Part shown: positions 1-64,000 of the stretch, piece by piece
Numbering within the stretch: the first letter of the stretch is position 1
How the letters are laid out: each line of letters opens with the position of its first letter
NCBI GenBank assembly: GCA_049285595.1
Contig: JBAQAF010000039.1
Span: 6,373-70,372 of the forward strand
Length of the DNA: 64,000 nt
Origin: Thermoplasmata archaeon
GTDB lineage: Archaea; Thermoplasmatota; Thermoplasmata; Lutacidiplasmatales; UBA184
Direction: 5' to 3'
The notes under the pieces: generated by a model
Database searches by the model: none
What the model was told of the DNA's origin: nothing
Seen by the model: the letters and a program-made list of their open reading frames with translations, nothing else
Position numbers and translations under genes: made by a program

Positions 1-2
1 AC

Positions 3-731
3 ATGAGCGAGCCCCCCTGGGTCCGGTTCGAGGGCGCGAAATTCCGCGACGAGCTCACGAACTACAAGATGGCGAACCACCCGTTCAAAACCCATCCGTT
101 CTTCGCGGACGTCGAGCACGGAAAGGCCCCCGTAGGGCTGGTCCGCTCCTGGGTGAAGCAGTTCTACCCCTGGCTCGCCGCCGTGCCGATCGCGATGGCG
201 GAACGGTTCTCGAACTGCCCGTCGGACATCGCGAACGACCGGTATCGCCGCATGATCCTCGACCAGCTCGTCGAAGAGGCGGGGGATCCGAAGGGGAAGG
301 AACCCGGTCACCCCGAGCTGTGGCTGCGCTTCTGCGAAGGGATCGGGGTGCCGCGGGCGGAGGTGCACGGCGCACCCCTGCTCCCCAGCACGATGGTAGC
401 GATCGACGATTTCCTGTACACGAACCGGCTTCACCCGTTCTACATCTCCGCCGCCGGCTCCTCCGAGCCCCCGAACGTAGAACTATGCGCCCGGCTTCTT
501 CCCGCGTTCCGTCAGCACTACAAGGTGACCGAAGACCACCTCGAGTACTACCGGCTCCATGTCACGGCGGACGTCGAGCACAGCGCATGGGTCGGCGAGA
601 TTGTCGCTGACTTCGCGAACTCTCCGGGGGTCCGGCAGTCGATGTGGGAGCAGATGCTTCGCGGATTCGCGCTTCACCGCCTCCTGGTCGATGGGGTCGT
701 CGCAGCCGGGACGACCGCGCCTCCGCACTGA
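3..731 (+). CDS. Heme-oxygenase-like di-iron / PqqC-CADD-TenA superfamily protein
   Basis: Complete 242-aa ORF with ATG at 3. Family-typical motifs are 'DQLVEEAGDPKGKEPGHPELWLRFCEGIG' (E..G...H.ELW..F) and 'YRLHVTADVEHSAW' (H...D..H). The subfamily cannot be resolved by eye. Confidence 0.6.
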   Translation: MSEPPWVRFEGAKFRDELTNYKMANHPFKTHPFFADVEHGKAPVGLVRSWVKQFYPWLAAVPIAMAERFSNCPSDIANDRYRRMILDQLVEEAGDPKGKEPGHPELWLRFCEGIGVPRAEVHGAPLLPSTMVAIDDFLYTNRLHPFYISAAGSSEPPNVELCARLLPAFRQHYKVTEDHLEYYRLHVTADVEHSAWVGEIVADFANSPGVRQSMWEQMLRGFALHRLLVDGVVAAGTTAPPH

Positions 732-814
732 GACGTCGACGAGCCGAGAGACTCTGAGACCCGCCGCCGCGGCTCCGAGCCCAGCGCAGGAGCCAAATAG
801 CCAGACCCGCTCTC

Positions 815-1129
815 GTGGTGCTCGGAATGTCGATGGATCTTCACGGTCCCAGTCCGTCGCCGGGGAGTTCCTCCGCGTACGTCTCGCCGGGGGCGATCCT
901 TGACCGGATCTACGAGATGAAACGACGGGTCGACGCCGGCACCTTGCTGGTCGAGGAGTTCGTTCGGAAGCGAGCGGATCTGATGACCACGACAGCTCCC
1001 CCCCGCGATGCGCCCGCCCCTTCGTCCACCCCCCACCGTGAACTCGCCAAGCTCGACTGGCTGCGCGACCGGACCGCAGTCACGGGCCCGCAGTACCTCG
1101 AGCTCCGGCGCCGCATCCTCTTCCGCTGA
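815..1129 (+). CDS. Small hypothetical protein with two SHOCT-like helical motifs
   Basis: 104-aa ORF. 'ILDRIYEMKRRVDAGTLLVEEFVRKRADLM' and 'LAKLDWLRDRTAVTGPQYLELRRRIL' resemble the SHOCT short C-terminal motif. Coding status is uncertain. Confidence 0.35.
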   Translation: MVLGMSMDLHGPSPSPGSSSAYVSPGAILDRIYEMKRRVDAGTLLVEEFVRKRADLMTTTAPPRDAPAPSSTPHRELAKLDWLRDRTAVTGPQYLELRRRILFR

Positions 1130-1465
1130 TCGAGTTTCCCGCCCACCGGGGGCGGCTCGGCCAGCGAGCGCCACCGAGGCCGGTCGACCGATGAAACGCT
1201 CAGAGGCGCGGTCCGGCGTCCCCCCGACCGAGCGCCGGAGGGCGGCGCTAACTCCTAAATACGCCCTGCCCGTGGGGGTAATCGATGGCGAACCGGAGCG
1301 ATCTCGGCGTCACGTGCCGGGCGACCGGCCGGGCTGCCGGGGCCTGGCTCTGGTGAACGGGAGGCGCCGGGAGGGCGCCGTCCCGATCGTCCTTCACTGA
1401 CCTCGGGTCGGCCCGTTCCGGGCGCCTCCCTCGGAGTTTGAAACCAACCACCGAAGGAAGGAACG

Positions 1466-2221
1466 ATGTACGGAAAGCAGATCCGACTGAAGCGACTGTT
1501 CCCGGACCCCGCCCGCCGGCTGTTCTCGGTCCCCCTCGACCACCCGGTGTCGATGGGACCGATCGACGGCCTCGAGCGGCTGGCGCCGGTGGCCGAAGGC
1601 CTCCAGGCCGGAGGCGTCGACCTGCTGATCGTGACGAAGGGGGCGGTCCGCGAGGTCGCACCGCTGCTCCGTCCGAACGTCTTCCTCGGGATCCACGTAT
1701 CGGCGTCCACCGGTCTCGGCACGACCTCCGACCGCAAGGTGCTGGTCGGTACGGCCGAGGAAGCGGTCGCCCTGGGTGCGGATCTCCTCTCGGTCCAGGT
1801 CAATTTTGGTGTCCCGGAAGAGCCCGAGATGCTCCGGGACCTCGGGATCGCCTCCGACCAGTGCCGGCAGCTGGGGCTGCCCCTCCTGTGCATGGCCTAC
1901 GTCAAGAAGGGGAATGGCGGAACGCCGACCGAGCTCCGGCACGCGGCTCGGGCTGCCGCCGATACAGGGGCGGACATCGTCAAGACGAGCTACCCCGGCT
2001 CTCGGGACGAGTTCCTCCGCCTCTGCCACACGACCCCCGTCCCGGTCCTCATCGGGGGCGGCGTGCGGCTCGACGACGAGGAAGCGTTCTTGACAATAGT
2101 ACGCGAGAGCATGCTCGCCGGCGGCGCGGGGATCTGCATCGGCCGTAATCTGTTCCAGCGGCGGCCGATCGAACCGCTCGCTCTGCGCATCTCCGCCATC
2201 CTGCACGGAACGTCGAGCTAG
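1466..2221 (+). CDS. aroA': 2-amino-3,7-dideoxy-D-threo-hept-6-ulosonate (ADH) synthase, class I aldolase (DhnA) family
   Basis: 251 aa. DhnA-type aldolase pattern with a candidate Schiff-base Lys in 'GADIVKTSYPG'. It sits directly upstream of DHQ synthase II, the classical archaeal pairing. Confidence 0.85.
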   Translation: MYGKQIRLKRLFPDPARRLFSVPLDHPVSMGPIDGLERLAPVAEGLQAGGVDLLIVTKGAVREVAPLLRPNVFLGIHVSASTGLGTTSDRKVLVGTAEEAVALGADLLSVQVNFGVPEEPEMLRDLGIASDQCRQLGLPLLCMAYVKKGNGGTPTELRHAARAAADTGADIVKTSYPGSRDEFLRLCHTTPVPVLIGGGVRLDDEEAFLTIVRESMLAGGAGICIGRNLFQRRPIEPLALRISAILHGTSS

Positions 2222-2233
2222 GAGTTCCACGGG

Positions 2234-3262
2234 ATGTCGGATCGGGTCGTGATCTCCCCCGAGGCCCCGGACGGCGCGAGCTTCGAAGCGATCGTCGCCC
2301 GGGCCCGGGACCGCGGGTTTCGGCGGTTCCTGATCTCGGAAGGGACTCCGTTCACGGCCGCATCGGGAGAGGAGATCGACCTCCGAACCGTACGCGGGAT
2401 CCGACCGACCGGCTCCGCCGAGGCAACGGTGCGGATCGTAACGGTCGCGGACCCGGCGACGCTCGACGCCGAGGTCGCTGCGACGGCGGACGGAGGAACA
2501 CTGGCGGTCGAGTGGACCGGCGACCGGGTGATCCCGCTGGAGAACGCGATCGCCCGTCGGGGCCGGCGGTTTCATCTCTGGACCCTCGCCCGCTCGGTCG
2601 TGGAGGTGCCTGCGTCGCTCGGAGCGCTCGAGCACGGGGCGGACCGGGTGATCGTCACCGTTCGATCCCCCGAGGAGGTCGACCGGCTCGAAGCGATCCT
2701 CGAGCGGACCCTGGTCGCGGAACTGGCGTGGCGCAAGGTCGCGCTCACGTCGATCCGACCGGCGGGTCTCGGGGACCGGGTGCTCGTCGATACGACGTCG
2801 ATCTTGCGCCCCGAAGAGGGGCTGCTCGTCGGTAGCGCCGCCGCCCTTCTCTTCCACGTGGCGAGCGAGGCGGTCGGATCGGAGTTCAGCCGCCCTCGTC
2901 CGTTCCGAGTGAACGCCGGGGCGGCCCACTCCTACGTGCTCATGGCCGACGGAACGACCCGGTACCTCTCCGAGCTCGAGGCGGGAGATTCGGTGCTGGT
3001 GGCGGTCCCGGGCGGCCCGTCACGGGCCGTTCGGGTCGGTCGGATCAAGATCGAGCGCCGTCCGATGGTCCTTCTCACGGCGGACGATGAGCATCGGGTC
3101 CGGACCGTCTTCCTGCAGGAGGCCGAGACGGTTCGGGTATCGACCGACTCGGGGCGAATCGCTGTGACAGTGCTGCGACCGGATCGCCTCCTCGACGCCG
3201 TACGGTTACCGTCCGCCCGGCACCTGGGGACCGCGATCGAGGAGACGATCGAGGAACGATGA
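2234..3262 (+). CDS. aroB': 3-dehydroquinate synthase II (archaeal type)
   Basis: 342 aa. The length, position after ADH synthase and overall sequence character fit the DHQ synthase II family. The stop overlaps the next start (ATGA at 3259-3262). Confidence 0.8.
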   Translation: MSDRVVISPEAPDGASFEAIVARARDRGFRRFLISEGTPFTAASGEEIDLRTVRGIRPTGSAEATVRIVTVADPATLDAEVAATADGGTLAVEWTGDRVIPLENAIARRGRRFHLWTLARSVVEVPASLGALEHGADRVIVTVRSPEEVDRLEAILERTLVAELAWRKVALTSIRPAGLGDRVLVDTTSILRPEEGLLVGSAAALLFHVASEAVGSEFSRPRPFRVNAGAAHSYVLMADGTTRYLSELEAGDSVLVAVPGGPSRAVRVGRIKIERRPMVLLTADDEHRVRTVFLQEAETVRVSTDSGRIAVTVLRPDRLLDAVRLPSARHLGTAIEETIEER

Positions 3263-4755
3263 CCGGAGTCCGTCCCGCGATCGTCGTTTCCCTTCCGGCG
3301 CGCTCCGCGGCCGAGGCGGTCCCTCAGATCGTCGAGGCCCGGTCGGCCGGGGCGGACGCCGCCGAGATCCGTATCGACCGGTGGCCCCCGGAGGAACGGG
3401 CCCGCCTCCGCGATCTATTCCCTTCAAGCCTCCCGCTGATCGCGACGCTCCGATCCGCGCGAGACGGCGGCAGCGGTCCGGACGGACCGGCGGAGCGCGC
3501 CCCGTTGCTGCTCAGCTACGCAGCCTTACCGTTCCGGTGGATCGATCTCGAGCACGGGCGCGACGATGGGCTCGTCGATCGGCTCCCGCCGACGGAGACG
3601 CTCGGCCGCGTCATCTCCTGCCATCTTCGAGACGACGAGCTGCTCGACTGGCCCCGCCGGTGGTTGGAACTATCCAGCGTACGGGGCATCGGAAAACTGG
3701 TCGTCCCAGCATCCGTACCGATCGCGCTCGGGGAGATGCTCCCGAAGCTGCTCGGACCCCGGGACGAACCGGTCGTCGTCCATACGACCGGCCCGTCGGG
3801 ACCGCTCCTTCGCGCGTTCGCCCGCCGCCTCGGCTCCCCCCTCGTTTTCGCCGCTCTTCCCGAGGGGAACGGACGGGCGCCGGTCGAGCCGAGCCAGATC
3901 CCGGTCGACCGGCTCCGCCGCTATCTCGAGGCTCCCGGGGAGGCCCCGATGTTCGCGGTCGCGGGCCGGCCGATCGCGCACTCCCGCAGCCCCGCGATCC
4001 ACTCCACCTGGATGGAGACCGACGGACGGGCCGGTCTCTACGTTCCCCTCGAGTTCGCCTCGGACGATGAGTTCCTCGAATCGATCCCGCTCCTGGCGGC
4101 CAACGGCTTCCGAGGCCTCAACGTCACCCATCCGCTGAAAGCGGCGGCGTTCGAGGCGGCCACGGACGCGGGCCCGGGAGCCACCGCCTGCGGTGTGGCG
4201 AACTGTCTCACCCTCCGCGACGGGGAGGTCCTTGCCGAGAACACCGACCTCGTCGCGATCTTACGCCGGCTCGAGGAGCTTCGGGAGTCGGGTCCTTGGG
4301 ACGGTCGGTCGATCGTGGTCCTCGGGGCGGGGGGCGCGGCCCGGGCGACGCTGGCCGCAGCCCGCGCTCTGTCGATCCCGGCCACGGTCGTCGCGCGGCG
4401 TTCCGAGGCGGCGGCAGCGCTCGCGAAGGCGTTCGGAGCGAGTTCCGAAACGGTGGTCCGTCCGAACTCCGGCACCCTGATCGTGCACGCCTCCTCGGCC
4501 GGACGGGAGGGGGCCGGTCCCCTCGACCCCGTTCTCGCGAGGGCGATCGTCGGGGGTGGCGTGGTCCTGGATTGGGTCTACGCCCCCTCGGGATCGACCG
4601 TGCGCGACGCGGCGTCCTCGGCGGGGGCGGCGTACGAGGACGGCTGGAGGTTGTTCGTCTACCAGGCAGCCGCGAGCTACGCGCTCTGGTGGGGCGAGGA
4701 ACCATCGAAGGAGCTCGTCGACCGGGCGATCGTGGAGGGTGGATGCGCGGCGTAG
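3259..4755 (+). CDS. aroDE: Fused 3-dehydroquinate dehydratase (type I) / shikimate 5-dehydrogenase
   Basis: 498 aa. The N-terminal half is AroD-like ('IVVSLPARSAAEA...ADAAEIRIDRW'). The C-terminal half is AroE-like ('GRPIAHSRSPAIHSTW', 'LNVTHPLKAAAF', 'ENTDLVAI', 'VVLGAGGAARA'). Confidence 0.85.
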   Translation: MTGVRPAIVVSLPARSAAEAVPQIVEARSAGADAAEIRIDRWPPEERARLRDLFPSSLPLIATLRSARDGGSGPDGPAERAPLLLSYAALPFRWIDLEHGRDDGLVDRLPPTETLGRVISCHLRDDELLDWPRRWLELSSVRGIGKLVVPASVPIALGEMLPKLLGPRDEPVVVHTTGPSGPLLRAFARRLGSPLVFAALPEGNGRAPVEPSQIPVDRLRRYLEAPGEAPMFAVAGRPIAHSRSPAIHSTWMETDGRAGLYVPLEFASDDEFLESIPLLAANGFRGLNVTHPLKAAAFEAATDAGPGATACGVANCLTLRDGEVLAENTDLVAILRRLEELRESGPWDGRSIVVLGAGGAARATLAAARALSIPATVVARRSEAAAALAKAFGASSETVVRPNSGTLIVHASSAGREGAGPLDPVLARAIVGGGVVLDWVYAPSGSTVRDAASSAGAAYEDGWRLFVYQAAASYALWWGEEPSKELVDRAIVEGGCAA

Positions 4756-5618
4756 GTGAGGCGACGGCGGCGATCACGATCGTGAACGCTCTCCCCACGG
4801 GCGTCGGAGCCGCCGCGGGGATCGAGCTCCGGACCCGGGCCTCGGTCGAGCTGGGCCTCCGTCGCGAAGGCTCGGACTCATTGCCCAAGATCCGGCCGGA
4901 GGGTTCGGCGACTCCGCTGGTCTACGCTGCGGTCGCCGAAGGAATGCGCACGTTTGCTCCCGGGGAGTTTGTGCCGGTGGAGATCTGGGTGAGCTCCGAC
5001 ATCCCGTCGTCCGCGGGTCTCAAGAGCTCGAGCGCGGTCGTTTCGGCGATCCTCCTCGCGATCGCCAACGCGGTCGGACGGCGACCGTTCCCCGAGGAGG
5101 TCGCGCGGAAGAACGCCGCGCTCGGTCGGTCGACCGGGGTGAGTGCGACCGGTGCCTTTGATGACGCCCTCGCCGGACTGACCGGCGACGCCGTTCTTAC
5201 CGACAACCGGGCCGATCGCCTCATCGAACGGTTTCCGCTCGACCCTCGGCTCGGCGTGGTGCTCTGGATCCCTCCGGGGAGCCATGCGCCGGCGCCGTCG
5301 GCGCTCGAACGCTTTCGTGCAGGTCCCGCGGAGGCGCTCGCTCCCGTCCGTGCGGCTCGGGCGGGGCGCCTCTGGGAGGCGATGGAGCTGAACTCCGGAC
5401 TGGTGGAGGAGGCGATGGAGTACTCCTATCGGGATCTCCGACGGACCATGCAGGAAGCCGGGGCGGTGGCGAGCGGGGTGAGCGGACTCGGGCCCGTATT
5501 CGCCGCGGTCGCGCCTCGGGATCGGGTTCCAGGACTCCTCGTCCGGCTCCGCGGAAGGGCGGGACTTGTTCGCTCGGTCGACTTCTCGCCGTCGCTCGCG
5601 CAGGAGGTGTTCCGGTGA
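4743..5618 (+). CDS. aroK: Shikimate kinase, archaeal GHMP-kinase type
   Basis: The internal ATG at 4743 of track ORF 4296..5618 gives 291 aa starting 'MRGVGEATAAITIVNALPTG'. GHMP motif 'PSSAGLKSSSAV' is present. The upstream part of the track ORF is R/G-rich and overlaps aroDE. Confidence 0.8.
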   Translation: MRGVGEATAAITIVNALPTGVGAAAGIELRTRASVELGLRREGSDSLPKIRPEGSATPLVYAAVAEGMRTFAPGEFVPVEIWVSSDIPSSAGLKSSSAVVSAILLAIANAVGRRPFPEEVARKNAALGRSTGVSATGAFDDALAGLTGDAVLTDNRADRLIERFPLDPRLGVVLWIPPGSHAPAPSALERFRAGPAEALAPVRAARAGRLWEAMELNSGLVEEAMEYSYRDLRRTMQEAGAVASGVSGLGPVFAAVAPRDRVPGLLVRLRGRAGLVRSVDFSPSLAQEVFR

Positions 5619-6892
5619 CGGAGGTCCGGGTCTCGCCCGGTCCGGTGCACGGAACGGTCCGTGCCCCTCCGTCAAAGAGCTACACGCACCGGGCGCTGGT
5701 AGTGGCCCATCTCGCCGGACGACGATGCGCCGTCGAACGACCGCTTCGGTCGAACGACACGCTACGAACCGTCGCGGCGATCCGTGCCCTCGGCTCGGTG
5801 GTCACCCTGGGCCGGGATCGATGGACCGTCGCTCCTTCCGGTGATCGCTCCCGTCGACGGGCCGTTCGGATCGACTGCGGGGAGTCCGGCACGACGTTGC
5901 GGTTCGCGAGCGCCCTGGCCGCGCTCGAGAGTCGCCCGGTGGAGCTCCGTGGTCGCGGTCGTCTCCCCCTCCGCCCGATGGGGGCGCTTTCGCGGGCGCT
6001 CCGGACGCTCGGCGCCACGGTCAAGGCGCCCCCACCTCCCCGAACGCTCCCGATGGTCGTGCGGGGCCCGGTCCGAGGAGGGGAGGTGGAGGTCGACGCC
6101 TCCGAGAGCTCGCAGTTCGTTTCGGCGCTCCTGCTCGCCCTTCCGACGGCGGAAGGCGACTCCGTCCTCCGTCTCCCCGGCCCGCCGGTCTCTGCCCCGT
6201 ACATCGACGCGACCGTCGCGGTGATGCGCGCGAGCCGCGTGCGGGTGACCCAGGGCCGCCAGCGATACCGTATTCCCGGGCACCAGATCTACCGAGGCCG
6301 GAGTTTCCGGGTCCCGGGCGATGCCTCCTCGGCGGCGTATCTTTGGGCGGCACCGGCGATCGCCGGCGGCTCCGTCACGGTCCTCGGCCTTCCGGACGCG
6401 TGGCCGCAGGCCGATCTCGCGATCCTCGGACTCCTTCGGGAGTTCGGCGCCCGGGTACAGCGCCGTCCCCGGGGGACGACCGTGGAGTTCTCGGAGCGAC
6501 GGCCGTTCCGGGTCGAGCTCACGGACTCACCGGACCTGTATCCTCTCGCCGGCGTCCTCGCGGCGAGCGCCCGAGGAGTCAGCACGCTCGTGGGCGCCGC
6601 GCACGTCGCGTCGAAGGAGTCGGATCGTCGGGCCGAGACGATCCGGCTCGCGACGCAGATGGGAGCGAAGGTGCGCGCCAGCCGGGGCGGTCTCCGGATC
6701 GAGGGTACCGGCGATCCCACGCCGCTTTCGATACGGGGAGCGGACGACCACCGCATCGTCATGAGCGCGGCGATCGGCGCGCTCGCCGCGTCGGGAGCGT
6801 CGACCGTCGGCCGCCCCGAGGCGGTCGCCAAGTCGTTCCCGGAGTTCTGGAGCGTTCTCGCCCAGATCGCGGGAAAGGGGCGGATCGCATGA
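5615..6892 (+). CDS. aroA: 3-phosphoshikimate 1-carboxyvinyltransferase (EPSP synthase)
   Basis: 425 aa with 'PPSKSYTHRALV' and 'CGESGTTLRF'. The GTG start overlaps the aroK stop (GTGA). Confidence 0.9.
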   Translation: MTEVRVSPGPVHGTVRAPPSKSYTHRALVVAHLAGRRCAVERPLRSNDTLRTVAAIRALGSVVTLGRDRWTVAPSGDRSRRRAVRIDCGESGTTLRFASALAALESRPVELRGRGRLPLRPMGALSRALRTLGATVKAPPPPRTLPMVVRGPVRGGEVEVDASESSQFVSALLLALPTAEGDSVLRLPGPPVSAPYIDATVAVMRASRVRVTQGRQRYRIPGHQIYRGRSFRVPGDASSAAYLWAAPAIAGGSVTVLGLPDAWPQADLAILGLLREFGARVQRRPRGTTVEFSERRPFRVELTDSPDLYPLAGVLAASARGVSTLVGAAHVASKESDRRAETIRLATQMGAKVRASRGGLRIEGTGDPTPLSIRGADDHRIVMSAAIGALAASGASTVGRPEAVAKSFPEFWSVLAQIAGKGRIA

Positions 6893-7974
6893 TGGAGCTG
6901 GGACGGAGATTCCGGGTCGGTATCTTCGGGACCAGCCACGGTCCCGAGGTAGGGGTCACGATCGACGGCCTACCCGCGGGAACTCCGATCGACCTCGAGA
7001 AGATCCAGGCCGATCTCGACCGCCGACGACCCGTGGGTCGGCGGCTGGCCACGAAGCGACAGGAGGAAGACCAGTTGGTCGTGGACCGGGGCGTCACGAA
7101 CGGTCGGGCCGACGGGACGACGTTCCGCGCGCACGTGGCCAACGAGGACGTGAAACGCGGGGCCTACGATCGGATGAAGAACACGCCCCGTCCCGGCCAC
7201 GCCGATTACCCGGCCCGGGTCCGGTACGGACCGGACGCCGATCTCTCGGGAGGAGGGATCTTTTCCGGGCGAATGACCGTCGGGCTCGTGATCGCCGGTG
7301 CGATCGCCCGCGCGATGCTTTTGGTCCGGGGGATCGAGATCGCCGCGTTCACCCGGTCGGTCGGGACGGTGGACGCCGACGTGCCGGACGACGTCCCCCT
7401 CTTCGATCTCTTCCGCGCCTGCGCCGCGAACGAGGTCGGCACGCCGGATGCCTCCGCTGCGGGACGGATGGAGGAGGCGATCGCCGCGGCGCGCAGGGAC
7501 GGCGACAGTCTCGGGGGAGTGATCGAGGTCCGAGTGACCGGTGCGCCGGTCGGCCTCGGGGAGCCGTTCTTCGACTCGATCGAGAGCGTCCTTGCCCATG
7601 CGGCGTTCTCCGTCCCGGCGGTGAAGGCGATCGAGTTCGGCGCCGGCTTCCGGGCGACGCGAATGCGGGGGAGCGAGCACAACGACCCGTTCGTCCTCGA
7701 AGGAGGGCGCGTCCGGACCACGAGCAATCACGCGGGCGGGATCCTCGGCGGCCTCGCCAACGGGATGCCGATCGTCTTCCGCGTCGCCGTCAAACCGGCC
7801 TCGTCGATCGCCCGCCCGCAGGCGACCGTGGACCTGTCTACGCTCACCGCTGCCGAACTCGTGGTGCAGGGACGCCACGACCCGTGCATCGTACCTCGCG
7901 CCGTCGTCGTCCTCGAGAGCGTGACGGCGATCGGCCTCGCGGACCTCGCGCTCGCGGGGGGGTTCCTGCCGTGA
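6889..7974 (+). CDS. aroC: Chorismate synthase
   Basis: The internal ATG at 6889 (ATGA overlap with aroA) gives 361 aa starting 'MMELGRRFRVGIFGTSHGPEVG'. 'PRPGHADY' is present. Confidence 0.9.
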   Translation: MMELGRRFRVGIFGTSHGPEVGVTIDGLPAGTPIDLEKIQADLDRRRPVGRRLATKRQEEDQLVVDRGVTNGRADGTTFRAHVANEDVKRGAYDRMKNTPRPGHADYPARVRYGPDADLSGGGIFSGRMTVGLVIAGAIARAMLLVRGIEIAAFTRSVGTVDADVPDDVPLFDLFRACAANEVGTPDASAAGRMEEAIAAARRDGDSLGGVIEVRVTGAPVGLGEPFFDSIESVLAHAAFSVPAVKAIEFGAGFRATRMRGSEHNDPFVLEGGRVRTTSNHAGGILGGLANGMPIVFRVAVKPASSIARPQATVDLSTLTAAELVVQGRHDPCIVPRAVVVLESVTAIGLADLALAGGFLP

Positions 7975-9044
7975 CGGACGTTCCCCTCCCGACGGCGATC
8001 CTGGGAGCGAGCGGCTACATCGGGCAGCATTTCGCTCGCCTCCTCGACGACCACCCCCGGTTCGGGCGACCGCTGCTCGGGGCCGGAGAGCGGTCGGACG
8101 GCCGTCGCCTTTCGGACGTCTGGCTCCTCTCGGAACCGACGCCCCCGCACCTCGGGGACCAGCGACTGACGCGGCTCTCCCCAGCCGCCCTCGAACGGGC
8201 CGGCGTCCGGGCGGTCTTCTCGGCGCTACCGTCGGGGACGGCGGGAGAAATCGAGACCGAGCTCGTACGCCGGGGGATCTCGGTGTTCTCCAACGCCGCG
8301 GACCACCGGATGGACCCCACCGTGCCGCTCCTCGTCCCGGAAGTGAACGCGCGCCATCTCTCGCTCCTCGCCCGTCGTCCTCGGCATCGGGGACTGCTCA
8401 TCGCCAATCCGAACTGCTCGGCCACCGGGCTCGTCGTGGCCCTCGCTCCGGTCCTCCGACTGCTCGCGCCTCGCGCCGTCCACGTAGCGACGTATCAATC
8501 GATCTCGGGTGCCGGCTACCCCGGCGTACCGTCCCTCTCCGTCACCGACAACGTCGTCCCGTTCATCCGGGAAGAGGAGGAGAAGCTCGAACTCGAGTCG
8601 ACACGGATCCTGGGAACCTTCCGGTCCGGCCGGGTCCGACCGGCCCGCTTCCCGCTCCTGGCGCACTGCGCCCGGGTGGCCACTCGGGAAGGCCATCTCG
8701 AGGCGGTGACCGTGGAGGCGACCCGTCGCCCGACGATCGCCGAGCTCCGGACCGCCTGGAGCACGTTCGATCCGTTGCGCGCGCTCGGTCTGCCGACCGC
8801 GCCCCATCCTCCGATCGAGCTGCGACGAGAGCCGGACCGACCCCAACCGGTCCGGGACCGTTGGGCGGGATCTCCGGAGCGCGCGCGCGGGATGGCGGTC
8901 GTGGTCGGACGGCTTCGCTGGACGCCTCCCTACCTACGGTTCTTCGTCCTCTCGCACAACGCCGTCCGGGGCGGCGCCGGAGGCTCGGTGCTGAACGCCG
9001 AGCTCACCGCGGCGAAGGGCTACCTCGACCCGGGAGCCGCGTGA
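7971..9044 (+). CDS. asd: Aspartate-semialdehyde dehydrogenase
   Basis: The GTG at 7971 (GTGA overlap with aroC) gives 357 aa. 'ILGASGYIGQ' is the NAD(P) site and 'NPNCSATGL' contains the active-site Cys. Confidence 0.85.
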   Translation: MTDVPLPTAILGASGYIGQHFARLLDDHPRFGRPLLGAGERSDGRRLSDVWLLSEPTPPHLGDQRLTRLSPAALERAGVRAVFSALPSGTAGEIETELVRRGISVFSNAADHRMDPTVPLLVPEVNARHLSLLARRPRHRGLLIANPNCSATGLVVALAPVLRLLAPRAVHVATYQSISGAGYPGVPSLSVTDNVVPFIREEEEKLELESTRILGTFRSGRVRPARFPLLAHCARVATREGHLEAVTVEATRRPTIAELRTAWSTFDPLRALGLPTAPHPPIELRREPDRPQPVRDRWAGSPERARGMAVVVGRLRWTPPYLRFFVLSHNAVRGGAGGSVLNAELTAAKGYLDPGAA

Positions 9045-10366
9045 TGCCGGCGAGGGGTCGGCGTCCGATCGTGATCAAGTTCGGAGGGGCATCGCTCGCC
9101 GACGCGTCGCGCGTGGCGAACGACCTCCGTGCGCTCGGGGCCCCGTCCTCCCGCCTCGTGGTGGTCGCCTCCGCCCGGGAGGGGGTCACCGACCTGCTCG
9201 AGGAGGCGATCGCCCACCCCCGCTCGGCGAAGCGGCACGGGAAGATCCTCGAAGAGATCCGGCGACGTCATCCAGATCTCCCGCCGGCGGGTCGGATCCC
9301 CCTCGAACGGCTGGGGCGACTGTTCGACTCGCTCGAGCACGGACCGGCGCGTGACGCGCCCCTTGCGGACCGGATCCGCAGCCAGGGCGAGCGGCTCGCC
9401 GTGCACTGGCTCGCCGCGCGACTTCGAGAGGAGGGGATCCCGGCAGCGCCGGTCGAGGCCGACCACTTGGGATTGATCACCGACAACGCATACGGCGCCT
9501 CTTGTCTGATGCTCGACCGCTCGCGCGCGGCGGTCCGCCGCGGCCTCGGTCGCGTGATGGCTCGGGGCGTGGTGCCCGTCGTGACCGGCTACTTCGGCCG
9601 TAGCCTCGAGGGGCGGGTGGCGACCCTCGGACGCGGCGGCTCGGATTATGCGGCGGCCGGTATCGGCGCCCTCCTCGGCGCCTCCCGCGTCGAGCTCGTG
9701 AAGCGACACGTCGCGGTGTTTTCGGCGGACCCCCGGGACGTGCCGCGGGCGCGACCGGTCCCCGAGCTCTCCTATGAGGAAGCCGAGGAACTGGCCCAGT
9801 TCGGGGCGCGCGTGCTGCACCCCCTGACGATCGAGCCGGCCCGGACGGCGGGACTTACGCTCACTGTCCGGTCGTTCGACGATCCGACGATCGTGACCAC
9901 GATCGGGCCGGCGCGCGCCGCGCGACGGAACCGGGCGATGACGGTGCTCCGACCGCTGCGCCTCCTCCGCCTTCGAGTGCCCGGCGGCCGCCAGCGTCCG
10001 GGGATCGTCGCCGAGGTCGCGCAGCGCCTCAGCGCGGCCCACGTCAACGTCGTTCAGTTGTTCACTTCGTCCGCGCTCCTCTCCCTCGTCCTCGAACCGG
10101 ACCGGGTCGTGGCCGCGTTGCGCGCGCTCGCCCCGGTAACGCACGACGACGAGGCCGACGTCGAGGGCCCGTTCCGCGTCGCGCTGGTGACCGTGATCGG
10201 CGACGGAGTGCTCGACGACCTCGACCGACTCCCGGCGGCCGCGGTTGTCGGGGCCGAGGGGTTCAGCGCCACGCCCCGGGCGCTCTCCCTCGCGGTGCCC
10301 GAGGCCCGGGGGACGATCGTGCTTCGCGCCCTCCACAAGGCGCTCGTGGAGGACGCGGTCCCGTGA
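9044..10366 (+). CDS. Aspartate kinase
   Basis: The ATG at 9044 overlaps the asd TGA by 1 nt and gives 440 aa. 'IVIKFGGASLAD' is the N-terminal kinase motif, and the C-terminal part looks like an ACT domain. Confidence 0.8.
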   Translation: MPARGRRPIVIKFGGASLADASRVANDLRALGAPSSRLVVVASAREGVTDLLEEAIAHPRSAKRHGKILEEIRRRHPDLPPAGRIPLERLGRLFDSLEHGPARDAPLADRIRSQGERLAVHWLAARLREEGIPAAPVEADHLGLITDNAYGASCLMLDRSRAAVRRGLGRVMARGVVPVVTGYFGRSLEGRVATLGRGGSDYAAAGIGALLGASRVELVKRHVAVFSADPRDVPRARPVPELSYEEAEELAQFGARVLHPLTIEPARTAGLTLTVRSFDDPTIVTTIGPARAARRNRAMTVLRPLRLLRLRVPGGRQRPGIVAEVAQRLSAAHVNVVQLFTSSALLSLVLEPDRVVAALRALAPVTHDDEADVEGPFRVALVTVIGDGVLDDLDRLPAAAVVGAEGFSATPRALSLAVPEARGTIVLRALHKALVEDAVP

Positions 10367-11550
10367 TCGATCCGTGGACCCAGTTCACCGAGCAGGCGAT
10401 CTCCTCCGAGGTAGCGGTGTACTTCGAGCGCACCGGCAAGCGGGGGCAGAGGGGGACCGCCGCGTGGTCGGTGCGCCCCTCGGAACGGCGGGTGCTCGAC
10501 CGGCAGAGCGAGCTGACGGATCTCTCCGCGCGTTCGGGCCGATTCCTCGACCGGCATCCTCGGGGAGGGATCCTCGGTTACGTCGGTTTCGACGCGGTCG
10601 GACTGTTCGAACCGGCCCTGTGCCGATTTCCCGTCGGAACTCCGTTCCCGCTCGGGGAGCTCGCGTTCGTGGACCGCCTCGAGACCCGGGCCGTCCCGCA
10701 TCGGAGGCGGCGCGCCCTCGAACCTCGGCGCCCGCCGCGTCCGGTCGGGGACTCCCTCGGTAAGCGCCCGTTCGAGGCGGGCGTCCGGCGGCTGATCCGG
10801 GAGATCCGTGACGGCGAGGCGTTCCAGGTCGTCCTGGCGCACCGTCGGTCATGGAAGCGCCCGGCCGACCTCCTCGCCCGCGCCGGGACGCTCCGTGCGA
10901 CCGAGCGATTCTCGTTCTTCTACTTCCTGCGATTTGGCGATCGGGAGATCGTCGGCGCGAGCCCGGAGTCGGTCGTGGAGATGCGGGGCGGCGTCGGGTT
11001 CATCAACCCGATCGCCGGGACGATGCCCGCGACGCCGAGGGCGGGCCGCCTCCCACTCCCGAAAGATCCAAAGGAGCTCTCGGAGCACCGGATGCTGGTC
11101 GACCTGGCGCGCAACGACCTGGGACGGGTCGCACGGCCCGGCACCGTTCGCGTGCTGCAGACGGAACGACGGGAGAGGTACGCCCGTCTCGAGCACCTCG
11201 TCAGCGAGGTCGGAGGCCGGCTCGTCGAGGGGATCGGCCCGTGGGAGCTCCTGGCCGCGGCGTTCCCCGCGGGGACGGTCAGCGGGGCGCCGAAGATCCG
11301 GGCCACCGAGCTGTTGCGCCGCGAGGAGGATTCGTGGAGGGGTCCGTACGGCGGGGCCGTCGGGTGCCTGCGCCCCGGAGGGCGGGCCGATTGGGCGCTC
11401 GCCATCCGGACCGCGTTCGCCGCCGGGCCGACACTGTATACGGCAGCCGGTGCGGGGATCGTGCACCGATCTCGCCCGGCGCAGGAATACGAGGAGACCC
11501 TCGCGAAGCTCGAGCACCTCGAGTCGACGTTGCTCGGAGACGCGCCGTGA
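10363..11550 (+). CDS. trpE: Anthranilate synthase component I
   Basis: 395 aa with a GTG start (GTGA overlap). Chorismate-binding motifs 'GASPESVVE', 'INPIAGT' and 'EHRMLVDLARND' are present. The N-terminal region is short. Confidence 0.85.
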   Translation: MIDPWTQFTEQAISSEVAVYFERTGKRGQRGTAAWSVRPSERRVLDRQSELTDLSARSGRFLDRHPRGGILGYVGFDAVGLFEPALCRFPVGTPFPLGELAFVDRLETRAVPHRRRRALEPRRPPRPVGDSLGKRPFEAGVRRLIREIRDGEAFQVVLAHRRSWKRPADLLARAGTLRATERFSFFYFLRFGDREIVGASPESVVEMRGGVGFINPIAGTMPATPRAGRLPLPKDPKELSEHRMLVDLARNDLGRVARPGTVRVLQTERRERYARLEHLVSEVGGRLVEGIGPWELLAAAFPAGTVSGAPKIRATELLRREEDSWRGPYGGAVGCLRPGGRADWALAIRTAFAAGPTLYTAAGAGIVHRSRPAQEYEETLAKLEHLESTLLGDAP

Positions 11551-12128
11551 AGATCCTTCTCATCGACCACGAGGATTCGTTCGTTCACAACATCGAGCAG
11601 GCGCTCTCGGAGCGAGGGGCGAAGGTGCTCTGCCTGCGACCCGGAGCTGCGCGCGTTCAGGCGACCTCCTTCGACCCGGACGCGGTCGTGCTCTCGCCCG
11701 GACCCGGTCACCCGTCGGACCGCCGGATGACCGGCCTCTCCCGCTACCTCCTCGACCGGTGGGAGGAGGAGCGACCTTTCCTGGGAGTCTGTCTCGGTCA
11801 CCAGCTGGCGGCCGAGCATTTCGGGGCTCGCGTCATCCACGCGGCGGCACCGGTGCACGGAGAACGGACGCGTATCCGGCACGACGGTCGCGGGATCTTC
11901 CGGTCCGTCCGCACGCCGACGCTCGGCGCGCGGTATCATTCGCTCGTGGTCGACCCCCGATCGATCCCGGAATCTCTCGAGGTGACCGCCTGGGGGGACG
12001 GGGGCGTGGTCATGGGGCTCCGTCACCGAACCTACCCGGTGGAGAGCGTTCAATTCCACCCCGAATCGTACCTGACGCCCCTCGGCTCGGCGATGTTCTC
12101 GAATTTCCTCACGGGGGTGCGGCGGTGA
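11547..12128 (+). CDS. trpG: Anthranilate synthase component II (glutamine amidotransferase)
   Basis: The GTG at 11547 gives 193 aa starting 'VKILLIDHEDSFVHNI'. 'GVCLGHQ' contains the catalytic Cys. Confidence 0.9.
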   Translation: MKILLIDHEDSFVHNIEQALSERGAKVLCLRPGAARVQATSFDPDAVVLSPGPGHPSDRRMTGLSRYLLDRWEEERPFLGVCLGHQLAAEHFGARVIHAAAPVHGERTRIRHDGRGIFRSVRTPTLGARYHSLVVDPRSIPESLEVTAWGDGGVVMGLRHRTYPVESVQFHPESYLTPLGSAMFSNFLTGVRR

Positions 12129-13156
12129 GCGGGTGGATCCTCCCTCGGCTCCTCTTGGCCCCACCGCTCGGCGGCGCCGAGGTGCGCGAGACGTTCCTGC
12201 GACTGCTCGAGCCCGCGTCGAGCGATGTCGAGCGGGCGGCGATCCTGGTCGCGCTCGCGGCCCGCCCTACGGACGCCCGCGAACTCGCGCTGTTCGCCGG
12301 CGAGATGCGCCGGAGGGCCCGTCCGTTCCCGATCCCCCGGTCCGATCGCCCCATCGACCTCTGCGGCTCGGGGGGCGCCCGGACCCCCTCGTTCAACGTC
12401 TCCACGCTCAGCGCGCTGGTGGTGGCGGCGTCCGGGGTCCCGGTCGTCAAGCACGGGAATCGGAGCGCGCGGGGGATCTGCGGGTCGAGCGATCTGCTGG
12501 AGGCGCTCGGTCTCCCGGTCGTCCGGTCTCGGGAGTTCTCCCGTCGCAGCTACCGGCGGCATCGGATCGCGTTCCTGCATGCCCCGCTCTACCATCCGGA
12601 GACCGCGGTGATCGGTCCGGTCCGCCAACTGCTCCCGATCCGGACGATCTTCAACCTGCTCGGTCCGCTCACCAACCCGGCCCAGGTACCCCTGCAGGTC
12701 GTCGGGGCGCCCGACGTCCCGACCGCCGCAATCTTCTCAAAGGTACTCGTGCGACTCGGAGTTCAGCGAGGGATGGCGATGACATCGGCGGACGGCTGCG
12801 ACGAGTTCTCCCCGCGCGCCGGCACGACGGCGTTCGTCTGGAGGGGGCGCGCGACGCACCGACGCACGATCGCCCCGGCGGAGTGGCTTGACGCGGACGA
12901 CCGCCGAGGCTCCTTCGGACCGATGCCGCCCGCCGAGGCCGCCGAAGAGGCCGAGCGGATCCTCGCGGGCGGAGGCGGGGCGCGGCGAGGGGCCGTGCTG
13001 CTGACGAGCGGGACCGCGCTCTGGACGGCCGGGGCCTCCACGACGTTCGCCCGGGGGATCGCGCTGGCGGCGGAGGCGATCGACGACGGCCGGGCCGCGC
13101 GCCTCCTGCGCGCGCTCCGAACGCTCGGACGGGAGTTCCCGGGGGAGGCGACGTGA
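12125..13156 (+). CDS. trpD: Anthranilate phosphoribosyltransferase
   Basis: The GTG at 12125 (GTGA overlap) gives 343 aa. 'DLCGSGGARTPSFNVST', 'KHGNRS' and 'FNLLGPLTNP' are present. Confidence 0.85.
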   Translation: MSGWILPRLLLAPPLGGAEVRETFLRLLEPASSDVERAAILVALAARPTDARELALFAGEMRRRARPFPIPRSDRPIDLCGSGGARTPSFNVSTLSALVVAASGVPVVKHGNRSARGICGSSDLLEALGLPVVRSREFSRRSYRRHRIAFLHAPLYHPETAVIGPVRQLLPIRTIFNLLGPLTNPAQVPLQVVGAPDVPTAAIFSKVLVRLGVQRGMAMTSADGCDEFSPRAGTTAFVWRGRATHRRTIAPAEWLDADDRRGSFGPMPPAEAAEEAERILAGGGGARRGAVLLTSGTALWTAGASTTFARGIALAAEAIDDGRAARLLRALRTLGREFPGEAT

Positions 13157-13965
13157 CGAGCGGATTCCTCGCAGGGATCGTTCAGGAGGTGCTCGCGGAC
13201 GTGCACCGGCCCGAGTATGCCGCCGACCTGCCGGCTCCGTCGTTCGAATCTCGGCCGAGCCTGCGCTCCGCGATCGACCGGGAACGGGCGAACGGCGCGC
13301 TTCTCGTCGAGTTCAAACGAATCTCGCCGGGACGCCCCGACCCGGTCCTACCGGTCCGAACCCTGAAGGAGTTCGTGGCGGCGACCGGGGTGCCGGGACT
13401 CGCCGGATACTCCTGCATCGCGACCGCGCCTCGGTTCCACGGCTCCCCCGCGGATGTCGCGGAGCTCGCCCGGGAGACGGCCCTTCCGATCCTGTTCAAG
13501 GACTTCGTGGTCGATGTGCGGCAGCTCGATGCAGCGATCCAGGCCGGGGCGAGCGCGGTCCTGCTGATCGCCCGGCTCGAGACCGACGGGCTCTGCCCCG
13601 TGCCGCTGGTCGATCTCGGGCGCGAGGCGCACGAACGAGGGCTCGAGGTCCTGCTCGAACTGCACAGTTCGGCCGATCTCGCGCGGGTCGATCGGATCGG
13701 AGCCGACCTCTTCGGGGTGAACGCGCGCGACCTCGACACGCTCACGATCGACCGGCCCGTCGCCGAACGGACCCTCGAGGAGGCGTGGTCGCACGGCCTC
13801 AAGCCGATCCTGGGCCTGAGCGGCATCGAGCGGCCGGCCGATGCGCGTCGGTTCCTCGACGCCGGGGCCGACGGGATCCTCGTCGGGAGCGCCGTCGCCC
13901 AGGCGGCCGATCCCGCCGCGTTCTTACGCTCGCTCACGGAGACGGGAGCGGTAGGGAAACGATGA
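13153..13965 (+). CDS. trpC: Indole-3-glycerol-phosphate synthase
   Basis: 270 aa with 'LLVEFKRISPG'. Its position in the trp gene order supports the call. Confidence 0.85.
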   Translation: MTSGFLAGIVQEVLADVHRPEYAADLPAPSFESRPSLRSAIDRERANGALLVEFKRISPGRPDPVLPVRTLKEFVAATGVPGLAGYSCIATAPRFHGSPADVAELARETALPILFKDFVVDVRQLDAAIQAGASAVLLIARLETDGLCPVPLVDLGREAHERGLEVLLELHSSADLARVDRIGADLFGVNARDLDTLTIDRPVAERTLEEAWSHGLKPILGLSGIERPADARRFLDAGADGILVGSAVAQAADPAAFLRSLTETGAVGKR

Positions 13966-14609
13966 GGACGTTCGTCAAGTTCTGTGGGCTTCGCGAGACA
14001 GCGACCTTGGCCGAGGTGCCGGCGGGCGGCGCCGCTGGGTTCGTGATCGACGTGCCGGGATCTCCCCGGTCGATCACGATCGACGCGGCCGCCAAGCTGG
14101 TCGAGTCGGTGCCGTCGGAAGCGGAGGCCTGGGCCGTCGTCGTCGCCCCGAGCGCGGAGCTGATCCATCGACTGTTCGACGAGGTCGGGGTCGATCGGGT
14201 GCAGCTGTACGGGCCGATCCCCGAGGGACTCGAGTTCCTCGAGATCCATCACCTCGTCCCGTCGATCCCGATCCCCCCGTCGGGGACCCCGGGCGATCTC
14301 CCCGAGATCCCGCCGGCCGAGTCGTACCCTCGGGTCCATTTGGATGCCGCGGGGCAACCGCTCCCCGGCGGCAGCGGGATCCGCCCCGACTGGGAGAAAT
14401 GCGCCGAGATCGTCGACCGCCTCCCGGGCCGCAAATTCGTCCTCGCGGGCGGGCTGACCCCCGAGAACGTCGCCGAGGCGCTCGCGAGCGTCAAACCGTG
14501 GGGGGTCGACGTCTCCTCGGGGATCGAGAGCGCGCCCGGCACGAAGGACGTGGTGAGAATGCGGGCGTTCCTCGCGGCCGTGGAGAAGTTCGAGAGGGGC
14601 GATGCCTAG
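13962..14609 (+). CDS. trpF: Phosphoribosylanthranilate isomerase
   Basis: The ATG at 13962 (ATGA overlap) gives 215 aa starting '[12 protein letters not shown]'. '[10 protein letters not shown]' is present. Confidence 0.8.
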
Positions 14610-15765
14610 GCGGTTCGGTGCCTACGGGGGGGCGTACGTTCCCGAGACGCTCGTCCCCGCGCTCGAGGAGCTCGAGCGGGCGTGGAAGTCCTCCCGCAAG
14701 GACCCCGCCCTGCGCGCCGAGCACGCCCGGCTTTCCCGTACGCTCGCCGGGCGACCGACGCCGCTGTACCACGCTCGGCGATTGTCGAAGCGGGGGGCGG
14801 GGGCCGAGATCTGGCTCAAGCGCGAGGACCTGCTGCACGGCGGGGCGCACAAGATCAACAACGCGCTCGGACAGGGGCTTCTGGCCGTCGCGATGGCCAA
14901 GCCACGGCTGATCGCCGAGACCGGCGCCGGCCAGCACGGCGTGGCGACCGCGATGGTCGGCGCGCTCCTCGGCCTCTCGACCGAGGTGTACATGGGCGAG
15001 GTCGACATGGCGCGCCAGCGCCCGAACGTCGACCGGATGCGTCTCCTCGGGACGAAGGTCATCCCGGTGAAGAGCGGTTCGCGCACCCTCAAGGACGCGA
15101 TCAACGCCGCGCTGCGCGACTGGATCGCGAACGTGCGCACCACGCACTACCTGCTCGGCTCCGCGGTGGGCCCGCACCCGTTCCCGACGATCGTCGCAGA
15201 TTTCCAGAGCGTCATCGGCCGGGAGATCCGGTCCCAGTCCCGCGCGGCGTTCGGCCGGCTTCCGGACCTCGCGATCGCCTGTGTCGGGGGCGGGTCGAAC
15301 GCGATCGGGACGTTCCACCCGCTGCGGCGCACCTCGGTGGAACTGCTCGGGATCGAAGCTGGCGGGCGGACGGGCCGAGGGGCGGCCTCCCTCGCCGCCG
15401 GACGACCCGGGGTGCTTCACGGAGCGTTCACCTACGTTCTTCAGAACGCCGACGGTCAGGTGTCGGACACCGAGAGCCTCTCCGCGGGCCTCGACTACGC
15501 CGGGGTCGGGCCCGAGCATGCGTTCCTGCGCGACTCGGGTCGGGCGACGTATCGCGCGGTGAAAGACGCGGGAGCCCTCGCGGCGTTCCACTGGCTCGCC
15601 GAGGACGAGGGGATCCTCCCCGCGCTCGAGTCGGCGCACGCGGTGTATGCCGCGGTGCAGGAAGCGAAGCGCCGGCCCGCCCGGGAGAAGATCGTCGTCA
15701 CGCTCTCCGGCCGGGGCGACAAGGACCTCGAGGTGGTGAACCGTGCGGATCGACGCGGCGCTTAG
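14602..15765 (+). CDS. trpB: Tryptophan synthase beta chain
   Basis: 387 aa with 'HGGAHKINN' (PLP Lys), 'GGGSNAIG' and 'TLSGRGDKD'. Confidence 0.95.
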
Positions 15766-16552
15766 CGCGGCCCGCTCGGCCGGGCAGCCGATCGTCGTGC
15801 CGTACCTGATGGTCGATCGGGGGCGCCACGCCCGCCTCGGGGTGACCGTCCGCGCCCTCGCCGCCGGCGGGGCGACGGCCCTCGAGCTCGGGTTTCCGTT
15901 CTCCGACCCCATCGCGGACGGGCCTGTTCTGGAAGCGTCCGCGAACCGGGCGCTCGCGAACGGCACCCGCTGGTCCGATCTCCTCTCGGCGTTGCGGACC
16001 GCGAGCGCCACGCTGCCGGTCGCGGTGATGACGTACGCGAACCCCGTGCTCCAACACGGGCTCAAAGCCGGCCTGAGATCCCTCGCCGCCGCGGGAGCGT
16101 CTGGCCTGATCGTCCCCGATCTCTCCCTCGAGGAGGCGGCACCGTGGATCCGAGCATCTCGCGCCGCTCGGCTCTCCCTGATCCTGCTCACCGCACCGGC
16201 GGCATCCGCGTCCCGCACCGTTGAGATCGCGCGTCGATCCCGCGGATTTCTCTATCTGGTGTCCCGGTACGGGACGACCGGCCGACAGGGCGCTCCTGAC
16301 GTGGGTGGGCTGTCGGACCTCGTCCGGGCAGCCCATGCAGCCGTGCCGAGCTTGCCGGTGCTGGTCGGGTTCGGCGTTCGCGACTCGGCGACTGCGCGAG
16401 GGGCGCTCTCGAGCGGGGCGGACGGTGTGATCGTCGGCTCGGCCCTGGAAGAACTGATCCTATCGGGAGCCGACCCGCAGCGGATCGAAGCGTGGACCGG
16501 CCGGATCGCGAACGGCGCCCGTCGGGCCCGCGCGGCGGTGGCCCGGTCTTGA
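15743..16552 (+). CDS. trpA: Tryptophan synthase alpha chain
   Basis: 269 aa with '[16 protein letters not shown]'. The GTG start overlaps trpB by 23 nt. Confidence 0.9.
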
Positions 16553-16556
16553 ATCC

Positions 16557-17975
16557 CTAGTCTCGGAACCTGACGAGTACGAAGAACCCCGCGATCGGTA
16601 GGGCGAGCCAGAGAATTATCGCGAGAGCGGCGAGCCCCGGGTCGGGAGCGAGGGCGATCAACGCGCTTCCGTGCGGAGCCTCGGCACCGAGGGCCCAACC
16701 GACAGGGTTCAGCCCCGCGGCTGCGGGGGAGAGTAGACCGACCGAGCCTTGCCAGGACAATGTGTCCGAGACAAGGTTGGAGACACCGAGGAATCGCGAG
16801 ATCAGCAGCGTCAGCAATGCCCAGAACAGGGTGAACACGAATGCGAGGGAGAGTCCACCCGCGAGTACCGTTGCGTGGGACCGGCTGACGTGGGAGAGGA
16901 GGAAGACGAGCGCGACCATCGTCACTCCTTCGCCCATTCCCCCAAGCCAGATCGCGCCGTAGACGTACCACGGGAGCGCCACCCCGAAGGAGCGTTCGAG
17001 TTCCACGGCGAGCACCGCTTCCGCGGCGGTGACCCCGATGGCAAGGCTGACGGCCGAATTGAGCATCCGCAACGCGGGGACCTGGAGGCGGCCGAGGGGG
17101 AGCGCGATCACCGGCTCGATCGCCCCGGAGATCCGATCGCGCCCGTACGCGACGTAACCGAGTACCGCGGCGCCCATCATGATCAGCGGCGCCATCTCTT
17201 CGATCCACAGAAGGACGGGAGTGCCCGCCGGCCCTTCCTGCCCCGGGGGGGCGTTCAGAACCCCCAGGCCGAACGTCGCTTTGGCCACGACCCCGCCCGA
17301 ACTGTTCTCGAGATAGAGACCGATCGGATTCCCGGGAACGGTCGCCGGGGGCACGGCGAAGCGCACCAGGCGGTCGGGGGTTGTGAATGGGCCGAGATCT
17401 CCCGTAATGTTCTGCCCTCCGCTCCCCGCTGCGGTCTCGTTGACGTAGTACGCCAGAGTGAGCCCGGGCACCACCGAGCCGAAGGGCGCGGGAAATGCGA
17501 CCAAGATCCAGTTCGTCAGTCCCAACTCCCCCCGCTCTGCCACGGAGAACACCCCGAAGACCGGGACCACGACGTTCGGCGTCGGAGCCTTCAGGACGGT
17601 CCCGAATCCCTCTCCCATCGACGATCTCTCGTTGAATGTATAGTTCCCCCGGGCGACATCAATCTCGAGCGTCGCCAGGCCCGCCGGCGATGTGATGCCT
17701 ACGGCGCTCCCCAATGAGTGACCGGAATCGTTCGCGACGCTGAGGACGATTGTGATTCGATCGCCCGCAACCGGCGCCCCGGTATTGTCCGAGGCGAAGA
17801 TCGAGAACTCGTATTTTCCGGAGTACTCCATCGTGATGGCGACATTTGCCATTCCCCCGACCGCGCCGGACGTGGATGCGACGATCCCGACCGCCGCGAG
17901 GACGAGCAGTCCGATCACCACGAGGGTCGAGGAGGTCACGAGCTGGCGTTGCAGGTCTCGGAGGAGTGGGTTCAC
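16557..17975 (-). CDS. ABC-2-type transporter permease with a large extracytoplasmic domain
   Basis: 472 aa. It has one N-terminal TM, about 230 aa of non-membrane sequence, then about 5 TM segments. It is translationally coupled to the ATPase upstream (4-nt overlap). Confidence 0.6.
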   Translation of the reverse strand: MNPLLRDLQRQLVTSSTLVVIGLLVLAAVGIVASTSGAVGGMANVAITMEYSGKYEFSIFASDNTGAPVAGDRITIVLSVANDSGHSLGSAVGITSPAGLATLEIDVARGNYTFNERSSMGEGFGTVLKAPTPNVVVPVFGVFSVAERGELGLTNWILVAFPAPFGSVVPGLTLAYYVNETAAGSGGQNITGDLGPFTTPDRLVRFAVPPATVPGNPIGLYLENSSGGVVAKATFGLGVLNAPPGQEGPAGTPVLLWIEEMAPLIMMGAAVLGYVAYGRDRISGAIEPVIALPLGRLQVPALRMLNSAVSLAIGVTAAEAVLAVELERSFGVALPWYVYGAIWLGGMGEGVTMVALVFLLSHVSRSHATVLAGGLSLAFVFTLFWALLTLLISRFLGVSNLVSDTLSWQGSVGLLSPAAAGLNPVGWALGAEAPHGSALIALAPDPGLAALAIILWLALPIAGFFVLVRFRD

Positions 17976-18871
17976 GGGTGCTTCCTCACTAGTTCGAGGA
18001 AGTACGTTTCGAGGTCCGGATTGGTCGCCTCCAGGCGCTCGACCTCGTAGCCGGCCTCGACCAGTGTGCGGTTGACCGCGGCCGCGTTGATTGCGGCCCC
18101 GCTCACCACCACCCCGTTCGCGCTCCGCTCCACGGCCCCGAACGAGCGCAGGAGCTCGAGGCCACGATCGTCGATCGGCCGGAAGACGACCTGCAGCCGA
18201 CCTTGGGTCGAGACGGGCAGTTTATCGGAGTCGACCTCGCCGATCAACCGCCCCTCGTGAATCATCGCGAACCGGTCCGCCATTGCTTGGAGCTCGCGTA
18301 GCTGGTGCGAAGAGACGAGCAGTCCCCGCCCGGCCTTGCGCTGACGGAACATCCACTCCCTCACCTGGGCGACGCCCGCCGGATCGAGTCCGTTGAACAC
18401 CTCGTCCAGAAGGTAATATTCCGGGTCCCGCAGTGCCGCCACGGCGAGCGCGAACCGCTTACGCTCTCCCATCGACAGCGTCCGGAACGGACGCCGCGCC
18501 AACGAGAGGATCCCCCACTCGCTGAGCGAACTCTCGGGGTCGGTCGACCCGCGATCACCCGCCATGGCGGAATAGTAGTCGAGCAAGGAGTGGATGCTCC
18601 GGTTCGGGTCGTGAACGGGGGTTTCCGGTACCCAACCGAGGGCGCGCGACGCCGACGCCTTCTCCGAAGTGATGCTCTTCCCATCGACCCGGACATCCCC
18701 TTCGGAGGCCCGACTCACACCGACCGCCACCCGGATCGTCGAACTCTTCCCGGCTCCGTTCAACCCGACCAACCCTACGATCTCGCCGGGGGCGACCGAG
18801 AACGAAACGTCGTCGACGGCGGGCCGGTCACGGCGACCGTACCGTTTCGAAAGGCGGACCACTTCGAGCAA
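17972..18871 (-). CDS. ABC transporter ATP-binding protein (ABC-2/CcmA-like)
   Basis: 299 aa with Walker A 'GLNGAGKSST', an 'LSMGERKR' signature variant and 'YLLDEVFNGLD' Walker B. The longest ORF starts with TTG, and a GTG lies 3 codons in. Confidence 0.9.
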   Translation of the reverse strand: MLEVVRLSKRYGRRDRPAVDDVSFSVAPGEIVGLVGLNGAGKSSTIRVAVGVSRASEGDVRVDGKSITSEKASASRALGWVPETPVHDPNRSIHSLLDYYSAMAGDRGSTDPESSLSEWGILSLARRPFRTLSMGERKRFALAVAALRDPEYYLLDEVFNGLDPAGVAQVREWMFRQRKAGRGLLVSSHQLRELQAMADRFAMIHEGRLIGEVDSDKLPVSTQGRLQVVFRPIDDRGLELLRSFGAVERSANGVVVSGAAINAAAVNRTLVEAGYEVERLEATNPDLETYFLELVRKHP

Positions 18872-19039
18872 GGTTCGGGGCTCGCTAAGGGTGGCACCAG
18901 TATATCTGGCGCAACGGGACCGCCGGGCTCCGCCCGTTCGACATTACGCTCGAAGAGAGTTCGGGCTCCTTCCTCGAGGAGCGACCACTCGGGGCGCACC
19001 GACCCAAGGGTGATGTAGCCCCGCTCGCGTACTTTCCTC

Positions 19040-19873
19040 GTGGCTCAAGGTCTCCCTCCGAGCGCGGGAGCGCCGCCCGCCGGAGCCAGGCCACGCTCTC
19101 CCGGACTCGGTCGTCGACGGATCCTCGCGATCGCCGTGGCGACCGTCCTCGTCCTCGTCGCCCTCCTGGGGGCCCTTGTTTATTGGGGGAGTGGTTCCGC
19201 GGCCCTCGCTCCGACGTTCGTCGAGGCGCGCGATGCCGTCAATCGTACGGTCGCGGGAGTGGCCGGGGGAGGATGGACGCTCCTGAGCGCGTTCGGCTTG
19301 GATGAGCGAGCGGGGTCGACGATCCTCGTCACTACGATCGCCACCAGCTCGGCGGCGACCTGCACGCCGGGGGCGGTCGCGGGGTATGCGCTCCCTAGGT
19401 CGTTCACCGTGGGGGCATACTCCGGAAGCTTTGGCTCCGGTCGGGCCCCGTTCTGGCTGTTCCTCTTCCGCCAGACGGCGGACGGGCCGTTCATGATCGC
19501 GACCGACTCGGAGGGCTCCACCACTCCGGAGGCCTATCTCAACGGCTCGGCCTGCGCTACGGCGCTCGAGAAGGTCGCGCCGATGCCGGATCCGATCGTC
19601 AACAGTCCGGCCGTCGCCTCGGCCTCCTGGTCCGGGACCGCGGACGCGAGCGGCTTCGTCGCCGGGGACCCGGCGATCGACTCGCTCATTCTTCTTGCCA
19701 CAGGATCGCTGACCGTCGACAGCGTCACGTTCACGGGGTGGGGATTTGAATACGCTCCGTGCGACCCGTTCCTCGAGGACAGCACGGTGAGCGAAACCAA
19801 CTACCTCGCCGGATTTACGGCGGCCGGAACCTTCGAGGCGGCGTTCAGCTCGCACACGGATTGCCCGTCGTAG
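19040..19873 (+). CDS. Hypothetical membrane-anchored extracytoplasmic protein
   Basis: 277 aa. An N-terminal TM ('ILAIAVATVLVLVALLGALVYW') is followed by a Cys-containing Ser/Thr/Ala-rich domain. No motif was recognised, and the start is GTG. Confidence 0.45.
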   Translation: MAQGLPPSAGAPPAGARPRSPGLGRRRILAIAVATVLVLVALLGALVYWGSGSAALAPTFVEARDAVNRTVAGVAGGGWTLLSAFGLDERAGSTILVTTIATSSAATCTPGAVAGYALPRSFTVGAYSGSFGSGRAPFWLFLFRQTADGPFMIATDSEGSTTPEAYLNGSACATALEKVAPMPDPIVNSPAVASASWSGTADASGFVAGDPAIDSLILLATGSLTVDSVTFTGWGFEYAPCDPFLEDSTVSETNYLAGFTAAGTFEAAFSSHTDCPS

Positions 19874-19912
19874 CGAGGGCGAACGGCCCCTCGTGCGGCG
19901 GGGTCGAACGCC

Positions 19913-20977
19913 TTAGGGTCGGATCCGCTCGAGCGACAGGAATCGGACCTCGGCCCCCGGCGCGACGCCCGCGATCAGGAACTCCTTGCGGACCCCCTGC
20001 GCGACGCGGACCCCACCGGCGACCCCCGGCCACGTGGCGATGTGGTCGGTCGGCACCGCCTGCACGAGGTATCGCGCATGCGAATGCTCGGGGTTGCGAG
20101 GGTAGGCGCGGAAATGGGCGCCGTACTTGAACCCCGTCTTCACGACGAGGCGGCGGGCGCGCAGATCACGATAGGCGGCGAGTCGTTCCGCGAACTGAGG
20201 GTCGAGCCGGCGGGCTCGGCGTTCCAACCGGTCGAGCGGCACGGGCCGTCCCGACGTGGCGTCCTTCACCGAGAGCTGGCCGTCCCCGGCCAGGTACGCG
20301 GCCTCGATCAGGCTTAGCTCCAGTCGGCCCCCAATGCGGCTCCCGTAGGCGAGCTCCTTGCCGAGCTTCTCGACCGCGTCGGCGTCGTGCACCGTCACCC
20401 GGTCCTCGGAGAGCCACGCCTCGGCGGGCGAGGAGAGCGAGCGGGGAGCGAGCGCCCCGTTCGGCGCGGGCCGGCGGACCCGGTAGTACGTCAGGTCCGA
20501 CTCTTCGTCGACGACCGCGAGCCAGAGAAGTCGGCGGGCCCCTTGGGCCCGCTCCGCGAGCGCAAAGATACGGGCCAAGTCGAACGGCTCGCGCTCGCTG
20601 AGCGCCTCGACCCAGAACCGGGAAGGGGTCTTGTTCGGGATCCCCCCGCGCGGCAGCACGGCGAAGGCGACGGGCGGGGGGCTCGCGCGGACGACGTACC
20701 CGCGCTGGCGCAGATCACGATACACGAGGTAGCGAACGGCGAACCCCGGGTCCGCCTTCACCGCGCGGCGGAACAGGCCGGGCCAGACGAGACCGCCTCC
20801 CCGCGGCACGGGCAGGTCGATCCGGCCCATCTCCGCGAGGTACACGGATTCGAACCGGTCGAGTCGCAGACTGCCGTCGGAACCGACCGTCCCGAAGAAC
20901 CCTTTCGCATAGACCGCGTTCGCCTCCGCCTGGTCCGAGATCCGGACCGTGGCGTCCGGGCCGATCTCGCCCGTCAA
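19913..20977 (-). CDS. endA: tRNA-splicing endonuclease, two-repeat (alpha-prime-2 homodimer-like) form
   Basis: 354 aa. The C-terminal repeat carries 'YRDLRARRLVVKTGFKYGAHFRAY...HSHARYLV'. The N-terminal repeat is degenerate ('YLVYRDLRQRGYVVRAS'). The TTG start overlaps the pyrE stop. Confidence 0.85.
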   Translation of the reverse strand: MTGEIGPDATVRISDQAEANAVYAKGFFGTVGSDGSLRLDRFESVYLAEMGRIDLPVPRGGGLVWPGLFRRAVKADPGFAVRYLVYRDLRQRGYVVRASPPPVAFAVLPRGGIPNKTPSRFWVEALSEREPFDLARIFALAERAQGARRLLWLAVVDEESDLTYYRVRRPAPNGALAPRSLSSPAEAWLSEDRVTVHDADAVEKLGKELAYGSRIGGRLELSLIEAAYLAGDGQLSVKDATSGRPVPLDRLERRARRLDPQFAERLAAYRDLRARRLVVKTGFKYGAHFRAYPRNPEHSHARYLVQAVPTDHIATWPGVAGGVRVAQGVRKEFLIAGVAPGAEVRFLSLERIRP

Positions 20978-21528
20978 GGGGCGCGGCCCCGGAGCTCCGA
21001 GAATCGGACGAGCGGCTCGAGCCGGACCCCGATCTCCGCGAGCTTCGTGGTCGCTCCGGCGTCCCGGTCGACGACGACGATCGCCCGCTCGACTCGGGCC
21101 CCGGCGGCCCGGACGATCTCGACCGAACGCACGGTCGAGCCCCCGGTCGTGGTGACGTCCTCGACGAGGAGCACGCGGCTCCCCGCCGGAAGCTCCCCCT
21201 CGAACGGCTGGCGGGTGCCGTGCTCCTTCGCCGCCTTGCGCAAGACCACGAAGGGCCGACCCGTCCGAAGCGCGAGCGCGACGACGAGCGGCACCGCGCC
21301 GAGCTCCATGCCCGCGAGGCGTTCCTCGGTCCCTGCCTTTGTGGCCAACGCGGCCGCGAGCCGGTCGAGCCGACCCGGGTCGGTCCAGGCACGCTTCACA
21401 TCGACGTAGACATCGCTCTTCTCGCCCGAGGCGAGCGTGAAGTCGCCGAAGCGGACCGCGCCGGAGTCGAGGAGCAGGCGAACGAGGTCGGCGGTCGACG
21501 GAGTACCGTTCGGAGGTAAGGAGGTCAC
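20974..21528 (-). CDS. pyrE: Orotate phosphoribosyltransferase
   Basis: The GTG at 21528 (GTGA overlap with carS) gives 184 aa. 'VRFGDFTLASGEKSDVYVD' and the PRPP motif 'VLLVEDVTTTGGS' are present. The upstream part of track ORF 20974..22287 is R/P-rich junk overlapping carS. Confidence 0.85.
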   Translation of the reverse strand: MTSLPPNGTPSTADLVRLLLDSGAVRFGDFTLASGEKSDVYVDVKRAWTDPGRLDRLAAALATKAGTEERLAGMELGAVPLVVALALRTGRPFVVLRKAAKEHGTRQPFEGELPAGSRVLLVEDVTTTGGSTVRSVEIVRAAGARVERAIVVVDRDAGATTKLAEIGVRLEPLVRFSELRGRAP

Positions 21529-22103
21529 CAGGGCACCTTCTTCAGGCCGGCCCAGTAGCCGACCCAATTGAACGCCGCGTGCAGCCCGAGCGTGTACGCG
21601 AGCAACCATATGACCGCTTCCCAACGGAGAAAGACGGAGTCGAACAGCCCGGGGAAGAGGAGCAGCCCGAGGGCGATCGGAAGGAGCACGAACGGCATCT
21701 GGTCGAGCAGGAACGTCCGGCTCCCGCTGTCCCGGCCGAAGCGTCGCTTGATGAACGACCCGACGGCGTCGCCAGTCATCGCGCCGAAGGTGAGGAGCGC
21801 GACGACCGGGACGGCGGCGAGGACCGAGACGGCGAGCTTCGGGACGAGCGCGAGGTTCGGGGGCGCGAGGAGGATCAGCCACGCTTCGAGCAGCCCGACC
21901 GGCATCGCGAGCAGCGACCCGGTGAGGAACCCGGACCACGTCTTCGAGGGGCCGAGAATGCGCCGACCGTCCCGTTTCCAGATTCGGCCGAGGTCCAGGG
22001 CCGCTCCCCATCCACGGGGGAGCGTGGCGAGCGCGTTCGCGACGTACGTCGGAAGCAGCACCCAGAGGACGGCGAGGCCCGAGGCGAGGAACGGGTCGAG
22101 CAC
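21525..22103 (-). CDS. carS: CDP-archaeol synthase
   Basis: The GTG at 22103 gives a 192-aa polytopic membrane protein. 'GPSKTWSG', 'GDAVGSFIKRRFG' and 'LLDQMPF' are typical of CarS (DUF46). The start is moderately certain. Confidence 0.8.
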   Translation of the reverse strand: MLDPFLASGLAVLWVLLPTYVANALATLPRGWGAALDLGRIWKRDGRRILGPSKTWSGFLTGSLLAMPVGLLEAWLILLAPPNLALVPKLAVSVLAAVPVVALLTFGAMTGDAVGSFIKRRFGRDSGSRTFLLDQMPFVLLPIALGLLLFPGLFDSVFLRWEAVIWLLAYTLGLHAAFNWVGYWAGLKKVPW

Positions 22104-22117
22104 GCGCGCCGGCTCCG

Positions 22118-23740
22118 CTACGGCTCCCGAACGAACCGCTCCAGCGCGGCGATGACCCCGGCGAGCTTCTTCGGATCGACGCTCTCCTCGGCGTCGTGGA
22201 TGTGGGCCGCGTCGTCCATGCTTCCGAAGACGACCGCGGGAAGCGGAGCCCCCGAAGGGGTCGTGAGCCCTCGGAGCGCACTCGCATCCGTGCCGCCGTA
22301 CTCTCCGCGGATCCCGTGGGCCCCGAGCGTGTCGCGGAGGATCCGGTCGAGCTTCATCGCGGCCGGATGATCGACCGGGAGCGCGTAGCCGGGTCGGCAC
22401 CGGGCGGGCGGGGCCTCGATGCGGGCGGAGAGGGAGTGGGCCGACGACCACTGGTTCACGTAGCCGAGCGCCTGCCGGAGTCCGTCCTCGAGCTCCATCT
22501 CCGGCGGGAGTCGGAGGTCCACTGTGAACATCGCAGAGCCGGTCGAGCGAGGGTCGATGAGCGATCCCTCCGCAGCGACTCGCAGCAGGGCGAGCGCGGC
22601 CGGCACCGGGTTGTGTCCGCGGTGCGGGTACCCTCCGTGGGCGGCCTCCCCGATCAGTTGGAGCGCGAGCGCCCCCTTCGGGATCGACAGGGCGGTCGCC
22701 CCGGCCGGTTCGAGCCGGAACGGGGAAGAAAGATGCGGCGTGAGGCGCGCGGTGAGCCCGGAGAGACCGTCCGCCGGGCCCTCGAATACGAGCGTTACCA
22801 CTCGCGCGATCTGGTTGGCGGCATCGGTCTCCGCGTGCGCGGCGACGAGACGCAGCTTCTCGCCAGGGGCGACGCCCCCGACGTCGAACTTCGTCACCGA
22901 GGCGCGGCCGGTGATCACCGGATCCGGCGCGCCGCGGTCGGGCCAATCCGGCGAGGCGAACGCCGACTTCCAGGCGCGGGCCATCGTGTGGAGAGCGACC
23001 AGGGCCTCCCCATAGGCGAGCGCCTCGGACAGGGGCACGCGGCCCCCGAACGACGCTTCCAGGAACGCGACGCCGCTCGAGCCGGCGGTCGTTTCGGGGC
23101 TGCCGTCGGGGATGAGCGCTACGTCCGCGACCAGGAACCGACCCGGGTCGCCGGGCGGAAGCGTCGCATCGTAGGCGCGCAGCGATTCGATCCCTCCTTC
23201 GCCGCCCGTCTCCTCATCGCAGCAGACGAGCAACCGCACGTTCGCGGGGAGATCCTGCGCGTCGGTGAGATGGGCCAGCGCGATCAGGGAGGCGACGACA
23301 CCACTTCCGAGGTCGTCGTTGGAGCCCCGGCCGTAGAGACGGCCGTCGCTGCGAAGCGTGAGGGTGTGAGGGGAGCTCTTCCAGCGAGAGCGCTGCTCCG
23401 TGGGCACGGGCACGACATCGTAGTGGGCCAGGATGAGGACCGTTGAGCGCGCTCCGGCATCGAGGTCCACGATCACGTTCGGTCGGGGGATCCCGCGGAA
23501 CTCCTCCGGATGCGGACCGTGGATCAGCGGGTCGAAGATCCGGGTCGCGAGACCGAACGACCGGGCGGCCCGCACGATCGCGTCCGCCGCCCGGGGGTAG
23601 TTCGGCTTCTCGAACCGATCGCCGGGGATGTCCTCGAGGTTCGTCGGGGCGATCGAGACGAGCTCCTGGAGGAGCGGCAACGCCCGCGGGTCGCCCAGCG
23701 CCGCCGGCACCTCTCCGCCCGATCGATCCGACGCCGGCAT
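22118..23740 (-). CDS. M20-family metallopeptidase / deacylase (ArgE/DapE-like)
   Basis: 540 aa with 'ILAHYDVVPVP', 'GRGSNDDLGSGV' and 'CCDEETGGEGG', the metal-ligand blocks of family M20. Confidence 0.8.
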   Translation of the reverse strand: MPASDRSGGEVPAALGDPRALPLLQELVSIAPTNLEDIPGDRFEKPNYPRAADAIVRAARSFGLATRIFDPLIHGPHPEEFRGIPRPNVIVDLDAGARSTVLILAHYDVVPVPTEQRSRWKSSPHTLTLRSDGRLYGRGSNDDLGSGVVASLIALAHLTDAQDLPANVRLLVCCDEETGGEGGIESLRAYDATLPPGDPGRFLVADVALIPDGSPETTAGSSGVAFLEASFGGRVPLSEALAYGEALVALHTMARAWKSAFASPDWPDRGAPDPVITGRASVTKFDVGGVAPGEKLRLVAAHAETDAANQIARVVTLVFEGPADGLSGLTARLTPHLSSPFRLEPAGATALSIPKGALALQLIGEAAHGGYPHRGHNPVPAALALLRVAAEGSLIDPRSTGSAMFTVDLRLPPEMELEDGLRQALGYVNQWSSAHSLSARIEAPPARCRPGYALPVDHPAAMKLDRILRDTLGAHGIRGEYGGTDASALRGLTTPSGAPLPAVVFGSMDDAAHIHDAEESVDPKKLAGVIAALERFVREP

Positions 23741-23748
23741 CGATCGCC

Positions 23749-25566
23749 CTATCGTAGGACCAGCGCAACGAGCAGCGAGCTCGTGAGGAGGAGGAGGAAC
23801 GTCGTTACGAACATGTGGGTGAACATACCGAGGGTGTCCCCGAGGGAGGTCAAAAGGCGTGCGGTGTAGCCGGGGCCGAGGACCCTCATGTTGGGGAGTT
23901 CCTTCGACCCGAACCGCGCCTCGCTCGGAGCGAGGTCGGCGACCGCCGCGTCGAGCACCGCCCGAGCGTCCCGTACCAGCGAGGCGAGGGGGTACCGCTC
24001 TCCGACCGGATTGATGCCCCCGTCCGCTTCGTGGACGACGTGGTTGTCGGTCGTCAGCACCTCCCCCGCGTCGACGGCGTGACCCAGCTCCTCGACGATC
24101 GGCGCCCGCTCGCCGAGGATGAGGTTGTTGCCATCGATCAGGACGTACCCCGCGGTCGCTCCGGCCGCGCGAACCGCGAGCGCCCGCATCCCGTGAGGGC
24201 CGATCCCGTCGCGCCCGATCGAATAGCCGTCCCGAACGGCGACCCCGATCTCGAACGGGCCATCGCGGGCGGCGGCCATCGCCGCGGCGACCGCCGCCTT
24301 CGTGTCCACCATCAGCTTCTCCGCTGCGGGCCCACCGTAGGCGATGTCCCCCTCCCCCTCGACGTACGAGTTGTGCGCGTCGACCAGGACGACACGGGGA
24401 CCGCCGTCGCGGGCGATCTCCCGGACGATCCGGTCGGCGACCGAGAACGCGATGTCGTCACTGGGGGCCGGCGCCTGGCTGACCACGACCAGGGCGACGC
24501 CGCCGAGGATCTGGGCGCGCGCGAAACTGCCGGGGTACGGGCTCACCAGCGGGCTCGCACGGGAGGGGACGGGGATCGCAAGGCCGCCGAGCAGTTCTCG
24601 GCAGGCAGCGCCGATCCGCTCGACCTCGGCCTCCGACGGCAGGTCGAGGTCGTGATCCGAGGGGGTGTGCGGGACGAACACGGTCCCCGCGTCCGGGCCG
24701 AGGATCCCGCCGAGCTTTCGCGGAAGATCGCTCGCACCGAGCGCGCCGAACGGCCCGGGGTGGACGGTCGGGAGCGCGATCGTTGCATGGGTACGGCCGG
24801 CGCGGTCGAAGGCGAGGAGGTCGACCCGCACATCGGCGGCGACCGTCGTCCGCAGGAAGAACGCCTCGAGCGTCCGCGTCGCCTCCGGGTCCCGGAGACC
24901 CACGTGGTCGAGCAGCGGACGGATCAGCGAGACCCCCGAGCTGTGGAACTCGCGGCGGATCGGGCGGTCGGAGGCGCTCAGGACCGCGAAGGCGCAGACG
25001 AACGCGAGGACGAAGAACGCGGCGGTGGCGACGAGCACCCTCAGGGTCGGCGGCGTCAGGAAGAAGTCCCCGAGGAGGAAGAGGATCGGCTGCAGCAGCG
25101 ATGCCGGGAGCATCCGCGCGTGGCTGGAGCGGGAAACGCCGTACAGGCTCAGATGCCGGAACCAGAGGGCGGGGGCCGCCAGGAACGGGATCAGAAAGAC
25201 GACCGGCGGCACGGACGCCGGCCAGAGGATCTCGGCCCCCCGCCAGGCGGCCGCGAGCGGGAGCTCGACCAGCAGGACGAGAGCGCTCAGCAGGATCGCC
25301 CGGTAGAACTCGAGACGACCCCCGAGCACCGCGGCGAGGGGGGAGGTGACGAACCCGGCGAGGAGCGCCGGGCCCGCGAAGACGAACAGGAACTCCTCCG
25401 CGAAGCGGAACGACGGGGGCGGTGCGAACATCGCGGCCGCCGCGACCCCGGCCAGCACGATCAACCCGACCGCTACGAGGGGTGGGGGCGAGCGGAACAG
25501 TACGTGACCTCGCGCGACCTCGCGCGGGGCGTCGACCGCGGGCGCGGGCGGGTCACTTTCGGGCAC
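23749..25566 (-). CDS. Polytopic membrane protein with a C-terminal soluble domain (DUF2070-like, assigned from memory)
   Basis: About 7 N-terminal TM segments, a soluble region of about 330 aa and a final C-terminal TM. The start is uncertain: GTG 25566, GTG 25536, or the track start 25674, which would overlap GGGPS by 122 nt. Confidence 0.55.
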   Translation of the reverse strand: MPESDPPAPAVDAPREVARGHVLFRSPPPLVAVGLIVLAGVAAAAMFAPPPSFRFAEEFLFVFAGPALLAGFVTSPLAAVLGGRLEFYRAILLSALVLLVELPLAAAWRGAEILWPASVPPVVFLIPFLAAPALWFRHLSLYGVSRSSHARMLPASLLQPILFLLGDFFLTPPTLRVLVATAAFFVLAFVCAFAVLSASDRPIRREFHSSGVSLIRPLLDHVGLRDPEATRTLEAFFLRTTVAADVRVDLLAFDRAGRTHATIALPTVHPGPFGALGASDLPRKLGGILGPDAGTVFVPHTPSDHDLDLPSEAEVERIGAACRELLGGLAIPVPSRASPLVSPYPGSFARAQILGGVALVVVSQAPAPSDDIAFSVADRIVREIARDGGPRVVLVDAHNSYVEGEGDIAYGGPAAEKLMVDTKAAVAAAMAAARDGPFEIGVAVRDGYSIGRDGIGPHGMRALAVRAAGATAGYVLIDGNNLILGERAPIVEELGHAVDAGEVLTTDNHVVHEADGGINPVGERYPLASLVRDARAVLDAAVADLAPSEARFGSKELPNMRVLGPGYTARLLTSLGDTLGMFTHMFVTTFLLLLTSSLLVALVLR

Positions 25567-26311
25567 GCCGCACCTCCTCCAGCACCGAACGGTAACCGCC
25601 GGCGATCCCCTCCTCCTCGGTGACGCTCCCCGTGACGAGGACGTTCGCTCCGGCCTCGAGGAGCGGAGCGGCATCGCGCCCGGAGCGGATCCCGCCGCCG
25701 ACGATCACGGGTATCCCGACCGTCTCCCGGACGGCGCGCACCATCGCCGCGGGGACCGGGGTCGGCGCGCCCGAACCGGCCTCGAGGTAGACGAACCGCA
25801 TGCCCAGGAACTCGGCCGCTAGCGCGTACCCGGCGACCGTCGCCGGCTCGTCCCGAGGGATGACATCCGCCTCGCCGACCTCGCCGACGCGCATTCCCGG
25901 AGCCACGACGAGGTACGCGAGCGGGATCGGTTCCAGCCCCATCTTCTGGACCGCGAGCGCCGAGCGAGACTGCGCCCGGATGACGAGGTCGAGGTTGCGC
26001 GAGTTGAGGAGGCTCATGAACAGTACCGCATCCGCCTCGGGGGCGAGCGACGCCGGACCTTCGGGGAAGATCACGACGGGGACGGAGACCGCGGCCTTCA
26101 CAGCCGACGCCGCCCGTCCCATTCCCCCGGGGGAGATCCCGGTCGAGCCGCCGAGCAGGATCGCGTGGGTGCCGTGGGCGACCGCGGCCTTCGCCGTCGT
26201 CGCGGCCGCCTCGCCGGGGGACTTCTCGGGGTCGATGAGAGTGAAGTGGATCGGCCCGCCGCGCAGCTGCTCGGTGAGGTACCGTTCGACCCGTCCGGGA
26301 CCGGTCGTCAT
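25553..26311 (-). CDS. Geranylgeranylglyceryl phosphate synthase (PcrB/GGGPS family)
   Basis: 252 aa with 'IHFTLIDPEKS', 'VYLEAGSGA' and 'IVGGGIRS'. Confidence 0.85.
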   Translation of the reverse strand: MTTGPGRVERYLTEQLRGGPIHFTLIDPEKSPGEAAATTAKAAVAHGTHAILLGGSTGISPGGMGRAASAVKAAVSVPVVIFPEGPASLAPEADAVLFMSLLNSRNLDLVIRAQSRSALAVQKMGLEPIPLAYLVVAPGMRVGEVGEADVIPRDEPATVAGYALAAEFLGMRFVYLEAGSGAPTPVPAAMVRAVRETVGIPVIVGGGIRSGRDAAPLLEAGANVLVTGSVTEEEGIAGGYRSVLEEVRRARK

Positions 26312-27183
26312 CGGAACGCCACCGCCAGGAACGCGAGGAGCGCGACCGTCATCGCTGCCTTGCTCGTCGTCTGCTCGAAATGCAGCCGTTCGGGCAGGTG
26401 CAGGATGGAGAGCACGAACGTCGCGTCCGCTGCAGCGACCAAGAGTAGGTAGATAATCCCCGCGTCGGAGCGCGGAGCCACGAACCAGAACAGCGGAACG
26501 ATGCTCAACGCGATCGCGACGACCACGGCCACCCGGGCCGCCGCGGTAGCCGCGGCAGGCCCGTGGCTCTTCGGGAACGTCTGCCGGCCCACATCGCCCT
26601 CCACATCCTCCATATCCTTGATCAGCTCGCGGCTCAGGGTCGCGAGGAACGCCATCGCCGCGAACGGAAGGAGGATCAGAGCGTTCCCCGCCGCCGCCCC
26701 TCCGTACAGGAAGACGAGCCCGGTCAGGAGGGCGACGACGGCGTTCCCGGCCAATCCGCGGGACTTGAGCCGAAACTCATACGCCAGCAGCGTACCCACG
26801 GCGACGGCCAGGATCACGCCGACCAACGGCTCGGCCACCACGACCGGCACGGCCACGAGGGCCCCCAGGACGAAAAGACCGGTCGCGAGCCGTTGCGCGG
26901 TACGGCGGCTGACGGCGCCGGTGACCAAGGGGCGATCGGGATGGTTCGTGCGGTCCCCCTCGATATCGAGCAGATCGTTGAGGACGTTGCCCCCGCCGGT
27001 CACGAGCGCGGTGGAGAGCCCCGCGAGGGCAGCGAACTCCCAGAAGAGGAGGGGGGCCACGACCCCCGAGGCCCGAGCCACGAGGGCGCCGACGACGGTG
27101 CCGACGAAAGATACCCCGAGATTGCCCCCGCGCACCAGCCGGAGCGCCGGAATCACGGGCGGCGATGGCCGCGCGCTCTCCAT
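26308..27183 (-). CDS. Digeranylgeranylglyceryl phosphate synthase (UbiA prenyltransferase)
   Basis: The ATG at 27183 gives 291 aa. UbiA motif 'NVLNDLLDIEGDRTNHPDRPL' is present and the protein is polytopic. The stop overlaps the GGGPS start (ATGA). Confidence 0.85.
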   Translation of the reverse strand: MESARPSPPVIPALRLVRGGNLGVSFVGTVVGALVARASGVVAPLLFWEFAALAGLSTALVTGGGNVLNDLLDIEGDRTNHPDRPLVTGAVSRRTAQRLATGLFVLGALVAVPVVVAEPLVGVILAVAVGTLLAYEFRLKSRGLAGNAVVALLTGLVFLYGGAAAGNALILLPFAAMAFLATLSRELIKDMEDVEGDVGRQTFPKSHGPAAATAAARVAVVVAIALSIVPLFWFVAPRSDAGIIYLLLVAAADATFVLSILHLPERLHFEQTTSKAAMTVALLAFLAVAFR

Positions 27184-27207
27184 AACGGTTGTGTCGGAGG
27201 TTCCCCA

Positions 27208-27218
27208 GTTATTTTTTC
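27208..27218 (-). promoter_or_regulatory. Candidate TATA box for the DGGGPS-to-endA operon
   Basis: The minus strand reads GAAAAAATAAC, centred about 30 nt upstream of ATG 27183. It is the only AT-rich patch in this intergenic region. Confidence 0.4.
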
Positions 27219-27363
27219 GGGAGCGCGACGCCGGGGCCCGAAGGCGGTCGGATCGGGGTCGAACCGCGGTGAACGGCTTCGAACCGACTTCATGGGCTGT
27301 CCGTGAACTCAGAACGAGAGGGGAGGAAGGACTGGCCAGGCTTCGCGGGAGCGACTCGAGCAC

Positions 27364-28440
27364 TTACATTTGGGGCGCGGCCGCGTGGCACCGAGTGCAA
27401 CTGCTCGACCAGGGGGCGTTCGTGAGACCACACTGTACACACTTCCAAGACCGGGCGCGAGGTCCGGCTGCGGGCGTGGGGGTATCCCCGTCCTTCACCC
27501 CACGAGGCAGCACGACGGCACTGGGTGGCGAGGCGGGGGCTGCCGCACGAGGAGCCATCGCGGGGGTCTGGGCGGGGCGCGCCGCGGGGGCGACGTACGG
27601 CGTGAGCGGGCGGGCGGGCGATTTGTGAGCGGGCGCCGGGGGGGCCGGCAGTGGAGGCTGGGGCCGTGCAGGAGCCGCTCGGTTCGAAGTCGCTCCGGCC
27701 GGGGAGCCGCTGCGTCCGGACAACGCCTCAGAAATGTTGCCGTACCGGGGAGGGGCGGTCGGTGGCCCGGAACGGGGACCGGCCGAGGGAGAGGTCAACG
27801 CAGCGCCGGCCGCCGGCGCACCCGGGGCCGGATAGTTCCTCCGAGGCGGAGGGAGCGGCGCGTAGGCGTCCGAGGAGAGCGGGCCGACGTCGGTCTCCGG
27901 TACCCGCCAACTTCCGGAAGTGGCCCCGCTCGGTGAACTTCGGGCCGGAGCCGCGGTCGCCGGAGCCGCGCGAGGGGCCGGACGAGAGCTCCACTGCGCG
28001 AGCTCTCGGAACCGGGGCGGGCGGTAGACGATGGCCAGGATCCCCCCGGCCACTCCCGCGGCGATCCCCACGTAGTATCCGCCGTAGGCGACGACGCTCG
28101 CGGCAGAGCAGGCAAGAATGAGCGCGCCGATGAGGGTATGCTCGCGGGGTCGGAAGAGCAGGACGAACGCGAGGAGCGTCAGGATTCCGCCGGCGACGAA
28201 CCCGACGATCGCCGCGAGGAGGAAATACTTCGGATCGAACCCCCAGAAAGAGAAGTCGGGGCAGACCGTGTTTCTGGGCGGAGGATTACAGTGCAGGTAG
28301 ACGCCGAGCGCGTCCGAGAACCAGTAGCCCGAATAGCCGATGATCGCCGCCGCGGCTACGATGGTCGCTGCTACCGCCGCGATCGGCTGCCGCGGCCGGC
28401 GAGGCGTCCTCGGTGGAACCTCGTCGTCGTCGCCCGACAT
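27364..28440 (-). CDS. Membrane protein with a Pro/Ala-rich linker and C-terminal RanBP2-type zinc finger
   Basis: 358 aa. It has about 4 TM segments at the N-terminus and about 190 aa of P/A/S-rich low complexity. The C-terminal 'WKCVQCGLTNAPWSSSCTRC' matches W-x-C-x2-C-x3-N-x6-C-x2-C exactly. Confidence 0.6.
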   Translation of the reverse strand: MSGDDDEVPPRTPRRPRQPIAAVAATIVAAAAIIGYSGYWFSDALGVYLHCNPPPRNTVCPDFSFWGFDPKYFLLAAIVGFVAGGILTLLAFVLLFRPREHTLIGALILACSAASVVAYGGYYVGIAAGVAGGILAIVYRPPRFRELAQWSSRPAPRAAPATAAPARSSPSGATSGSWRVPETDVGPLSSDAYAPLPPPRRNYPAPGAPAAGAALTSPSAGPRSGPPTAPPRYGNISEALSGRSGSPAGATSNRAAPARPQPPLPAPPAPAHKSPARPLTPYVAPAARPAQTPAMAPRAAAPASPPSAVVLPRGVKDGDTPTPAAGPRARSWKCVQCGLTNAPWSSSCTRCHAAAPQM

Positions 28441-28632
28441 CTTCCTCCCGGAGTCCCCGTCGCCCTCAGGGCGAAGCGGACCCGCATGACCGGCGCTCGC
28501 TATTAGAGTTGAATCCCGAGGCGCCCTGAGGGCCGAACGGCCGCGGGGACGGTCCCCTTGCGTCGCTTTCGGGCGACCGGGCGAGGGCAGCGGAAACCGG
28601 GGGCCCTTCGATTACTGTCTCGACGGCGGCGC

Positions 28633-28640
28633 GTTATAAC
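28633..28640 (+). promoter_or_regulatory. Candidate TATA box (GTTATAAC) for the M16 peptidase pair
   Basis: Centred about 26 nt upstream of ATG 28663, consistent with a leaderless or very short-leader mRNA. Confidence 0.35.
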
Positions 28641-28662
28641 CGAGGGACGCTCGGCGACGCCG

Positions 28663-29982
28663 ATGGCGGGCCGCGGAGTGCCTCGGCCGACACATCGCTC
28701 CTTCCGGCTCGGCAACGGTCTTCGGGTCGTCCTCGCCCCGTCGAAGACGAGCCCGGTGGCGAGCGTCTGGGTCTGGTACCGGGTCGGTTCCAAGAACGAG
28801 CACCCCGGGATCACCGGAGCGTCGCACTGGGTCGAGCACATGCTCTTCCAGGGCTCGCCGCACTATGGAAAGGGCGAGATCGACCGGGCCGTCGTGAGCG
28901 TCGGCGGCAATCTGAACGCGTTCACCGACACCGACTTCACGGCCTACTTCACGACCGTGCCGTTCGAGCATCTCGCGATCCCGCTCGACATCGAGGCGGA
29001 CCGAATGACGCGGGCGTTGATCACCGATCGGGAGGTCGAGCGCGAACGCACCGTGATCTATTCGGAACGGGAGGGCAACGAGAACTGGCCGGAGTTCCGG
29101 GTCGAGGAGGAGCTCTACCAGCTGGCGTTCCGGATCCACCCGTACCGATGGGACGCGCTCGGACGGCGCGAGGATATCGAGCGAATGCGGCCCGCGGAAC
29201 TGCGCGACTACTATCAGCGGTTCTACGGTACGCGCAACGCAACGTTGGTGATCGCCGGCCGGTTCGACCCGGTCGCGACCACCGCGGTGGTGCGGCGGCG
29301 CTTCTCCCCCCTGCCTCCGAGCGGTGCTCCGGTCGAAGTGACCGACGCCGAACCCCCCCCGCGCGGAGAGCGACGAGCGGAGCTCTCGGGCCCGGGAACG
29401 ACTCCCTACCTCCAGATGGGCTGGCGCGCCCCAGCATTCGCCGACCCCGACACGCCCGCCACGATGCTCGTCGATTCGCTGCTCGGTGGGGAGACCCGGC
29501 TGTTTGCTGCCGGATCGATCTGGGGCCACGGTTCCGAACATCCGAGCGCCCGACTCTATCGGGCCCTCGTGGATCCGGGCCTCGCCGTGCGCGCGACGAG
29601 CGACTGGCGACCCCGGGCGTACGAAGGACTGTTCACGATCCAGGCTCAAGCCGCCCGCGGGGTCACGCTCGATCGCCTCGAACAGGCGATCGACGGGGTC
29701 ATCGACCGTCTCCGACGCGCCGGTCCGACCGCGAGCGAAATGGACGACCTCCGGACCCGGGTGCGTCGCGGCGTCGGGCTCGCCTACGAGGGCGCTTCCC
29801 GGACCGGGTTCCGCCTCGGCTACTTCTCTGCTCTCGGGCCGGATCGCCTCGAGGACGATCTCTTCCGACGACTGCTGCGAGTCCGCGCCGACGAGATCCG
29901 GACGAGGGCTCGGGCCCTCTTCCTCGACGATTCGAAGGTCGTGGTTCGCTACGAACCGACCTCGGAGGGCGGCGATGAGTGA
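28663..29982 (+). CDS. M16-family zinc peptidase, catalytic subunit
   Basis: The ATG at 28663 gives 439 aa. The inverted zinc motif 'HWVEHMLFQG' (HxxEH) and a downstream 'ERE' region are present. Confidence 0.85.
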   Translation: MAGRGVPRPTHRSFRLGNGLRVVLAPSKTSPVASVWVWYRVGSKNEHPGITGASHWVEHMLFQGSPHYGKGEIDRAVVSVGGNLNAFTDTDFTAYFTTVPFEHLAIPLDIEADRMTRALITDREVERERTVIYSEREGNENWPEFRVEEELYQLAFRIHPYRWDALGRREDIERMRPAELRDYYQRFYGTRNATLVIAGRFDPVATTAVVRRRFSPLPPSGAPVEVTDAEPPPRGERRAELSGPGTTPYLQMGWRAPAFADPDTPATMLVDSLLGGETRLFAAGSIWGHGSEHPSARLYRALVDPGLAVRATSDWRPRAYEGLFTIQAQAARGVTLDRLEQAIDGVIDRLRRAGPTASEMDDLRTRVRRGVGLAYEGASRTGFRLGYFSALGPDRLEDDLFRRLLRVRADEIRTRARALFLDDSKVVVRYEPTSEGGDE

Positions 29983-31258
29983 GCTGACGGACCCGTTGCG
30001 CGTGGAGTACGGCTCGGAGCTCGACGGTCTCCGCGTCGTCCGACACCCACCGCCTCCGGGGGCTGCGAGCTTCTCGGCGACGTATGTCGGGCCGGCGGGA
30101 TGGGGGTTCGACCCCTCCGGTCGCACGGGGACCTCGCGCCTGGTGAACCAACTGATCGTCGCGGCCGCCGGACGGTACGACCGAGTCGCCCTCGCGAGGG
30201 TGCTCGACCGGGCCGGCGCGACGATCGCCCACCAGTCGAGCCCGGAGTCCTCCGAGGTGACGATCTGGGGACCGACGACGGAGTGGCGCCGTCTGATCGG
30301 CGTCCTCTCGGAGGTCGTGCTGCGCCCGCGGTTCGACCCCGCCGACGTGGCCCGAGTCCGACGGCAGATGCTCGAGCACCAGCTCCGGGAGTCCGCGCAG
30401 CCATCGCCGCGCGCGGACCGAGAGATGCTGCGGGCGATCTTCCCGGTCGGTCACCCGTACCGCGAGACCGGGCTGGGGGATCGTCGATCGCTCGCGCGCA
30501 TCACCCGGGCGGATCTCGTCCGATTTCATCGCGAGCATTACACAAGCGGCGACGCTCTGCTGGTCGTCACCGCGTCGGCTCGCCTCGCGGCGGTCGAGCG
30601 GATCGCGCGGGAACGGTTCGGCCGGTTTCCTCAGAGCACGCCGCCTCGACTGTCGGTTCCGACGGTTCCCCGGCCGGCAGCCTCCCCCACCTTGATCGAT
30701 CTTCCCGGTCGCGCTCAGGTCGACATCCGGATCGGTGGAGCCTCCCTCCCCCGGACCGATCCGGCGTTCCCTGCGGCGTTCCTCGCGAACGAACTCCTCG
30801 GAGGACGCCCTCTCTTGAGCCGACTATTCCAGCGGGTTCGAGAGCGGGGGGGACTCGCCTACCACGCGTCGAGCTCGCTCGAGGCGATGCGCTACGGAGG
30901 GTTCTGGGTGGCGCAGGCCGGTACCGGGGCCGACCGCTGGAAGAAGGTCGTGCCGATGCTGACCGACGAGGTCGCCCGACTCGACCGGTCGACGGTCTCC
31001 TTGAAGGAACTTCGAGTCATCCGCGAGAGCGCGATTGGAGAGATCCCGCTCGCCGTCGAATCTACGGCCGAAGCCCACGAGCTCGCCGTCGATCTCGCCT
31101 ACCACCGGCTTCCGGCGGACTACTGGGTCCGGTGGCCGCGACTTCTCCGAGCGATCCGCCCCGGGGAGATCCGCGCGGCCGCCCAGACCGCGCTCGACGG
31201 CCGTCGCGCCGTCACGGTCGTCGTGGGTCCGGTCGACTCCGCGCCAGCGGCCCCGTAG
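29975..31258 (+). CDS. M16-family peptidase-like protein, non-catalytic (no HxxEH)
   Basis: The ATG at 29975 (8-nt overlap with the previous gene) gives 427 aa. It shows the M16 fold pattern but no HxxEH. Confidence 0.75.
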   Translation: MSELTDPLRVEYGSELDGLRVVRHPPPPGAASFSATYVGPAGWGFDPSGRTGTSRLVNQLIVAAAGRYDRVALARVLDRAGATIAHQSSPESSEVTIWGPTTEWRRLIGVLSEVVLRPRFDPADVARVRRQMLEHQLRESAQPSPRADREMLRAIFPVGHPYRETGLGDRRSLARITRADLVRFHREHYTSGDALLVVTASARLAAVERIARERFGRFPQSTPPRLSVPTVPRPAASPTLIDLPGRAQVDIRIGGASLPRTDPAFPAAFLANELLGGRPLLSRLFQRVRERGGLAYHASSSLEAMRYGGFWVAQAGTGADRWKKVVPMLTDEVARLDRSTVSLKELRVIRESAIGEIPLAVESTAEAHELAVDLAYHRLPADYWVRWPRLLRAIRPGEIRAAAQTALDGRRAVTVVVGPVDSAPAAP

Positions 31259-31297
31259 CACCGCCGACGGGGCGAATTCCCCTGCGCACCCATACGT

Positions 31298-31305
31298 ACA
31301 TATAC
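31298..31305 (+). promoter_or_regulatory. Candidate TATA box (ACATATAC) for the small RHH gene
   Basis: Centred about 25 nt upstream of ATG 31327. Confidence 0.3.
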
Positions 31306-31326
31306 GCCTCCGCGGTTCCGGGACCT

Positions 31327-31584
31327 ATGCCGAATCGCCTCCGATCGGATTTCGCCTCTCCGGCGATGCTGCGGAAGAACATCACCATCACTCCCGAGGA
31401 GGAAGAGTTCCTCGAGCGGCATCCCGAGATCAATCAGAGTGCCCTGTTCCGGCAGATCGTAGAGAGCCTGATGCTCGCGGAGCGCAGCCCCGGGGTCGCC
31501 TCGACGCAACCGATCCGCCTCGGGAAGGCGGTCTACCGGTCGGGCGCCATCATGTTCCAGAAGTCGAATAGTCGCCGGGAGTAA
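31327..31584 (+). CDS. Ribbon-helix-helix (CopG/Arc-like) small DNA-binding protein
   Basis: 85 aa from the C-terminal part of track ORF 30100..31584. 'KNITITPEEEEFLERHPEINQSALFRQIVESLM' fits a beta-strand/helix/helix RHH pattern. The 3' end overlaps dtdA convergently by 35 nt. Confidence 0.5.
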   Translation: MPNRLRSDFASPAMLRKNITITPEEEEFLERHPEINQSALFRQIVESLMLAERSPGVASTQPIRLGKAVYRSGAIMFQKSNSRRE

Positions 31585-32410
31585 CCGGAGCGTTGGACCG
31601 CTCCCTCGTGGGGGCGGCCGACTCCCGCGCCCGGGGAGCCAGACCTTGGAGGAGCGGGTGGTCGGCGTCGGCCGCTCGGGCGTAGACGATCCCGACGGCC
31701 TCGGGAGTCGCGCGGTAGAGCGATTCCGCAGTCGGTCGGTCGAGATCGGCGAGCGCATGTCGTGAGACGATGTGCCCGAACGCCCAGCGGCGGCGTAGGG
31801 CGAGGTCCGTGAAATGCGGAGCGTAATGTCCGCCCCCGACGGCGAGCGCGACGATGTCCGCCGGGTCGGGTTCGATCGTCGGGATCACGTCCGCAAGTAG
31901 GCGCACCGCCTCGGGGGGAGGTTCAGAGTCCGTCCCGTAGCCGATCTCGACGAAGAAGGACGGGAGCCCGAGCTCCGGCCCGTGATGCGTCGCCTCGAAC
32001 GTTGCCCCGAGGCCCAGCGGACGCCCCCCCTCGGATAGCAATCGAAGAGCGGATGCCATCCTCCGTGGGTCCGTCGGCACGACGGCCCGAGCCCGCCCTC
32101 CCACCTCCGACGAACTGCCAAGGTTCCCGAGCGGGTGCACGGTCAGGCATCGGACGTTCTGTTCTCCCCGGTGGATCGATGGGAAGACGAGCGTCGTTCC
32201 CGCATCCCGAACGTTGGACGGGAGCTTCCGGTCGAGATGTTCGTCGTGGATGTGCAACCCAGGTCGGCGGAGCATCGTCACCCCCGGGGCCAGCTGTCGG
32301 AGGGCGGTTCCGTCGACGAATTCCCCCGCGCTGGGAGGGGTTCCCCACCGCCCGACGACCCTTGACGCCACCGGGTCCGCTTCCGAGACTACGATGAGCG
32401 TGGGTGCCAT
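31550..32410 (-). CDS. dtdA: D-aminoacyl-tRNA deacylase, archaeal type (DtdA/DTD2)
   Basis: 286 aa with 'LVFPSIHRGEQN', 'TVHPLGN', 'EATHHGPEL' and 'FFVEIG'. Confidence 0.85.
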   Translation of the reverse strand: MAPTLIVVSEADPVASRVVGRWGTPPSAGEFVDGTALRQLAPGVTMLRRPGLHIHDEHLDRKLPSNVRDAGTTLVFPSIHRGEQNVRCLTVHPLGNLGSSSEVGGRARAVVPTDPRRMASALRLLSEGGRPLGLGATFEATHHGPELGLPSFFVEIGYGTDSEPPPEAVRLLADVIPTIEPDPADIVALAVGGGHYAPHFTDLALRRRWAFGHIVSRHALADLDRPTAESLYRATPEAVGIVYARAADADHPLLQGLAPRARESAAPTRERSNAPVTPGDYSTSGT

Positions 32411-32554
32411 ACGGCGGGAGAGGCTTGCCAGCCAGAAGAGCGTCGCTTACCTTCAGGTCATCCCCACGCGCGGCCTCGTGGTTCGAGTGGCCGTGGCGGA
32501 GTGCCGTGGAGGGGATCGGGCGGGATCGAGCCCTTCCCGACAGGGAGAGGGGGT

Positions 32555-34387
32555 TCAGGGGCCGTTCGGGCGTCGACGGGTAAGCGCGACAGCGATGAGG
32601 GCGGCGACGACGACGAGCACCACCACGAGGATGAGGACTCCTCCGTACGGCCCAAGAGCGCCCGAGAGGTCGGACCAGAAGGAGCTCTGGGTCGAAGTGA
32701 AGGAGATGGTGACGAGCACTTCCATGGTGCTGATGGAGGCGTTTCCGGTCGGAGACGTCGCTCGGAACCCTGAGGGGTTGCCGACAGAATACCCGTACGT
32801 TCCGGCCGCCTCTCCGAAGGTGATGTTTCCTGTTCCATCGAGACGTTGGCCGCCGACGGTGACCGACCAGACGGTGCTCGCGGGGAGTCCGGACGGTACG
32901 AATACGAGGGGTTCGGCGCCCACTTCGAGGGTCAGGACCTCCCCGGGGAAGAGGTCGGGGGTCCCGAGAGGGTAGACCGATGCGCCCTGCTGCACGGCGA
33001 GCGCTACCGATCCCACGTTGACGAGCGTCTCCACAAAGTCGCCGCTGAACGCCAGCAGAGAACCGTTGATCGACAGTTCTCCCCCGGAGGTCCCCGTGAC
33101 CACACTGACCTCGACCGTCGAGAGCGCGATCTGGGCCCACAGGGTCTTGAACGATCCGGCTCCGCCGTACGTGATCATCGCGACCGGCTCCCGAGCGACG
33201 GTCGACCGGGCCTGGACGATCGCCTGGGAGATCCCTTCCTCGGTCGCTTCCCCGTGGTCCGCCGCATCCGGGACAGGTTCGAAGTTGAAGCCGTTCCACC
33301 ACTCGAGCGTCAGATTGAGGTCGGTCGCTCCGTCCAGCGCGGTTTGAGAGCCGTTACCCGGACCCCCGAGAACGAGCTCGACGTCCCCAAAGCATCGATC
33401 GCAGCTCGGGGAAAACCCGAGCCCCGGATCGACGTCGAACCCTTGGAATACGCTGAGGGAGGTAGCGTACGGAAACGTCACCGTATCGAACGGCTGGGGA
33501 GTCCCACCGTTGGCAAAGAGGAAACGGATGGTGGGAACGCCTCCCGCCCCCAGGGACGCGGTCAGCTCAAGCTCGACTCTCTGAGGGTTCGGCAGGCTCG
33601 TGCACGCTCCGAGAAGCGTGCACGGCGCTCCATCCCCATAGTAGGCGGAAGACCCGGTTCCGGAAGCGGACCCGTTCCCGTGGATCCCGGTCGCCGTAAG
33701 ATTATCGGACGACACGTTCCAGACGTTATCCTCGAACGCGACCGTCCTGGTCGAGGTGCTCAGGATCGCCACGTCCTGAGCCCAGTAGGCGTAGCGGTTG
33801 GAACCGAAGTCGAAGACCAGGAAGGCGTTCAACTGGATGCTGACCGAAAAGGGGTCCCCTAGGGAGTGGTTGTAAGCCGCGATATCCCCGAACTCGACCG
33901 TGCCGCGGAACGTTGTAGTACTGAAATCCGCAGGTTGGCCGCCCGAAGGGCCGCCCAAGTCCCCGATGCCCATGGGAGCCGGTTCCGCCCCAGAGGACGC
34001 CGAGTCGGGGGCGCGGAAGGCCGGGCCGTCACTCCATCGATCGTCGAGCGGTGGGGGGGCGGCCCGCGCGGGAGCATTCGATTCAGTCGGGCCGCCGGCT
34101 GCTGCGGAACCAGTCGAACCTCCCGAGAGAGCATGAGTAAGATCGCCCGGGCTCGCCCTTGCCCCTTCCGCTCTAGCATCGCCCCAGCCGACAATCGAGA
34201 GGCTGGGCAGAAGTAGGAGCCCCGCGACGAGTATGGCGCTGCGAAATTGGACACGGGTCAGAGGTCGGATACTTCGCTCCCGAGCGCTTCTATCGCGGGC
34301 GGGGCTTCGGAGAGTGTTCCCAGCAATCCTCGAAACCCGTGGAGACGGATAACTCGCGGATTCCGAGCCGCACGGAGAAAGGGTCAC
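32555..34387 (-). CDS. Thermopsin-like (peptidase A5-like) surface protein with a C-terminal TM anchor
   Basis: 610 aa with a signal-like 'ILVAGLLLLPSLSIVG'. 'SIQLNAFLVF...YWAQDVAIL...FEDNVWNVSS' resembles the thermopsin core. The C-terminal part has a beta-sandwich module ('SGLPASTVWSVTVGG...GTYGYSV') and the TM 'VLILVVVLVVVAALIAVAL'. GTG start. Confidence 0.6.
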   Translation of the reverse strand: MTLSPCGSESASYPSPRVSRIAGNTLRSPARDRSARERSIRPLTRVQFRSAILVAGLLLLPSLSIVGWGDARAEGARASPGDLTHALSGGSTGSAAAGGPTESNAPARAAPPPLDDRWSDGPAFRAPDSASSGAEPAPMGIGDLGGPSGGQPADFSTTTFRGTVEFGDIAAYNHSLGDPFSVSIQLNAFLVFDFGSNRYAYWAQDVAILSTSTRTVAFEDNVWNVSSDNLTATGIHGNGSASGTGSSAYYGDGAPCTLLGACTSLPNPQRVELELTASLGAGGVPTIRFLFANGGTPQPFDTVTFPYATSLSVFQGFDVDPGLGFSPSCDRCFGDVELVLGGPGNGSQTALDGATDLNLTLEWWNGFNFEPVPDAADHGEATEEGISQAIVQARSTVAREPVAMITYGGAGSFKTLWAQIALSTVEVSVVTGTSGGELSINGSLLAFSGDFVETLVNVGSVALAVQQGASVYPLGTPDLFPGEVLTLEVGAEPLVFVPSGLPASTVWSVTVGGQRLDGTGNITFGEAAGTYGYSVGNPSGFRATSPTGNASISTMEVLVTISFTSTQSSFWSDLSGALGPYGGVLILVVVLVVVAALIAVALTRRRPNGP

Positions 34388-34626
34388 TGGGTAGTAGAAT
34401 CCTCCACGTTCTATCTAAGGCCGGCGGCGAGGTCGGAACTGGAGACCCCCGCGAACCTGGCGCCGCGGCAAGAATCGAGCGTTCCCGAGACGGATAACAC
34501 TCTCGTTGGCCATTCAAGAGGGGCGCCGGGACCCTCTTCGTCTGGGAACCGACTGCGTAACGGGCTCTCGGCGGAGAAACAGAGTCAACGTCATATACTA
34601 TGGCCCGGAAAGCGCTTCTAAAATCC

Positions 34627-34634
34627 TTTAATAT
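34627..34634 (+). promoter_or_regulatory. Candidate TATA box (TTTAATAT)
   Basis: Lies about 35 nt upstream of ATG 34666. It is internal to the longer track ORF starting at 34600, which argues for the 34666 start. Confidence 0.35.
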
Positions 34635-34665
34635 CGACGCGCATTGGTCCGCGCTAGGTGGGCTC

Positions 34666-35805
34666 ATGCGTCGAGAGGGTCACCGATATCGGGGAGTTAG
34701 GCGATCGGGTCGCGGAGCAGGGTGGGGACACCGGGCTGTCTACGTCGCTTCGGCTATTGCCGCAGCGTCGTTGGTTGCCGGGTTCGGCCTCGCGGGGTAC
34801 TGGTTTGGTACGTTTTCACACACGTACAGCCAGATCACCACGACGGGGTTCGAGAGCGCGCCTTATGGCGTGGTCTTCCTTAGCGCGGGCGCGACCTACG
34901 CGGCGTTTGTGGGATTCAATTACACAAACGTCACGTGGAATTCAACGACCGGCCCGTGTTCTGCACTGCCGGCCAATGGGACGAACGAACTGAACCAGTC
35001 GGGTCCGGCAGGGGCGTTCAACCTCTCCGCGTCCAACCTGACGACGAGCAGCAACGCTACGCTGACGTTCGTCTGCTTGAACGCTGTTGACGGCGGGAAC
35101 ATCAGCTACCTCTGGCAGAACTACTCGGGTCACGACCCGCTCAACCAGAGCGGCTGGGACAACCTATCGGGCGCTGCAAACGGATCGCAGCCTGCGCCGA
35201 CGTTCAACCTCGGACTGAACATGACGGGGGAGAACTCGACCGGCTCGGTCAACATCACGGGCTGCAACCCGTCTGTTGATGGCAGCAACCTGACCGGTGC
35301 CGCCGAGTTGGCGAACTGTCCGTTCTTCGCGGGCAACAACCAGACCACGTACGTACCGCACAATGGGTTCTACGCCTCCAACGGCACGTGGATCAACGAG
35401 AACGCGACCTGGTGGCACCCACTGCAGACGGGCTACCTCGACTCCGACTCCGTCTTCTACGCGACGATCGAGTTCGTCGACACGATCCCGAACGTCACGT
35501 ATGAGTCCGTGGTCGACTTCGCGGGCGCCACGCCGGTCCCGCAGGTGTTCTTCCTGAACACCGGCGCCGGAGGCAACAACGAGACGGTCACCTTCGTCTT
35601 CGACATGACCGCCGCGTGGTTCACGGCACTGCCCGGCAATGAAATGGGCTACGGCGACGGCAACGTCACGAACGAGACCGGCGGCTTCCACTCGAACATC
35701 TTCGCGGCGATCGACACCTTCTCGATCACCGTGTCGCAGTGTTACATCGACGGAAGCGGCATGGTAGCGTGCCCCGACACACTCGGTGGCACGGGATTCC
35801 CGTAA
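34666..35805 (+). CDS. Sequon-dense secreted or membrane-anchored protein (candidate N-glycosylated cell-surface protein)
   Basis: 379 aa from ATG 34666 (alternative start 34600). It has one N-terminal TM ('VYVASAIAAASLVAGFGLAGYWF') and 24 N-x-S/T sequons counted by eye. It is Asn/Thr/Gly-rich, and local GC is lower than in the flanks. Confidence 0.6.
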   Translation: MRREGHRYRGVRRSGRGAGWGHRAVYVASAIAAASLVAGFGLAGYWFGTFSHTYSQITTTGFESAPYGVVFLSAGATYAAFVGFNYTNVTWNSTTGPCSALPANGTNELNQSGPAGAFNLSASNLTTSSNATLTFVCLNAVDGGNISYLWQNYSGHDPLNQSGWDNLSGAANGSQPAPTFNLGLNMTGENSTGSVNITGCNPSVDGSNLTGAAELANCPFFAGNNQTTYVPHNGFYASNGTWINENATWWHPLQTGYLDSDSVFYATIEFVDTIPNVTYESVVDFAGATPVPQVFFLNTGAGGNNETVTFVFDMTAAWFTALPGNEMGYGDGNVTNETGGFHSNIFAAIDTFSITVSQCYIDGSGMVACPDTLGGTGFP

Positions 35806-35830
35806 TCGGTTCGTGAGTCACACGAACTGT

Positions 35831-35883
35831 GGCCGGGGAGGGAAACCTCCCCGGCCAACCCTTTCCTTTCTTCTTCTTTTCTC
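35831..35883 (+). terminator. Hairpin plus pyrimidine/T-rich tract
   Basis: A perfect 11-bp stem, ggccggggagg (35831-35841) with cctccccggcc (35846-35856), closes the loop GAAA. It is followed by ctttcctttcttcttcttttctc. Confidence 0.5.
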
Positions 35884-36073
35884 AAATTAAGCGAGACTGC
35901 GTCGGGAGACACGGGAAGCCCTCGCCGGCTACAGGTTGTCGGCGACTCTAGGGCGGCGTTGAACGGTAGTCGCCGTCTCCCGAGACGCCCAACCCAAGGT
36001 CCACGAGCGGGCCAAAGAGCGGTTTCAGGGAACGGTGGGTGTCGCGCCCGATCGGCGCGTATAGAGAGCGACG

Positions 36074-36451
36074 TCAGGCGCGAGGGGGCGCACCGTAGGC
36101 GGGGGCACGGGTCGCGGAGGTGGAACTGCGGTGCTCGTCGACCGGCTCCCCTCCCTCCGCTTCCTCGGTCTCGTGGCGCTCCTGAGCGCACTCCTCTTCC
36201 GTCACCCAGTCGAATTCGACGTCTTCCGCGTGATCGTGGGAGATGAAGGCACCCGCTTCGAAAGCGGTCGAGATGATCTCCTCCATCTTCTCCGCCTCAT
36301 GGGTGCCGAACGACCCGACGAGCCGCCAGTACCAGTCCGGGGCCTTTCCCGCGGCCTGGAGGAACTCGGTAACGAGATCGTAGTAGGTCGTGTGCTGGTC
36401 GGTCAGATGGACGTGGAGATGGCGATCTCCTTGCGGTCCGGCCGGCGTCAC
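36074..36451 (-). CDS. Hypothetical acidic protein
   Basis: 125 aa with a GTG start and non-artefactual composition (D/E/H/W/Y/F present). No motif was recognised. Confidence 0.4.
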   Translation of the reverse strand: MTPAGPQGDRHLHVHLTDQHTTYYDLVTEFLQAAGKAPDWYWRLVGSFGTHEAEKMEEIISTAFEAGAFISHDHAEDVEFDWVTEEECAQERHETEEAEGGEPVDEHRSSTSATRAPAYGAPPRA

Positions 36452-36540
36452 GACCGTCCATGTCGGTGCCTGATATAATCCTCTCGGGTTGAATAACCCC
36501 GGACCGGCGGCGCGAGGCGCCGCGAACTCGGATCAGATCT

Positions 36541-36861
36541 TCAGTCGAACGCGGGATCGTCGGGGACAAGCTCCCGATAGTACCCGCCTTGGGGATCGTG
36601 GACGACGTCCGGTTCCCGGTAGCAGAGGATGCGCCAGGTGACGTAATCCTTCGGGCAGCGCGTGAACAGCATCCCGAGGATCGCGCCGACCAGCATGACG
36701 ACCCCGAGAAGGAGGAACAGATTGGAAAGGGGCACGATGCCGATGTGCGGGGCCGATGGGGAGAACCCGACCACGAGGAAGATGATCCCGAGCACGATCA
36801 TCGGCAGGTAGTGGAGGAAGATGTGGGTCGCTCGACCCGGGGCCGAAGTGGTCACCATCAT
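36541..36861 (-). CDS. Small membrane protein (2 TM)
   Basis: 106 aa with two hydrophobic segments, 'LPMIVLGIIFLVVGF' and 'LFLLLGVVMLVGAILGMLF'. Confidence 0.45.
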   Translation of the reverse strand: MMVTTSAPGRATHIFLHYLPMIVLGIIFLVVGFSPSAPHIGIVPLSNLFLLLGVVMLVGAILGMLFTRCPKDYVTWRILCYREPDVVHDPQGGYYRELVPDDPAFD

Positions 36862-37099
36862 GGACTACCCGACCCTCCCCACGACCCGGGAAGGGCGTCG
36901 GGGTTCATCCGCCTTTGCCCCGGTGGGGCTGCGACCGGCGACGGATCGCGCGGGGGCCGCCGCCGACCTTGCCTGTGATGAGTCTCTAGTCCCCTCGCAC
37001 CCGGGAATCGCCAGCCCGCCCACGGGAAACGTCCGGCAGCACTGCGGCGCCCACTTCCTGCCCGGGGACGGCCGGAGTGCCAGCGGCCGAAAAATGGCG

Positions 37100-37140
37100 T
37101 TATAATTACTATATAGCCTCAGACCCATCCCCGATATAGA
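37100..37140 (+). promoter_or_regulatory. AT-rich promoter region upstream of oppB
   Basis: 'ttataattactatatag' (37100-37116) and 'gatataga' (37133-37140) lie 45-85 nt upstream of ATG 37184. This is the most AT-rich stretch in the window. Confidence 0.4.
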
Positions 37141-37183
37141 GGCGGCACCGAGAGGTGCGGCTTCTACCGGGGGACAACGGGCC

Positions 37184-38476
37184 ATGCGGATGGTAACGTA
37201 TGTCATTCGTAGAGTGCTCCAGATCATTCCCGTGCTGATCGGGGTCGTCACCGTCACCTTCCTTCTATTCACCGCCCTCCCGCTCACCGACCAGATTCTC
37301 TCGCATTACGGAGCCCCCGGTCCCCACGCACCCTGCGGTTACCAGCCCTCCTGCCCCTGCTCGCAGTTGAACCCAACACAACATGGGTCGAGTTGCATCT
37401 GTAGCTACCCCACCGCACATACGGTGTCCCCATCAACCTATTGTGAGAACCAAATTTACTATCATGACGTCCACGCGTTGGGCCTGGACAAGCCCCTCCC
37501 GATCCAGTGGGCGAATTATGTGGTCCATAGTTTCACCTTCCGTTGGGGCTATGTTTCGAACAACAGTTTCATCGGTCAGAATATCCTAGGCATCAAAGGC
37601 CATAGCGTCGCGAGCGTCCTGGCGGGGTTCCTGCCGTACACGATCGAGCTCGCGATGTTGTCGCTCGCGCTGATCCTCGTCATAGCCATCCCCCTCGGAA
37701 ACGCTGCCGCCGTCAATCGGAACCGGCCGTTAGACCAGTCGGCGCGAGTGATGTCGTTCTCGGGCTTCGCCATCCCGGGGTTCCTCTTAGGGTCGCTTCT
37801 GGTCGCCGGTGTGACGCTCTTGTTCCTTCCCCATACGGGCGCCACGGTCGTCAGCCCGTGGTGCCGCGCGGGCGAAGCGATCGATCACGAATTCACCTAC
37901 TCCTGGCCGCAAAGCCCCGAATGCTACGTCGGTGCGAATACTCCCACCTTCCCGTATCACTTCCCACCGTGGATGCCCTACGGAACGACGACCTCCCCGA
38001 CCGGCTTCCCGACGATCGACGCGCTGATCCACCACAGCTACTGGCTCGCGCTCGACTCGCTCTTGAGAATGATTCTTCCAGCGCTGGTCATTGCCTACGG
38101 AACGATCGCGGGGTTGCTGCGATTCGTCCGGAACAGCATGCTCGAGGTGATGAACCTCGATTATGTCCGGACCGCCCGGGCGAAGGGAGTCCCCGAGAAG
38201 ATCGTGACCTCCAAGCACGCCGGTCGAAACTCCCTGAACGTGACCATCACGGTCTTAGGTCTCACCTTCGCGGGCTTTATCGGTGGATTCCCCGTGATTG
38301 AGGAGGTGTTTCATATCAACGGCGTCGGAGAGATGATCGCGTTGTCGATCCAGCAGCAGCTCGACTATGCGATGATCTTCGGGTCCACGATCCTGTTCAC
38401 GTACCTGGTCGTGGGCGCCAATATCATCGTGGACGTATTGTACGCCTATCTCGACCCCCGGGTCCGGCTGGGGTGA
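37184..38476 (+). CDS. oppB: Peptide/nickel ABC transporter permease (OppB/DppB-like) with a Cys-rich loop insertion
   Basis: 430 aa with the typical N-terminus 'YVIRRVLQIIPVLIGVVTVTFLLF' and the EAA-like region 'YVRTARAKGVPE'. An extra Cys-rich segment follows TM1. Confidence 0.85.
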   Translation: MRMVTYVIRRVLQIIPVLIGVVTVTFLLFTALPLTDQILSHYGAPGPHAPCGYQPSCPCSQLNPTQHGSSCICSYPTAHTVSPSTYCENQIYYHDVHALGLDKPLPIQWANYVVHSFTFRWGYVSNNSFIGQNILGIKGHSVASVLAGFLPYTIELAMLSLALILVIAIPLGNAAAVNRNRPLDQSARVMSFSGFAIPGFLLGSLLVAGVTLLFLPHTGATVVSPWCRAGEAIDHEFTYSWPQSPECYVGANTPTFPYHFPPWMPYGTTTSPTGFPTIDALIHHSYWLALDSLLRMILPALVIAYGTIAGLLRFVRNSMLEVMNLDYVRTARAKGVPEKIVTSKHAGRNSLNVTITVLGLTFAGFIGGFPVIEEVFHINGVGEMIALSIQQQLDYAMIFGSTILFTYLVVGANIIVDVLYAYLDPRVRLG

Positions 38477-38480
38477 AACA

Positions 38481-39713
38481 ATGGCGACTCCCACCGCCCC
38501 GGTTCCAAGCCTGACCCCCCGCCGTCGGCCGCATCCCCGGTTGGACCAGGCCAAACGTACTTGGTACTTCTTCCGTAGAAACACGCTGGCCCTCGTAGGG
38601 CTCGGGATCATCATCGCGATCGCGGGTATCGCGCTCTACTCGGCGACGCTGCCCCTCCCGTGGTCCACGCTTCCGGCGTATTGCGCCACGGATTACGGAC
38701 CGGGGAACCCAGCTTCCGGTTACCCCAACAACTACACTACGCACAACATCTGCCACACGGTCTGCACGTACGAGGTGGTGCCCCCGCCGAACCACGCCGC
38801 CGTCCCCGGGTGTAATGATCTTTGGTACAAAACTCCACTTTATGTGAACGGTACTCCCAAGATCTACGTCTCTTACGCCGGGGCGATCGCTCCGACCCTT
38901 CGGCTCTTCCCGGCGTTCTCGACCGGCCCATTACCGCTCGGGGGGCTGACCGAGTCGATCGGGGAAGAGACCCCGATCTATGATGTCGCGGGAGCGCTGG
39001 CCCGTGGGTCGGACTGGACGCTGATGCTCTCCCTGTCGATCGTGGGGCTGGGGGCTATCATCGGCCTCCTCACCGGGGCGATCGCGGGTTTCTACGGGGG
39101 GGTGGTCGACGACTTTTTGATGCGCTTCACGGACGTCTTCCTATCCATTCCAACGATCCTCTTCGTCATCGTCATGGTGACTGCGTTAGGGGCGATCATC
39201 CCCATCCACGGCCCCCTCGGGGCGGACATCAAGTTGATCCTCCTCATCGTTGGCTTCGTCCTGGTCTGGTGGCCGATCTACGCCCGCATCGTTCGGGGGC
39301 AGGTCCTCGTCGTGCGCGAACAGAAGTACGTCGAGGCGGCGAGGGCGTCGGGAGCCTCGAAAGGGCGGACCCTCCTTCGCCACATCATCCCCAACAGCAT
39401 GTATCCGATCTTCATCCAGTTCTCCTTGGACGTCGGGACCATCCCTCTCCTGATCGGCGCCCTGGTGTTCCTTGGCTTCGGGCCGGAGATGTTCCCGGCG
39501 GTGCCGTTCCCTGAGTGGGGATCGATCTCGGCGATCTCGGTCGCGGACCTCCCGATCGATATGCTCGGCTCCTGCCTCGTCCCGCACGGGCCGTGCATCA
39601 TCGCCTGGTGGCAGCTCCTGTTCCCGGGGCTCGCGCTCTTCTTCTTCGCGATCAGTGTCAACCTGCTCTCGGACGGGATCCGGGATTCGCTGGATCCGCG
39701 GCTGAGGCGGTAG
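38481..39713 (+). CDS. oppC: Peptide/nickel ABC transporter permease (OppC/DppC-like) with a large loop insertion
   Basis: 410 aa with 'YVEAARASGASKGRTLLRHIIPN' (EAA loop). A loop of about 120 aa containing 4 Cys follows TM1. Confidence 0.85.
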   Translation: MATPTAPVPSLTPRRRPHPRLDQAKRTWYFFRRNTLALVGLGIIIAIAGIALYSATLPLPWSTLPAYCATDYGPGNPASGYPNNYTTHNICHTVCTYEVVPPPNHAAVPGCNDLWYKTPLYVNGTPKIYVSYAGAIAPTLRLFPAFSTGPLPLGGLTESIGEETPIYDVAGALARGSDWTLMLSLSIVGLGAIIGLLTGAIAGFYGGVVDDFLMRFTDVFLSIPTILFVIVMVTALGAIIPIHGPLGADIKLILLIVGFVLVWWPIYARIVRGQVLVVREQKYVEAARASGASKGRTLLRHIIPNSMYPIFIQFSLDVGTIPLLIGALVFLGFGPEMFPAVPFPEWGSISAISVADLPIDMLGSCLVPHGPCIIAWWQLLFPGLALFFFAISVNLLSDGIRDSLDPRLRR

Positions 39714-39860
39714 GGGCGATCGATGACGTCGGCCGCAGGGTCCGGTAGCTATCCTTCCCCCGTATCTCGCAGGGTCCGACCGTCCGGCGGCCACCGGCCC
39801 CATCTTTTCTCCCGGAGCCGGCCCTCCCCGGCCCCGGCCGCCTCCCCCACCGCGTCGGCG

Positions 39861-41549
39861 ATGGCCCCCGCCCCGCCCTCCGACCGCGCGGCCCCCTCGC
39901 GGAGCACCGACCGGAATGTCGTGCTGGAGGTCCAGAATCTTAAGACCTATTTCTTCACGTACGACGGGGTCCTTCGGGCACTCGAGGGGATCAACCTCGT
40001 GGCGCGTGCCGGGGAGACCACGGGGATCGTAGGGGAGACCGGCTGCGGGAAGAGCGTCACCGCGTTCTCGATCGCCCGGCTCATCGGGGACCCCGGACGC
40101 GTCATGTCCGGAAAGATCTTGTTGAACGGGGCCGACCTACTCTGGGGGCTTGACAAGGAGGCGCGGTACAAGAAGATCACCGGTACCGGACGGGTCAAGG
40201 TCATCCGTTCGTTCCGCCGGATCAAGGCCGCCAACGAGCGGCTGGCCTCCGTTCGTGGGCGCGGCATTTCGATGATCTTCCAGGAGCCGGGGCAGGCGAT
40301 GAACCCGGTCTTCTCGATCGCCGACCAGCTCGGCGAGTCGGTCCTACTCCATCGGGGGATCGAGGTCGTGGAGGGGATGCTCCGCGCCGACGCGGCGGCA
40401 CGCGGGTCCGGGGGGGTGGCCAGTGAGGAGTTCGTCCCCGAGACAATGGACGGCAGCCCGGTCGAGATCCTCCCGGGAACGGGCGGGAACGTCGAGCGGA
40501 TGATCACGGTGGCCATGAGCGGCGATCGGGAGGGGCTCCGGGCGGCGGCCGAGGAGGTGGCGACGACCGCGGGGCTCCCGTCGCTCGCCCCCGAGCTGTT
40601 CTATTTGCTGCGGGAGTCGAAGGCGCAGGCGCCCGCCCGTCGCGTCCGGGTACGTCGGGCGATCCATCGCGTGCATCTGAGCGGAATGCAGCGGAAGTAC
40701 CTCCGGCATCAGCGGCGCGTGATGTTGATGCAGCGGGCGATCCAGGACCTCTACCTCAAGGAAATGAAGCTCGGCAAGTCGCAGCTCGGGGCCCGGAGTC
40801 GGATCGGGCTTCGCATCCGCCTCGAGCGGCTGCGCAACTTCTACTTCGGGGTGTGGGGCGTCAAGCGGCACGTCGCCCGCCCGATAAAGAACGAGCTGTT
40901 CTGGAGGGTGGTCGGGCTGCTCGAAGGCGTCCGGATCGCGAACCCCGTGCAGGTCGCTCGGGGCTATCCGCACGAGCTGTCGGGCGGCATGCTGCAGCGG
41001 GCGATGATCGCTATGGCGCTCTCCTCCGAACCGACACTGCTCATCGCCGACGAGCCGACGACCGCTCTCGACGTCACCATCCAGGCGCAGATCCTCGACC
41101 TGATGAACAAGCTGCGCGAACGGGTCGGGACGGCGATCGTGCTGATCACCCACGACCTCGGGGTCGTCGCCGAGGTGTGCGACCGAGTGAACGTGATGTA
41201 CGCGGGCCTGATCATCGAGAGCGGACCCGTCCACGAGCTGTTCCGCCGACCGCTGCACCCTTACACCCAGGGGCTGCTCGCCTCGATCCCTCGATTCGAT
41301 CAGCCGGACAAGGAGCTCGCGTCGATTCCCGGCTCGGTGCCGAACCTCATTCGGCCGCCCCCGGGCTGTCGCTTCCACCCGCGGTGCCCGTACGCCATGC
41401 CCGTCTGCAAGGAGGTCCGCCCCGAGCCCCAGATGGAAGGGGAGGACCACATGGTCGCCTGCCACCTCTACACCGCCCCTCCGGCCGCCCCCGCGGCTCC
41501 GGAACCGACCCCACCCCCGACCGTCGGAGGCCGCCCGGCGGCCGCATGA
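39861..41549 (+). CDS. oppD: Peptide ABC transporter ATP-binding protein (OppD-like) with large internal insertions
   Basis: Walker A 'GETGCGKSV', Q-loop '[11 protein letters not shown]', signature 'LSGGMLQR', Walker B '[12 protein letters not shown]', H-loop 'ITHDL' and the C-terminal oligopeptide domain 'GCRFHPRCP' are present. The start is ATG 39861 or track start 39723; the region between them is P/S/A-rich. Confidence 0.85.
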
Positions 41550-41718
41550 CCATTCCGGCAGATCGGGGCGCGCCGGGCGCGATCTCCTAGCCCGACCGTT
41601 CCCGGCGGCTCTCTCTTTTACGCCGAGGCGTTCTGGAGCTGGCCGAGGATCCCAGGCGGCGCGCGGAGACCCTGCGTCCCTCGCGGGCCACCGTGCGGGA
41701 ACCCTCGAGAAGAGAGGA

Positions 41719-43725
41719 ATGAGCGATCTCGACACCACCTGCGTCAACACGCTGCGCTTCCTTGCGGTCGACGCGGTCGAGGCCGCGAAATCCGGACACC
41801 CGGGATTACCGCTCGGCGCTGCGCCGATGGCGTACGTGCTCTGGGACCGGTTCTTGCGCCACCACCCGGCGAACCCCGCGTGGGCCAACCGAGATCGGTT
41901 CGTCCTCTCCGCGGGCCACGGCTCCGCGTTGCTCTACGCGCTGCTCCACGCCACGGGATACGACCTGCCGATCGACCAATTGCACCAGTTTCGCCAATGG
42001 GGCAGCCGCACCCCGGGCCACCCCGAGCACGGCCTGACCCCGGGGGTGGAGGCGACCACCGGCCCCCTCGGGCAAGGATTCGCGATGGGGGTCGGGATGG
42101 CGATCGCCGAGCGGCGGCTCGCGGCCGAGTTCAACCGCCCGGACCTGCCGATGATGGACCACCGCACGTACGGCATCGTCTCCGATGGCGACCTGATGGA
42201 GGGGATCTCCTCCGAGGCCGCCTCGCTCGCGGGGACCCTCGGTCTCGGCAAGCTGGTCTACCTCTACGACGACAATCACATCTCGCTCGAGGGGCCCACG
42301 GAGTGGGCGTTCACCGAAAGCGTGCCGCGGCGGTTCGAATCGTACGGTTGGCAGGTCCTCTCGGTCGCCGACGGCAACGACCTCGGGGCGATCGAGCAGG
42401 CGATCGGCGCCGCCTGCGCGGAGACCGCTCGGCCGAGCCTGGTAGCGGTCCGAACGCACATCGGGTACGGCAGCCCGGTGGCGGACTCCCGGGAGGCTCA
42501 CGGAGAGCCGCTCGGGCCGGCGAACCTGAAGGCGACGAAGGAGACCCTCGGCTGGCCGCTCGAGCCGACGTTCCGGTTCCCCGACGACGCGAAGGCTCAC
42601 TTTCGCCGGGCGCTCGATCGGGGCCGACAGTGGGAAGCCGAGTGGAACGAGCGACGCACGAACTACGCTTCCGCGCACCCGGAGCTGTCGGCCGAATTCG
42701 ATCGCCGGCTCCAGGGAGCGCTCCCGAGAGGCTGGGACACAGGGCTCCCCTCCTTCCTTCCCAAGGACGGACCCATCGCCACCCGGGACGCCTCCCAGAG
42801 ATCGATCAACGGCCTCTCCGCGACGCTCCCCGGCCTCGTCGGCGGTGCGGCGGACCTCTCCCCGTCGACGAAGACGGTGATCGCCGGATCGCCCGATTTC
42901 TCCGCGCACGAGGCGGGAGGGCGCAACTTCCACTTCGGCGTGCGCGAGCACGCGATGATCGCGATCATGAACGGGATGGCGTTGCACGGAGGGGTTCTGC
43001 CGTACGGCGGGACGTTCCTGACGTTCTCGGATTACGCGCGCGGGTCGATCCGGCTCGCCGCCCTTCAGCAGACGCACGTCGTCCTCGTGTTCACCCACGA
43101 CAGCATCGCCATGGGGGAGGACGGCCCGACCCACCAACCGATCGAGCAGCTCGCGAGCCTGCGGGCGGTCCCCGGATTGACGGTGATCCGCCCGGCGGAC
43201 GCGAACGAGACGAGCGCGGCGTGGCGGCTCGCCGTGACGCGGCGCGGCCCGACCGCCCTGGTCCTGACCCGTCAAAAGATACCCGTGCTCGACTCCGCCC
43301 AGTACCCGATCGCCGCCGGAGTCCCCCGCGGGGGCTACATCCTCGCGGAGCCGGCGTCCGGGGCCCCCGCGGTCGTTCTGCTCGCGACGGGCTCCGAAGT
43401 GTCGATCGCGCTCGACGCCCAACGACTGCTGGCCGCTCAGGGTGTCGGCGCCCGCGTCGTGTCGCTCCCCTCCTGGGAACTGTTCGAGGCGCAGGACGTC
43501 GCGTACCGGAACGGAGTGCTCCTCCCCGGAGTGCCGAAGGTCTCCGTCGAGGCGGCCTCCAAGTTCGGGTGGGATCGATACGTAGGACCCAACGGAGAGT
43601 CGATCGGCCTGGACGGGTTTGGCGCCTCCGCTCCTGGCCCGGTAGTGATGCGGGAGCGCGGCATCACCGCGGAGCACATCGTCCGGGCCGCACTGCGCTG
43701 GTCGGGGCGGGGCGCGCGCCCATGA
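41719..43725 (+). CDS. tkt: Transketolase (full-length, single polypeptide)
   Basis: 668 aa with 'SGHPGLPLG' and '[18 protein letters not shown]'. Confidence 0.95.
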
Positions 43726-45383
43726 TCCTGATCGACCCCGGGTCGTCGGCGCTTGGGCCGGATTCCGCCCCGGTCGCCGCGCGACTTCGAGATTGGGACC
43801 GGGACCGGGTCGCCGAGCGACTCTGGGCGGCCGACCCGACGCTCTGGCCGAACGCACCGGCCGCGGATGTCGCTAACCGCACCGGCTGGCTCGCCTTGCC
43901 CGAACAGATGCGATCCGAGGTCCCAGGACTCCGGTCGTTCGCCGAGGGGGTCCGCGCGGACGGAACTCGGCACGTCGTCCTGCTCGGCATGGGGGGTTCG
44001 AGCCTGGCTCCCGATGTCCTGCGACGGATGTACGGACCCCGACCCGGCTTTCCGGAGATGATCGTCCTCGACAGCACGCATCCGGACGCCGTGCGGGGCG
44101 TCCGGGACCGGATCGACCCGGCGCGTTCGTTGTTCGTCGTCTCGAGCAAGTCCGGCACCACCACCGAGCCGCTCGATTTCTATCGGTTCTTCCGGAACGC
44201 GGTCGAGAACGCCCGCGTCGACCCGAGCCCCCACTTCGCGGCCGTTACCGATCCGGGCTCGCCGCTCGACGGCCTGGCGACGAAGGAACGGTTCCGAACG
44301 GTCTTCCGCGCAGTGTCGACCGTAGGGGGACGCTACTCGGCGTTGACGATGTTCGGGCTCGCTCCCGCGGCCCTCCTTGGCGTCAACCTCGACGAACTGC
44401 TCGCCCGCGCCGGACGGATGGCGGACGCGTCGGGTGCCACGGTCCCGGCGACGGCCAACCCGGGACTCTCGCTGGGGGCGGCCCTCGGAGAGGTCGCCGC
44501 CCGGGGTCGCGACAAACTCACGATGTACGCGGGCCCCTCGGTCGGAGCGTTCCCGATCTGGGCCGAGCAGCTCGTCGCCGAGAGCACCGGAAAGGAGGGG
44601 CGGGGGATCGTGCCGGTGGTCGGGGAGCCGTTCGCCGCTCCCGCGACGTACGGCAACGACCGTCAGTTCGTGGAGTTACAGTCGACCTCAGCGCCCGACG
44701 CGCAGCTCGCGGCGCACACAGCACGTCTCGAAGCGGCCGGGCATCCGGTCCTTCGCTTCTCCCTGGGCGAGACGGCCGACGTCGGTCAGGAGTTCTTCCG
44801 CTGGGAGGTCGGGGTCGCCCTCGCGGGGGCGATCCTCGGGATCAACCCATTTGACCAGCCCGACGTGGAGCTGGCCAAGCAGCTCGCCCGCGCGGCGATG
44901 GCGCGACCTGCCGGCCCTGCCGCGTCGCCCGAGGTGCGGGAAGAACGTATCGGCGAGGGCCCGGCCCTCACCGACGCGCTCGCGCGATGGCTCGGGTCTG
45001 CCCGACCGCGCGACTACGTCGCTCTCCAGGCGTACGTCGCGCCGACCGAACCGGTAAGCGCGGCGCTCGACGCGCTCCGTCAGGTCCTTCTTGCGCGCAC
45101 GCGTCTCGCGACAACCGTGGGTTTCGGACCGCGCTTCCTTCACTCGACCGGTCAGCTCCACAAGGGAGGCCCCAACACAGGACTGTTCCTCCAGATCGTC
45201 GACACGCCGGCCGCCGATCTCGAGGTTCCGGGCGCGGGGTACACCTTCGGTCAGTTGATCCATGCCCAATCTCTCGGAGATTACCAGGCGCTCCAGCAGA
45301 AGGGCCGCCGAGTGCTTCGCGTCCAGTTGGGCACGGACGTGGCGGCGGGCTTGGAGAAGCTCACCGAGGCGTGTCGTGGCTGA
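43722..45383 (+). CDS. pgi: Glucose-6-phosphate isomerase (type found fused to transaldolase in some bacteria)
   Basis: The ATG at 43722 (ATGA overlap with tkt) gives 553 aa. 'DPTLWPN...NRTGWLALP', '[13 protein letters not shown]' and '[13 protein letters not shown]' (SIS domain) are present. Confidence 0.8.
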
Positions 45384-45990
45384 GGTGGCGGCGCTCCTCT
45401 GGGATGTGGGCGGAGTGATCCTATCGAACGGATGGGATCACGAGGGACGACGGGCCGCGGCAGCCCACTTTGAGCTAGACGCCGCGGAGCTTGAGCGCCG
45501 GCACGCGGGGCTCGCCCGTCCTCTCGAGACCGGAGGGATCGATTGGGCCCAGTACCTGTCGGAGACCGTATTCTTCGCCCCCCGGCCTTTCTCCGTGGAG
45601 GAGTTCCGGCGCTTCGTCTGGGAGCGGTCGACCCTCAACGCGCCGGCGTTCGATACTGCGCGCTCCCTTCGCCGGTCGGAGCGGTACGTCCAGGTCGCGC
45701 TGAACAACGAGTCCCGCGAGCTCAACGAGTATCGCATCGCCCGGTTCCGCCTCGGCGAGCTGTTCCACGCGTTCCTGAGTTCGTGCTACACGGGTCGTTT
45801 GAAGCCGGAGCCGGAGGCATTCCTCTTCGCGCTGGATCTGCTCCAGCGAACTCCCGAGGAGTGCCTGTTTCTCGACGACCGCCCCGAGAATATCGCCGGA
45901 GCGGCCGCGGTCGGGCTCCGAACGTTGCTCGTCGGGTCGGGCGATCAACTCCGAGAAGACCTCTTGGCGGCCGGCGTATCTCTGGAGTGA
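45376..45990 (+). CDS. HAD-superfamily hydrolase (subfamily IA-like)
   Basis: The GTG at 45376 gives 204 aa. Motif I is 'LLWDVGGVI', with 'FLDDRPENI' as motif IV-like. The substrate is unknown. Confidence 0.7.
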   Translation: MAEVAALLWDVGGVILSNGWDHEGRRAAAAHFELDAAELERRHAGLARPLETGGIDWAQYLSETVFFAPRPFSVEEFRRFVWERSTLNAPAFDTARSLRRSERYVQVALNNESRELNEYRIARFRLGELFHAFLSSCYTGRLKPEPEAFLFALDLLQRTPEECLFLDDRPENIAGAAAVGLRTLLVGSGDQLREDLLAAGVSLE

Positions 45991-46001
45991 AGGAGTCGAC
46001 G

Positions 46002-46910
46002 ATGGAAGTGGGAATGGTCGGGTTGGGGAAGATGGGCGGCAACATGACGGTACGACTCGTGAAGGCCGGCCATCGGGTCGTCGGGTTCGCCCGGGCGAAG
46101 CCGGTCGTAGACGCTGTGGTTCGGCAGGGGGCCATCGGGGCCGACTCGCTCGCGAGCCTGGTCGGCCAGCTCGCGAAACCCCGCGTGGTCTGGCTGATGA
46201 TCCCGTCCGGCGCCCCGGTAGATCAGACCCTGGAGGCGCTCCACCCCCTGCTCGCCCCCGGGGACCTGATCGTGGACGGCGGGAACTCCTACTACAAGGA
46301 CACCCTACGACGGGCGGCCCAGGTGAACGGCTGGGGGTTCTCCTACGTCGATGTGGGCACGAGCGGTGGCGTGTGGGGATTGACCGAGGGGTACTCGATG
46401 ATGGTCGGGGGCTCGCCGGCCGACGTCGAAAGGATCCGGCCGCTTCTTGTCGCCCTCGCTCCGGGCCCGGACCGGGGGTGGGGCCGCGTCGGAGCCGTCG
46501 GCTCGGGCCACTTCGTCAAGATGGTCCACAACGGGATCGAGTACGGTCTAATGGAGGCGTACGCCGAAGGGTTGGCCGTTCTCGGGGCGAAGACCGATTT
46601 TGCGCTCGATCTCCACCAGGTCACGCAGATCTGGCGCTACGGGAGCGTCGTGCGATCCTGGCTGCTGGAGCTGACCGAGGCCGCGCTCGCGGAGAACCCG
46701 ACCCTCAGTGGCATCGAGCCGTGGGTCGCGGACTCCGGCGAGGGGCGGTGGACCGTGACCGAGGCGCTCGACCTCAACATCCCCGCGCCCGTGATCACCC
46801 TCGCGCTCCAGCAACGGTTGCGTTCACGCGAAACGAACCCGTTCGCCGAGCGTCTCCTCGCGATGATGCGCAACAAGTTCGGGGGCCACGCCATCAAAGA
46901 GGCACCGTAG
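46002..46910 (+). CDS. gnd: 6-phosphogluconate dehydrogenase, short (about 300 aa, decarboxylating-like) form
   Basis: The ATG at 46002 is preceded by AGGAG and gives 302 aa. 'MVGLGKMGGNM' is the Rossmann motif, and 'GGNSYY' and 'GSGHFVKMVHNGIEYG' are present. Confidence 0.85.
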   Translation: MEVGMVGLGKMGGNMTVRLVKAGHRVVGFARAKPVVDAVVRQGAIGADSLASLVGQLAKPRVVWLMIPSGAPVDQTLEALHPLLAPGDLIVDGGNSYYKDTLRRAAQVNGWGFSYVDVGTSGGVWGLTEGYSMMVGGSPADVERIRPLLVALAPGPDRGWGRVGAVGSGHFVKMVHNGIEYGLMEAYAEGLAVLGAKTDFALDLHQVTQIWRYGSVVRSWLLELTEAALAENPTLSGIEPWVADSGEGRWTVTEALDLNIPAPVITLALQQRLRSRETNPFAERLLAMMRNKFGGHAIKEAP

Positions 46911-46912
46911 CC

Positions 46913-48376
46913 ATGGACCGCCCGACCGTCGAACCCCACCTGTTCATCGTCTTCGGCGCGACGGGCGATCTGATGCAGCGCAAGCTGCTCCCCGCGCTCT
47001 ACCGGCTGCGAGAGCGGGGAGAGTTCCCTGCCGGCAGCGTGATCTTGGGGGTAGCACGCCGGCCGATGGACGACGCCTCCTTCGGGGCCGCCGCGGTGGA
47101 GTGGCTCACGGCCGAGAAGATCGCGCCCGAGGAGACGCTCCGAGCGTTCGCCGGGACGACGCTCGCCTACCACCGACTTGAGGACGAATCGCCCGAGAGC
47201 TTCGTTCGCCTGCGCGACGCGATCGCCGCCCTCGAGAGTGCGCGCGGGCTGGGAGGCGACCGGATCTTCTATCTCGCGCTTCCCCCCGAGGCGCTCCGAT
47301 CGACGTTGGACGGTCTGGGCGGCGCGGGGCTGGCCGCGGGGCCGGGATGGACCCGCGTCGTGGTGGAGAAGCCGTTCGGGCGGGACCTCGCCTCCGCCCA
47401 GGCGCTGAACGCAGCGCTGCACGCCCACTTCACAGAGAGCCAGGTCTATCGGATCGACCACTACCTTGGTAAGGAGACGGTCCAGAACCTCCTCGTCTTC
47501 CGCTTCGCGAACATGTTCGTCGAATCGCTCTGGAATCGCGAGCGGGTCGAGCGCGTCGAGATCACCGTCGCCGAGAGCCTCGGCATCGAGGGTCGTGCGG
47601 CGTACTACGAGACGTCCGGGGCGCTGCGCGACATGATCCAGAACCATGTGACCCAGGTCCTCACGCTGGTCGCGATGGAGCCGCCCGCGACCCGCACGGA
47701 AGAGGCGGTCCGGAACGAGAAGGTGAAGGTCCTCCGAAGCATCGCCCCTATCGGCGTCGACGACGTCGTGCGCGGCCAGTACGCGTCGGGCACGGTCGCC
47801 GGCGCCCCGGTCCCCGGCTATCTCGCGGAGCCCGGGGTCGCCGCCGGCTCCACGACCGAGACGTACATCGCGCTCCGCCTCCGGGTGACGAACTGGCGAT
47901 GGCAGGGGGTCCCGTTCTTCCTGCGGTCGGGGAAACGACTCCCGGCGAAATCGAGCCGGGTCGTCCTGACGCTCAAGGCGCCGCCGGTGTCGTTCTTCCC
48001 GACCGATCAGGAGTACGAGATGAACCCGGACCGGATCTCGATCCTGATCCAGCCCGAGGAAGGGTTCGAGATCGCCTTCGAGATCAAGGTGCCGGGCCGC
48101 GAGCTGAAGGTGCAGACGCACCGCATGAAATTCCATTACGCCGACGTCTTCGGGCCGCTCCCCGACGGGTACGAGACCCTCCTGCTCGATGCGATGCTGG
48201 GCGACCCCACTCTGTTCGTCCGGGCCGACGAAGTAGAGGAGTCCTGGCAGGTCTACGACTCCGTCCTGCAGCATCCTCCGGCGCTCGCACCGTACGCCGC
48301 CGGGTCGTGGGGACCCGAGGCAGCCGAGCGGCTGGCGGAGCAGTGGGGGCACCGCTGGTGGGACGAGTCGGCCTAG
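46913..48376 (+). CDS. zwf: Glucose-6-phosphate 1-dehydrogenase (bacterial/eukaryotic Zwf family)
   Basis: The ATG at 46913 gives 487 aa. 'FGATGDLMQRKL' and the family signature 'RIDHYLGKETVQN' are present. Confidence 0.9.
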   Translation: MDRPTVEPHLFIVFGATGDLMQRKLLPALYRLRERGEFPAGSVILGVARRPMDDASFGAAAVEWLTAEKIAPEETLRAFAGTTLAYHRLEDESPESFVRLRDAIAALESARGLGGDRIFYLALPPEALRSTLDGLGGAGLAAGPGWTRVVVEKPFGRDLASAQALNAALHAHFTESQVYRIDHYLGKETVQNLLVFRFANMFVESLWNRERVERVEITVAESLGIEGRAAYYETSGALRDMIQNHVTQVLTLVAMEPPATRTEEAVRNEKVKVLRSIAPIGVDDVVRGQYASGTVAGAPVPGYLAEPGVAAGSTTETYIALRLRVTNWRWQGVPFFLRSGKRLPAKSSRVVLTLKAPPVSFFPTDQEYEMNPDRISILIQPEEGFEIAFEIKVPGRELKVQTHRMKFHYADVFGPLPDGYETLLLDAMLGDPTLFVRADEVEESWQVYDSVLQHPPALAPYAAGSWGPEAAERLAEQWGHRWWDESA

Positions 48377-48384
48377 CGCCCGAC

Positions 48385-49131
48385 GTGCGCCGCTTCCGGG
48401 ACCTCGCCGCGGCAAGCCGCGCGCTGGCGGAGCACGTCGTCGAGCGGGCGCAGGAGTCGGTGGCCGAGACCGGCTCCTTTCGAGTAGTGCTCTCGGGCGG
48501 GCGGACGCCTCTCGGACTGTACCGGATCCTCGCCGACCCCGCCGCTTCCCAGGTCCCCTGGCCCCAGACGCACGTCTTCTTCGCGGACGAGCGGTGCGTC
48601 TCGCCGCGATCTCCCGATAGCAATTACCGGGCCATTCGGGACGCGCTCCTCGACCACGTGCCGATCCCCCGGGCGAACGTCGTGCGGATCCGCGGGGAGC
48701 TCCGTCCGCCGTCCGTGGCGGCCGCAGAGTATAGCCGCCGGCTGGGTCCGGACACGAGAGGATCGCGAGGGCCCCGGTTCGACCTGGTGCTCCTCGGCAT
48801 CGGGCCGGACGGTCACACCGCGTCCCTTTTCCCGGGCGAGCGAGCGCTCGTCGCCCGCCGAGGCCGCGCGGTGAGCGTCGCCGAGGCCGGGGTCGAGCCG
48901 TTCGTTCCTCGAGTGACGATGACGCTGCCGACGCTCGCTTCCTCCTCCGAGGTCTGCTTCCTTGTCGCGGGATCCGACAAGTCCCGCGCGGTCGCTCGGA
49001 TCCTCTCGCTACGCTCTAACGGGAGACATCCCCTGCCCGCAGCCCGAGTTCGTTCGCGAGGGCCGGTCCGGTGGTTTCTCGACCGAGCGGCTGCGGCGGG
49101 TCTCTCCCGCGGTTCGACCGCGATTCGTTAG
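48385..49131 (+). CDS. pgl: 6-phosphogluconolactonase
   Basis: The GTG at 48385 gives 248 aa. 'VVLSGGRTP', 'FFADERCV' and 'LLGIGPDGHTASLFP' are present. Confidence 0.8.
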   Translation: MRRFRDLAAASRALAEHVVERAQESVAETGSFRVVLSGGRTPLGLYRILADPAASQVPWPQTHVFFADERCVSPRSPDSNYRAIRDALLDHVPIPRANVVRIRGELRPPSVAAAEYSRRLGPDTRGSRGPRFDLVLLGIGPDGHTASLFPGERALVARRGRAVSVAEAGVEPFVPRVTMTLPTLASSSEVCFLVAGSDKSRAVARILSLRSNGRHPLPAARVRSRGPVRWFLDRAAAAGLSRGSTAIR

Positions 49132-49937
49132 GATCGGGAGCGCGCCCGACCCGAGGAGCTCTTCGGCCGCGGGCCGACCGGCTCTGCCTCCGGGGAGGCG
49201 GAGCGGCCCGACGGAGTCTGCCAGGCGCGGATACCCCCGAGAAACGCGTTACGATTGTCCCCGCGGTGGGCCCCGGGCGGAAGCTTCTGCAACCGGCGGA
49301 CATTGCCGCCTCCCACGACCACATAGTCCGGCTCGAGGGCCGTCTCGAGCATGTCGATCACGGCGAACACCTCCTTCTGCCACCGCTTCTTTCCTTCGCG
49401 ACGGCGGGCGTCTTCCCCCACGAACTCCTCGAACGTCTTCCCCTTGCGGTACGGCAAGTGCGCGAGCTCCATCGGCTGAAGGACCCCGTCCACGATCATC
49501 GCCGACCCGAGGCCCGAGCCGAGCCCGAGAAAGAGCATGCTCCCGCCGCGATACGATCCCAGCGCCTGCATCGCGGCGTCGTTGAGGATTCGCGTCGGGT
49601 GGCGCAGCGCCCGTGAGAAATCGAAGCCGACCCATCCCTTCCCGAGATGATAGGGCTCTCGAGTGATCGTTCCTCGCCGGACGAGCCCCGGGTATCCGAT
49701 GGTGACTCGCTCGAACCGCTCACCTCGAACCGCTCGGTTGATCTCGCGCACCATCCGCGCCGGGGTCATCGTCGGACCGGAAGGGAACCGGACGCGTCGG
49801 CCCGGTCCGTGGGAGAACGCCACCTTCACGTGGGTCCCTCCTACGTCCACGACGAGAATTCTAGAGTCCGTCCGCGCGCCCGGCGACATGACGATCACCC
49901 CCACCCCGCGAGAGGCTAAAAGTTCGGAAGGGGCCAA
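49128..49937 (-). CDS. ROK-family glucokinase (polyphosphate/ATP glucokinase-like)
   Basis: 269 aa with 'LVVDVGGTHVKVA', 'ILNDAAMQALG' and 'LGLGSGLGSA'. Its stop overlaps the pgl stop convergently by 4 nt. Confidence 0.8.
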   Translation of the reverse strand: MAPSELLASRGVGVIVMSPGARTDSRILVVDVGGTHVKVAFSHGPGRRVRFPSGPTMTPARMVREINRAVRGERFERVTIGYPGLVRRGTITREPYHLGKGWVGFDFSRALRHPTRILNDAAMQALGSYRGGSMLFLGLGSGLGSAMIVDGVLQPMELAHLPYRKGKTFEEFVGEDARRREGKKRWQKEVFAVIDMLETALEPDYVVVGGGNVRRLQKLPPGAHRGDNRNAFLGGIRAWQTPSGRSASPEAEPVGPRPKSSSGRARSRS

Positions 49938-49954
49938 TCCCCGCCTGAAGGATT

Positions 49955-50002
49955 CGGAGAAAAGGAGAGGAAAGGGTTGCCCGCCCCCTTTCGGAGGCGG
50001 GC
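49955..50002 (-). terminator. Hairpin plus pyrimidine/T-rich tract after the substrate-binding-protein gene
   Basis: A 7-bp stem, gcccgcc (49979-49985) with ggcgggc (49996-50002), closes a 10-nt loop. On the minus strand it is followed by CCTTTCCTCTCCTTTTCTCC. The architecture matches the element at 35831. Confidence 0.45.
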
Positions 50003-50024
50003 GTTCCGGTCTAGCTCACCCGGC

Positions 50025-53000
50025 TTAGGCAGCCTCGCGACCCGAGACGGTCGCGACGAGTCCCGCGTGGCTCGCGAGCGCGGTAGACAACCGTGTGACC
50101 GCCGGCCCGAACGACTGGTGTTCGGGGGCGAAGGTCACGTGGATCGTCTGCGCGTGCGGCGTGTGCGACGGCAGGACGGGGGCCACCACGATCGGGGACG
50201 CGGGAGCTCCCGTGCCCGTGTCGCCGCCGACCACCGGGATGGTGTACGTGTACGTCCCGTTGGGCAGCTCGAACTTGATCGTGGCCGACGTGCTGCTCAG
50301 GGTGATTGGCGATCCTGGCACCGGGCCGGTCACCGTAACGGACCAGCTCGTGTGCGCCGCCAACCCGTGCTCGCTGAAGGTGATCGCCCCGGCGTTAAGC
50401 TTGAACTTAATCGCCTTGTTCACCGTGACGCTACCGACCGACAGACCGCCGTGGGCCGGAGCAGCGTCGTAGATCGCGGGCTTTGTCACTTCATACTTGT
50501 ACGGGGTACCCTTGGCGATGGTGAACGTCACGGTGCTGCCCGTGGTCGTGGCCGCCGAGCCGGCCGGGCCGCCCGTCCCCGACGGAACCAGGGTGATGCC
50601 CCAGGTCGTCAGAGCCGGCAGTCCGGGCCACGGTACGGACGTCACTTCGTTGAAGTTCACCGTCTGCAGCTTGCCGAAGTGCAGGGTAATGGTCGTGGTC
50701 GCAGAGATCGGGGCCGATCCGTAGAGCGTCCCGTGGGGTCCCGTCACCTTGGCGAGTCCGTAGCCCGCAGGCGCGGTCACGGTGAAGTCCAACGTCCCGT
50801 TGGGGGCGTTGAAGGGCACCGAGGTCGCAGGTCCCGTCACGTTCGCGGACGTCTTTTCGGTCGAGGGAGAGCCCGCGGTCACCGTGAACGCGGTGCCGGC
50901 ACCCGCCGTGATGCCCGACTCCTTGAACGTCACCGACTGTTCGAACGGAACGTAGCGGACCTGGAACCAGACCGCATCGCCACCGCCGCCGATCATGACG
51001 TTCGTGTTCAGGGAGCTCGGGTCAATCCACGGAGCCGCCGAGGAGACGGCGTTCGCCTGGCCGTTCCACACGTACATCCCCAAGGCGTTGGTGATGTGCG
51101 TGATCAGGTTGTAGTCGAGCGTCCGGTCCGGTCCTACTGGCAATCCCGCCGCGATGCCCATCCAGTTCACCGCGACCGTGTAGGCGACTCCCTGGCACTG
51201 GGTGGTCAGGCGGCCCAGAGCGGGGTTGTCGACAGAGTGGGCCCAGTAGTCGAGGTCCTGGATCGTCGAGCCGTAGTGGCCGCACGCCGAGATGTTAGCG
51301 CTCGTCTGGGTGCCTTCGCCAACCATTCCCGAGAAGGCATCCGCCGCCGTGTAGGTGGCGTTCGGGCCAACCTCGGGGACGGTGTAGTCGGTCGGGTCCG
51401 GATAGTCCGGAGCCCAGCCCGAGCCCGTCTCGGAGATCAGGGGGTTGGTGCCGGGCGCGTTGAAGGCGATGTCCAGGAACTGGTCGAAGGTCAGGTCAAA
51501 GGTGTACGGCGCAAGCGCGCCACCCGTGATCGTGGTGATCTCCGCCATCCAGTCCGCAATCGCGGCGTCATCACTCGGATCTGCGTCGAGACCCGCGATC
51601 GGGAACGTGCACGGAGTCGCATGCGAGCACGAAGCGAGCTGCGGATCGTAGTAGGACGAGATCGGGTTATTCGCCTGGGCCCACCACCACGCGGAGCCAC
51701 CGACATCCGACGGGTTCAGGTCAGGGTCCGTGTTCGGGAATGACACGTTCGTCGGGTAGTAGTTCCCGAGACCGACGGGAATCGCGCCACCCGCATTGAA
51801 GTCGAACTGGATACCGTCGACAGTCCGGATGGTGTTCTCGACCGTGGTGTAGGGGTAGGCCTCGACGTAGAACTCACGCAGTGCCGGGTTGGTGAAGAAG
51901 TTCACCGGGATGTTGGGCAGGGGCTCCGACGGGAAGTAGGTCGAGAATTCGGACGGGCTCCATCGGAGGTTGACCGGCGTGAAGAACTGCGTAATGGTCG
52001 GGTTGATAAAGTAGTTCAGGTCGCCCTCGGACGCCAGCAGCTTCAGCGTCGTCGTGTGCGCCGCCTCGATGCCGGCAAAGTCCGCGATGTGCGCCCGATA
52101 CTGGCTGATGCCGAACGAGTCGTCGGGCTCCCAATAGACCTGGACGTTGTGGATGAACGCGCTCGGCGCGGGGTCGCAGTAGCCACCATACGTCGCCGCG
52201 ACACCAACGCCCGAGCAGCCACCGGGCTGCAGGTACGCGGGGTTCTCAGCGAGCGTGTAGCCTGCGCCGGGGATGACACCCGCGTAGTACGGGCCGGATC
52301 CGACCATGTTCCACTGAACACCGCCATCGACGATCGGCGAGGTGACGGCCGTCTCTTCGAACGAGTCCCACGAGAGGGGGTCTACGCCCGCCAGGTATGC
52401 CGCCCACGCTGAGCTGTCGGTCGAGGTGATCAGGTGGCCCGGGGTGCTGCCCGGGAGTCCGCAGGGACCGTCCCCGTGGGACGCCCCGAAGTTCGCGAAG
52501 CCCGGCATCGCGGCGCCTTCATACGAGAACCAGCCGCACGGCTCAACGCTCGCGCCGAGGTTGTCCGCCACCAGCTGCAGGAAGTAGGGCCAGTCAGATC
52601 CCCCACCGTTTGCGACGAAGGTGACGCAACCGTGTTCGTTAGCGATCGCCGACGCCGGACAGTAGGCCGTCGAGTTGACGAGCATCGAGCTCAGGATGCT
52701 GTTGGCCGTGGTATTGAACGGGTAGTGAAGGCCACCGTCGTAGACGGGGCTTCCGTACTGGAGCAGCGACTGCGCCTGGATCCAGCCCGGGTTCTTCCCG
52801 ACGTAGGGAACTTCCGAGAAGGCCAGCGTCCGCGCTAGGCTGAACATGACGTCCGACGGGTAGACTCCCCAGGACGCGTGCGTGGTCGGGTCGTAGAACG
52901 AGGCTTGCTTGTCGATGACAAACGTCCAGTAGATCGGCTCACCCGCAAAGGGTCCGGCGCCGTCAGCGACCAGGCTGGAGCCGTAGTCGGACGTGCACTG

Positions 53001-53441
53001 AGCGTCGCCCGGAACGCAGGTCGCCACCGTGGGAACGAACGTCGTCGTCGAGTTCCCATTGTAGTTGACCAGCGTCTGGTAGACGTTGATGATCGGCTCG
53101 TAGCTCACCGTGTCGTACGCAATGGACGGGTCTTCAGAATTGGAGCCCCCCGGTGCCACTTCGTAGACATCAAGTGTGCCTGCGTGTGGCGAGTGGGGGG
53201 ACGCTTCAATCGCCCCGCCTACTGGTACGGCCGATGCGGTCGTCTGCTGGACGGCTGCCCCCTGCGCACCAGTGGTATGCGTTACCACCGGTGCGGCAGG
53301 CGTAACCGACGCGGCGCTCAAGGCGCCGGCGGCGACGGGCAACGCCATGCTCAAAACGAGCACGAACGTCGCGGCAATGACTGCCGTCCGTCTTGTCGCA
53401 ATCTCTCCCACCGAATAAGACCCTCCCGGCAATTGGGTCAC
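50025..53441 (-). CDS. ABC transporter substrate-binding protein (family 5, peptide/nickel type) with a long C-terminal repeat extension
   Basis: 1138 aa with a GTG start, the signal/TM 'AVIAATFVLVLSMALPVAAGA' and an SBP5-like core ('YDTVSYEPIINVYQTLVNYNG'). The last 330 aa or so are repeated beta-sandwich modules ('VTFKESGITAG', 'ITFSEHGLAAHTSWSVTVTG', 'LPNGTYTYTI'). Confidence 0.8.
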   Translation of the reverse strand: MTQLPGGSYSVGEIATRRTAVIAATFVLVLSMALPVAAGALSAASVTPAAPVVTHTTGAQGAAVQQTTASAVPVGGAIEASPHSPHAGTLDVYEVAPGGSNSEDPSIAYDTVSYEPIINVYQTLVNYNGNSTTTFVPTVATCVPGDAQCTSDYGSSLVADGAGPFAGEPIYWTFVIDKQASFYDPTTHASWGVYPSDVMFSLARTLAFSEVPYVGKNPGWIQAQSLLQYGSPVYDGGLHYPFNTTANSILSSMLVNSTAYCPASAIANEHGCVTFVANGGGSDWPYFLQLVADNLGASVEPCGWFSYEGAAMPGFANFGASHGDGPCGLPGSTPGHLITSTDSSAWAAYLAGVDPLSWDSFEETAVTSPIVDGGVQWNMVGSGPYYAGVIPGAGYTLAENPAYLQPGGCSGVGVAATYGGYCDPAPSAFIHNVQVYWEPDDSFGISQYRAHIADFAGIEAAHTTTLKLLASEGDLNYFINPTITQFFTPVNLRWSPSEFSTYFPSEPLPNIPVNFFTNPALREFYVEAYPYTTVENTIRTVDGIQFDFNAGGAIPVGLGNYYPTNVSFPNTDPDLNPSDVGGSAWWWAQANNPISSYYDPQLASCSHATPCTFPIAGLDADPSDDAAIADWMAEITTITGGALAPYTFDLTFDQFLDIAFNAPGTNPLISETGSGWAPDYPDPTDYTVPEVGPNATYTAADAFSGMVGEGTQTSANISACGHYGSTIQDLDYWAHSVDNPALGRLTTQCQGVAYTVAVNWMGIAAGLPVGPDRTLDYNLITHITNALGMYVWNGQANAVSSAAPWIDPSSLNTNVMIGGGGDAVWFQVRYVPFEQSVTFKESGITAGAGTAFTVTAGSPSTEKTSANVTGPATSVPFNAPNGTLDFTVTAPAGYGLAKVTGPHGTLYGSAPISATTTITLHFGKLQTVNFNEVTSVPWPGLPALTTWGITLVPSGTGGPAGSAATTTGSTVTFTIAKGTPYKYEVTKPAIYDAAPAHGGLSVGSVTVNKAIKFKLNAGAITFSEHGLAAHTSWSVTVTGPVPGSPITLSSTSATIKFELPNGTYTYTIPVVGGDTGTGAPASPIVVAPVLPSHTPHAQTIHVTFAPEHQSFGPAVTRLSTALASHAGLVATVSGREAA

Positions 53442-53463
53442 CCGATTTCGGGAGGCGGGCTCC

Positions 53464-53471
53464 CTATATGA
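53464..53471 (-). promoter_or_regulatory. Candidate TATA box (minus strand TCATATAG) for the substrate-binding-protein gene
   Basis: Centred about 26 nt upstream of GTG 53441, a leaderless-type geometry. Confidence 0.35.
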
Positions 53472-54313
53472 GCTTTCAATAGCCGTTTTGACACACCGCC
53501 ACTATCGGGGCCGCTCGTCGGCCGGACGGGGTGGAAAATCTCTTCTTCGGCGACAAAAAGGGATGCAGTAGGGGGCCTCCAACCGGCCCGTGCCCCGAGC
53601 GCCCGACCGTCGTACCATTCCCGGTCGAACGGAGCCCCGATGATGGATAACTCACGGTTCTAGGGGAGTCCCCCGGGCCAAGCCGTGGTTGGGGGTTAGA
53701 GATTGAGCGATCTGGAGCATTGCCGCGTCGTAAGGGCCCGCGGTAAGGTCGGACCGGGCCCTTGCCCGACCGGCGGCTCTCCGCTCGGGTCATGGCGCCC
53801 GCCCCCGCGGGAGACCGACCGATCGGTCCGGGCTGGATCCACGGCTCCCCATCGATGAAGAGGTTCCCGCGAAGGTTCTGTCTTCTAGCCCCCTGCGGGC
53901 CGGGGAGAGGTCGTGGATCTGCCTCGAAGGATCGGTGGATGCACTCTCCTCCCTCGCCCGCTCTGCCGGGGAGCGCGGCGTTCCCGTGACTCTGGATCGG
54001 ATGACTCCAGTCAGCGTTTAGGAACGTCAGGGGAGCCGAGTCATGGAGCGGCGGGCTAGGGTCGGCCCTCACGGACCACCCTGCCGCCCCCTCGGTGGCT
54101 CCCCGGAAAACCATGCAGCCATGCGATGGACGGATGTGGGGGGAGGTGCCGGAGGAGGGGACGTGGGCCGCCCCCCTACGTCTCGCATCTAGACTTGGGG
54201 CGCCTCCGAGAATCCCTGGGCAAAGCGACCCTGGAATCGGCCTTGCCTGTACACGTACAACCCTAGTCGGGCAGGTCCCTCTTGGCCATACCGGGGTTTG
54301 GAGCCCCCCGATC

Positions 54314-54421
54314 GTGGACGGGGTCGACGCGATCTCGGCCGTCGGCGCCCTTCGGGAGGTCCTCGAGTTCGGGAGGGTTCCACCCCGAGCCGTAGATCCC
54401 CCCCGAGGCCGCCCCGTCCAC
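54314..54421. repeat. Perfect 10-bp inverted repeat closing an 88-nt segment
   Basis: gtggacgggg (54314-54323) and ccccgtccac (54412-54421) are exact reverse complements. The element begins right after the oligo-T that follows the tRNA 3' end on the minus strand. Confidence 0.5.
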
Positions 54422-54431
54422 GAAAAGGGAG

Positions 54432-54533
54432 TGCTCCCGGCGGGAGTTTCCCCGGGCGGCGCGAACCGCCCGGTTTTGAACCCGCGTCAGAGGCTCGAGA
54501 GGCCTCTATCCTTGACCACTAGACTACGGGAGC
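54432..54533 (-). tRNA. tRNA-Glu (anticodon CUC) with a 29-nt intron in the T-loop (59/60)
   Basis: Folded by hand. Acceptor stem is GCUCCCG/CGGGAGC (7 bp) and the anticodon stem is GAGGC/GCCUC with loop C-U-CUC-G-A. The T-stem is GCGGG/CCCGC, the discriminator is A, no CCA is encoded, and TTTT lies downstream. The gene is 102 nt, or 73 nt after intron removal. Confidence 0.85.
54446..54474 (-). other. tRNA intron (bulge-helix-bulge) in the tRNA-Glu T-loop
   Basis: The intron is ACCGGGCGGUUCGCGCCGCCCGGGGAAAC. An inner 8-bp helix CCGGGCGG/CCGCCCGG is flanked by the 3-nt bulges AAA and ACU, which are separated by UUCA/GGAA (3 Watson-Crick pairs plus A.G). Confidence 0.7.
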
Positions 54534-54713
54534 GCCGGCGCTCGGTAGCGAGCCGACCGTTTCAACCTTTCTGCGCGGCGGGCTCTCGGATAGCGCGCTT
54601 CGATGCCTCGGGACTTTCGGTGCGGGGGCCGACGTGCGATCGTTCCACAGGGGGGGTAATGCGACCGAATTCTCCGCAGATGGGGCCGCGCGAGCCGTGC
54701 CCGGGAGAACCGC

Positions 54714-55121
54714 CTACCGAAGGCTCACGGGTTGAGCGGGGGACGGATCGGCCTCGACGACGACGGCGGTCCCGTACGCCATGATCTCGGTCATGATCTC
54801 GCTCATCTCCGACGTATCGAAGCCCACCGACAGGACCGCGTTCGCTCCGAGGCTCATCGCGTGCTGCGTGAGCCGGGAGATCGCCTCGTGCCGGGACTGC
54901 TCGAGCAGCTGGGTGTACTCGGTGATCTCCCCGCCCGCCAAGCTTCGGAGACCGGCGACGATGTTCCGGCCGAGGCCCCGGGAGCGGACGATGAGACCGA
55001 ACGTGACCCCGATGACGCGAATGACCCGGAACCCGGGGAGGAACGGGGTCGTCACGACGGGGATCTGGGACGGAGGGGCGTACATGGGGGCCCCTGGCGG
55101 AGCGAGCGGAGTGCCGGACAT
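54714..55121 (-). CDS. ybjQ: YbjQ/UPF0145 family protein
   Basis: 135 aa. 'GVTFGLIVRSRGLGRNIVAGLRSLAGGEITEYTQLLEQSRHEAISRL...GANAVL' is typical of YbjQ. The second ATG at 55085 is an alternative start. Confidence 0.8.
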   Translation of the reverse strand: MSGTPLAPPGAPMYAPPSQIPVVTTPFLPGFRVIRVIGVTFGLIVRSRGLGRNIVAGLRSLAGGEITEYTQLLEQSRHEAISRLTQHAMSLGANAVLSVGFDTSEMSEIMTEIMAYGTAVVVEADPSPAQPVSLR

Positions 55122-55203
55122 GCCCGCCGAACGGTCCGGTGCGGCTTAACCGCGTCGGCCCGCCGACGGAAGAGCCTATCTGTCCCTCTCGGGTCCGGAG
55201 CCT

Positions 55204-55659
55204 GTGACCCCCCCGGTCAAGGCCCGCAGCGGCCACCTTCTCCTGGAGTCGAAGCGATCGTTCAAGGACCTCGTCCGGGTCTACCCCGAGATCCATCGTC
55301 GGGTCGTGGAGATGAACCGGCCGTTCGTCAAGGAGTCGGACCCGTTGTCGCCCGAGGCGCTCCTCGAAGAGAACCTGCGGGATCTGAAGCGCGACAAGAA
55401 GCCGGTCGGATACAACCGGCAGGACGCCTTCGGCCTCCGGCTGATCTTCCCGATCACCGACGATCGACGGATCGAATTCTACTTCGCGAAGCCGTCGCGC
55501 TGCCAGGAGGTCGTCCAGGTGACCGAGCAGGTCTCCACGCTCCTGCGTCGACGGGGCCTGAAACACAACGTGGAGTACGACCGGCTCCCGCTCGGGCCGG
55601 TGCGCTTTCCGCCGGGGATGACGGTTCCCCCGGCCGGTTCCGGACTCTCCTCGCGCTGA
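55204..55659 (+). CDS. Hypothetical protein
   Basis: 151 aa with a GTG start and a balanced composition (K/E/F/Y/V), unlike the overlapping R/G/P-rich antisense ORFs. No motif was recognised. Confidence 0.45.
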   Translation: MTPPVKARSGHLLLESKRSFKDLVRVYPEIHRRVVEMNRPFVKESDPLSPEALLEENLRDLKRDKKPVGYNRQDAFGLRLIFPITDDRRIEFYFAKPSRCQEVVQVTEQVSTLLRRRGLKHNVEYDRLPLGPVRFPPGMTVPPAGSGLSSR

Positions 55660-55670
55660 CCGTCGACGGT

Positions 55671-58600
55671 CTACGACGACGGCGGCCGCCGGAACGGCCA
55701 GAACGGTGTCGCGGCCGGGGCGGCCGCCGCCGCAGTCGCCTCCCCGACTACGACGCCTTCCGCCTGGAGCAGCTTGAGGGCATCGCGCGCCTTCTCCAGG
55801 GCCGCCGGATAGTCGTTCGCCCGAAGGCGGAGCGATTCGGTGAGCAACGCGCGAGCCTTCGTGGTGTCGATCTCCCGCTCCTCGGCGCGGGCGAGCGCGG
55901 CGTCGATCAGGTAGTGCAGGTTCGTCAACTCCCGATGGAGCGATTTGCGCAGGTTCAGATCCTCTTCCACCTTCAGCAGTCGGGCGCCGCCTTCCAGCAC
56001 GCGGCCCGACGTGAGGAGATCGTCGGCCGCCTGGAGCTGCTCCTTCACGGGACCCACGCTGACGTGCAGACCCTCCTCCGCGAACGTCACCTCCGACGCG
56101 ACCTCCTTGCGGCGGCGTTGCAGGGGGCCCCGGACGCTCTCTTCGAGCGCGGCGCTCGCGCGGGCGAGGTGCGCGGTCGCCTCCCCGAGCCGGCCGGAGT
56201 CGACGGCCGCGCGCGCCTCGCCGAACGTCTGCATCGCGGGAGTGGTGTCAACCCCGAGGCGCTCGCCGACCCACAGGCGGTCCCGCAACGTGGCGACCGC
56301 CCGCAGCACGACCTCCCGGCGCTGACCACGGACGACCTCGAGCTCGGCGTGGGCGAGGCGGAGCGCTCCGCCGACGTCCCGGGAGGCTCGCAGCGTCCCG
56401 AGCTTCTTCGCGACGTCCTCGCGGCGGGACACTTCGGCGGGGGGGACGGGGCCGGTCTCCTTCGCGTCGGCCTCGACCTCCCTCCAGCGGCCATCGATCG
56501 TCTCCTCGAACAGGCGTCGGGCCGAATCCTCGGCCTGCACGATCGTGCTGCGTGCCTCCGTCCACTGGTGGGCGCGGGCCGCCGCCTCCGCGCTCGCGAC
56601 GAGCGCCTCGAGCGGCTCGAGCTCCGCAGAGAGCCCCTCGCCTCGGGCCGCCTCGGCCTGGCGACGCAGCTCCCCCAGCGGCGTCGCGAATGTCCGGTCG
56701 ATCGCCCAGCGGGCCATCTCGGTCGCTTCGCGGGCGCGTCGAACGGCGGGAGAGTAATGGCCGGCGGCGATCTCCTGACGCGCCTCGGCGAGCTCGGCCG
56801 AGGCGTCGGTCGCTTCCGCCCCGAGCGATTTCGCCTCGCTCAACTGATGTTCGGCGACCTCGATCGTCTCGCGACCCCGTCGCAGGCCGTCGCGGGCCGC
56901 GGCGACGACCTCGTAGACGAAGATCGTTCGCTCGAAGACGTCGGGATATGACCCTTTGGCGAACGACGACTTGCCGTTGCGCAGCGCATCCTGCGCCTCG
57001 GTCGCGACGACCCCCTCCGCGAGCGCCGTGGCGATCGCCTTCTCGGCCGCGACCAGCGACCCTTCGGCGAGCCGGTGCTGGAGGTCGGCCTGTTCGAGCT
57101 CCCGCTCGCTGCGCGCCGCGAGCTGCACGGAGTCGAGCGGACGGCCCTCGTCGAGCGACATCCTCGCTTGGTGCAGGAGATTCTCGGCGACCGAGGTGTT
57201 CGCCCCGTCGCGCCGCAGCTGCGTCACGGTCGCCTGGAACCCAGCGAGCGTCTTCGAGACGTGCCGGTACGTCGCCTGGTGGAGTTCCCGCTCGAGGGGA
57301 CCGGCGAGCTCGACGACGCGAGCGTACTCCCGCCCGGCGAGGAGGGCGTCGAACCGCTCCCCGCGGGAGCGCAGATCGCCGACGTCGACCCGCAGGAGGT
57401 CCGCCTGAGCGAGCGCCTCGTGCACCCGCTTGGCGGCCCGCTCGGCGTGTTCGACGAACCCGCGGGTGCTGATCAGGGCGCTGCGGACCTCGTCGATCAG
57501 CGCGGCGGCGCCCGTCGGCACGGGGAGCGCGACGCGGCGGCGCGCTTCGGCGAGCGGCGTCACGATCTTATCGAGCGGCACGCCTGCGGAGCGGGCGATG
57601 TCGAGGTCCCGTTCGAGCGACCGGAGGTTCTCGTCGAGGATCGGGCGAAGGATCGCGAGCAGCTCGTCATGCAATAGCATCGACCCGGTCCGGGTCGCCT
57701 CGGGCGCCGCGGTCGTCCGCTCCGTTCGGAGCGCTTCGAGGCGGTGGGCCATCGGTTCGACCGGGGCCCCCAGCTGTCGTCCTTCCTCGATCAGCAGACC
57801 GACCTCCCCGAGGAGGCGCTCGGTCTCGACCCGCGCGCTCTCCGCGGAGAGGCGTGACTCTACGTCGTCGAGGACGGTGCGGGCCTGGTCGAACCGCAGC
57901 GCCGAAAGGTCCTCTCGGGCCTGCTTGAGCGGCTCGTAGAACGTCGTCGGGTCGGCTCCGCCGGCGCGGATCCGCCCGAGCTGATCCTGCAGACGGGAGA
58001 TCCGTTCGACGATCGTATGAGCGGCGGCGCGGCCCCGGCCCGCGGACTCTTCCAGCTGGGAGGCGGTGCGGTACGCGTCGAGGTAGCGACCGTCCCGGGC
58101 CGACGCCTGCGCTTCGTCCAACAGCGGTCGAAGCGTCGTGAGGTCGAGGCCGATCGGCTCGAGCTCGACGAGGGCGAGCTTCGCGTGGGAGATCGCCTCG
58201 TCCGCGCGCAGGAGCTGCTGCTGGCGCGCGCGCGTGCGGATCTCCTGCGACGCGTGGGACGCCTGGACGAAGTCCCCCATGTTGAAGATCTGCTGGACCT
58301 CGTCGATCTGCCGCTGGATCTCGTCGCTCGCCCCGCCCATCGAGTCGAGCACCCGGACCTCGGCCTCGAGACCCTCGACCAGCGCCGAGGCGTGTACGCC
58401 GAAGACGGCGGAGAACTCCCGCTCCGCGCGATGCAGGCTCTCGACGGAGGCGACGATGTCCTGCTTCACGCGGAGCGCGACGTCCGCGTCGGCGAGCAGC
58501 CGCCGCACCGGGGCGGTGAGCGCCGCGTCGGAGATCTCGACGAACGACTTCTCCATCTCCTCCACGCGGCGCGCCACGTACGGACCCGCCGAGGTGCGCA

Positions 58601-60167
58601 GCTCGACCTCGTATCGGGCGATCCGTTCGGCCGCCGCGCCGAGATCTCCGGCGTCGAGCAGGGTGCGCGCCTCGGCGAGCAGCCCCTCGGTCTCCCCCGA
58701 AACGAACCCGTGCTCATGGGCGTACGACCGGGTCCGCTCGAGGGTGCTCCACCGCTCGACAAAGAATCGGAGCGCCTCCTTGCCGGCGACCCGGATCGCC
58801 TCTTTGAGCGCCTCCTTCGCGGCCGGCACGTCCGCCCGGTCGAGGAACGTCCGGACGCGGGCGACGGAGGCGTCGTACTGCTCGCTCGGGAATCCAGCCG
58901 AGCGGAATCGAACGAGCATCTCCTGCAACGTGGCGAGCTCTCCGCGCGATGAGTCGAGGTCCTCGGTGAGCCCGCTGACCCGGTCGAGCGCCTCCTGCGC
59001 GGCCGCGAGCGCCTCGGAGTAGATCTTCAGGCGAAGGGCTTCGCGCGCGCGGTTCATCGCGGCGAACACCTCGCTCGGGTCCCGGCCGAGCCGTCGGGCG
59101 CCTGCGATGCGGGGCCGGACCTCGTCGAGCAGACCAGCAACGACGGTGACGATCGGCTCCTCAGCGGCGATGCGCGCATCCGAGAGCAGCCCGGCGATAT
59201 CGCGGGGCGCCGTCGTCGGCAGCCGCGCGAGCGCGGTCTCGACCGCCGCGATCGCGGCCGCGGCGTCGACCTCGAACTCCCCGACCGTCACCAGCGATCC
59301 TCGAAGCCCCTCGAGGATCTGCCGGCACCGTTCCCGGAGCCCCTCGGCGACCTCGGGGATCGCCGCCTCGATCGCCCCGACGGTCTCGGGCCATCGGTCG
59401 ATGCGGGCGACCTCGTCCGCGCGCAGGGCCGCGTCGAGCGGACCGGTCGGCGCTCCGAGCTCCTCCGCGGTGCCGCGCAGACGCTCGGCGTTCTCGCGGG
59501 TGGATCGGTGGCGCTCGACGGCCTCGGGGAGACCGCTCGTCAGGGCGCGTTGGACCGTCGTGAGCGCGTCGGCGAGCGCGTCGTCCCGGGCCGAGACGAC
59601 GACCTCGGGAAGACCCCGCTCGAACTCGGTGAGCCGGACGCCCTCGAGCCCGGCCCATTTCGCCACCGTAAGGGCACGCCCCCGTACCCCTTCGAGGTAG
59701 CCGGTCGCGGCGTCCCGGATGCCGTCCTCGACCTTCGTCAGGCGAGCGAGCGAATCGGTCCAGGCCGCTTCGGCCGGGGGGTGCGCGAGCGCCTCGAGCT
59801 CGGTCGCGAGCTCCGGCGGAAAGGAGATGCCGAGGCCGGTGAGCCGACCGAGCGACTCGCCGGTACGCCGGCGCCGATCCTCGAGCAGGCCCGGGACGGA
59901 CGAGGCGAGGTCGGCGAGCAGCCCCTGGGACGCGGTCTCGACCTGGTCCCAGTCGGAACGGCGGACGAGCTCGCGGATCTCGTTGATGCGGGTGAGGGCG
60001 CTGGGCGGCACGATCCCCAGGCGCTCGAGCTGGCCGACCCGCTCCTCGGCCTCCTTCAGAGCGACCTCGGCGGTCTGGCGCTTCTTGCGCAGAGCCTCGG
60101 CCTTTTCCTGAAGGATCCGGGTCAGCCGGGACGACGGTAGAGGTCCGACGCCTCCCGGACCGGACAC
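55671..60167 (-). CDS. Giant all-helical tandem-repeat protein (about 60-aa TPR/MIT-like units), function unknown
   Basis: 1498 aa with a GTG start preceded by GGAGGT (5-nt spacer). No TM, signal peptide or enzymatic motif was seen. I counted about 18-20 repeats by eye carrying the signature L..A...L..G.[YFWL]..A. It is A/E/R/L-rich. Confidence 0.75.
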   Translation of the reverse strand: MSGPGGVGPLPSSRLTRILQEKAEALRKKRQTAEVALKEAEERVGQLERLGIVPPSALTRINEIRELVRRSDWDQVETASQGLLADLASSVPGLLEDRRRRTGESLGRLTGLGISFPPELATELEALAHPPAEAAWTDSLARLTKVEDGIRDAATGYLEGVRGRALTVAKWAGLEGVRLTEFERGLPEVVVSARDDALADALTTVQRALTSGLPEAVERHRSTRENAERLRGTAEELGAPTGPLDAALRADEVARIDRWPETVGAIEAAIPEVAEGLRERCRQILEGLRGSLVTVGEFEVDAAAAIAAVETALARLPTTAPRDIAGLLSDARIAAEEPIVTVVAGLLDEVRPRIAGARRLGRDPSEVFAAMNRAREALRLKIYSEALAAAQEALDRVSGLTEDLDSSRGELATLQEMLVRFRSAGFPSEQYDASVARVRTFLDRADVPAAKEALKEAIRVAGKEALRFFVERWSTLERTRSYAHEHGFVSGETEGLLAEARTLLDAGDLGAAAERIARYEVELRTSAGPYVARRVEEMEKSFVEISDAALTAPVRRLLADADVALRVKQDIVASVESLHRAEREFSAVFGVHASALVEGLEAEVRVLDSMGGASDEIQRQIDEVQQIFNMGDFVQASHASQEIRTRARQQQLLRADEAISHAKLALVELEPIGLDLTTLRPLLDEAQASARDGRYLDAYRTASQLEESAGRGRAAAHTIVERISRLQDQLGRIRAGGADPTTFYEPLKQAREDLSALRFDQARTVLDDVESRLSAESARVETERLLGEVGLLIEEGRQLGAPVEPMAHRLEALRTERTTAAPEATRTGSMLLHDELLAILRPILDENLRSLERDLDIARSAGVPLDKIVTPLAEARRRVALPVPTGAAALIDEVRSALISTRGFVEHAERAAKRVHEALAQADLLRVDVGDLRSRGERFDALLAGREYARVVELAGPLERELHQATYRHVSKTLAGFQATVTQLRRDGANTSVAENLLHQARMSLDEGRPLDSVQLAARSERELEQADLQHRLAEGSLVAAEKAIATALAEGVVATEAQDALRNGKSSFAKGSYPDVFERTIFVYEVVAAARDGLRRGRETIEVAEHQLSEAKSLGAEATDASAELAEARQEIAAGHYSPAVRRAREATEMARWAIDRTFATPLGELRRQAEAARGEGLSAELEPLEALVASAEAAARAHQWTEARSTIVQAEDSARRLFEETIDGRWREVEADAKETGPVPPAEVSRREDVAKKLGTLRASRDVGGALRLAHAELEVVRGQRREVVLRAVATLRDRLWVGERLGVDTTPAMQTFGEARAAVDSGRLGEATAHLARASAALEESVRGPLQRRRKEVASEVTFAEEGLHVSVGPVKEQLQAADDLLTSGRVLEGGARLLKVEEDLNLRKSLHRELTNLHYLIDAALARAEEREIDTTKARALLTESLRLRANDYPAALEKARDALKLLQAEGVVVGEATAAAAAPAATPFWPFRRPPSS

Positions 60168-60245
60168 GCGCTACCTCCCGTACGCCCCGCCTCCCTACGT
60201 TTTAAGAGAAGGTGCGCGGGCAGCAGTTTCATGCCGCACCTACCC

Positions 60246-60251
60246 TATAAA
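60246..60251 (-). promoter_or_regulatory. Candidate TATA box (minus strand CATTTATAGGG) for the giant repeat-protein gene
   Basis: The best TATA match in the window, about 80 nt upstream of GTG 60167. Unlike most genes here, this one would have a leader with a Shine-Dalgarno-like GGAGGT. Confidence 0.4.
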
Positions 60252-60291
60252 TGAAACGCGCCTTCGGCCCGTCAGCCGGCGGCGTCGTGCT

Positions 60292-60678
60292 TCACGTCCG
60301 GGTGATGAGTCGCTTGCCCATCGCATCGACGTATTGGATCTCCGCCCCGGGTGCGAGGAGCGCCTTCGTCTCCGCATCGAGCGGGAGCGTGAACGTCTCG
60401 TACGACTCCAGGTCCATCAGCTGGACCTCGCCCTCGGTCATCGACAGGACCTGAGCCTGCCGCTTACCGATCAACGGCACGCGGATCTTGTGGGTCACGG
60501 GGAAGACGACGCTGCGCTTGGAGCCGTCAAAGACACCGACCGCGTCGATCCGTGCCTTCGCTTCACCGTGCTTTCCCGGTTTTGACATCTGGATGCTGAT
60601 GATGCGGCACGGCTCTTCCTCGATGAGCATGTAGCGCCCCACCTTCAGCTCCCGGACCTCCTGCTGCGTCCAGGCCAT
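60292..60678 (-). CDS. eif5a: Translation initiation factor 5A (aIF5A)
   Basis: 128 aa with the hypusination loop '[13 protein letters not shown]'. Confidence 0.95.
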
Positions 60679-60830
60679 GATCTTCTCCTCGGAGGCCCAC
60701 GCAGCGGAACGGTGGCATAAGAGTTGCTCCGATGCGGAATTCCTCCGGCGCGGTAGGTCCCTGGCTTGCGACCGAGGGTTTATTCCCGCCCAGGTCGCTC
60801 GATAGACGGCGGGGGACGTAGGCGGGAGCG

Positions 60831-63800
60831 ATGCCGGAGGAGGCGCGGCAGTTCACCGTTCGCTCGCTCGAGCCGGACGTCCGGGCCCTGTGGCGGAGCC
60901 GACGTCTCCCCCCGCCGGGCGGACTCCTCGGTCCGAAGGACGGGGCGATCGTTCGCCAGTTCGAGGGGTCGATCGCGCCCGGAGATCCCCCCGAGATGAT
61001 CGCTCATCGCGCGGTCGCCGCCGACGTCGACGCGCGGCACCTGATGCTGTCGGGCCGTGGGGTCTCGGGGACGCTGCGCTACGAGGTGCGCCGCGAGGAG
61101 ACGGAGCCCAATCCGATCGGACCGTTGCTCGAGACGCTGGGCGTCTGGACCGGCGGGGCGGCCGACCGGCCGTGGGACTCGGCCGACCGCATGACGGGGA
61201 TCCAGGCGATCGTCTCGCGCCTGGCCCGTCGGGAGATCCTCGCCGCTCGCGACGGCCCCCTGCGGCTCTGCCTTTCGTGCCGGGTCCCCCGGACCCCCGA
61301 GCGGATCATCTACCAGAAGGAGGTCGGCGACACGTTCCTGGTCCGGTTCCCCCTGCAGGGTACCGACCCTCCGGTCGACGCTCTGGTCTGGGTCGATGCC
61401 CCCTGGCGGCTTCTCGGCGCGAGCGCCCTCCTCGTCCATCCCGAGGTCCCGTACGCGGTCGTGGAGTACCGCCACAAGGGGTCGAGCGCGCTCCTCCTCG
61501 TCTCCCGCGGCGCGCTCGATCGATTGCGCGCCTGGCTGCCCGACGTCGAGCTCGAGGTCCGGGAAGAGCGGCCGGGCCGCGAGTGGGTGGGCCGGCCCTA
61601 CGCCTACCCGCTCCGCCATGAATTCCCCATCGGGGGAGGGCTCGACCCGCCCGCGGGAACGGTACAGGCGGACCTCGAGGTCGGCGACACCGGGACCGGG
61701 ATCGTGCCGCTCGTCCCGGGCCACGGACCGACCGACGCGGAGATCGCGGACCGCCTGGGGATCACCGGATGGCCCCTGCTCACCCCGAGCGGGTTGCTCG
61801 ACCCGACCTTGATGCACAAGTACTCGGGGCTCGATGTGGAGACGGCCAACGAGTTCGTCTCCCGGGACCTGACGGAGAGCGGCGCGGTCCTTGCCCGACT
61901 GCGGGTCGTCCGGGGGGTCCCGTACTGTGCCATCTGCGGCCACCGGATGGTCTGGGTCCCGGGGCGGGCCTGGTGCCTCGAGCCGACCCGGCTCCCGGCG
62001 GAGCAGAAGGACCGGTACGCCCACCTGTTGCCGCGGGATCGACCGATCGGCCAGATCGAGATCGCCCGCTGGCCGGTGAGCGAGACGAGTGCCTCCCGCG
62101 ACCCCAGCGCGATCTCGCTGCTCGAATGCGCGCGATGCGAGCGCCTCGACGCCCCCGACGGGCCGATCGAATGTCCGTGCGGCGGGACACGACGGTTGGT
62201 CGCTCGGCGGCTCCTTCCATCGATCGGCGGGGCGTTCGGCGCCTGGTCGCGCTGCGATCCGCTCCCGCGGGCCGACACGGTCCGCATCTATACCAACGAA
62301 CGTCGGCGCGTTCCCGCGCTCGTCCACCACCTCAGTGCGATGACCGGGATCGACGCGTCCATTTCCGAGATCGGTCTCACGCTCGTTCCGACCGTCGCCC
62401 GGATCGACCTGGCGGAGCTCGTCGCCGCGCACGGCGCGGATGCGGTCCGTGCCGCGTTCGTACGCACGGCCGGCGCCGGCGGTTCCACGACGACGTTCGA
62501 GGAACGGTGTCGGCAAGAGGAGGAGCGGTGTGCGCGATTCTTCTCGCAGGCCGAGGCCCTCCTAGAGCATTGCACCCCCGAGATCTTGCGAGAGGGGGCT
62601 CGACCCCCCGATGCGGCGGCGCGGGACCTCGAGGTCGAGGACCGAGCGATCCTCGCCCGGTGGGCGCGCACGCACCTGCGCGTACTGGCATCGTACGACC
62701 GCTGGCAGCCGGACACCGCGCACCGTCAGCTGTTCCGATTCCTCGAACGCGACCTCCTCGAGTATCTCGAGATCACCCGGCCGCGCCTCGACTTCGCCGG
62801 CTCCCCCGCCACGAAGCGGGGGGCCCTGCGCACGCTCGTCTACCTGTTCCGCGCGGCGGCGATCGCGCTCGCCCCGATCGCCCCGTTCACGGCCGACACG
62901 GTGCACCGGCGTCTCCTCGGGGAACCTCGGAGCCTGTTCGAATCGACCGACCTCGGGGGAGACCGGACGCTAGTCAACGAGGAGCTGGCTACCGCTTGGG
63001 ACCGCTGGCATGCGGTGATCGCCTCCGCCGACACGTTCCGCCGCGATCATCACCTCGCGTCGTCCACGCAACTCCCCCTCGCGGCGATCGTCTTCCGGGA
63101 CGAGGAGACGGCGGCCCGGCTTCGGGCGGACCGCGCGACGATCGAGCGGCTCGCGAGGATCGCCCGGCTCGAGGTGACGAGCCCGCAGGTCCCGTGGGCA
63201 GCCCGCCAACGGCGACTCGTTCCCGTGGAGAGCGAGATCCAGCGCGCCTATCCGGCGCTCGCGACGCAGATCGTCCACCTTCTCGAGCGGATGCCGCCTC
63301 GACGGAGTACCGAGTCGCCCGGGCGCGAGCTCACCGTCTTCGTCCACGGGGTGCCCCGTACGATCACCCCGGAGATGGTGACGACGGTCGACACGCTCCC
63401 GGAGGGGTACGCGCCGATCCCGTACGGGCCGGGGGAGATGTACGTCCAGCCGCCGCCGAAGGGCGAATCGATCGCAACGCCCCCGCCGCTCTCCTCGGAC
63501 GCCTTTTGGGTAGTCCGGTGGGTCCGTCGCCGGCTCGCGGCCGCCCCCGCGGCGGGCGATCCCGCCGGACACGTCGCGATCGTCTCCGCGGTCGATCCGC
63601 TCGCCGCCGAGCTTCGAGAAAAATCCGCCGCGATCGCGGAGTACCTCGGGCTCCGTGAGCTGCGCATCGTCGGCAACGTCCCCGAGTCGCTTCCGCACGC
63701 TCAGATGGAGGGCCGGACCCGAACGGGGGCGCGGTGGACGGTCTCACTGCCGGGGATCGCGGCCCACCACCGCCTACCGAAGCGTCGAACCGCCCGTTCG

Positions 63801-64000
63801 GACGGCCGGCGCGTTCGCCCTCCCCGGGAGCCGACGGCCCCGGCCGAGGTCGATTACGCGGACGATGCGGTGATCGCCCGGGAGGAGTCGATCCGCGATC
63901 TCGGCCGCGAGCTCGATGCGCTGCTCGCCGCACCGCTCCTCGGTCCCGCCAAGGTGACGATCGCCTGGGAAGCCGGTCTCCGTTCGATGCAAGAGTATCG
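60831..64000 (+). CDS. Isoleucyl-tRNA-synthetase-like protein lacking HIGH and KMSKS (3' end outside the window)
   Basis: Not in the supplied track. I translated this frame codon by codon. ATG 60831 follows an in-frame TAG (60819-60821), and no stop occurs to 64000 (more than 1056 codons). The class Ia architecture is present, including CP1 '[15 protein letters not shown]', Zn-knuckle positions 'YCAICGH' and 'ECPCGG', '[10 protein letters not shown]' and the anticodon-binding helices. Confidence 0.8.

What the first reader, a model, noticed from the sequence alone, without database searches (positions are those of the whole stretch)
60831..64000. Full-length IleRS-like gene, invisible in the ORF track, with both class-I catalytic signatures eroded
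The reading frame whose codons start at positions divisible by 3 is open from ATG 60831 to the window edge. An in-frame TAG at 60819-60821 precedes the ATG. The ORF is missing from the track only because its stop lies outside the window.

My hand translation shows the complete IleRS-type domain order:
- N-terminal Rossmann half.
- '[10 protein letters not shown]' knuckle position.
- CP1 insertion ('[10 protein letters not shown]', '[15 protein letters not shown]').
- '[13 protein letters not shown]' and '[21 protein letters not shown]'.
- '[12 protein letters not shown]'.
- Anticodon-binding helices ('[38 protein letters not shown]', '[16 protein letters not shown]').
- A C-terminal domain plus an extra tail.

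The catalytic signatures are degraded:
- The HIGH position reads E-M-I-A-H (aa about 55-59, nt about 60993-61007).
- No KMSKS or K/R-x-S-K/R-S exists anywhere. The equivalent site reads [10 protein letters not shown] (aa about 515-524, nt about 62373-62402).
- The DW.ISRQR.WG and DQ.RGWF blocks are unrecognisable.
- The catalytic core is about 80-90 aa shorter than I expect.
- The CP1 editing threonine cluster (WTTTPW) reads WVDAPW.

The ORF stays open over more than 3 kb with normal codon usage, which argues for selection rather than a decaying pseudogene. The candidates are an aaRS-derived pseudo-enzyme (tRNA-binding, regulatory or scaffold paralogue) or an extraordinarily divergent sole IleRS.
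Basis: partly seen in the sequence, partly recalled or inferred. Interest (0 to 1): 0.85.

Follow-up and report, generated by a model that had tools for sequence, protein, structure and literature searches.

The report
Dead IleRS with KaiC-like signalling tail
This gene encodes a full-size copy of isoleucyl-tRNA synthetase that has lost every residue needed to charge tRNA yet is strictly conserved across an order of soil archaea, attached by a long flexible linker to a signalling-type domain, so it is probably a tRNA-binding regulator or scaffold rather than an enzyme.

Summary
An ORF is open from ATG 60831 to the window edge. It encodes an IleRS-shaped protein whose HIGH, WDxHG, DQxRGWF and KMSKS sites are all replaced.

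It is not a decaying pseudogene. dN/dS is 0.13, and 96 GTDB species representatives carry it, all Thermoplasmata MAGs (Ca. Lutacidiplasmatales/UBA184).

It is not the sole IleRS. A fully intact ileS of a different type occurs in these archaea. One copy lies on a 2,307,657-bp contig, the same length as a contig carrying the pseudo-gene.

The window shows only about 60% of the gene. Orthologues continue into an HhH motif, a 60-570 aa proline-rich linker and a C-terminal DUF835, which models as a KaiC/FlaH-like domain without a Walker A motif.

The same IleRS–HhH–DUF835 fusion, catalytically intact, is annotated as the ordinary IleRS in Methanomassiliicoccales. The pseudo-enzyme body resembles that fused lineage most and the resident working IleRS least. 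At least three other Thermoplasmatota lineages lost the motifs independently.

Best reading: the native fused IleRS lost catalysis after another IleRS took over, and is kept for a tail-dependent, probably tRNA-linked, regulatory or scaffolding role. Function is inferred, not shown. No description was found in the searched literature.

The parts
60773..60785 (+). Conserved promoter-like element CGAGGGTTTATTC (BRE/TATA type), about 55 nt upstream of the ATG
   Evidence: Nearly invariant in an alignment of 37 orthologous upstream regions. Promoter function is inferred from archaeal promoter consensus, not shown.
60831..64000 (+). Pseudo-IleRS gene, N-terminal 1056 codons. The gene runs off the window; orthologues add roughly 350-800 aa.
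60831..61265 (+). First half of the former Rossmann catalytic fold (aa 1-145). Not recognised by any IleRS profile.
   Evidence: canonical profile positions 1-160 never match. Model topology b1 40-48 / helix 54-73.
60993..61010 (+). HIGH-equivalent site, E-M-I-A-H-R (aa 55-60). The family reads x-L-V-A-[Q/H]-R.
61071..61079 (+). WDxHG-equivalent (aa 81-83, T-L-R; L82 and R83 invariant). The Asp that binds the amino-acid amino group is lost, and the ~35 aa that follow are deleted.
61266..62000 (+). CP1 (editing-type) insertion domain, remodelled. WTTTPW is replaced by W-V-D-A-P-W (aa 187-192). GTGxVHxAPxHGxxD is replaced by [15 protein letters not shown] (aa 288-302, terminal Asp kept). It is flanked by Zn knuckle C147/C150 + C366/C369.
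   Evidence: dN/dS 0.069.
62001..62405 (+). CP2 region with second Zn site (C433, C436, C448, C450) and second half of the former Rossmann fold
62295..62309 (+). E-R-R-R-V (aa 489-493) in place of the DQxRGWF motif. R491 and R492 are invariant, R493 nearly so.
62376..62396 (+). KMSKS-equivalent loop, L-T-L-V-P-T-V (aa 516-522). It has no basic residue and the loop is about 16 aa shorter.
   Evidence: Strand 513-519, loop, helix 527.
62406..63080 (+). Helical anticodon-binding domain (Pfam Anticodon_1, aa 604-749)
63081..63860 (+). C-terminal IleRS type-2 tRNA-binding domains (DUF5915-equivalent, aa ~751-1010)
   Evidence: Foldseek alignment to 8c9d/8c8v including the C-terminal tRNA-binding domain. 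Canonical profile matched up to position ~960.
63861..64000 (+). Start of the helix-hairpin-helix module, cut by the window edge
   Evidence: Pfam HHH_5 in orthologues. Profile hits to the eL32 N-terminal extension and Pol X.
60292..60678 (-). aIF5A gene, divergently transcribed. Conserved neighbour of the pseudo-IleRS.
   Evidence: Pfam IF5A-like_N / eIF-5a. Adjacent and divergent in 69 of 70 species-representative loci.
55671..60167 (-). 1498-aa Ala/Leu/Arg/Glu-rich protein that looks helical from its composition, of unknown family. Conserved member of the same gene block.
   Evidence: Next to aIF5A in 41 of 43 loci. No Pfam or PDB sequence match.

Best explanation
What it is (shown). The gene encodes an isoleucyl-tRNA-synthetase-derived pseudo-synthetase of Ca. 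Lutacidiplasmatales (GTDB order UBA184).
- It keeps the whole type-2 IleRS architecture: Rossmann-fold shell, two zinc knuckles, CP1 domain, anticodon-binding helices and C-terminal tRNA-binding domains.
- All four motifs that bind ATP and isoleucine and stabilise the adenylation transition state are substituted or deleted, so it cannot make Ile-AMP or Ile-tRNA.
- The full protein continues into an HhH motif, a long proline-rich disordered linker and a C-terminal DUF835 domain. DUF835 models as a KaiC/FlaH-like RecA-type domain without a P-loop (an 'inactivated KaiC', known elsewhere as an output domain of archaeal response regulators).

Where it came from (well supported). The IleRS-HhH-DUF835 fusion is ancestral in Thermoplasmatota, and a catalytically intact form is annotated as the ordinary IleRS in Methanomassiliicoccales. 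In Lutacidiplasmatales a second, distantly related IleRS with all motifs intact and no tail does the charging. The native fused copy lost catalysis but was kept under strong purifying selection.

How it most likely works (inferred). The dead IleRS body still docks tRNA-Ile, or the tRNA 3' end in the heavily conserved, remodelled CP1 pocket. It serves as the input or recognition module. The HhH adds non-specific nucleic-acid contact, and the flexible linker tethers it to the DUF835 module, which docks onto a partner such as a KaiC-like ATPase ring. The protein would therefore act as a tRNA-linked sensor or adaptor coupling translation status to a signalling or assembly hub. The closest analogy is the HisRS-like domain of GCN2.
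For: Loss of catalysis:
- No PF00133 hit, and TIGR00392 scores 100 of the 621 bits required.
- The motif columns are replaced in all 119 members examined.
- Direct alignment with intact archaeal IleRS confirms the columns.
- The canonical IleRS HMM matches only CP1 and the anticodon/C-terminal parts in all 80 loci.

Fold retained:
- AF2 pLDDT is 84.8, and Foldseek finds 8c9d at E=4e-46 over about 1100 columns.
- All 8 Zn-ligand cysteines are invariant.

Selection and distribution:
- dN/dS is 0.13 overall and 0.07 in CP1.
- 96 species-representative genomes carry it, all Thermoplasmata.
- UBA184 and SubAcS13-64 are among them, which places the carriers in Lutacidiplasmatales.
- A conserved promoter-like element lies upstream.

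Tail:
- PF05763 and HHH_5 hit the orthologues, and 47 of 51 complete genes end in DUF835.
- The tail model has pLDDT 95.4, with FlaH 4yds and KaiC as best structural matches and no GK[ST] loop.
- DUF835 is described as an iKaiC output domain of response regulators (PMC5847659).

Working IleRS present:
- The P0230-like clade is named 'isoleucine--tRNA ligase [Thermoplasmata archaeon]', has all motifs intact, and comes from the same peat and soil projects at 68-75% GC.
- Member P0478 is on a 2,307,657-bp contig. That is the length of CAWEHV010000002.1, which carries the pseudo-gene.

Origin:
- Pseudo bodies score highest against the fused-intact HMM (157-271 bits) and lowest against the resident IleRS HMM (58-104 bits).
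- Intact fused IleRS include the protein annotated as M. luminyensis IleRS.
- A graded series of erosion and at least three independent cases of complete erosion exist in other lineages.

Translation link:
- aIF5A is the divergent neighbour in 69 of 70 loci.
Against: - There is no experimental or expression evidence of any kind.
- tRNA binding is inferred only from retained domains and fold.
- The partner and role of DUF835 are unknown in any organism, and no KaiC-like ATPase is conserved in the neighbourhood.
- Co-occurrence with a working ileS in one genome rests on exact contig-length identity, not on reading the contig. Length coincidences did occur for short contigs (17,987 and 11,760 bp).
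- CP1 is the most constrained domain and carries family-specific invariant His/Asp/Glu residues (H263, E264, H298, D302, H329, D189). These could mean a new catalytic activity, in which case 'pseudo-enzyme' would be wrong in the strict sense.
- Conserved synteny within a single order may be inheritance rather than a functional link.

My confidence that it is a selected IleRS derivative dead for aminoacylation is about 0.9. My confidence in the specific sensor/adaptor mechanism is about 0.35.
Confidence: 0.6

Rival explanations
1. It is still an enzyme, but with a new activity. The remodelled and highly conserved CP1 pocket, or the Arg-lined former adenylate pocket, would catalyse a different reaction. 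Examples are trans-deacylation of a mischarged or unusual aminoacyl-tRNA, or chemistry on the tRNA 3' end.
For: - CP1 has the lowest dN/dS, 0.069.
- The universally conserved editing Asp is kept as D302.
- New invariant motifs appear: [12 protein letters not shown], MHKYxGL and W-V-D-A-P-W.
- R491, R492 and R493 are invariant or nearly so in the former active site.
- aaRS paralogues with new chemistry are known, for example SbzA (PMC9437257).
Against: - Five of the six canonical post-transfer editing residues are replaced: three Thr of WTTTPW, the following Thr/Asn, and the His of GTGxVH.
- Without HIGH and KMSKS no ATP-dependent class-I chemistry is expected.
- No structural or sequence match to any other hydrolase was found.
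- Model coordinates could not be inspected, so clustering of the invariant residues was not tested.
Confidence: 0.15
2. It is a tRNA-independent structural scaffold or tether. The IleRS shell would be kept only as a protein-protein interaction platform, for example binding the working IleRS, other synthetases, the ribosome or the conserved 1500-aa helical neighbour. DUF835 would act as an anchoring module.
For: - The gene block with a large protein that looks helical from its composition and with aIF5A is conserved.
- A long disordered linker is typical of tethers.
- From my own knowledge, not checked here: archaeal multi-synthetase complexes are known.
- The HhH module resembles the N-terminal extension of a haloarchaeal ribosomal protein, eL32.
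Against: - The anticodon-binding and C-terminal tRNA-binding domains are under as strong constraint as the rest (dN/dS 0.10 and 0.17). That is not expected if only a surface patch mattered.
- No interaction data exist.
Confidence: 0.2
3. It is an extremely divergent but active IleRS, and the only one in the genome.
For: It has a full-length IleRS fold and strong conservation. Two searches with Thermoplasmatota IleRS queries found no canonical ileS on the large Lutacidiplasmatales contigs.
Against: - All of HIGH, WDxHG, DQxRGWF and KMSKS are replaced or deleted in every member.
- An intact IleRS clade annotated as Thermoplasmata exists in the same environments. One member sits on a contig of the same 2,307,657-bp length as a pseudo-gene carrier.
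Confidence: 0.02
4. It is a decaying pseudogene, a chance high-GC ORF or a mis-assembly.
For: Long spurious ORFs are common at 70% GC, and overlapping ORFs of 578 and 629 aa exist on other frames.
Against: - dN/dS is 0.13, and GC3 of 0.87 is specific to this frame.
- There are over 180 protein clusters, and 96 species representatives carry the same architecture from independent assemblies made with short and long reads.
- A conserved promoter element lies upstream.
Confidence: 0.01

Closest known systems
Type-2 (archaeal/eukaryote-like) isoleucyl-tRNA synthetase, e.g. PDB 8c9d, 1ile, 8wnd
   Same: Same overall fold and domain order over about 1000 residues, both zinc knuckles, the CP1 insertion, the Anticodon_1 domain and the C-terminal tRNA-binding domain.
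   Different: It lacks HIGH, WDxHG, DQxRGWF and KMSKS, and the core is about 100 aa shorter. The editing-site Thr cluster and His are replaced. It fails the PF00133 and TIGR00392 thresholds. It carries an HhH, a Pro-rich linker and a DUF835 tail.
IleRS-HhH-DUF835 fusion proteins of Thermoplasmatota, annotated as isoleucine--tRNA ligase in Methanomassiliicoccales including M. luminyensis (P0448, P0339, P0208, P0209)
   Same: Same domain order, including the HhH and the C-terminal DUF835. This is the closest lineage by HMM score.
   Different: Those proteins have strong tRNA-synt_1 matches, all motifs intact, and short linkers with two HhH motifs and Zn ribbons. The window family has none of the motifs and a linker expanded to 60-570 aa with about 26% Pro.
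HisRS-like domain of the eIF2-alpha kinase GCN2 (from my own knowledge, not tested here)
   Same: A synthetase-derived module that has lost aminoacylation, fused to a signalling output module, coexisting with the working synthetase. In GCN2 it binds uncharged tRNA to signal amino-acid starvation.
   Different: GCN2 is eukaryotic and class II (HisRS), with a kinase as output. Here the module is class Ia IleRS and archaeal, and the output is an inactivated KaiC-like domain of unknown partner. tRNA binding is not shown.
SLIMP, HisZ and other aaRS-like pseudo-synthetases reviewed in PMC9437257
   Same: A duplicated or displaced synthetase that keeps its fold (and in SLIMP tRNA binding), has lost charging, and serves a regulatory role.
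   Different: None derives from IleRS. The review lists only IleRS2 and SbzA as IleRS paralogues. None carries a KaiC-like domain.
[quoted passage not shown]
   Same: Same C-terminal DUF835 (iKaiC) module at the output position of a multidomain protein.
   Different: The input there is a phospho-receiver domain. Here the N-terminal module is a dead IleRS.

Membership tests
Isoleucyl-tRNA synthetase (class Ia aaRS; Pfam PF00133, NCBIfam TIGR00392) | HIGH (HxGH/HxGT) signature at the N-terminus of the first Rossmann helix | tested here: not met
   The window reads E-M-I-A-H-R. The family reads x-L-V-A-[Q52/H41]-R. The position is confirmed by model topology and by alignment to intact IleRS.
Isoleucyl-tRNA synthetase (class Ia aaRS; Pfam PF00133, NCBIfam TIGR00392) | KMSKS loop after the last Rossmann strand | tested here: not met
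   L-T-[VL]-[LV]-P-T-V, with no Lys or Arg and a shortened loop.
Isoleucyl-tRNA synthetase (class Ia aaRS; Pfam PF00133, NCBIfam TIGR00392) | Amino-acid and adenylate pocket motifs WDxHGLP and DQxRGWF | tested here: not met
   Replaced by G-T-L-R and E-R-R-R-x-P-A.
Isoleucyl-tRNA synthetase (class Ia aaRS; Pfam PF00133, NCBIfam TIGR00392) | Score above the curated family thresholds | tested here: not met
   No PF00133 hit. TIGR00392 scores 100 bits against a cutoff of 621.
Isoleucyl-tRNA synthetase (class Ia aaRS; Pfam PF00133, NCBIfam TIGR00392) | IleRS three-dimensional architecture with CP1, Zn knuckles, anticodon-binding and C-terminal domains | tested here: met
   Foldseek finds 8c9d at E=4e-46 and TM 0.63. 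The Cys ligands are invariant. Anticodon_1 scores 1e-14.
Isoleucyl-tRNA synthetase (class Ia aaRS; Pfam PF00133, NCBIfam TIGR00392) | CP1 post-transfer editing site (WTTTPW, GTGxVHxAP, conserved Asp) | tested here: not met
   W-V-D-A-P-W and G-T-G-I-V-P-L-V-P. Only the Asp (D302) is kept.
Isoleucyl-tRNA synthetase (class Ia aaRS; Pfam PF00133, NCBIfam TIGR00392) | Ile activation and tRNA-Ile charging activity | not testable with these tools
   Needs ATP-PPi exchange and aminoacylation assays.
Thermoplasmatota IleRS-HhH-DUF835 fusion lineage | Domain order: IleRS body, HhH, linker, C-terminal DUF835 | tested here: met
   Seen in orthologues P0002, P0026, P0037 and P0013. 47 of 51 complete genes in species representatives end in DUF835. 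The tail itself lies outside the window.
Thermoplasmatota IleRS-HhH-DUF835 fusion lineage | The body is most similar to that lineage rather than to other IleRS groups | tested here: met
   Fused-intact HMM scores 157-271 bits, against 58-222 bits for four other groups, in all 16 pseudo sequences tested. No formal phylogeny was made.
DUF835 / inactivated KaiC (iKaiC) domain, PF05763 | PF05763 match above the gathering score | tested here: met
   P0002 scores 54.6 bits against a cutoff of 33.1. P0026, P0037 and P0013 also pass.
DUF835 / inactivated KaiC (iKaiC) domain, PF05763 | RecA/KaiC-like fold lacking the Walker A P-loop | tested here: met
   The model has pLDDT 95.4. FlaH 4yds (E=6e-5) and KaiC (TM up to 0.70) are the best matches. 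The b1-a1 loop has no GK[ST] in any of 26 aligned tails.
aaRS-derived pseudo-synthetases (GCN2 HisRS-like domain, SLIMP type) | Catalytic residues lost while the gene stays under purifying selection | tested here: met
aaRS-derived pseudo-synthetases (GCN2 HisRS-like domain, SLIMP type) | Coexists with a working synthetase of the same specificity in the same genome | tested here: met
   An intact IleRS clade annotated as Thermoplasmata exists. Member P0478 is on a 2,307,657-bp contig, equal to the pseudo-gene carrier CAWEHV010000002.1. This is based on exact contig length, not on reading the contig.
aaRS-derived pseudo-synthetases (GCN2 HisRS-like domain, SLIMP type) | Binds tRNA without charging it | not testable with these tools
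   Only the retention of the tRNA-binding domains is shown.

The most novel reading that the evidence does not exclude
The protein would be an archaeal sensor of tRNA-Ile charging status, or of isoleucine supply.
- The dead IleRS body would bind uncharged or mischarged tRNA-Ile.
- Through the flexible linker it would switch the DUF835/iKaiC module's engagement with a KaiC-like ATPase hub.
- Archaea, which lack RelA/SpoT and GCN2 (my own knowledge), would thereby have a starvation-sensing route analogous to GCN2.

The intact IleRS-DUF835 fusions of Methanomassiliicoccales would then be enzymes with a built-in reporter of their own activity. The repeated loss of catalysis elsewhere would show that the reporting function is the one that cannot be lost.
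Probability: 0.15. Interest if true: 0.85.

Novelty: new variant of a known kind. Interest (0 to 1): 0.66.

Why it matters
Synthetase-derived pseudo-enzymes are a known kind, but I found no published IleRS-derived example and none tied to a KaiC-like signalling module. The literature searches found no description of this family or of the IleRS-DUF835 fusion.

Three things make it useful.

1. It is a natural experiment. The same fusion exists fully active, half-eroded and dead in related archaea. That shows the fused IleRS has a second, catalysis-independent function important enough to be kept when another IleRS takes over.

2. It gives a concrete, testable handle on DUF835/iKaiC, a domain proposed to be part of archaeal signalling hubs but with no known partner. 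It also bears on how archaea couple translation status to regulation.

3. It is an annotation trap. Databases call members 'class I tRNA ligase family protein', 'valyl-tRNA synthetase' or 'isoleucine--tRNA ligase', which could lead completeness or metabolic surveys to count a dead copy as ileS.

Tried and rejected
1. Contig-length matching between pseudo-IleRS clusters and canonical IleRS found with P0228 or with a 12-sequence high-GC Thermoplasmatota profile. No large-contig match was found.

2. Five look-ups of that high-GC tail-less IleRS clade: P0298 JAJPHT01, P0316 DATLFM01, P0313 DATMKA01, P0318 CAZDGP01 and P0315 JBFILE01. None is among the 80 carrier genomes listed. I conclude that clade probably belongs to other high-GC Thermoplasmata lineages. 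The P0312 look-up returned only JGI and ENA contigs and no NCBI assembly.

3. P0250, on a 1.6-Mb ENA contig, was looked up as a possible resident IleRS. It comes from a 38%-GC organism and is unrelated.

4. A search for marker genes shared between the canonical-IleRS loci and the pseudo-IleRS loci found none.

5. The supplementary tables of the Lutacidiplasmatales paper were searched for K01870, ileS and PF00133. There were no occurrences.

6. Exact length matches of 17,987 bp and 11,760 bp between canonical and pseudo clusters were rejected as coincidences. The sources differ, and L113, which covers 15.3 of the 17,987 bp, shows no pseudo-gene.

7. Sequence searches of the 1498-aa neighbour and the 249-aa downstream protein against Pfam and PDB gave nothing.

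8. No KaiC-like ATPase is conserved near the gene. One occurs 8 kb upstream in L005 only.

9. One all-against-all BLAST timed out and was repeated on a subset.

10. Makarova et al. 2017 (PMC5717392), the primary iKaiC description, is not held in the library.

I therefore could not test whether the family-specific invariant residues cluster in the CP1 or Rossmann pockets.

Full report
**1. The observation**

The frame beginning at ATG 60831 is open for 1056 codons to the window edge. It is preceded by the in-frame TAG at 60819-60821.

The genome is about 70% GC, and long spurious ORFs overlap the region on other frames. Three lines of evidence show this is the coding frame:
- GC3 is 0.87 against GC2 0.54.
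- More than 180 homologous protein clusters exist.
- dN/dS is 0.13 against an 84%-identical orthologue.

**2. It has the shape of IleRS but not the chemistry**

- Pfam finds only the anticodon-binding domain (1e-14) and no tRNA-synt_1.
- NCBIfam ileS scores 100 bits against a cutoff of 621.
- PDB IleRS sequences align only to CP1 (aa ~146-390) and to aa ~525-785. Even a 113-sequence family profile leaves aa 1-95 and 439-525 unaligned.
- An AlphaFold2 model (pLDDT 84.8, pTM 0.77) superposes on type-2 IleRS 8c9d at E=4e-46 over about 1100 columns, including the C-terminal tRNA-binding domain. Yeast IleRS, 1ile and ValRS follow, with LeuRS far behind.
- Model topology puts P-E-M-I-A-H at the start of the first Rossmann helix, which is the HIGH position. 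It puts P-T-V-A-R-I-D in the loop after the last Rossmann strand, which is the KMSKS position.

Across 119 family members:
- The HIGH column reads x-L-V-A-[Q/H]-R.
- The KMSKS column reads L-T-V-L-P-T-V.

Alignment with intact archaeal IleRS (H-I-G-T, F-D-M-H-G-L-P, D-Q-T-R-G-W-F, K-M-S-K-S) shows all four motifs replaced. It also shows about 100 residues deleted from the core.

Some features are invariant in the family:
- Both zinc knuckles.
- R60 and the '[10 protein letters not shown]' stretch.
- An E-R-R-R cluster where DQxRGWF should be.

In CP1, WTTTPW has become W-V-D-A-P-W and GTGxVHxAP has become G-T-G-I-V-P-L-V-P. Only the universally conserved editing Asp (D302) is kept. CP1 is nevertheless the most constrained domain, with dN/dS 0.069.

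**3. The window cuts the gene**

The identical database protein continues to 1094 aa and is still partial. Orthologues are 1400-1850 aa. Their architecture runs in this order:
- IleRS-like body.
- Helix-hairpin-helix motif.
- Low-complexity linker, median about 370-416 aa depending on how the boundaries are set, range 63-568 in complete genes, about 26-28% Pro, median five PPP motifs.
- C-terminal DUF835.

DUF835 is listed as an 'inactivated KaiC' output domain of archaeal response regulators (PMC5847659). I confirmed the fold:
- A model of the tail has pLDDT 95.4.
- Its best structural matches are FlaH/ArlH and KaiC (TM up to 0.70).
- None of 26 aligned tails has a Walker A GK[ST].

**4. Distribution and neighbourhood**

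An exhaustive search finds about 100 representatives at 50% clustering. Full-length members go down to 32% identity, and then the score drops sharply.

A scan of one genome per GTDB species finds 96 carriers. The 80 listed are all Thermoplasmata MAGs from soil and peat, and they include UBA184 and SubAcS13-64. These belong to Ca. Lutacidiplasmatales, which has 65-71% GC and genomes of 1.4-2.5 Mb (PMC9287336).

The gene block is conserved:
- aIF5A is the adjacent, divergently transcribed neighbour in 69 of 70 loci.
- A ~1500-aa Ala/Leu/Arg/Glu-rich protein of unknown family follows it in 41 of 43 loci.
- A ~250-aa ORF follows downstream in 29 of 47 loci.

The shared intergenic region holds a nearly invariant CGAGGGTTTATTC about 55 nt upstream of the ATG (window 60773-60785). 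A mirror element serves aIF5A. Together they look like back-to-back archaeal promoters.

**5. Where it came from**

Just below the family in the exhaustive search lie long IleRS proteins from other Thermoplasmatota. They have the same HhH-DUF835 tail but a strong tRNA-synt_1 domain and all motifs intact. Searches with canonical Thermoplasmatota IleRS show that this fused form is what is annotated as isoleucine--tRNA ligase in Methanomassiliicoccales, including cultured Methanomassiliicoccus luminyensis (P0448, 1301 aa). I did not check whether those genomes hold a second ileS.

All IleRS-like representatives longer than 1150 aa carry DUF835. They form a graded series:
- Intact.
- Partly eroded: P0211, P0214, P0215, P0222, P0226, P0229.
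- Fully eroded: P0210, P0213, P0216, P0235, P0238, P0256.

The fully eroded ones fall into at least three lineages. Two of these (P0213, P0216) are closer to intact or partly eroded fused proteins than to any other dead lineage. Loss of catalysis with retention of the fusion therefore happened repeatedly.

**6. Is there a working IleRS in the same genomes?**

This took several attempts, listed under Tried and rejected.
- A high-GC, tail-less Thermoplasmatota IleRS clade looked promising. None of the five assemblies I traced is among the 80 carrier genomes listed.
- The answer came from P0230, a very GC-rich, fully intact IleRS only 35-42% identical to anything else I held.
- A metagenome scan with P0230 found a clade at 52-57% identity in the same peat and soil projects that yielded the pseudo-gene (the Ga03350xx series and Ga0326727/8). 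These loci have 68-75% GC, and the one locus I scanned (L105) has archaeal-type neighbours such as a geranylgeranyl reductase.
- Exact look-up of ten translations showed they are annotated 'isoleucine--tRNA ligase [Thermoplasmata archaeon]'.
- One cluster member (P0478, NCBI+ENA) lies on a contig of 2,307,657 bp. That is exactly the length of CAWEHV010000002.1, which carries the pseudo-gene at 1.57 Mb.
- These 987-1009-aa enzymes have nearly all synthetic and editing motifs intact; a regex missed one motif in each of two of the eleven sequences.

The pseudo-IleRS bodies, scored without their tails, fit the fused-intact HMM best (157-271 bits). They fit the HMM of their own genomes' working IleRS worst (58-104 bits). 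The pseudo-enzyme is therefore the native fused gene, displaced in catalysis by a distantly related IleRS. It is not a recent duplicate.

**7. What it most likely does**

Shown:
- It cannot activate isoleucine.
- It is under strong purifying selection in every domain.
- It keeps all the tRNA-binding modules of IleRS.
- It is covalently tethered to a KaiC-like module that elsewhere sits at the output position of response regulators.

Inferred:
- The dead body is a recognition module for tRNA-Ile, or for its 3' end in the remodelled CP1 pocket.
- The tail docks to an unknown partner, perhaps a KaiC-like ATPase ring.
- The protein would then be a sensor or adaptor linking translation status to regulation or assembly.

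The existence of active fusions and their repeated catalytic death argue that this second function predates the loss of catalysis and is the one being selected.

Alternatives that remain open:
- A new enzymatic activity in CP1.
- A purely protein-protein scaffold.

The 'sole divergent IleRS' and 'pseudogene' readings are excluded.

**8. Novelty**

NCBI and JGI annotate members generically ('class I tRNA ligase family protein', 'DUF835 domain-containing protein', 'valyl-tRNA synthetase'). I found no paper describing the family or the IleRS-DUF835 fusion. A 2022 review of aaRS paralogues lists only IleRS2 and SbzA for IleRS.

It is a new variant of a known kind, the synthetase-derived pseudo-enzyme. 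It has an unusual partner domain and an informative evolutionary series.

Noticed in passing
window 60292-60678 (-) and the linker of the full-length orthologues (e.g. P0002 aa ~1095-1695): The conserved divergent neighbour is aIF5A. From my own knowledge, this factor relieves ribosome stalling at polyproline. The pseudo-IleRS linker is about 26% Pro with a median of 5 and up to 15 PPP motifs. The pairing may be a regulatory link or may be only inherited synteny.
   Followed up: partly
window 55671-60167 (-): A 1498-aa Ala/Leu/Arg/Glu-rich protein, helical-looking by composition, with no Pfam or PDB sequence match. It is conserved next to aIF5A and the pseudo-IleRS in 41 of 43 species loci. 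It may be part of the same system.
   Followed up: partly
window 50025-53441 (-): A second very large ORF (1138 aa) with coding-type GC3 and no Pfam hit.
   Followed up: no
window 54446-54533 (-): ARAGORN calls an 88-nt tRNA-Glu(CUC). Rfam's tRNA model scores 28 bits, just under its gathering score of 29, and matches only 54466-54529. The sequence looks like a tRNA with an extra ~15-20 nt inserted near the T-arm, possibly a non-canonical archaeal intron.
   Followed up: partly
L104-L125, L129 (JGI peat/soil contigs); proteins P0454-P0488: The working IleRS of Lutacidiplasmatales is an unusual type (HxGH, GWDCHGLP, KMSKS, ~990 aa). P0454 scores only ~470-550 bits (BLAST) against other Thermoplasmatota IleRS, which score about 1000 or more among themselves. 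Its relative P0230 is 34-42% identical to any other IleRS held and is closest to a low-GC unknown and to Thermoprotei. This suggests replacement by a foreign ileS.
   Followed up: partly
proteins P0210, P0213, P0216, P0235, P0238, P0256 (dead) and P0211, P0214, P0215, P0222, P0226, P0229 (partly eroded): Other Thermoplasmatota lineages carry IleRS-HhH-DUF835 proteins at different stages of motif loss, in at least three independent dead lineages. Some are annotated as isoleucine--tRNA ligase, for example P0214.
   Followed up: partly
L038 and L098 (JASHPK01, MAG JOPF047): One MAG holds two copies of the pseudo-IleRS on different contigs. This could be a real duplication, strain mixture or bin contamination.
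   Followed up: no
L054, L092, L094, L097 (long-read MFD MAGs): The four complete-looking genes that lack a DUF835 end are all in long-read assemblies. The canonical ileS fragment P0478 (667 of 987 aa) is from one of them. This suggests frameshift errors in GC-rich or Pro-rich stretches rather than real truncation.
   Followed up: no
family profile positions 1028-1156 (HhH region; begins at window ~63912): The HhH module matches the N-terminal extension of haloarchaeal ribosomal protein eL32 (1s72_Y, 9l94_Q; E about 1e-6 to 6e-8) as well as Pol X. This hints that the module is used elsewhere to attach proteins to the ribosome or to nucleic acid.
   Followed up: no
L001 15534-16468 and equivalents, downstream of the gene and outside the window: A ~250-aa ORF and an overlapping ~60-78-aa ORF follow the pseudo-IleRS on the same strand in most loci. 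The small ORF has weak glycine-zipper or membrane-like hits. Neither has a known family.
   Followed up: partly
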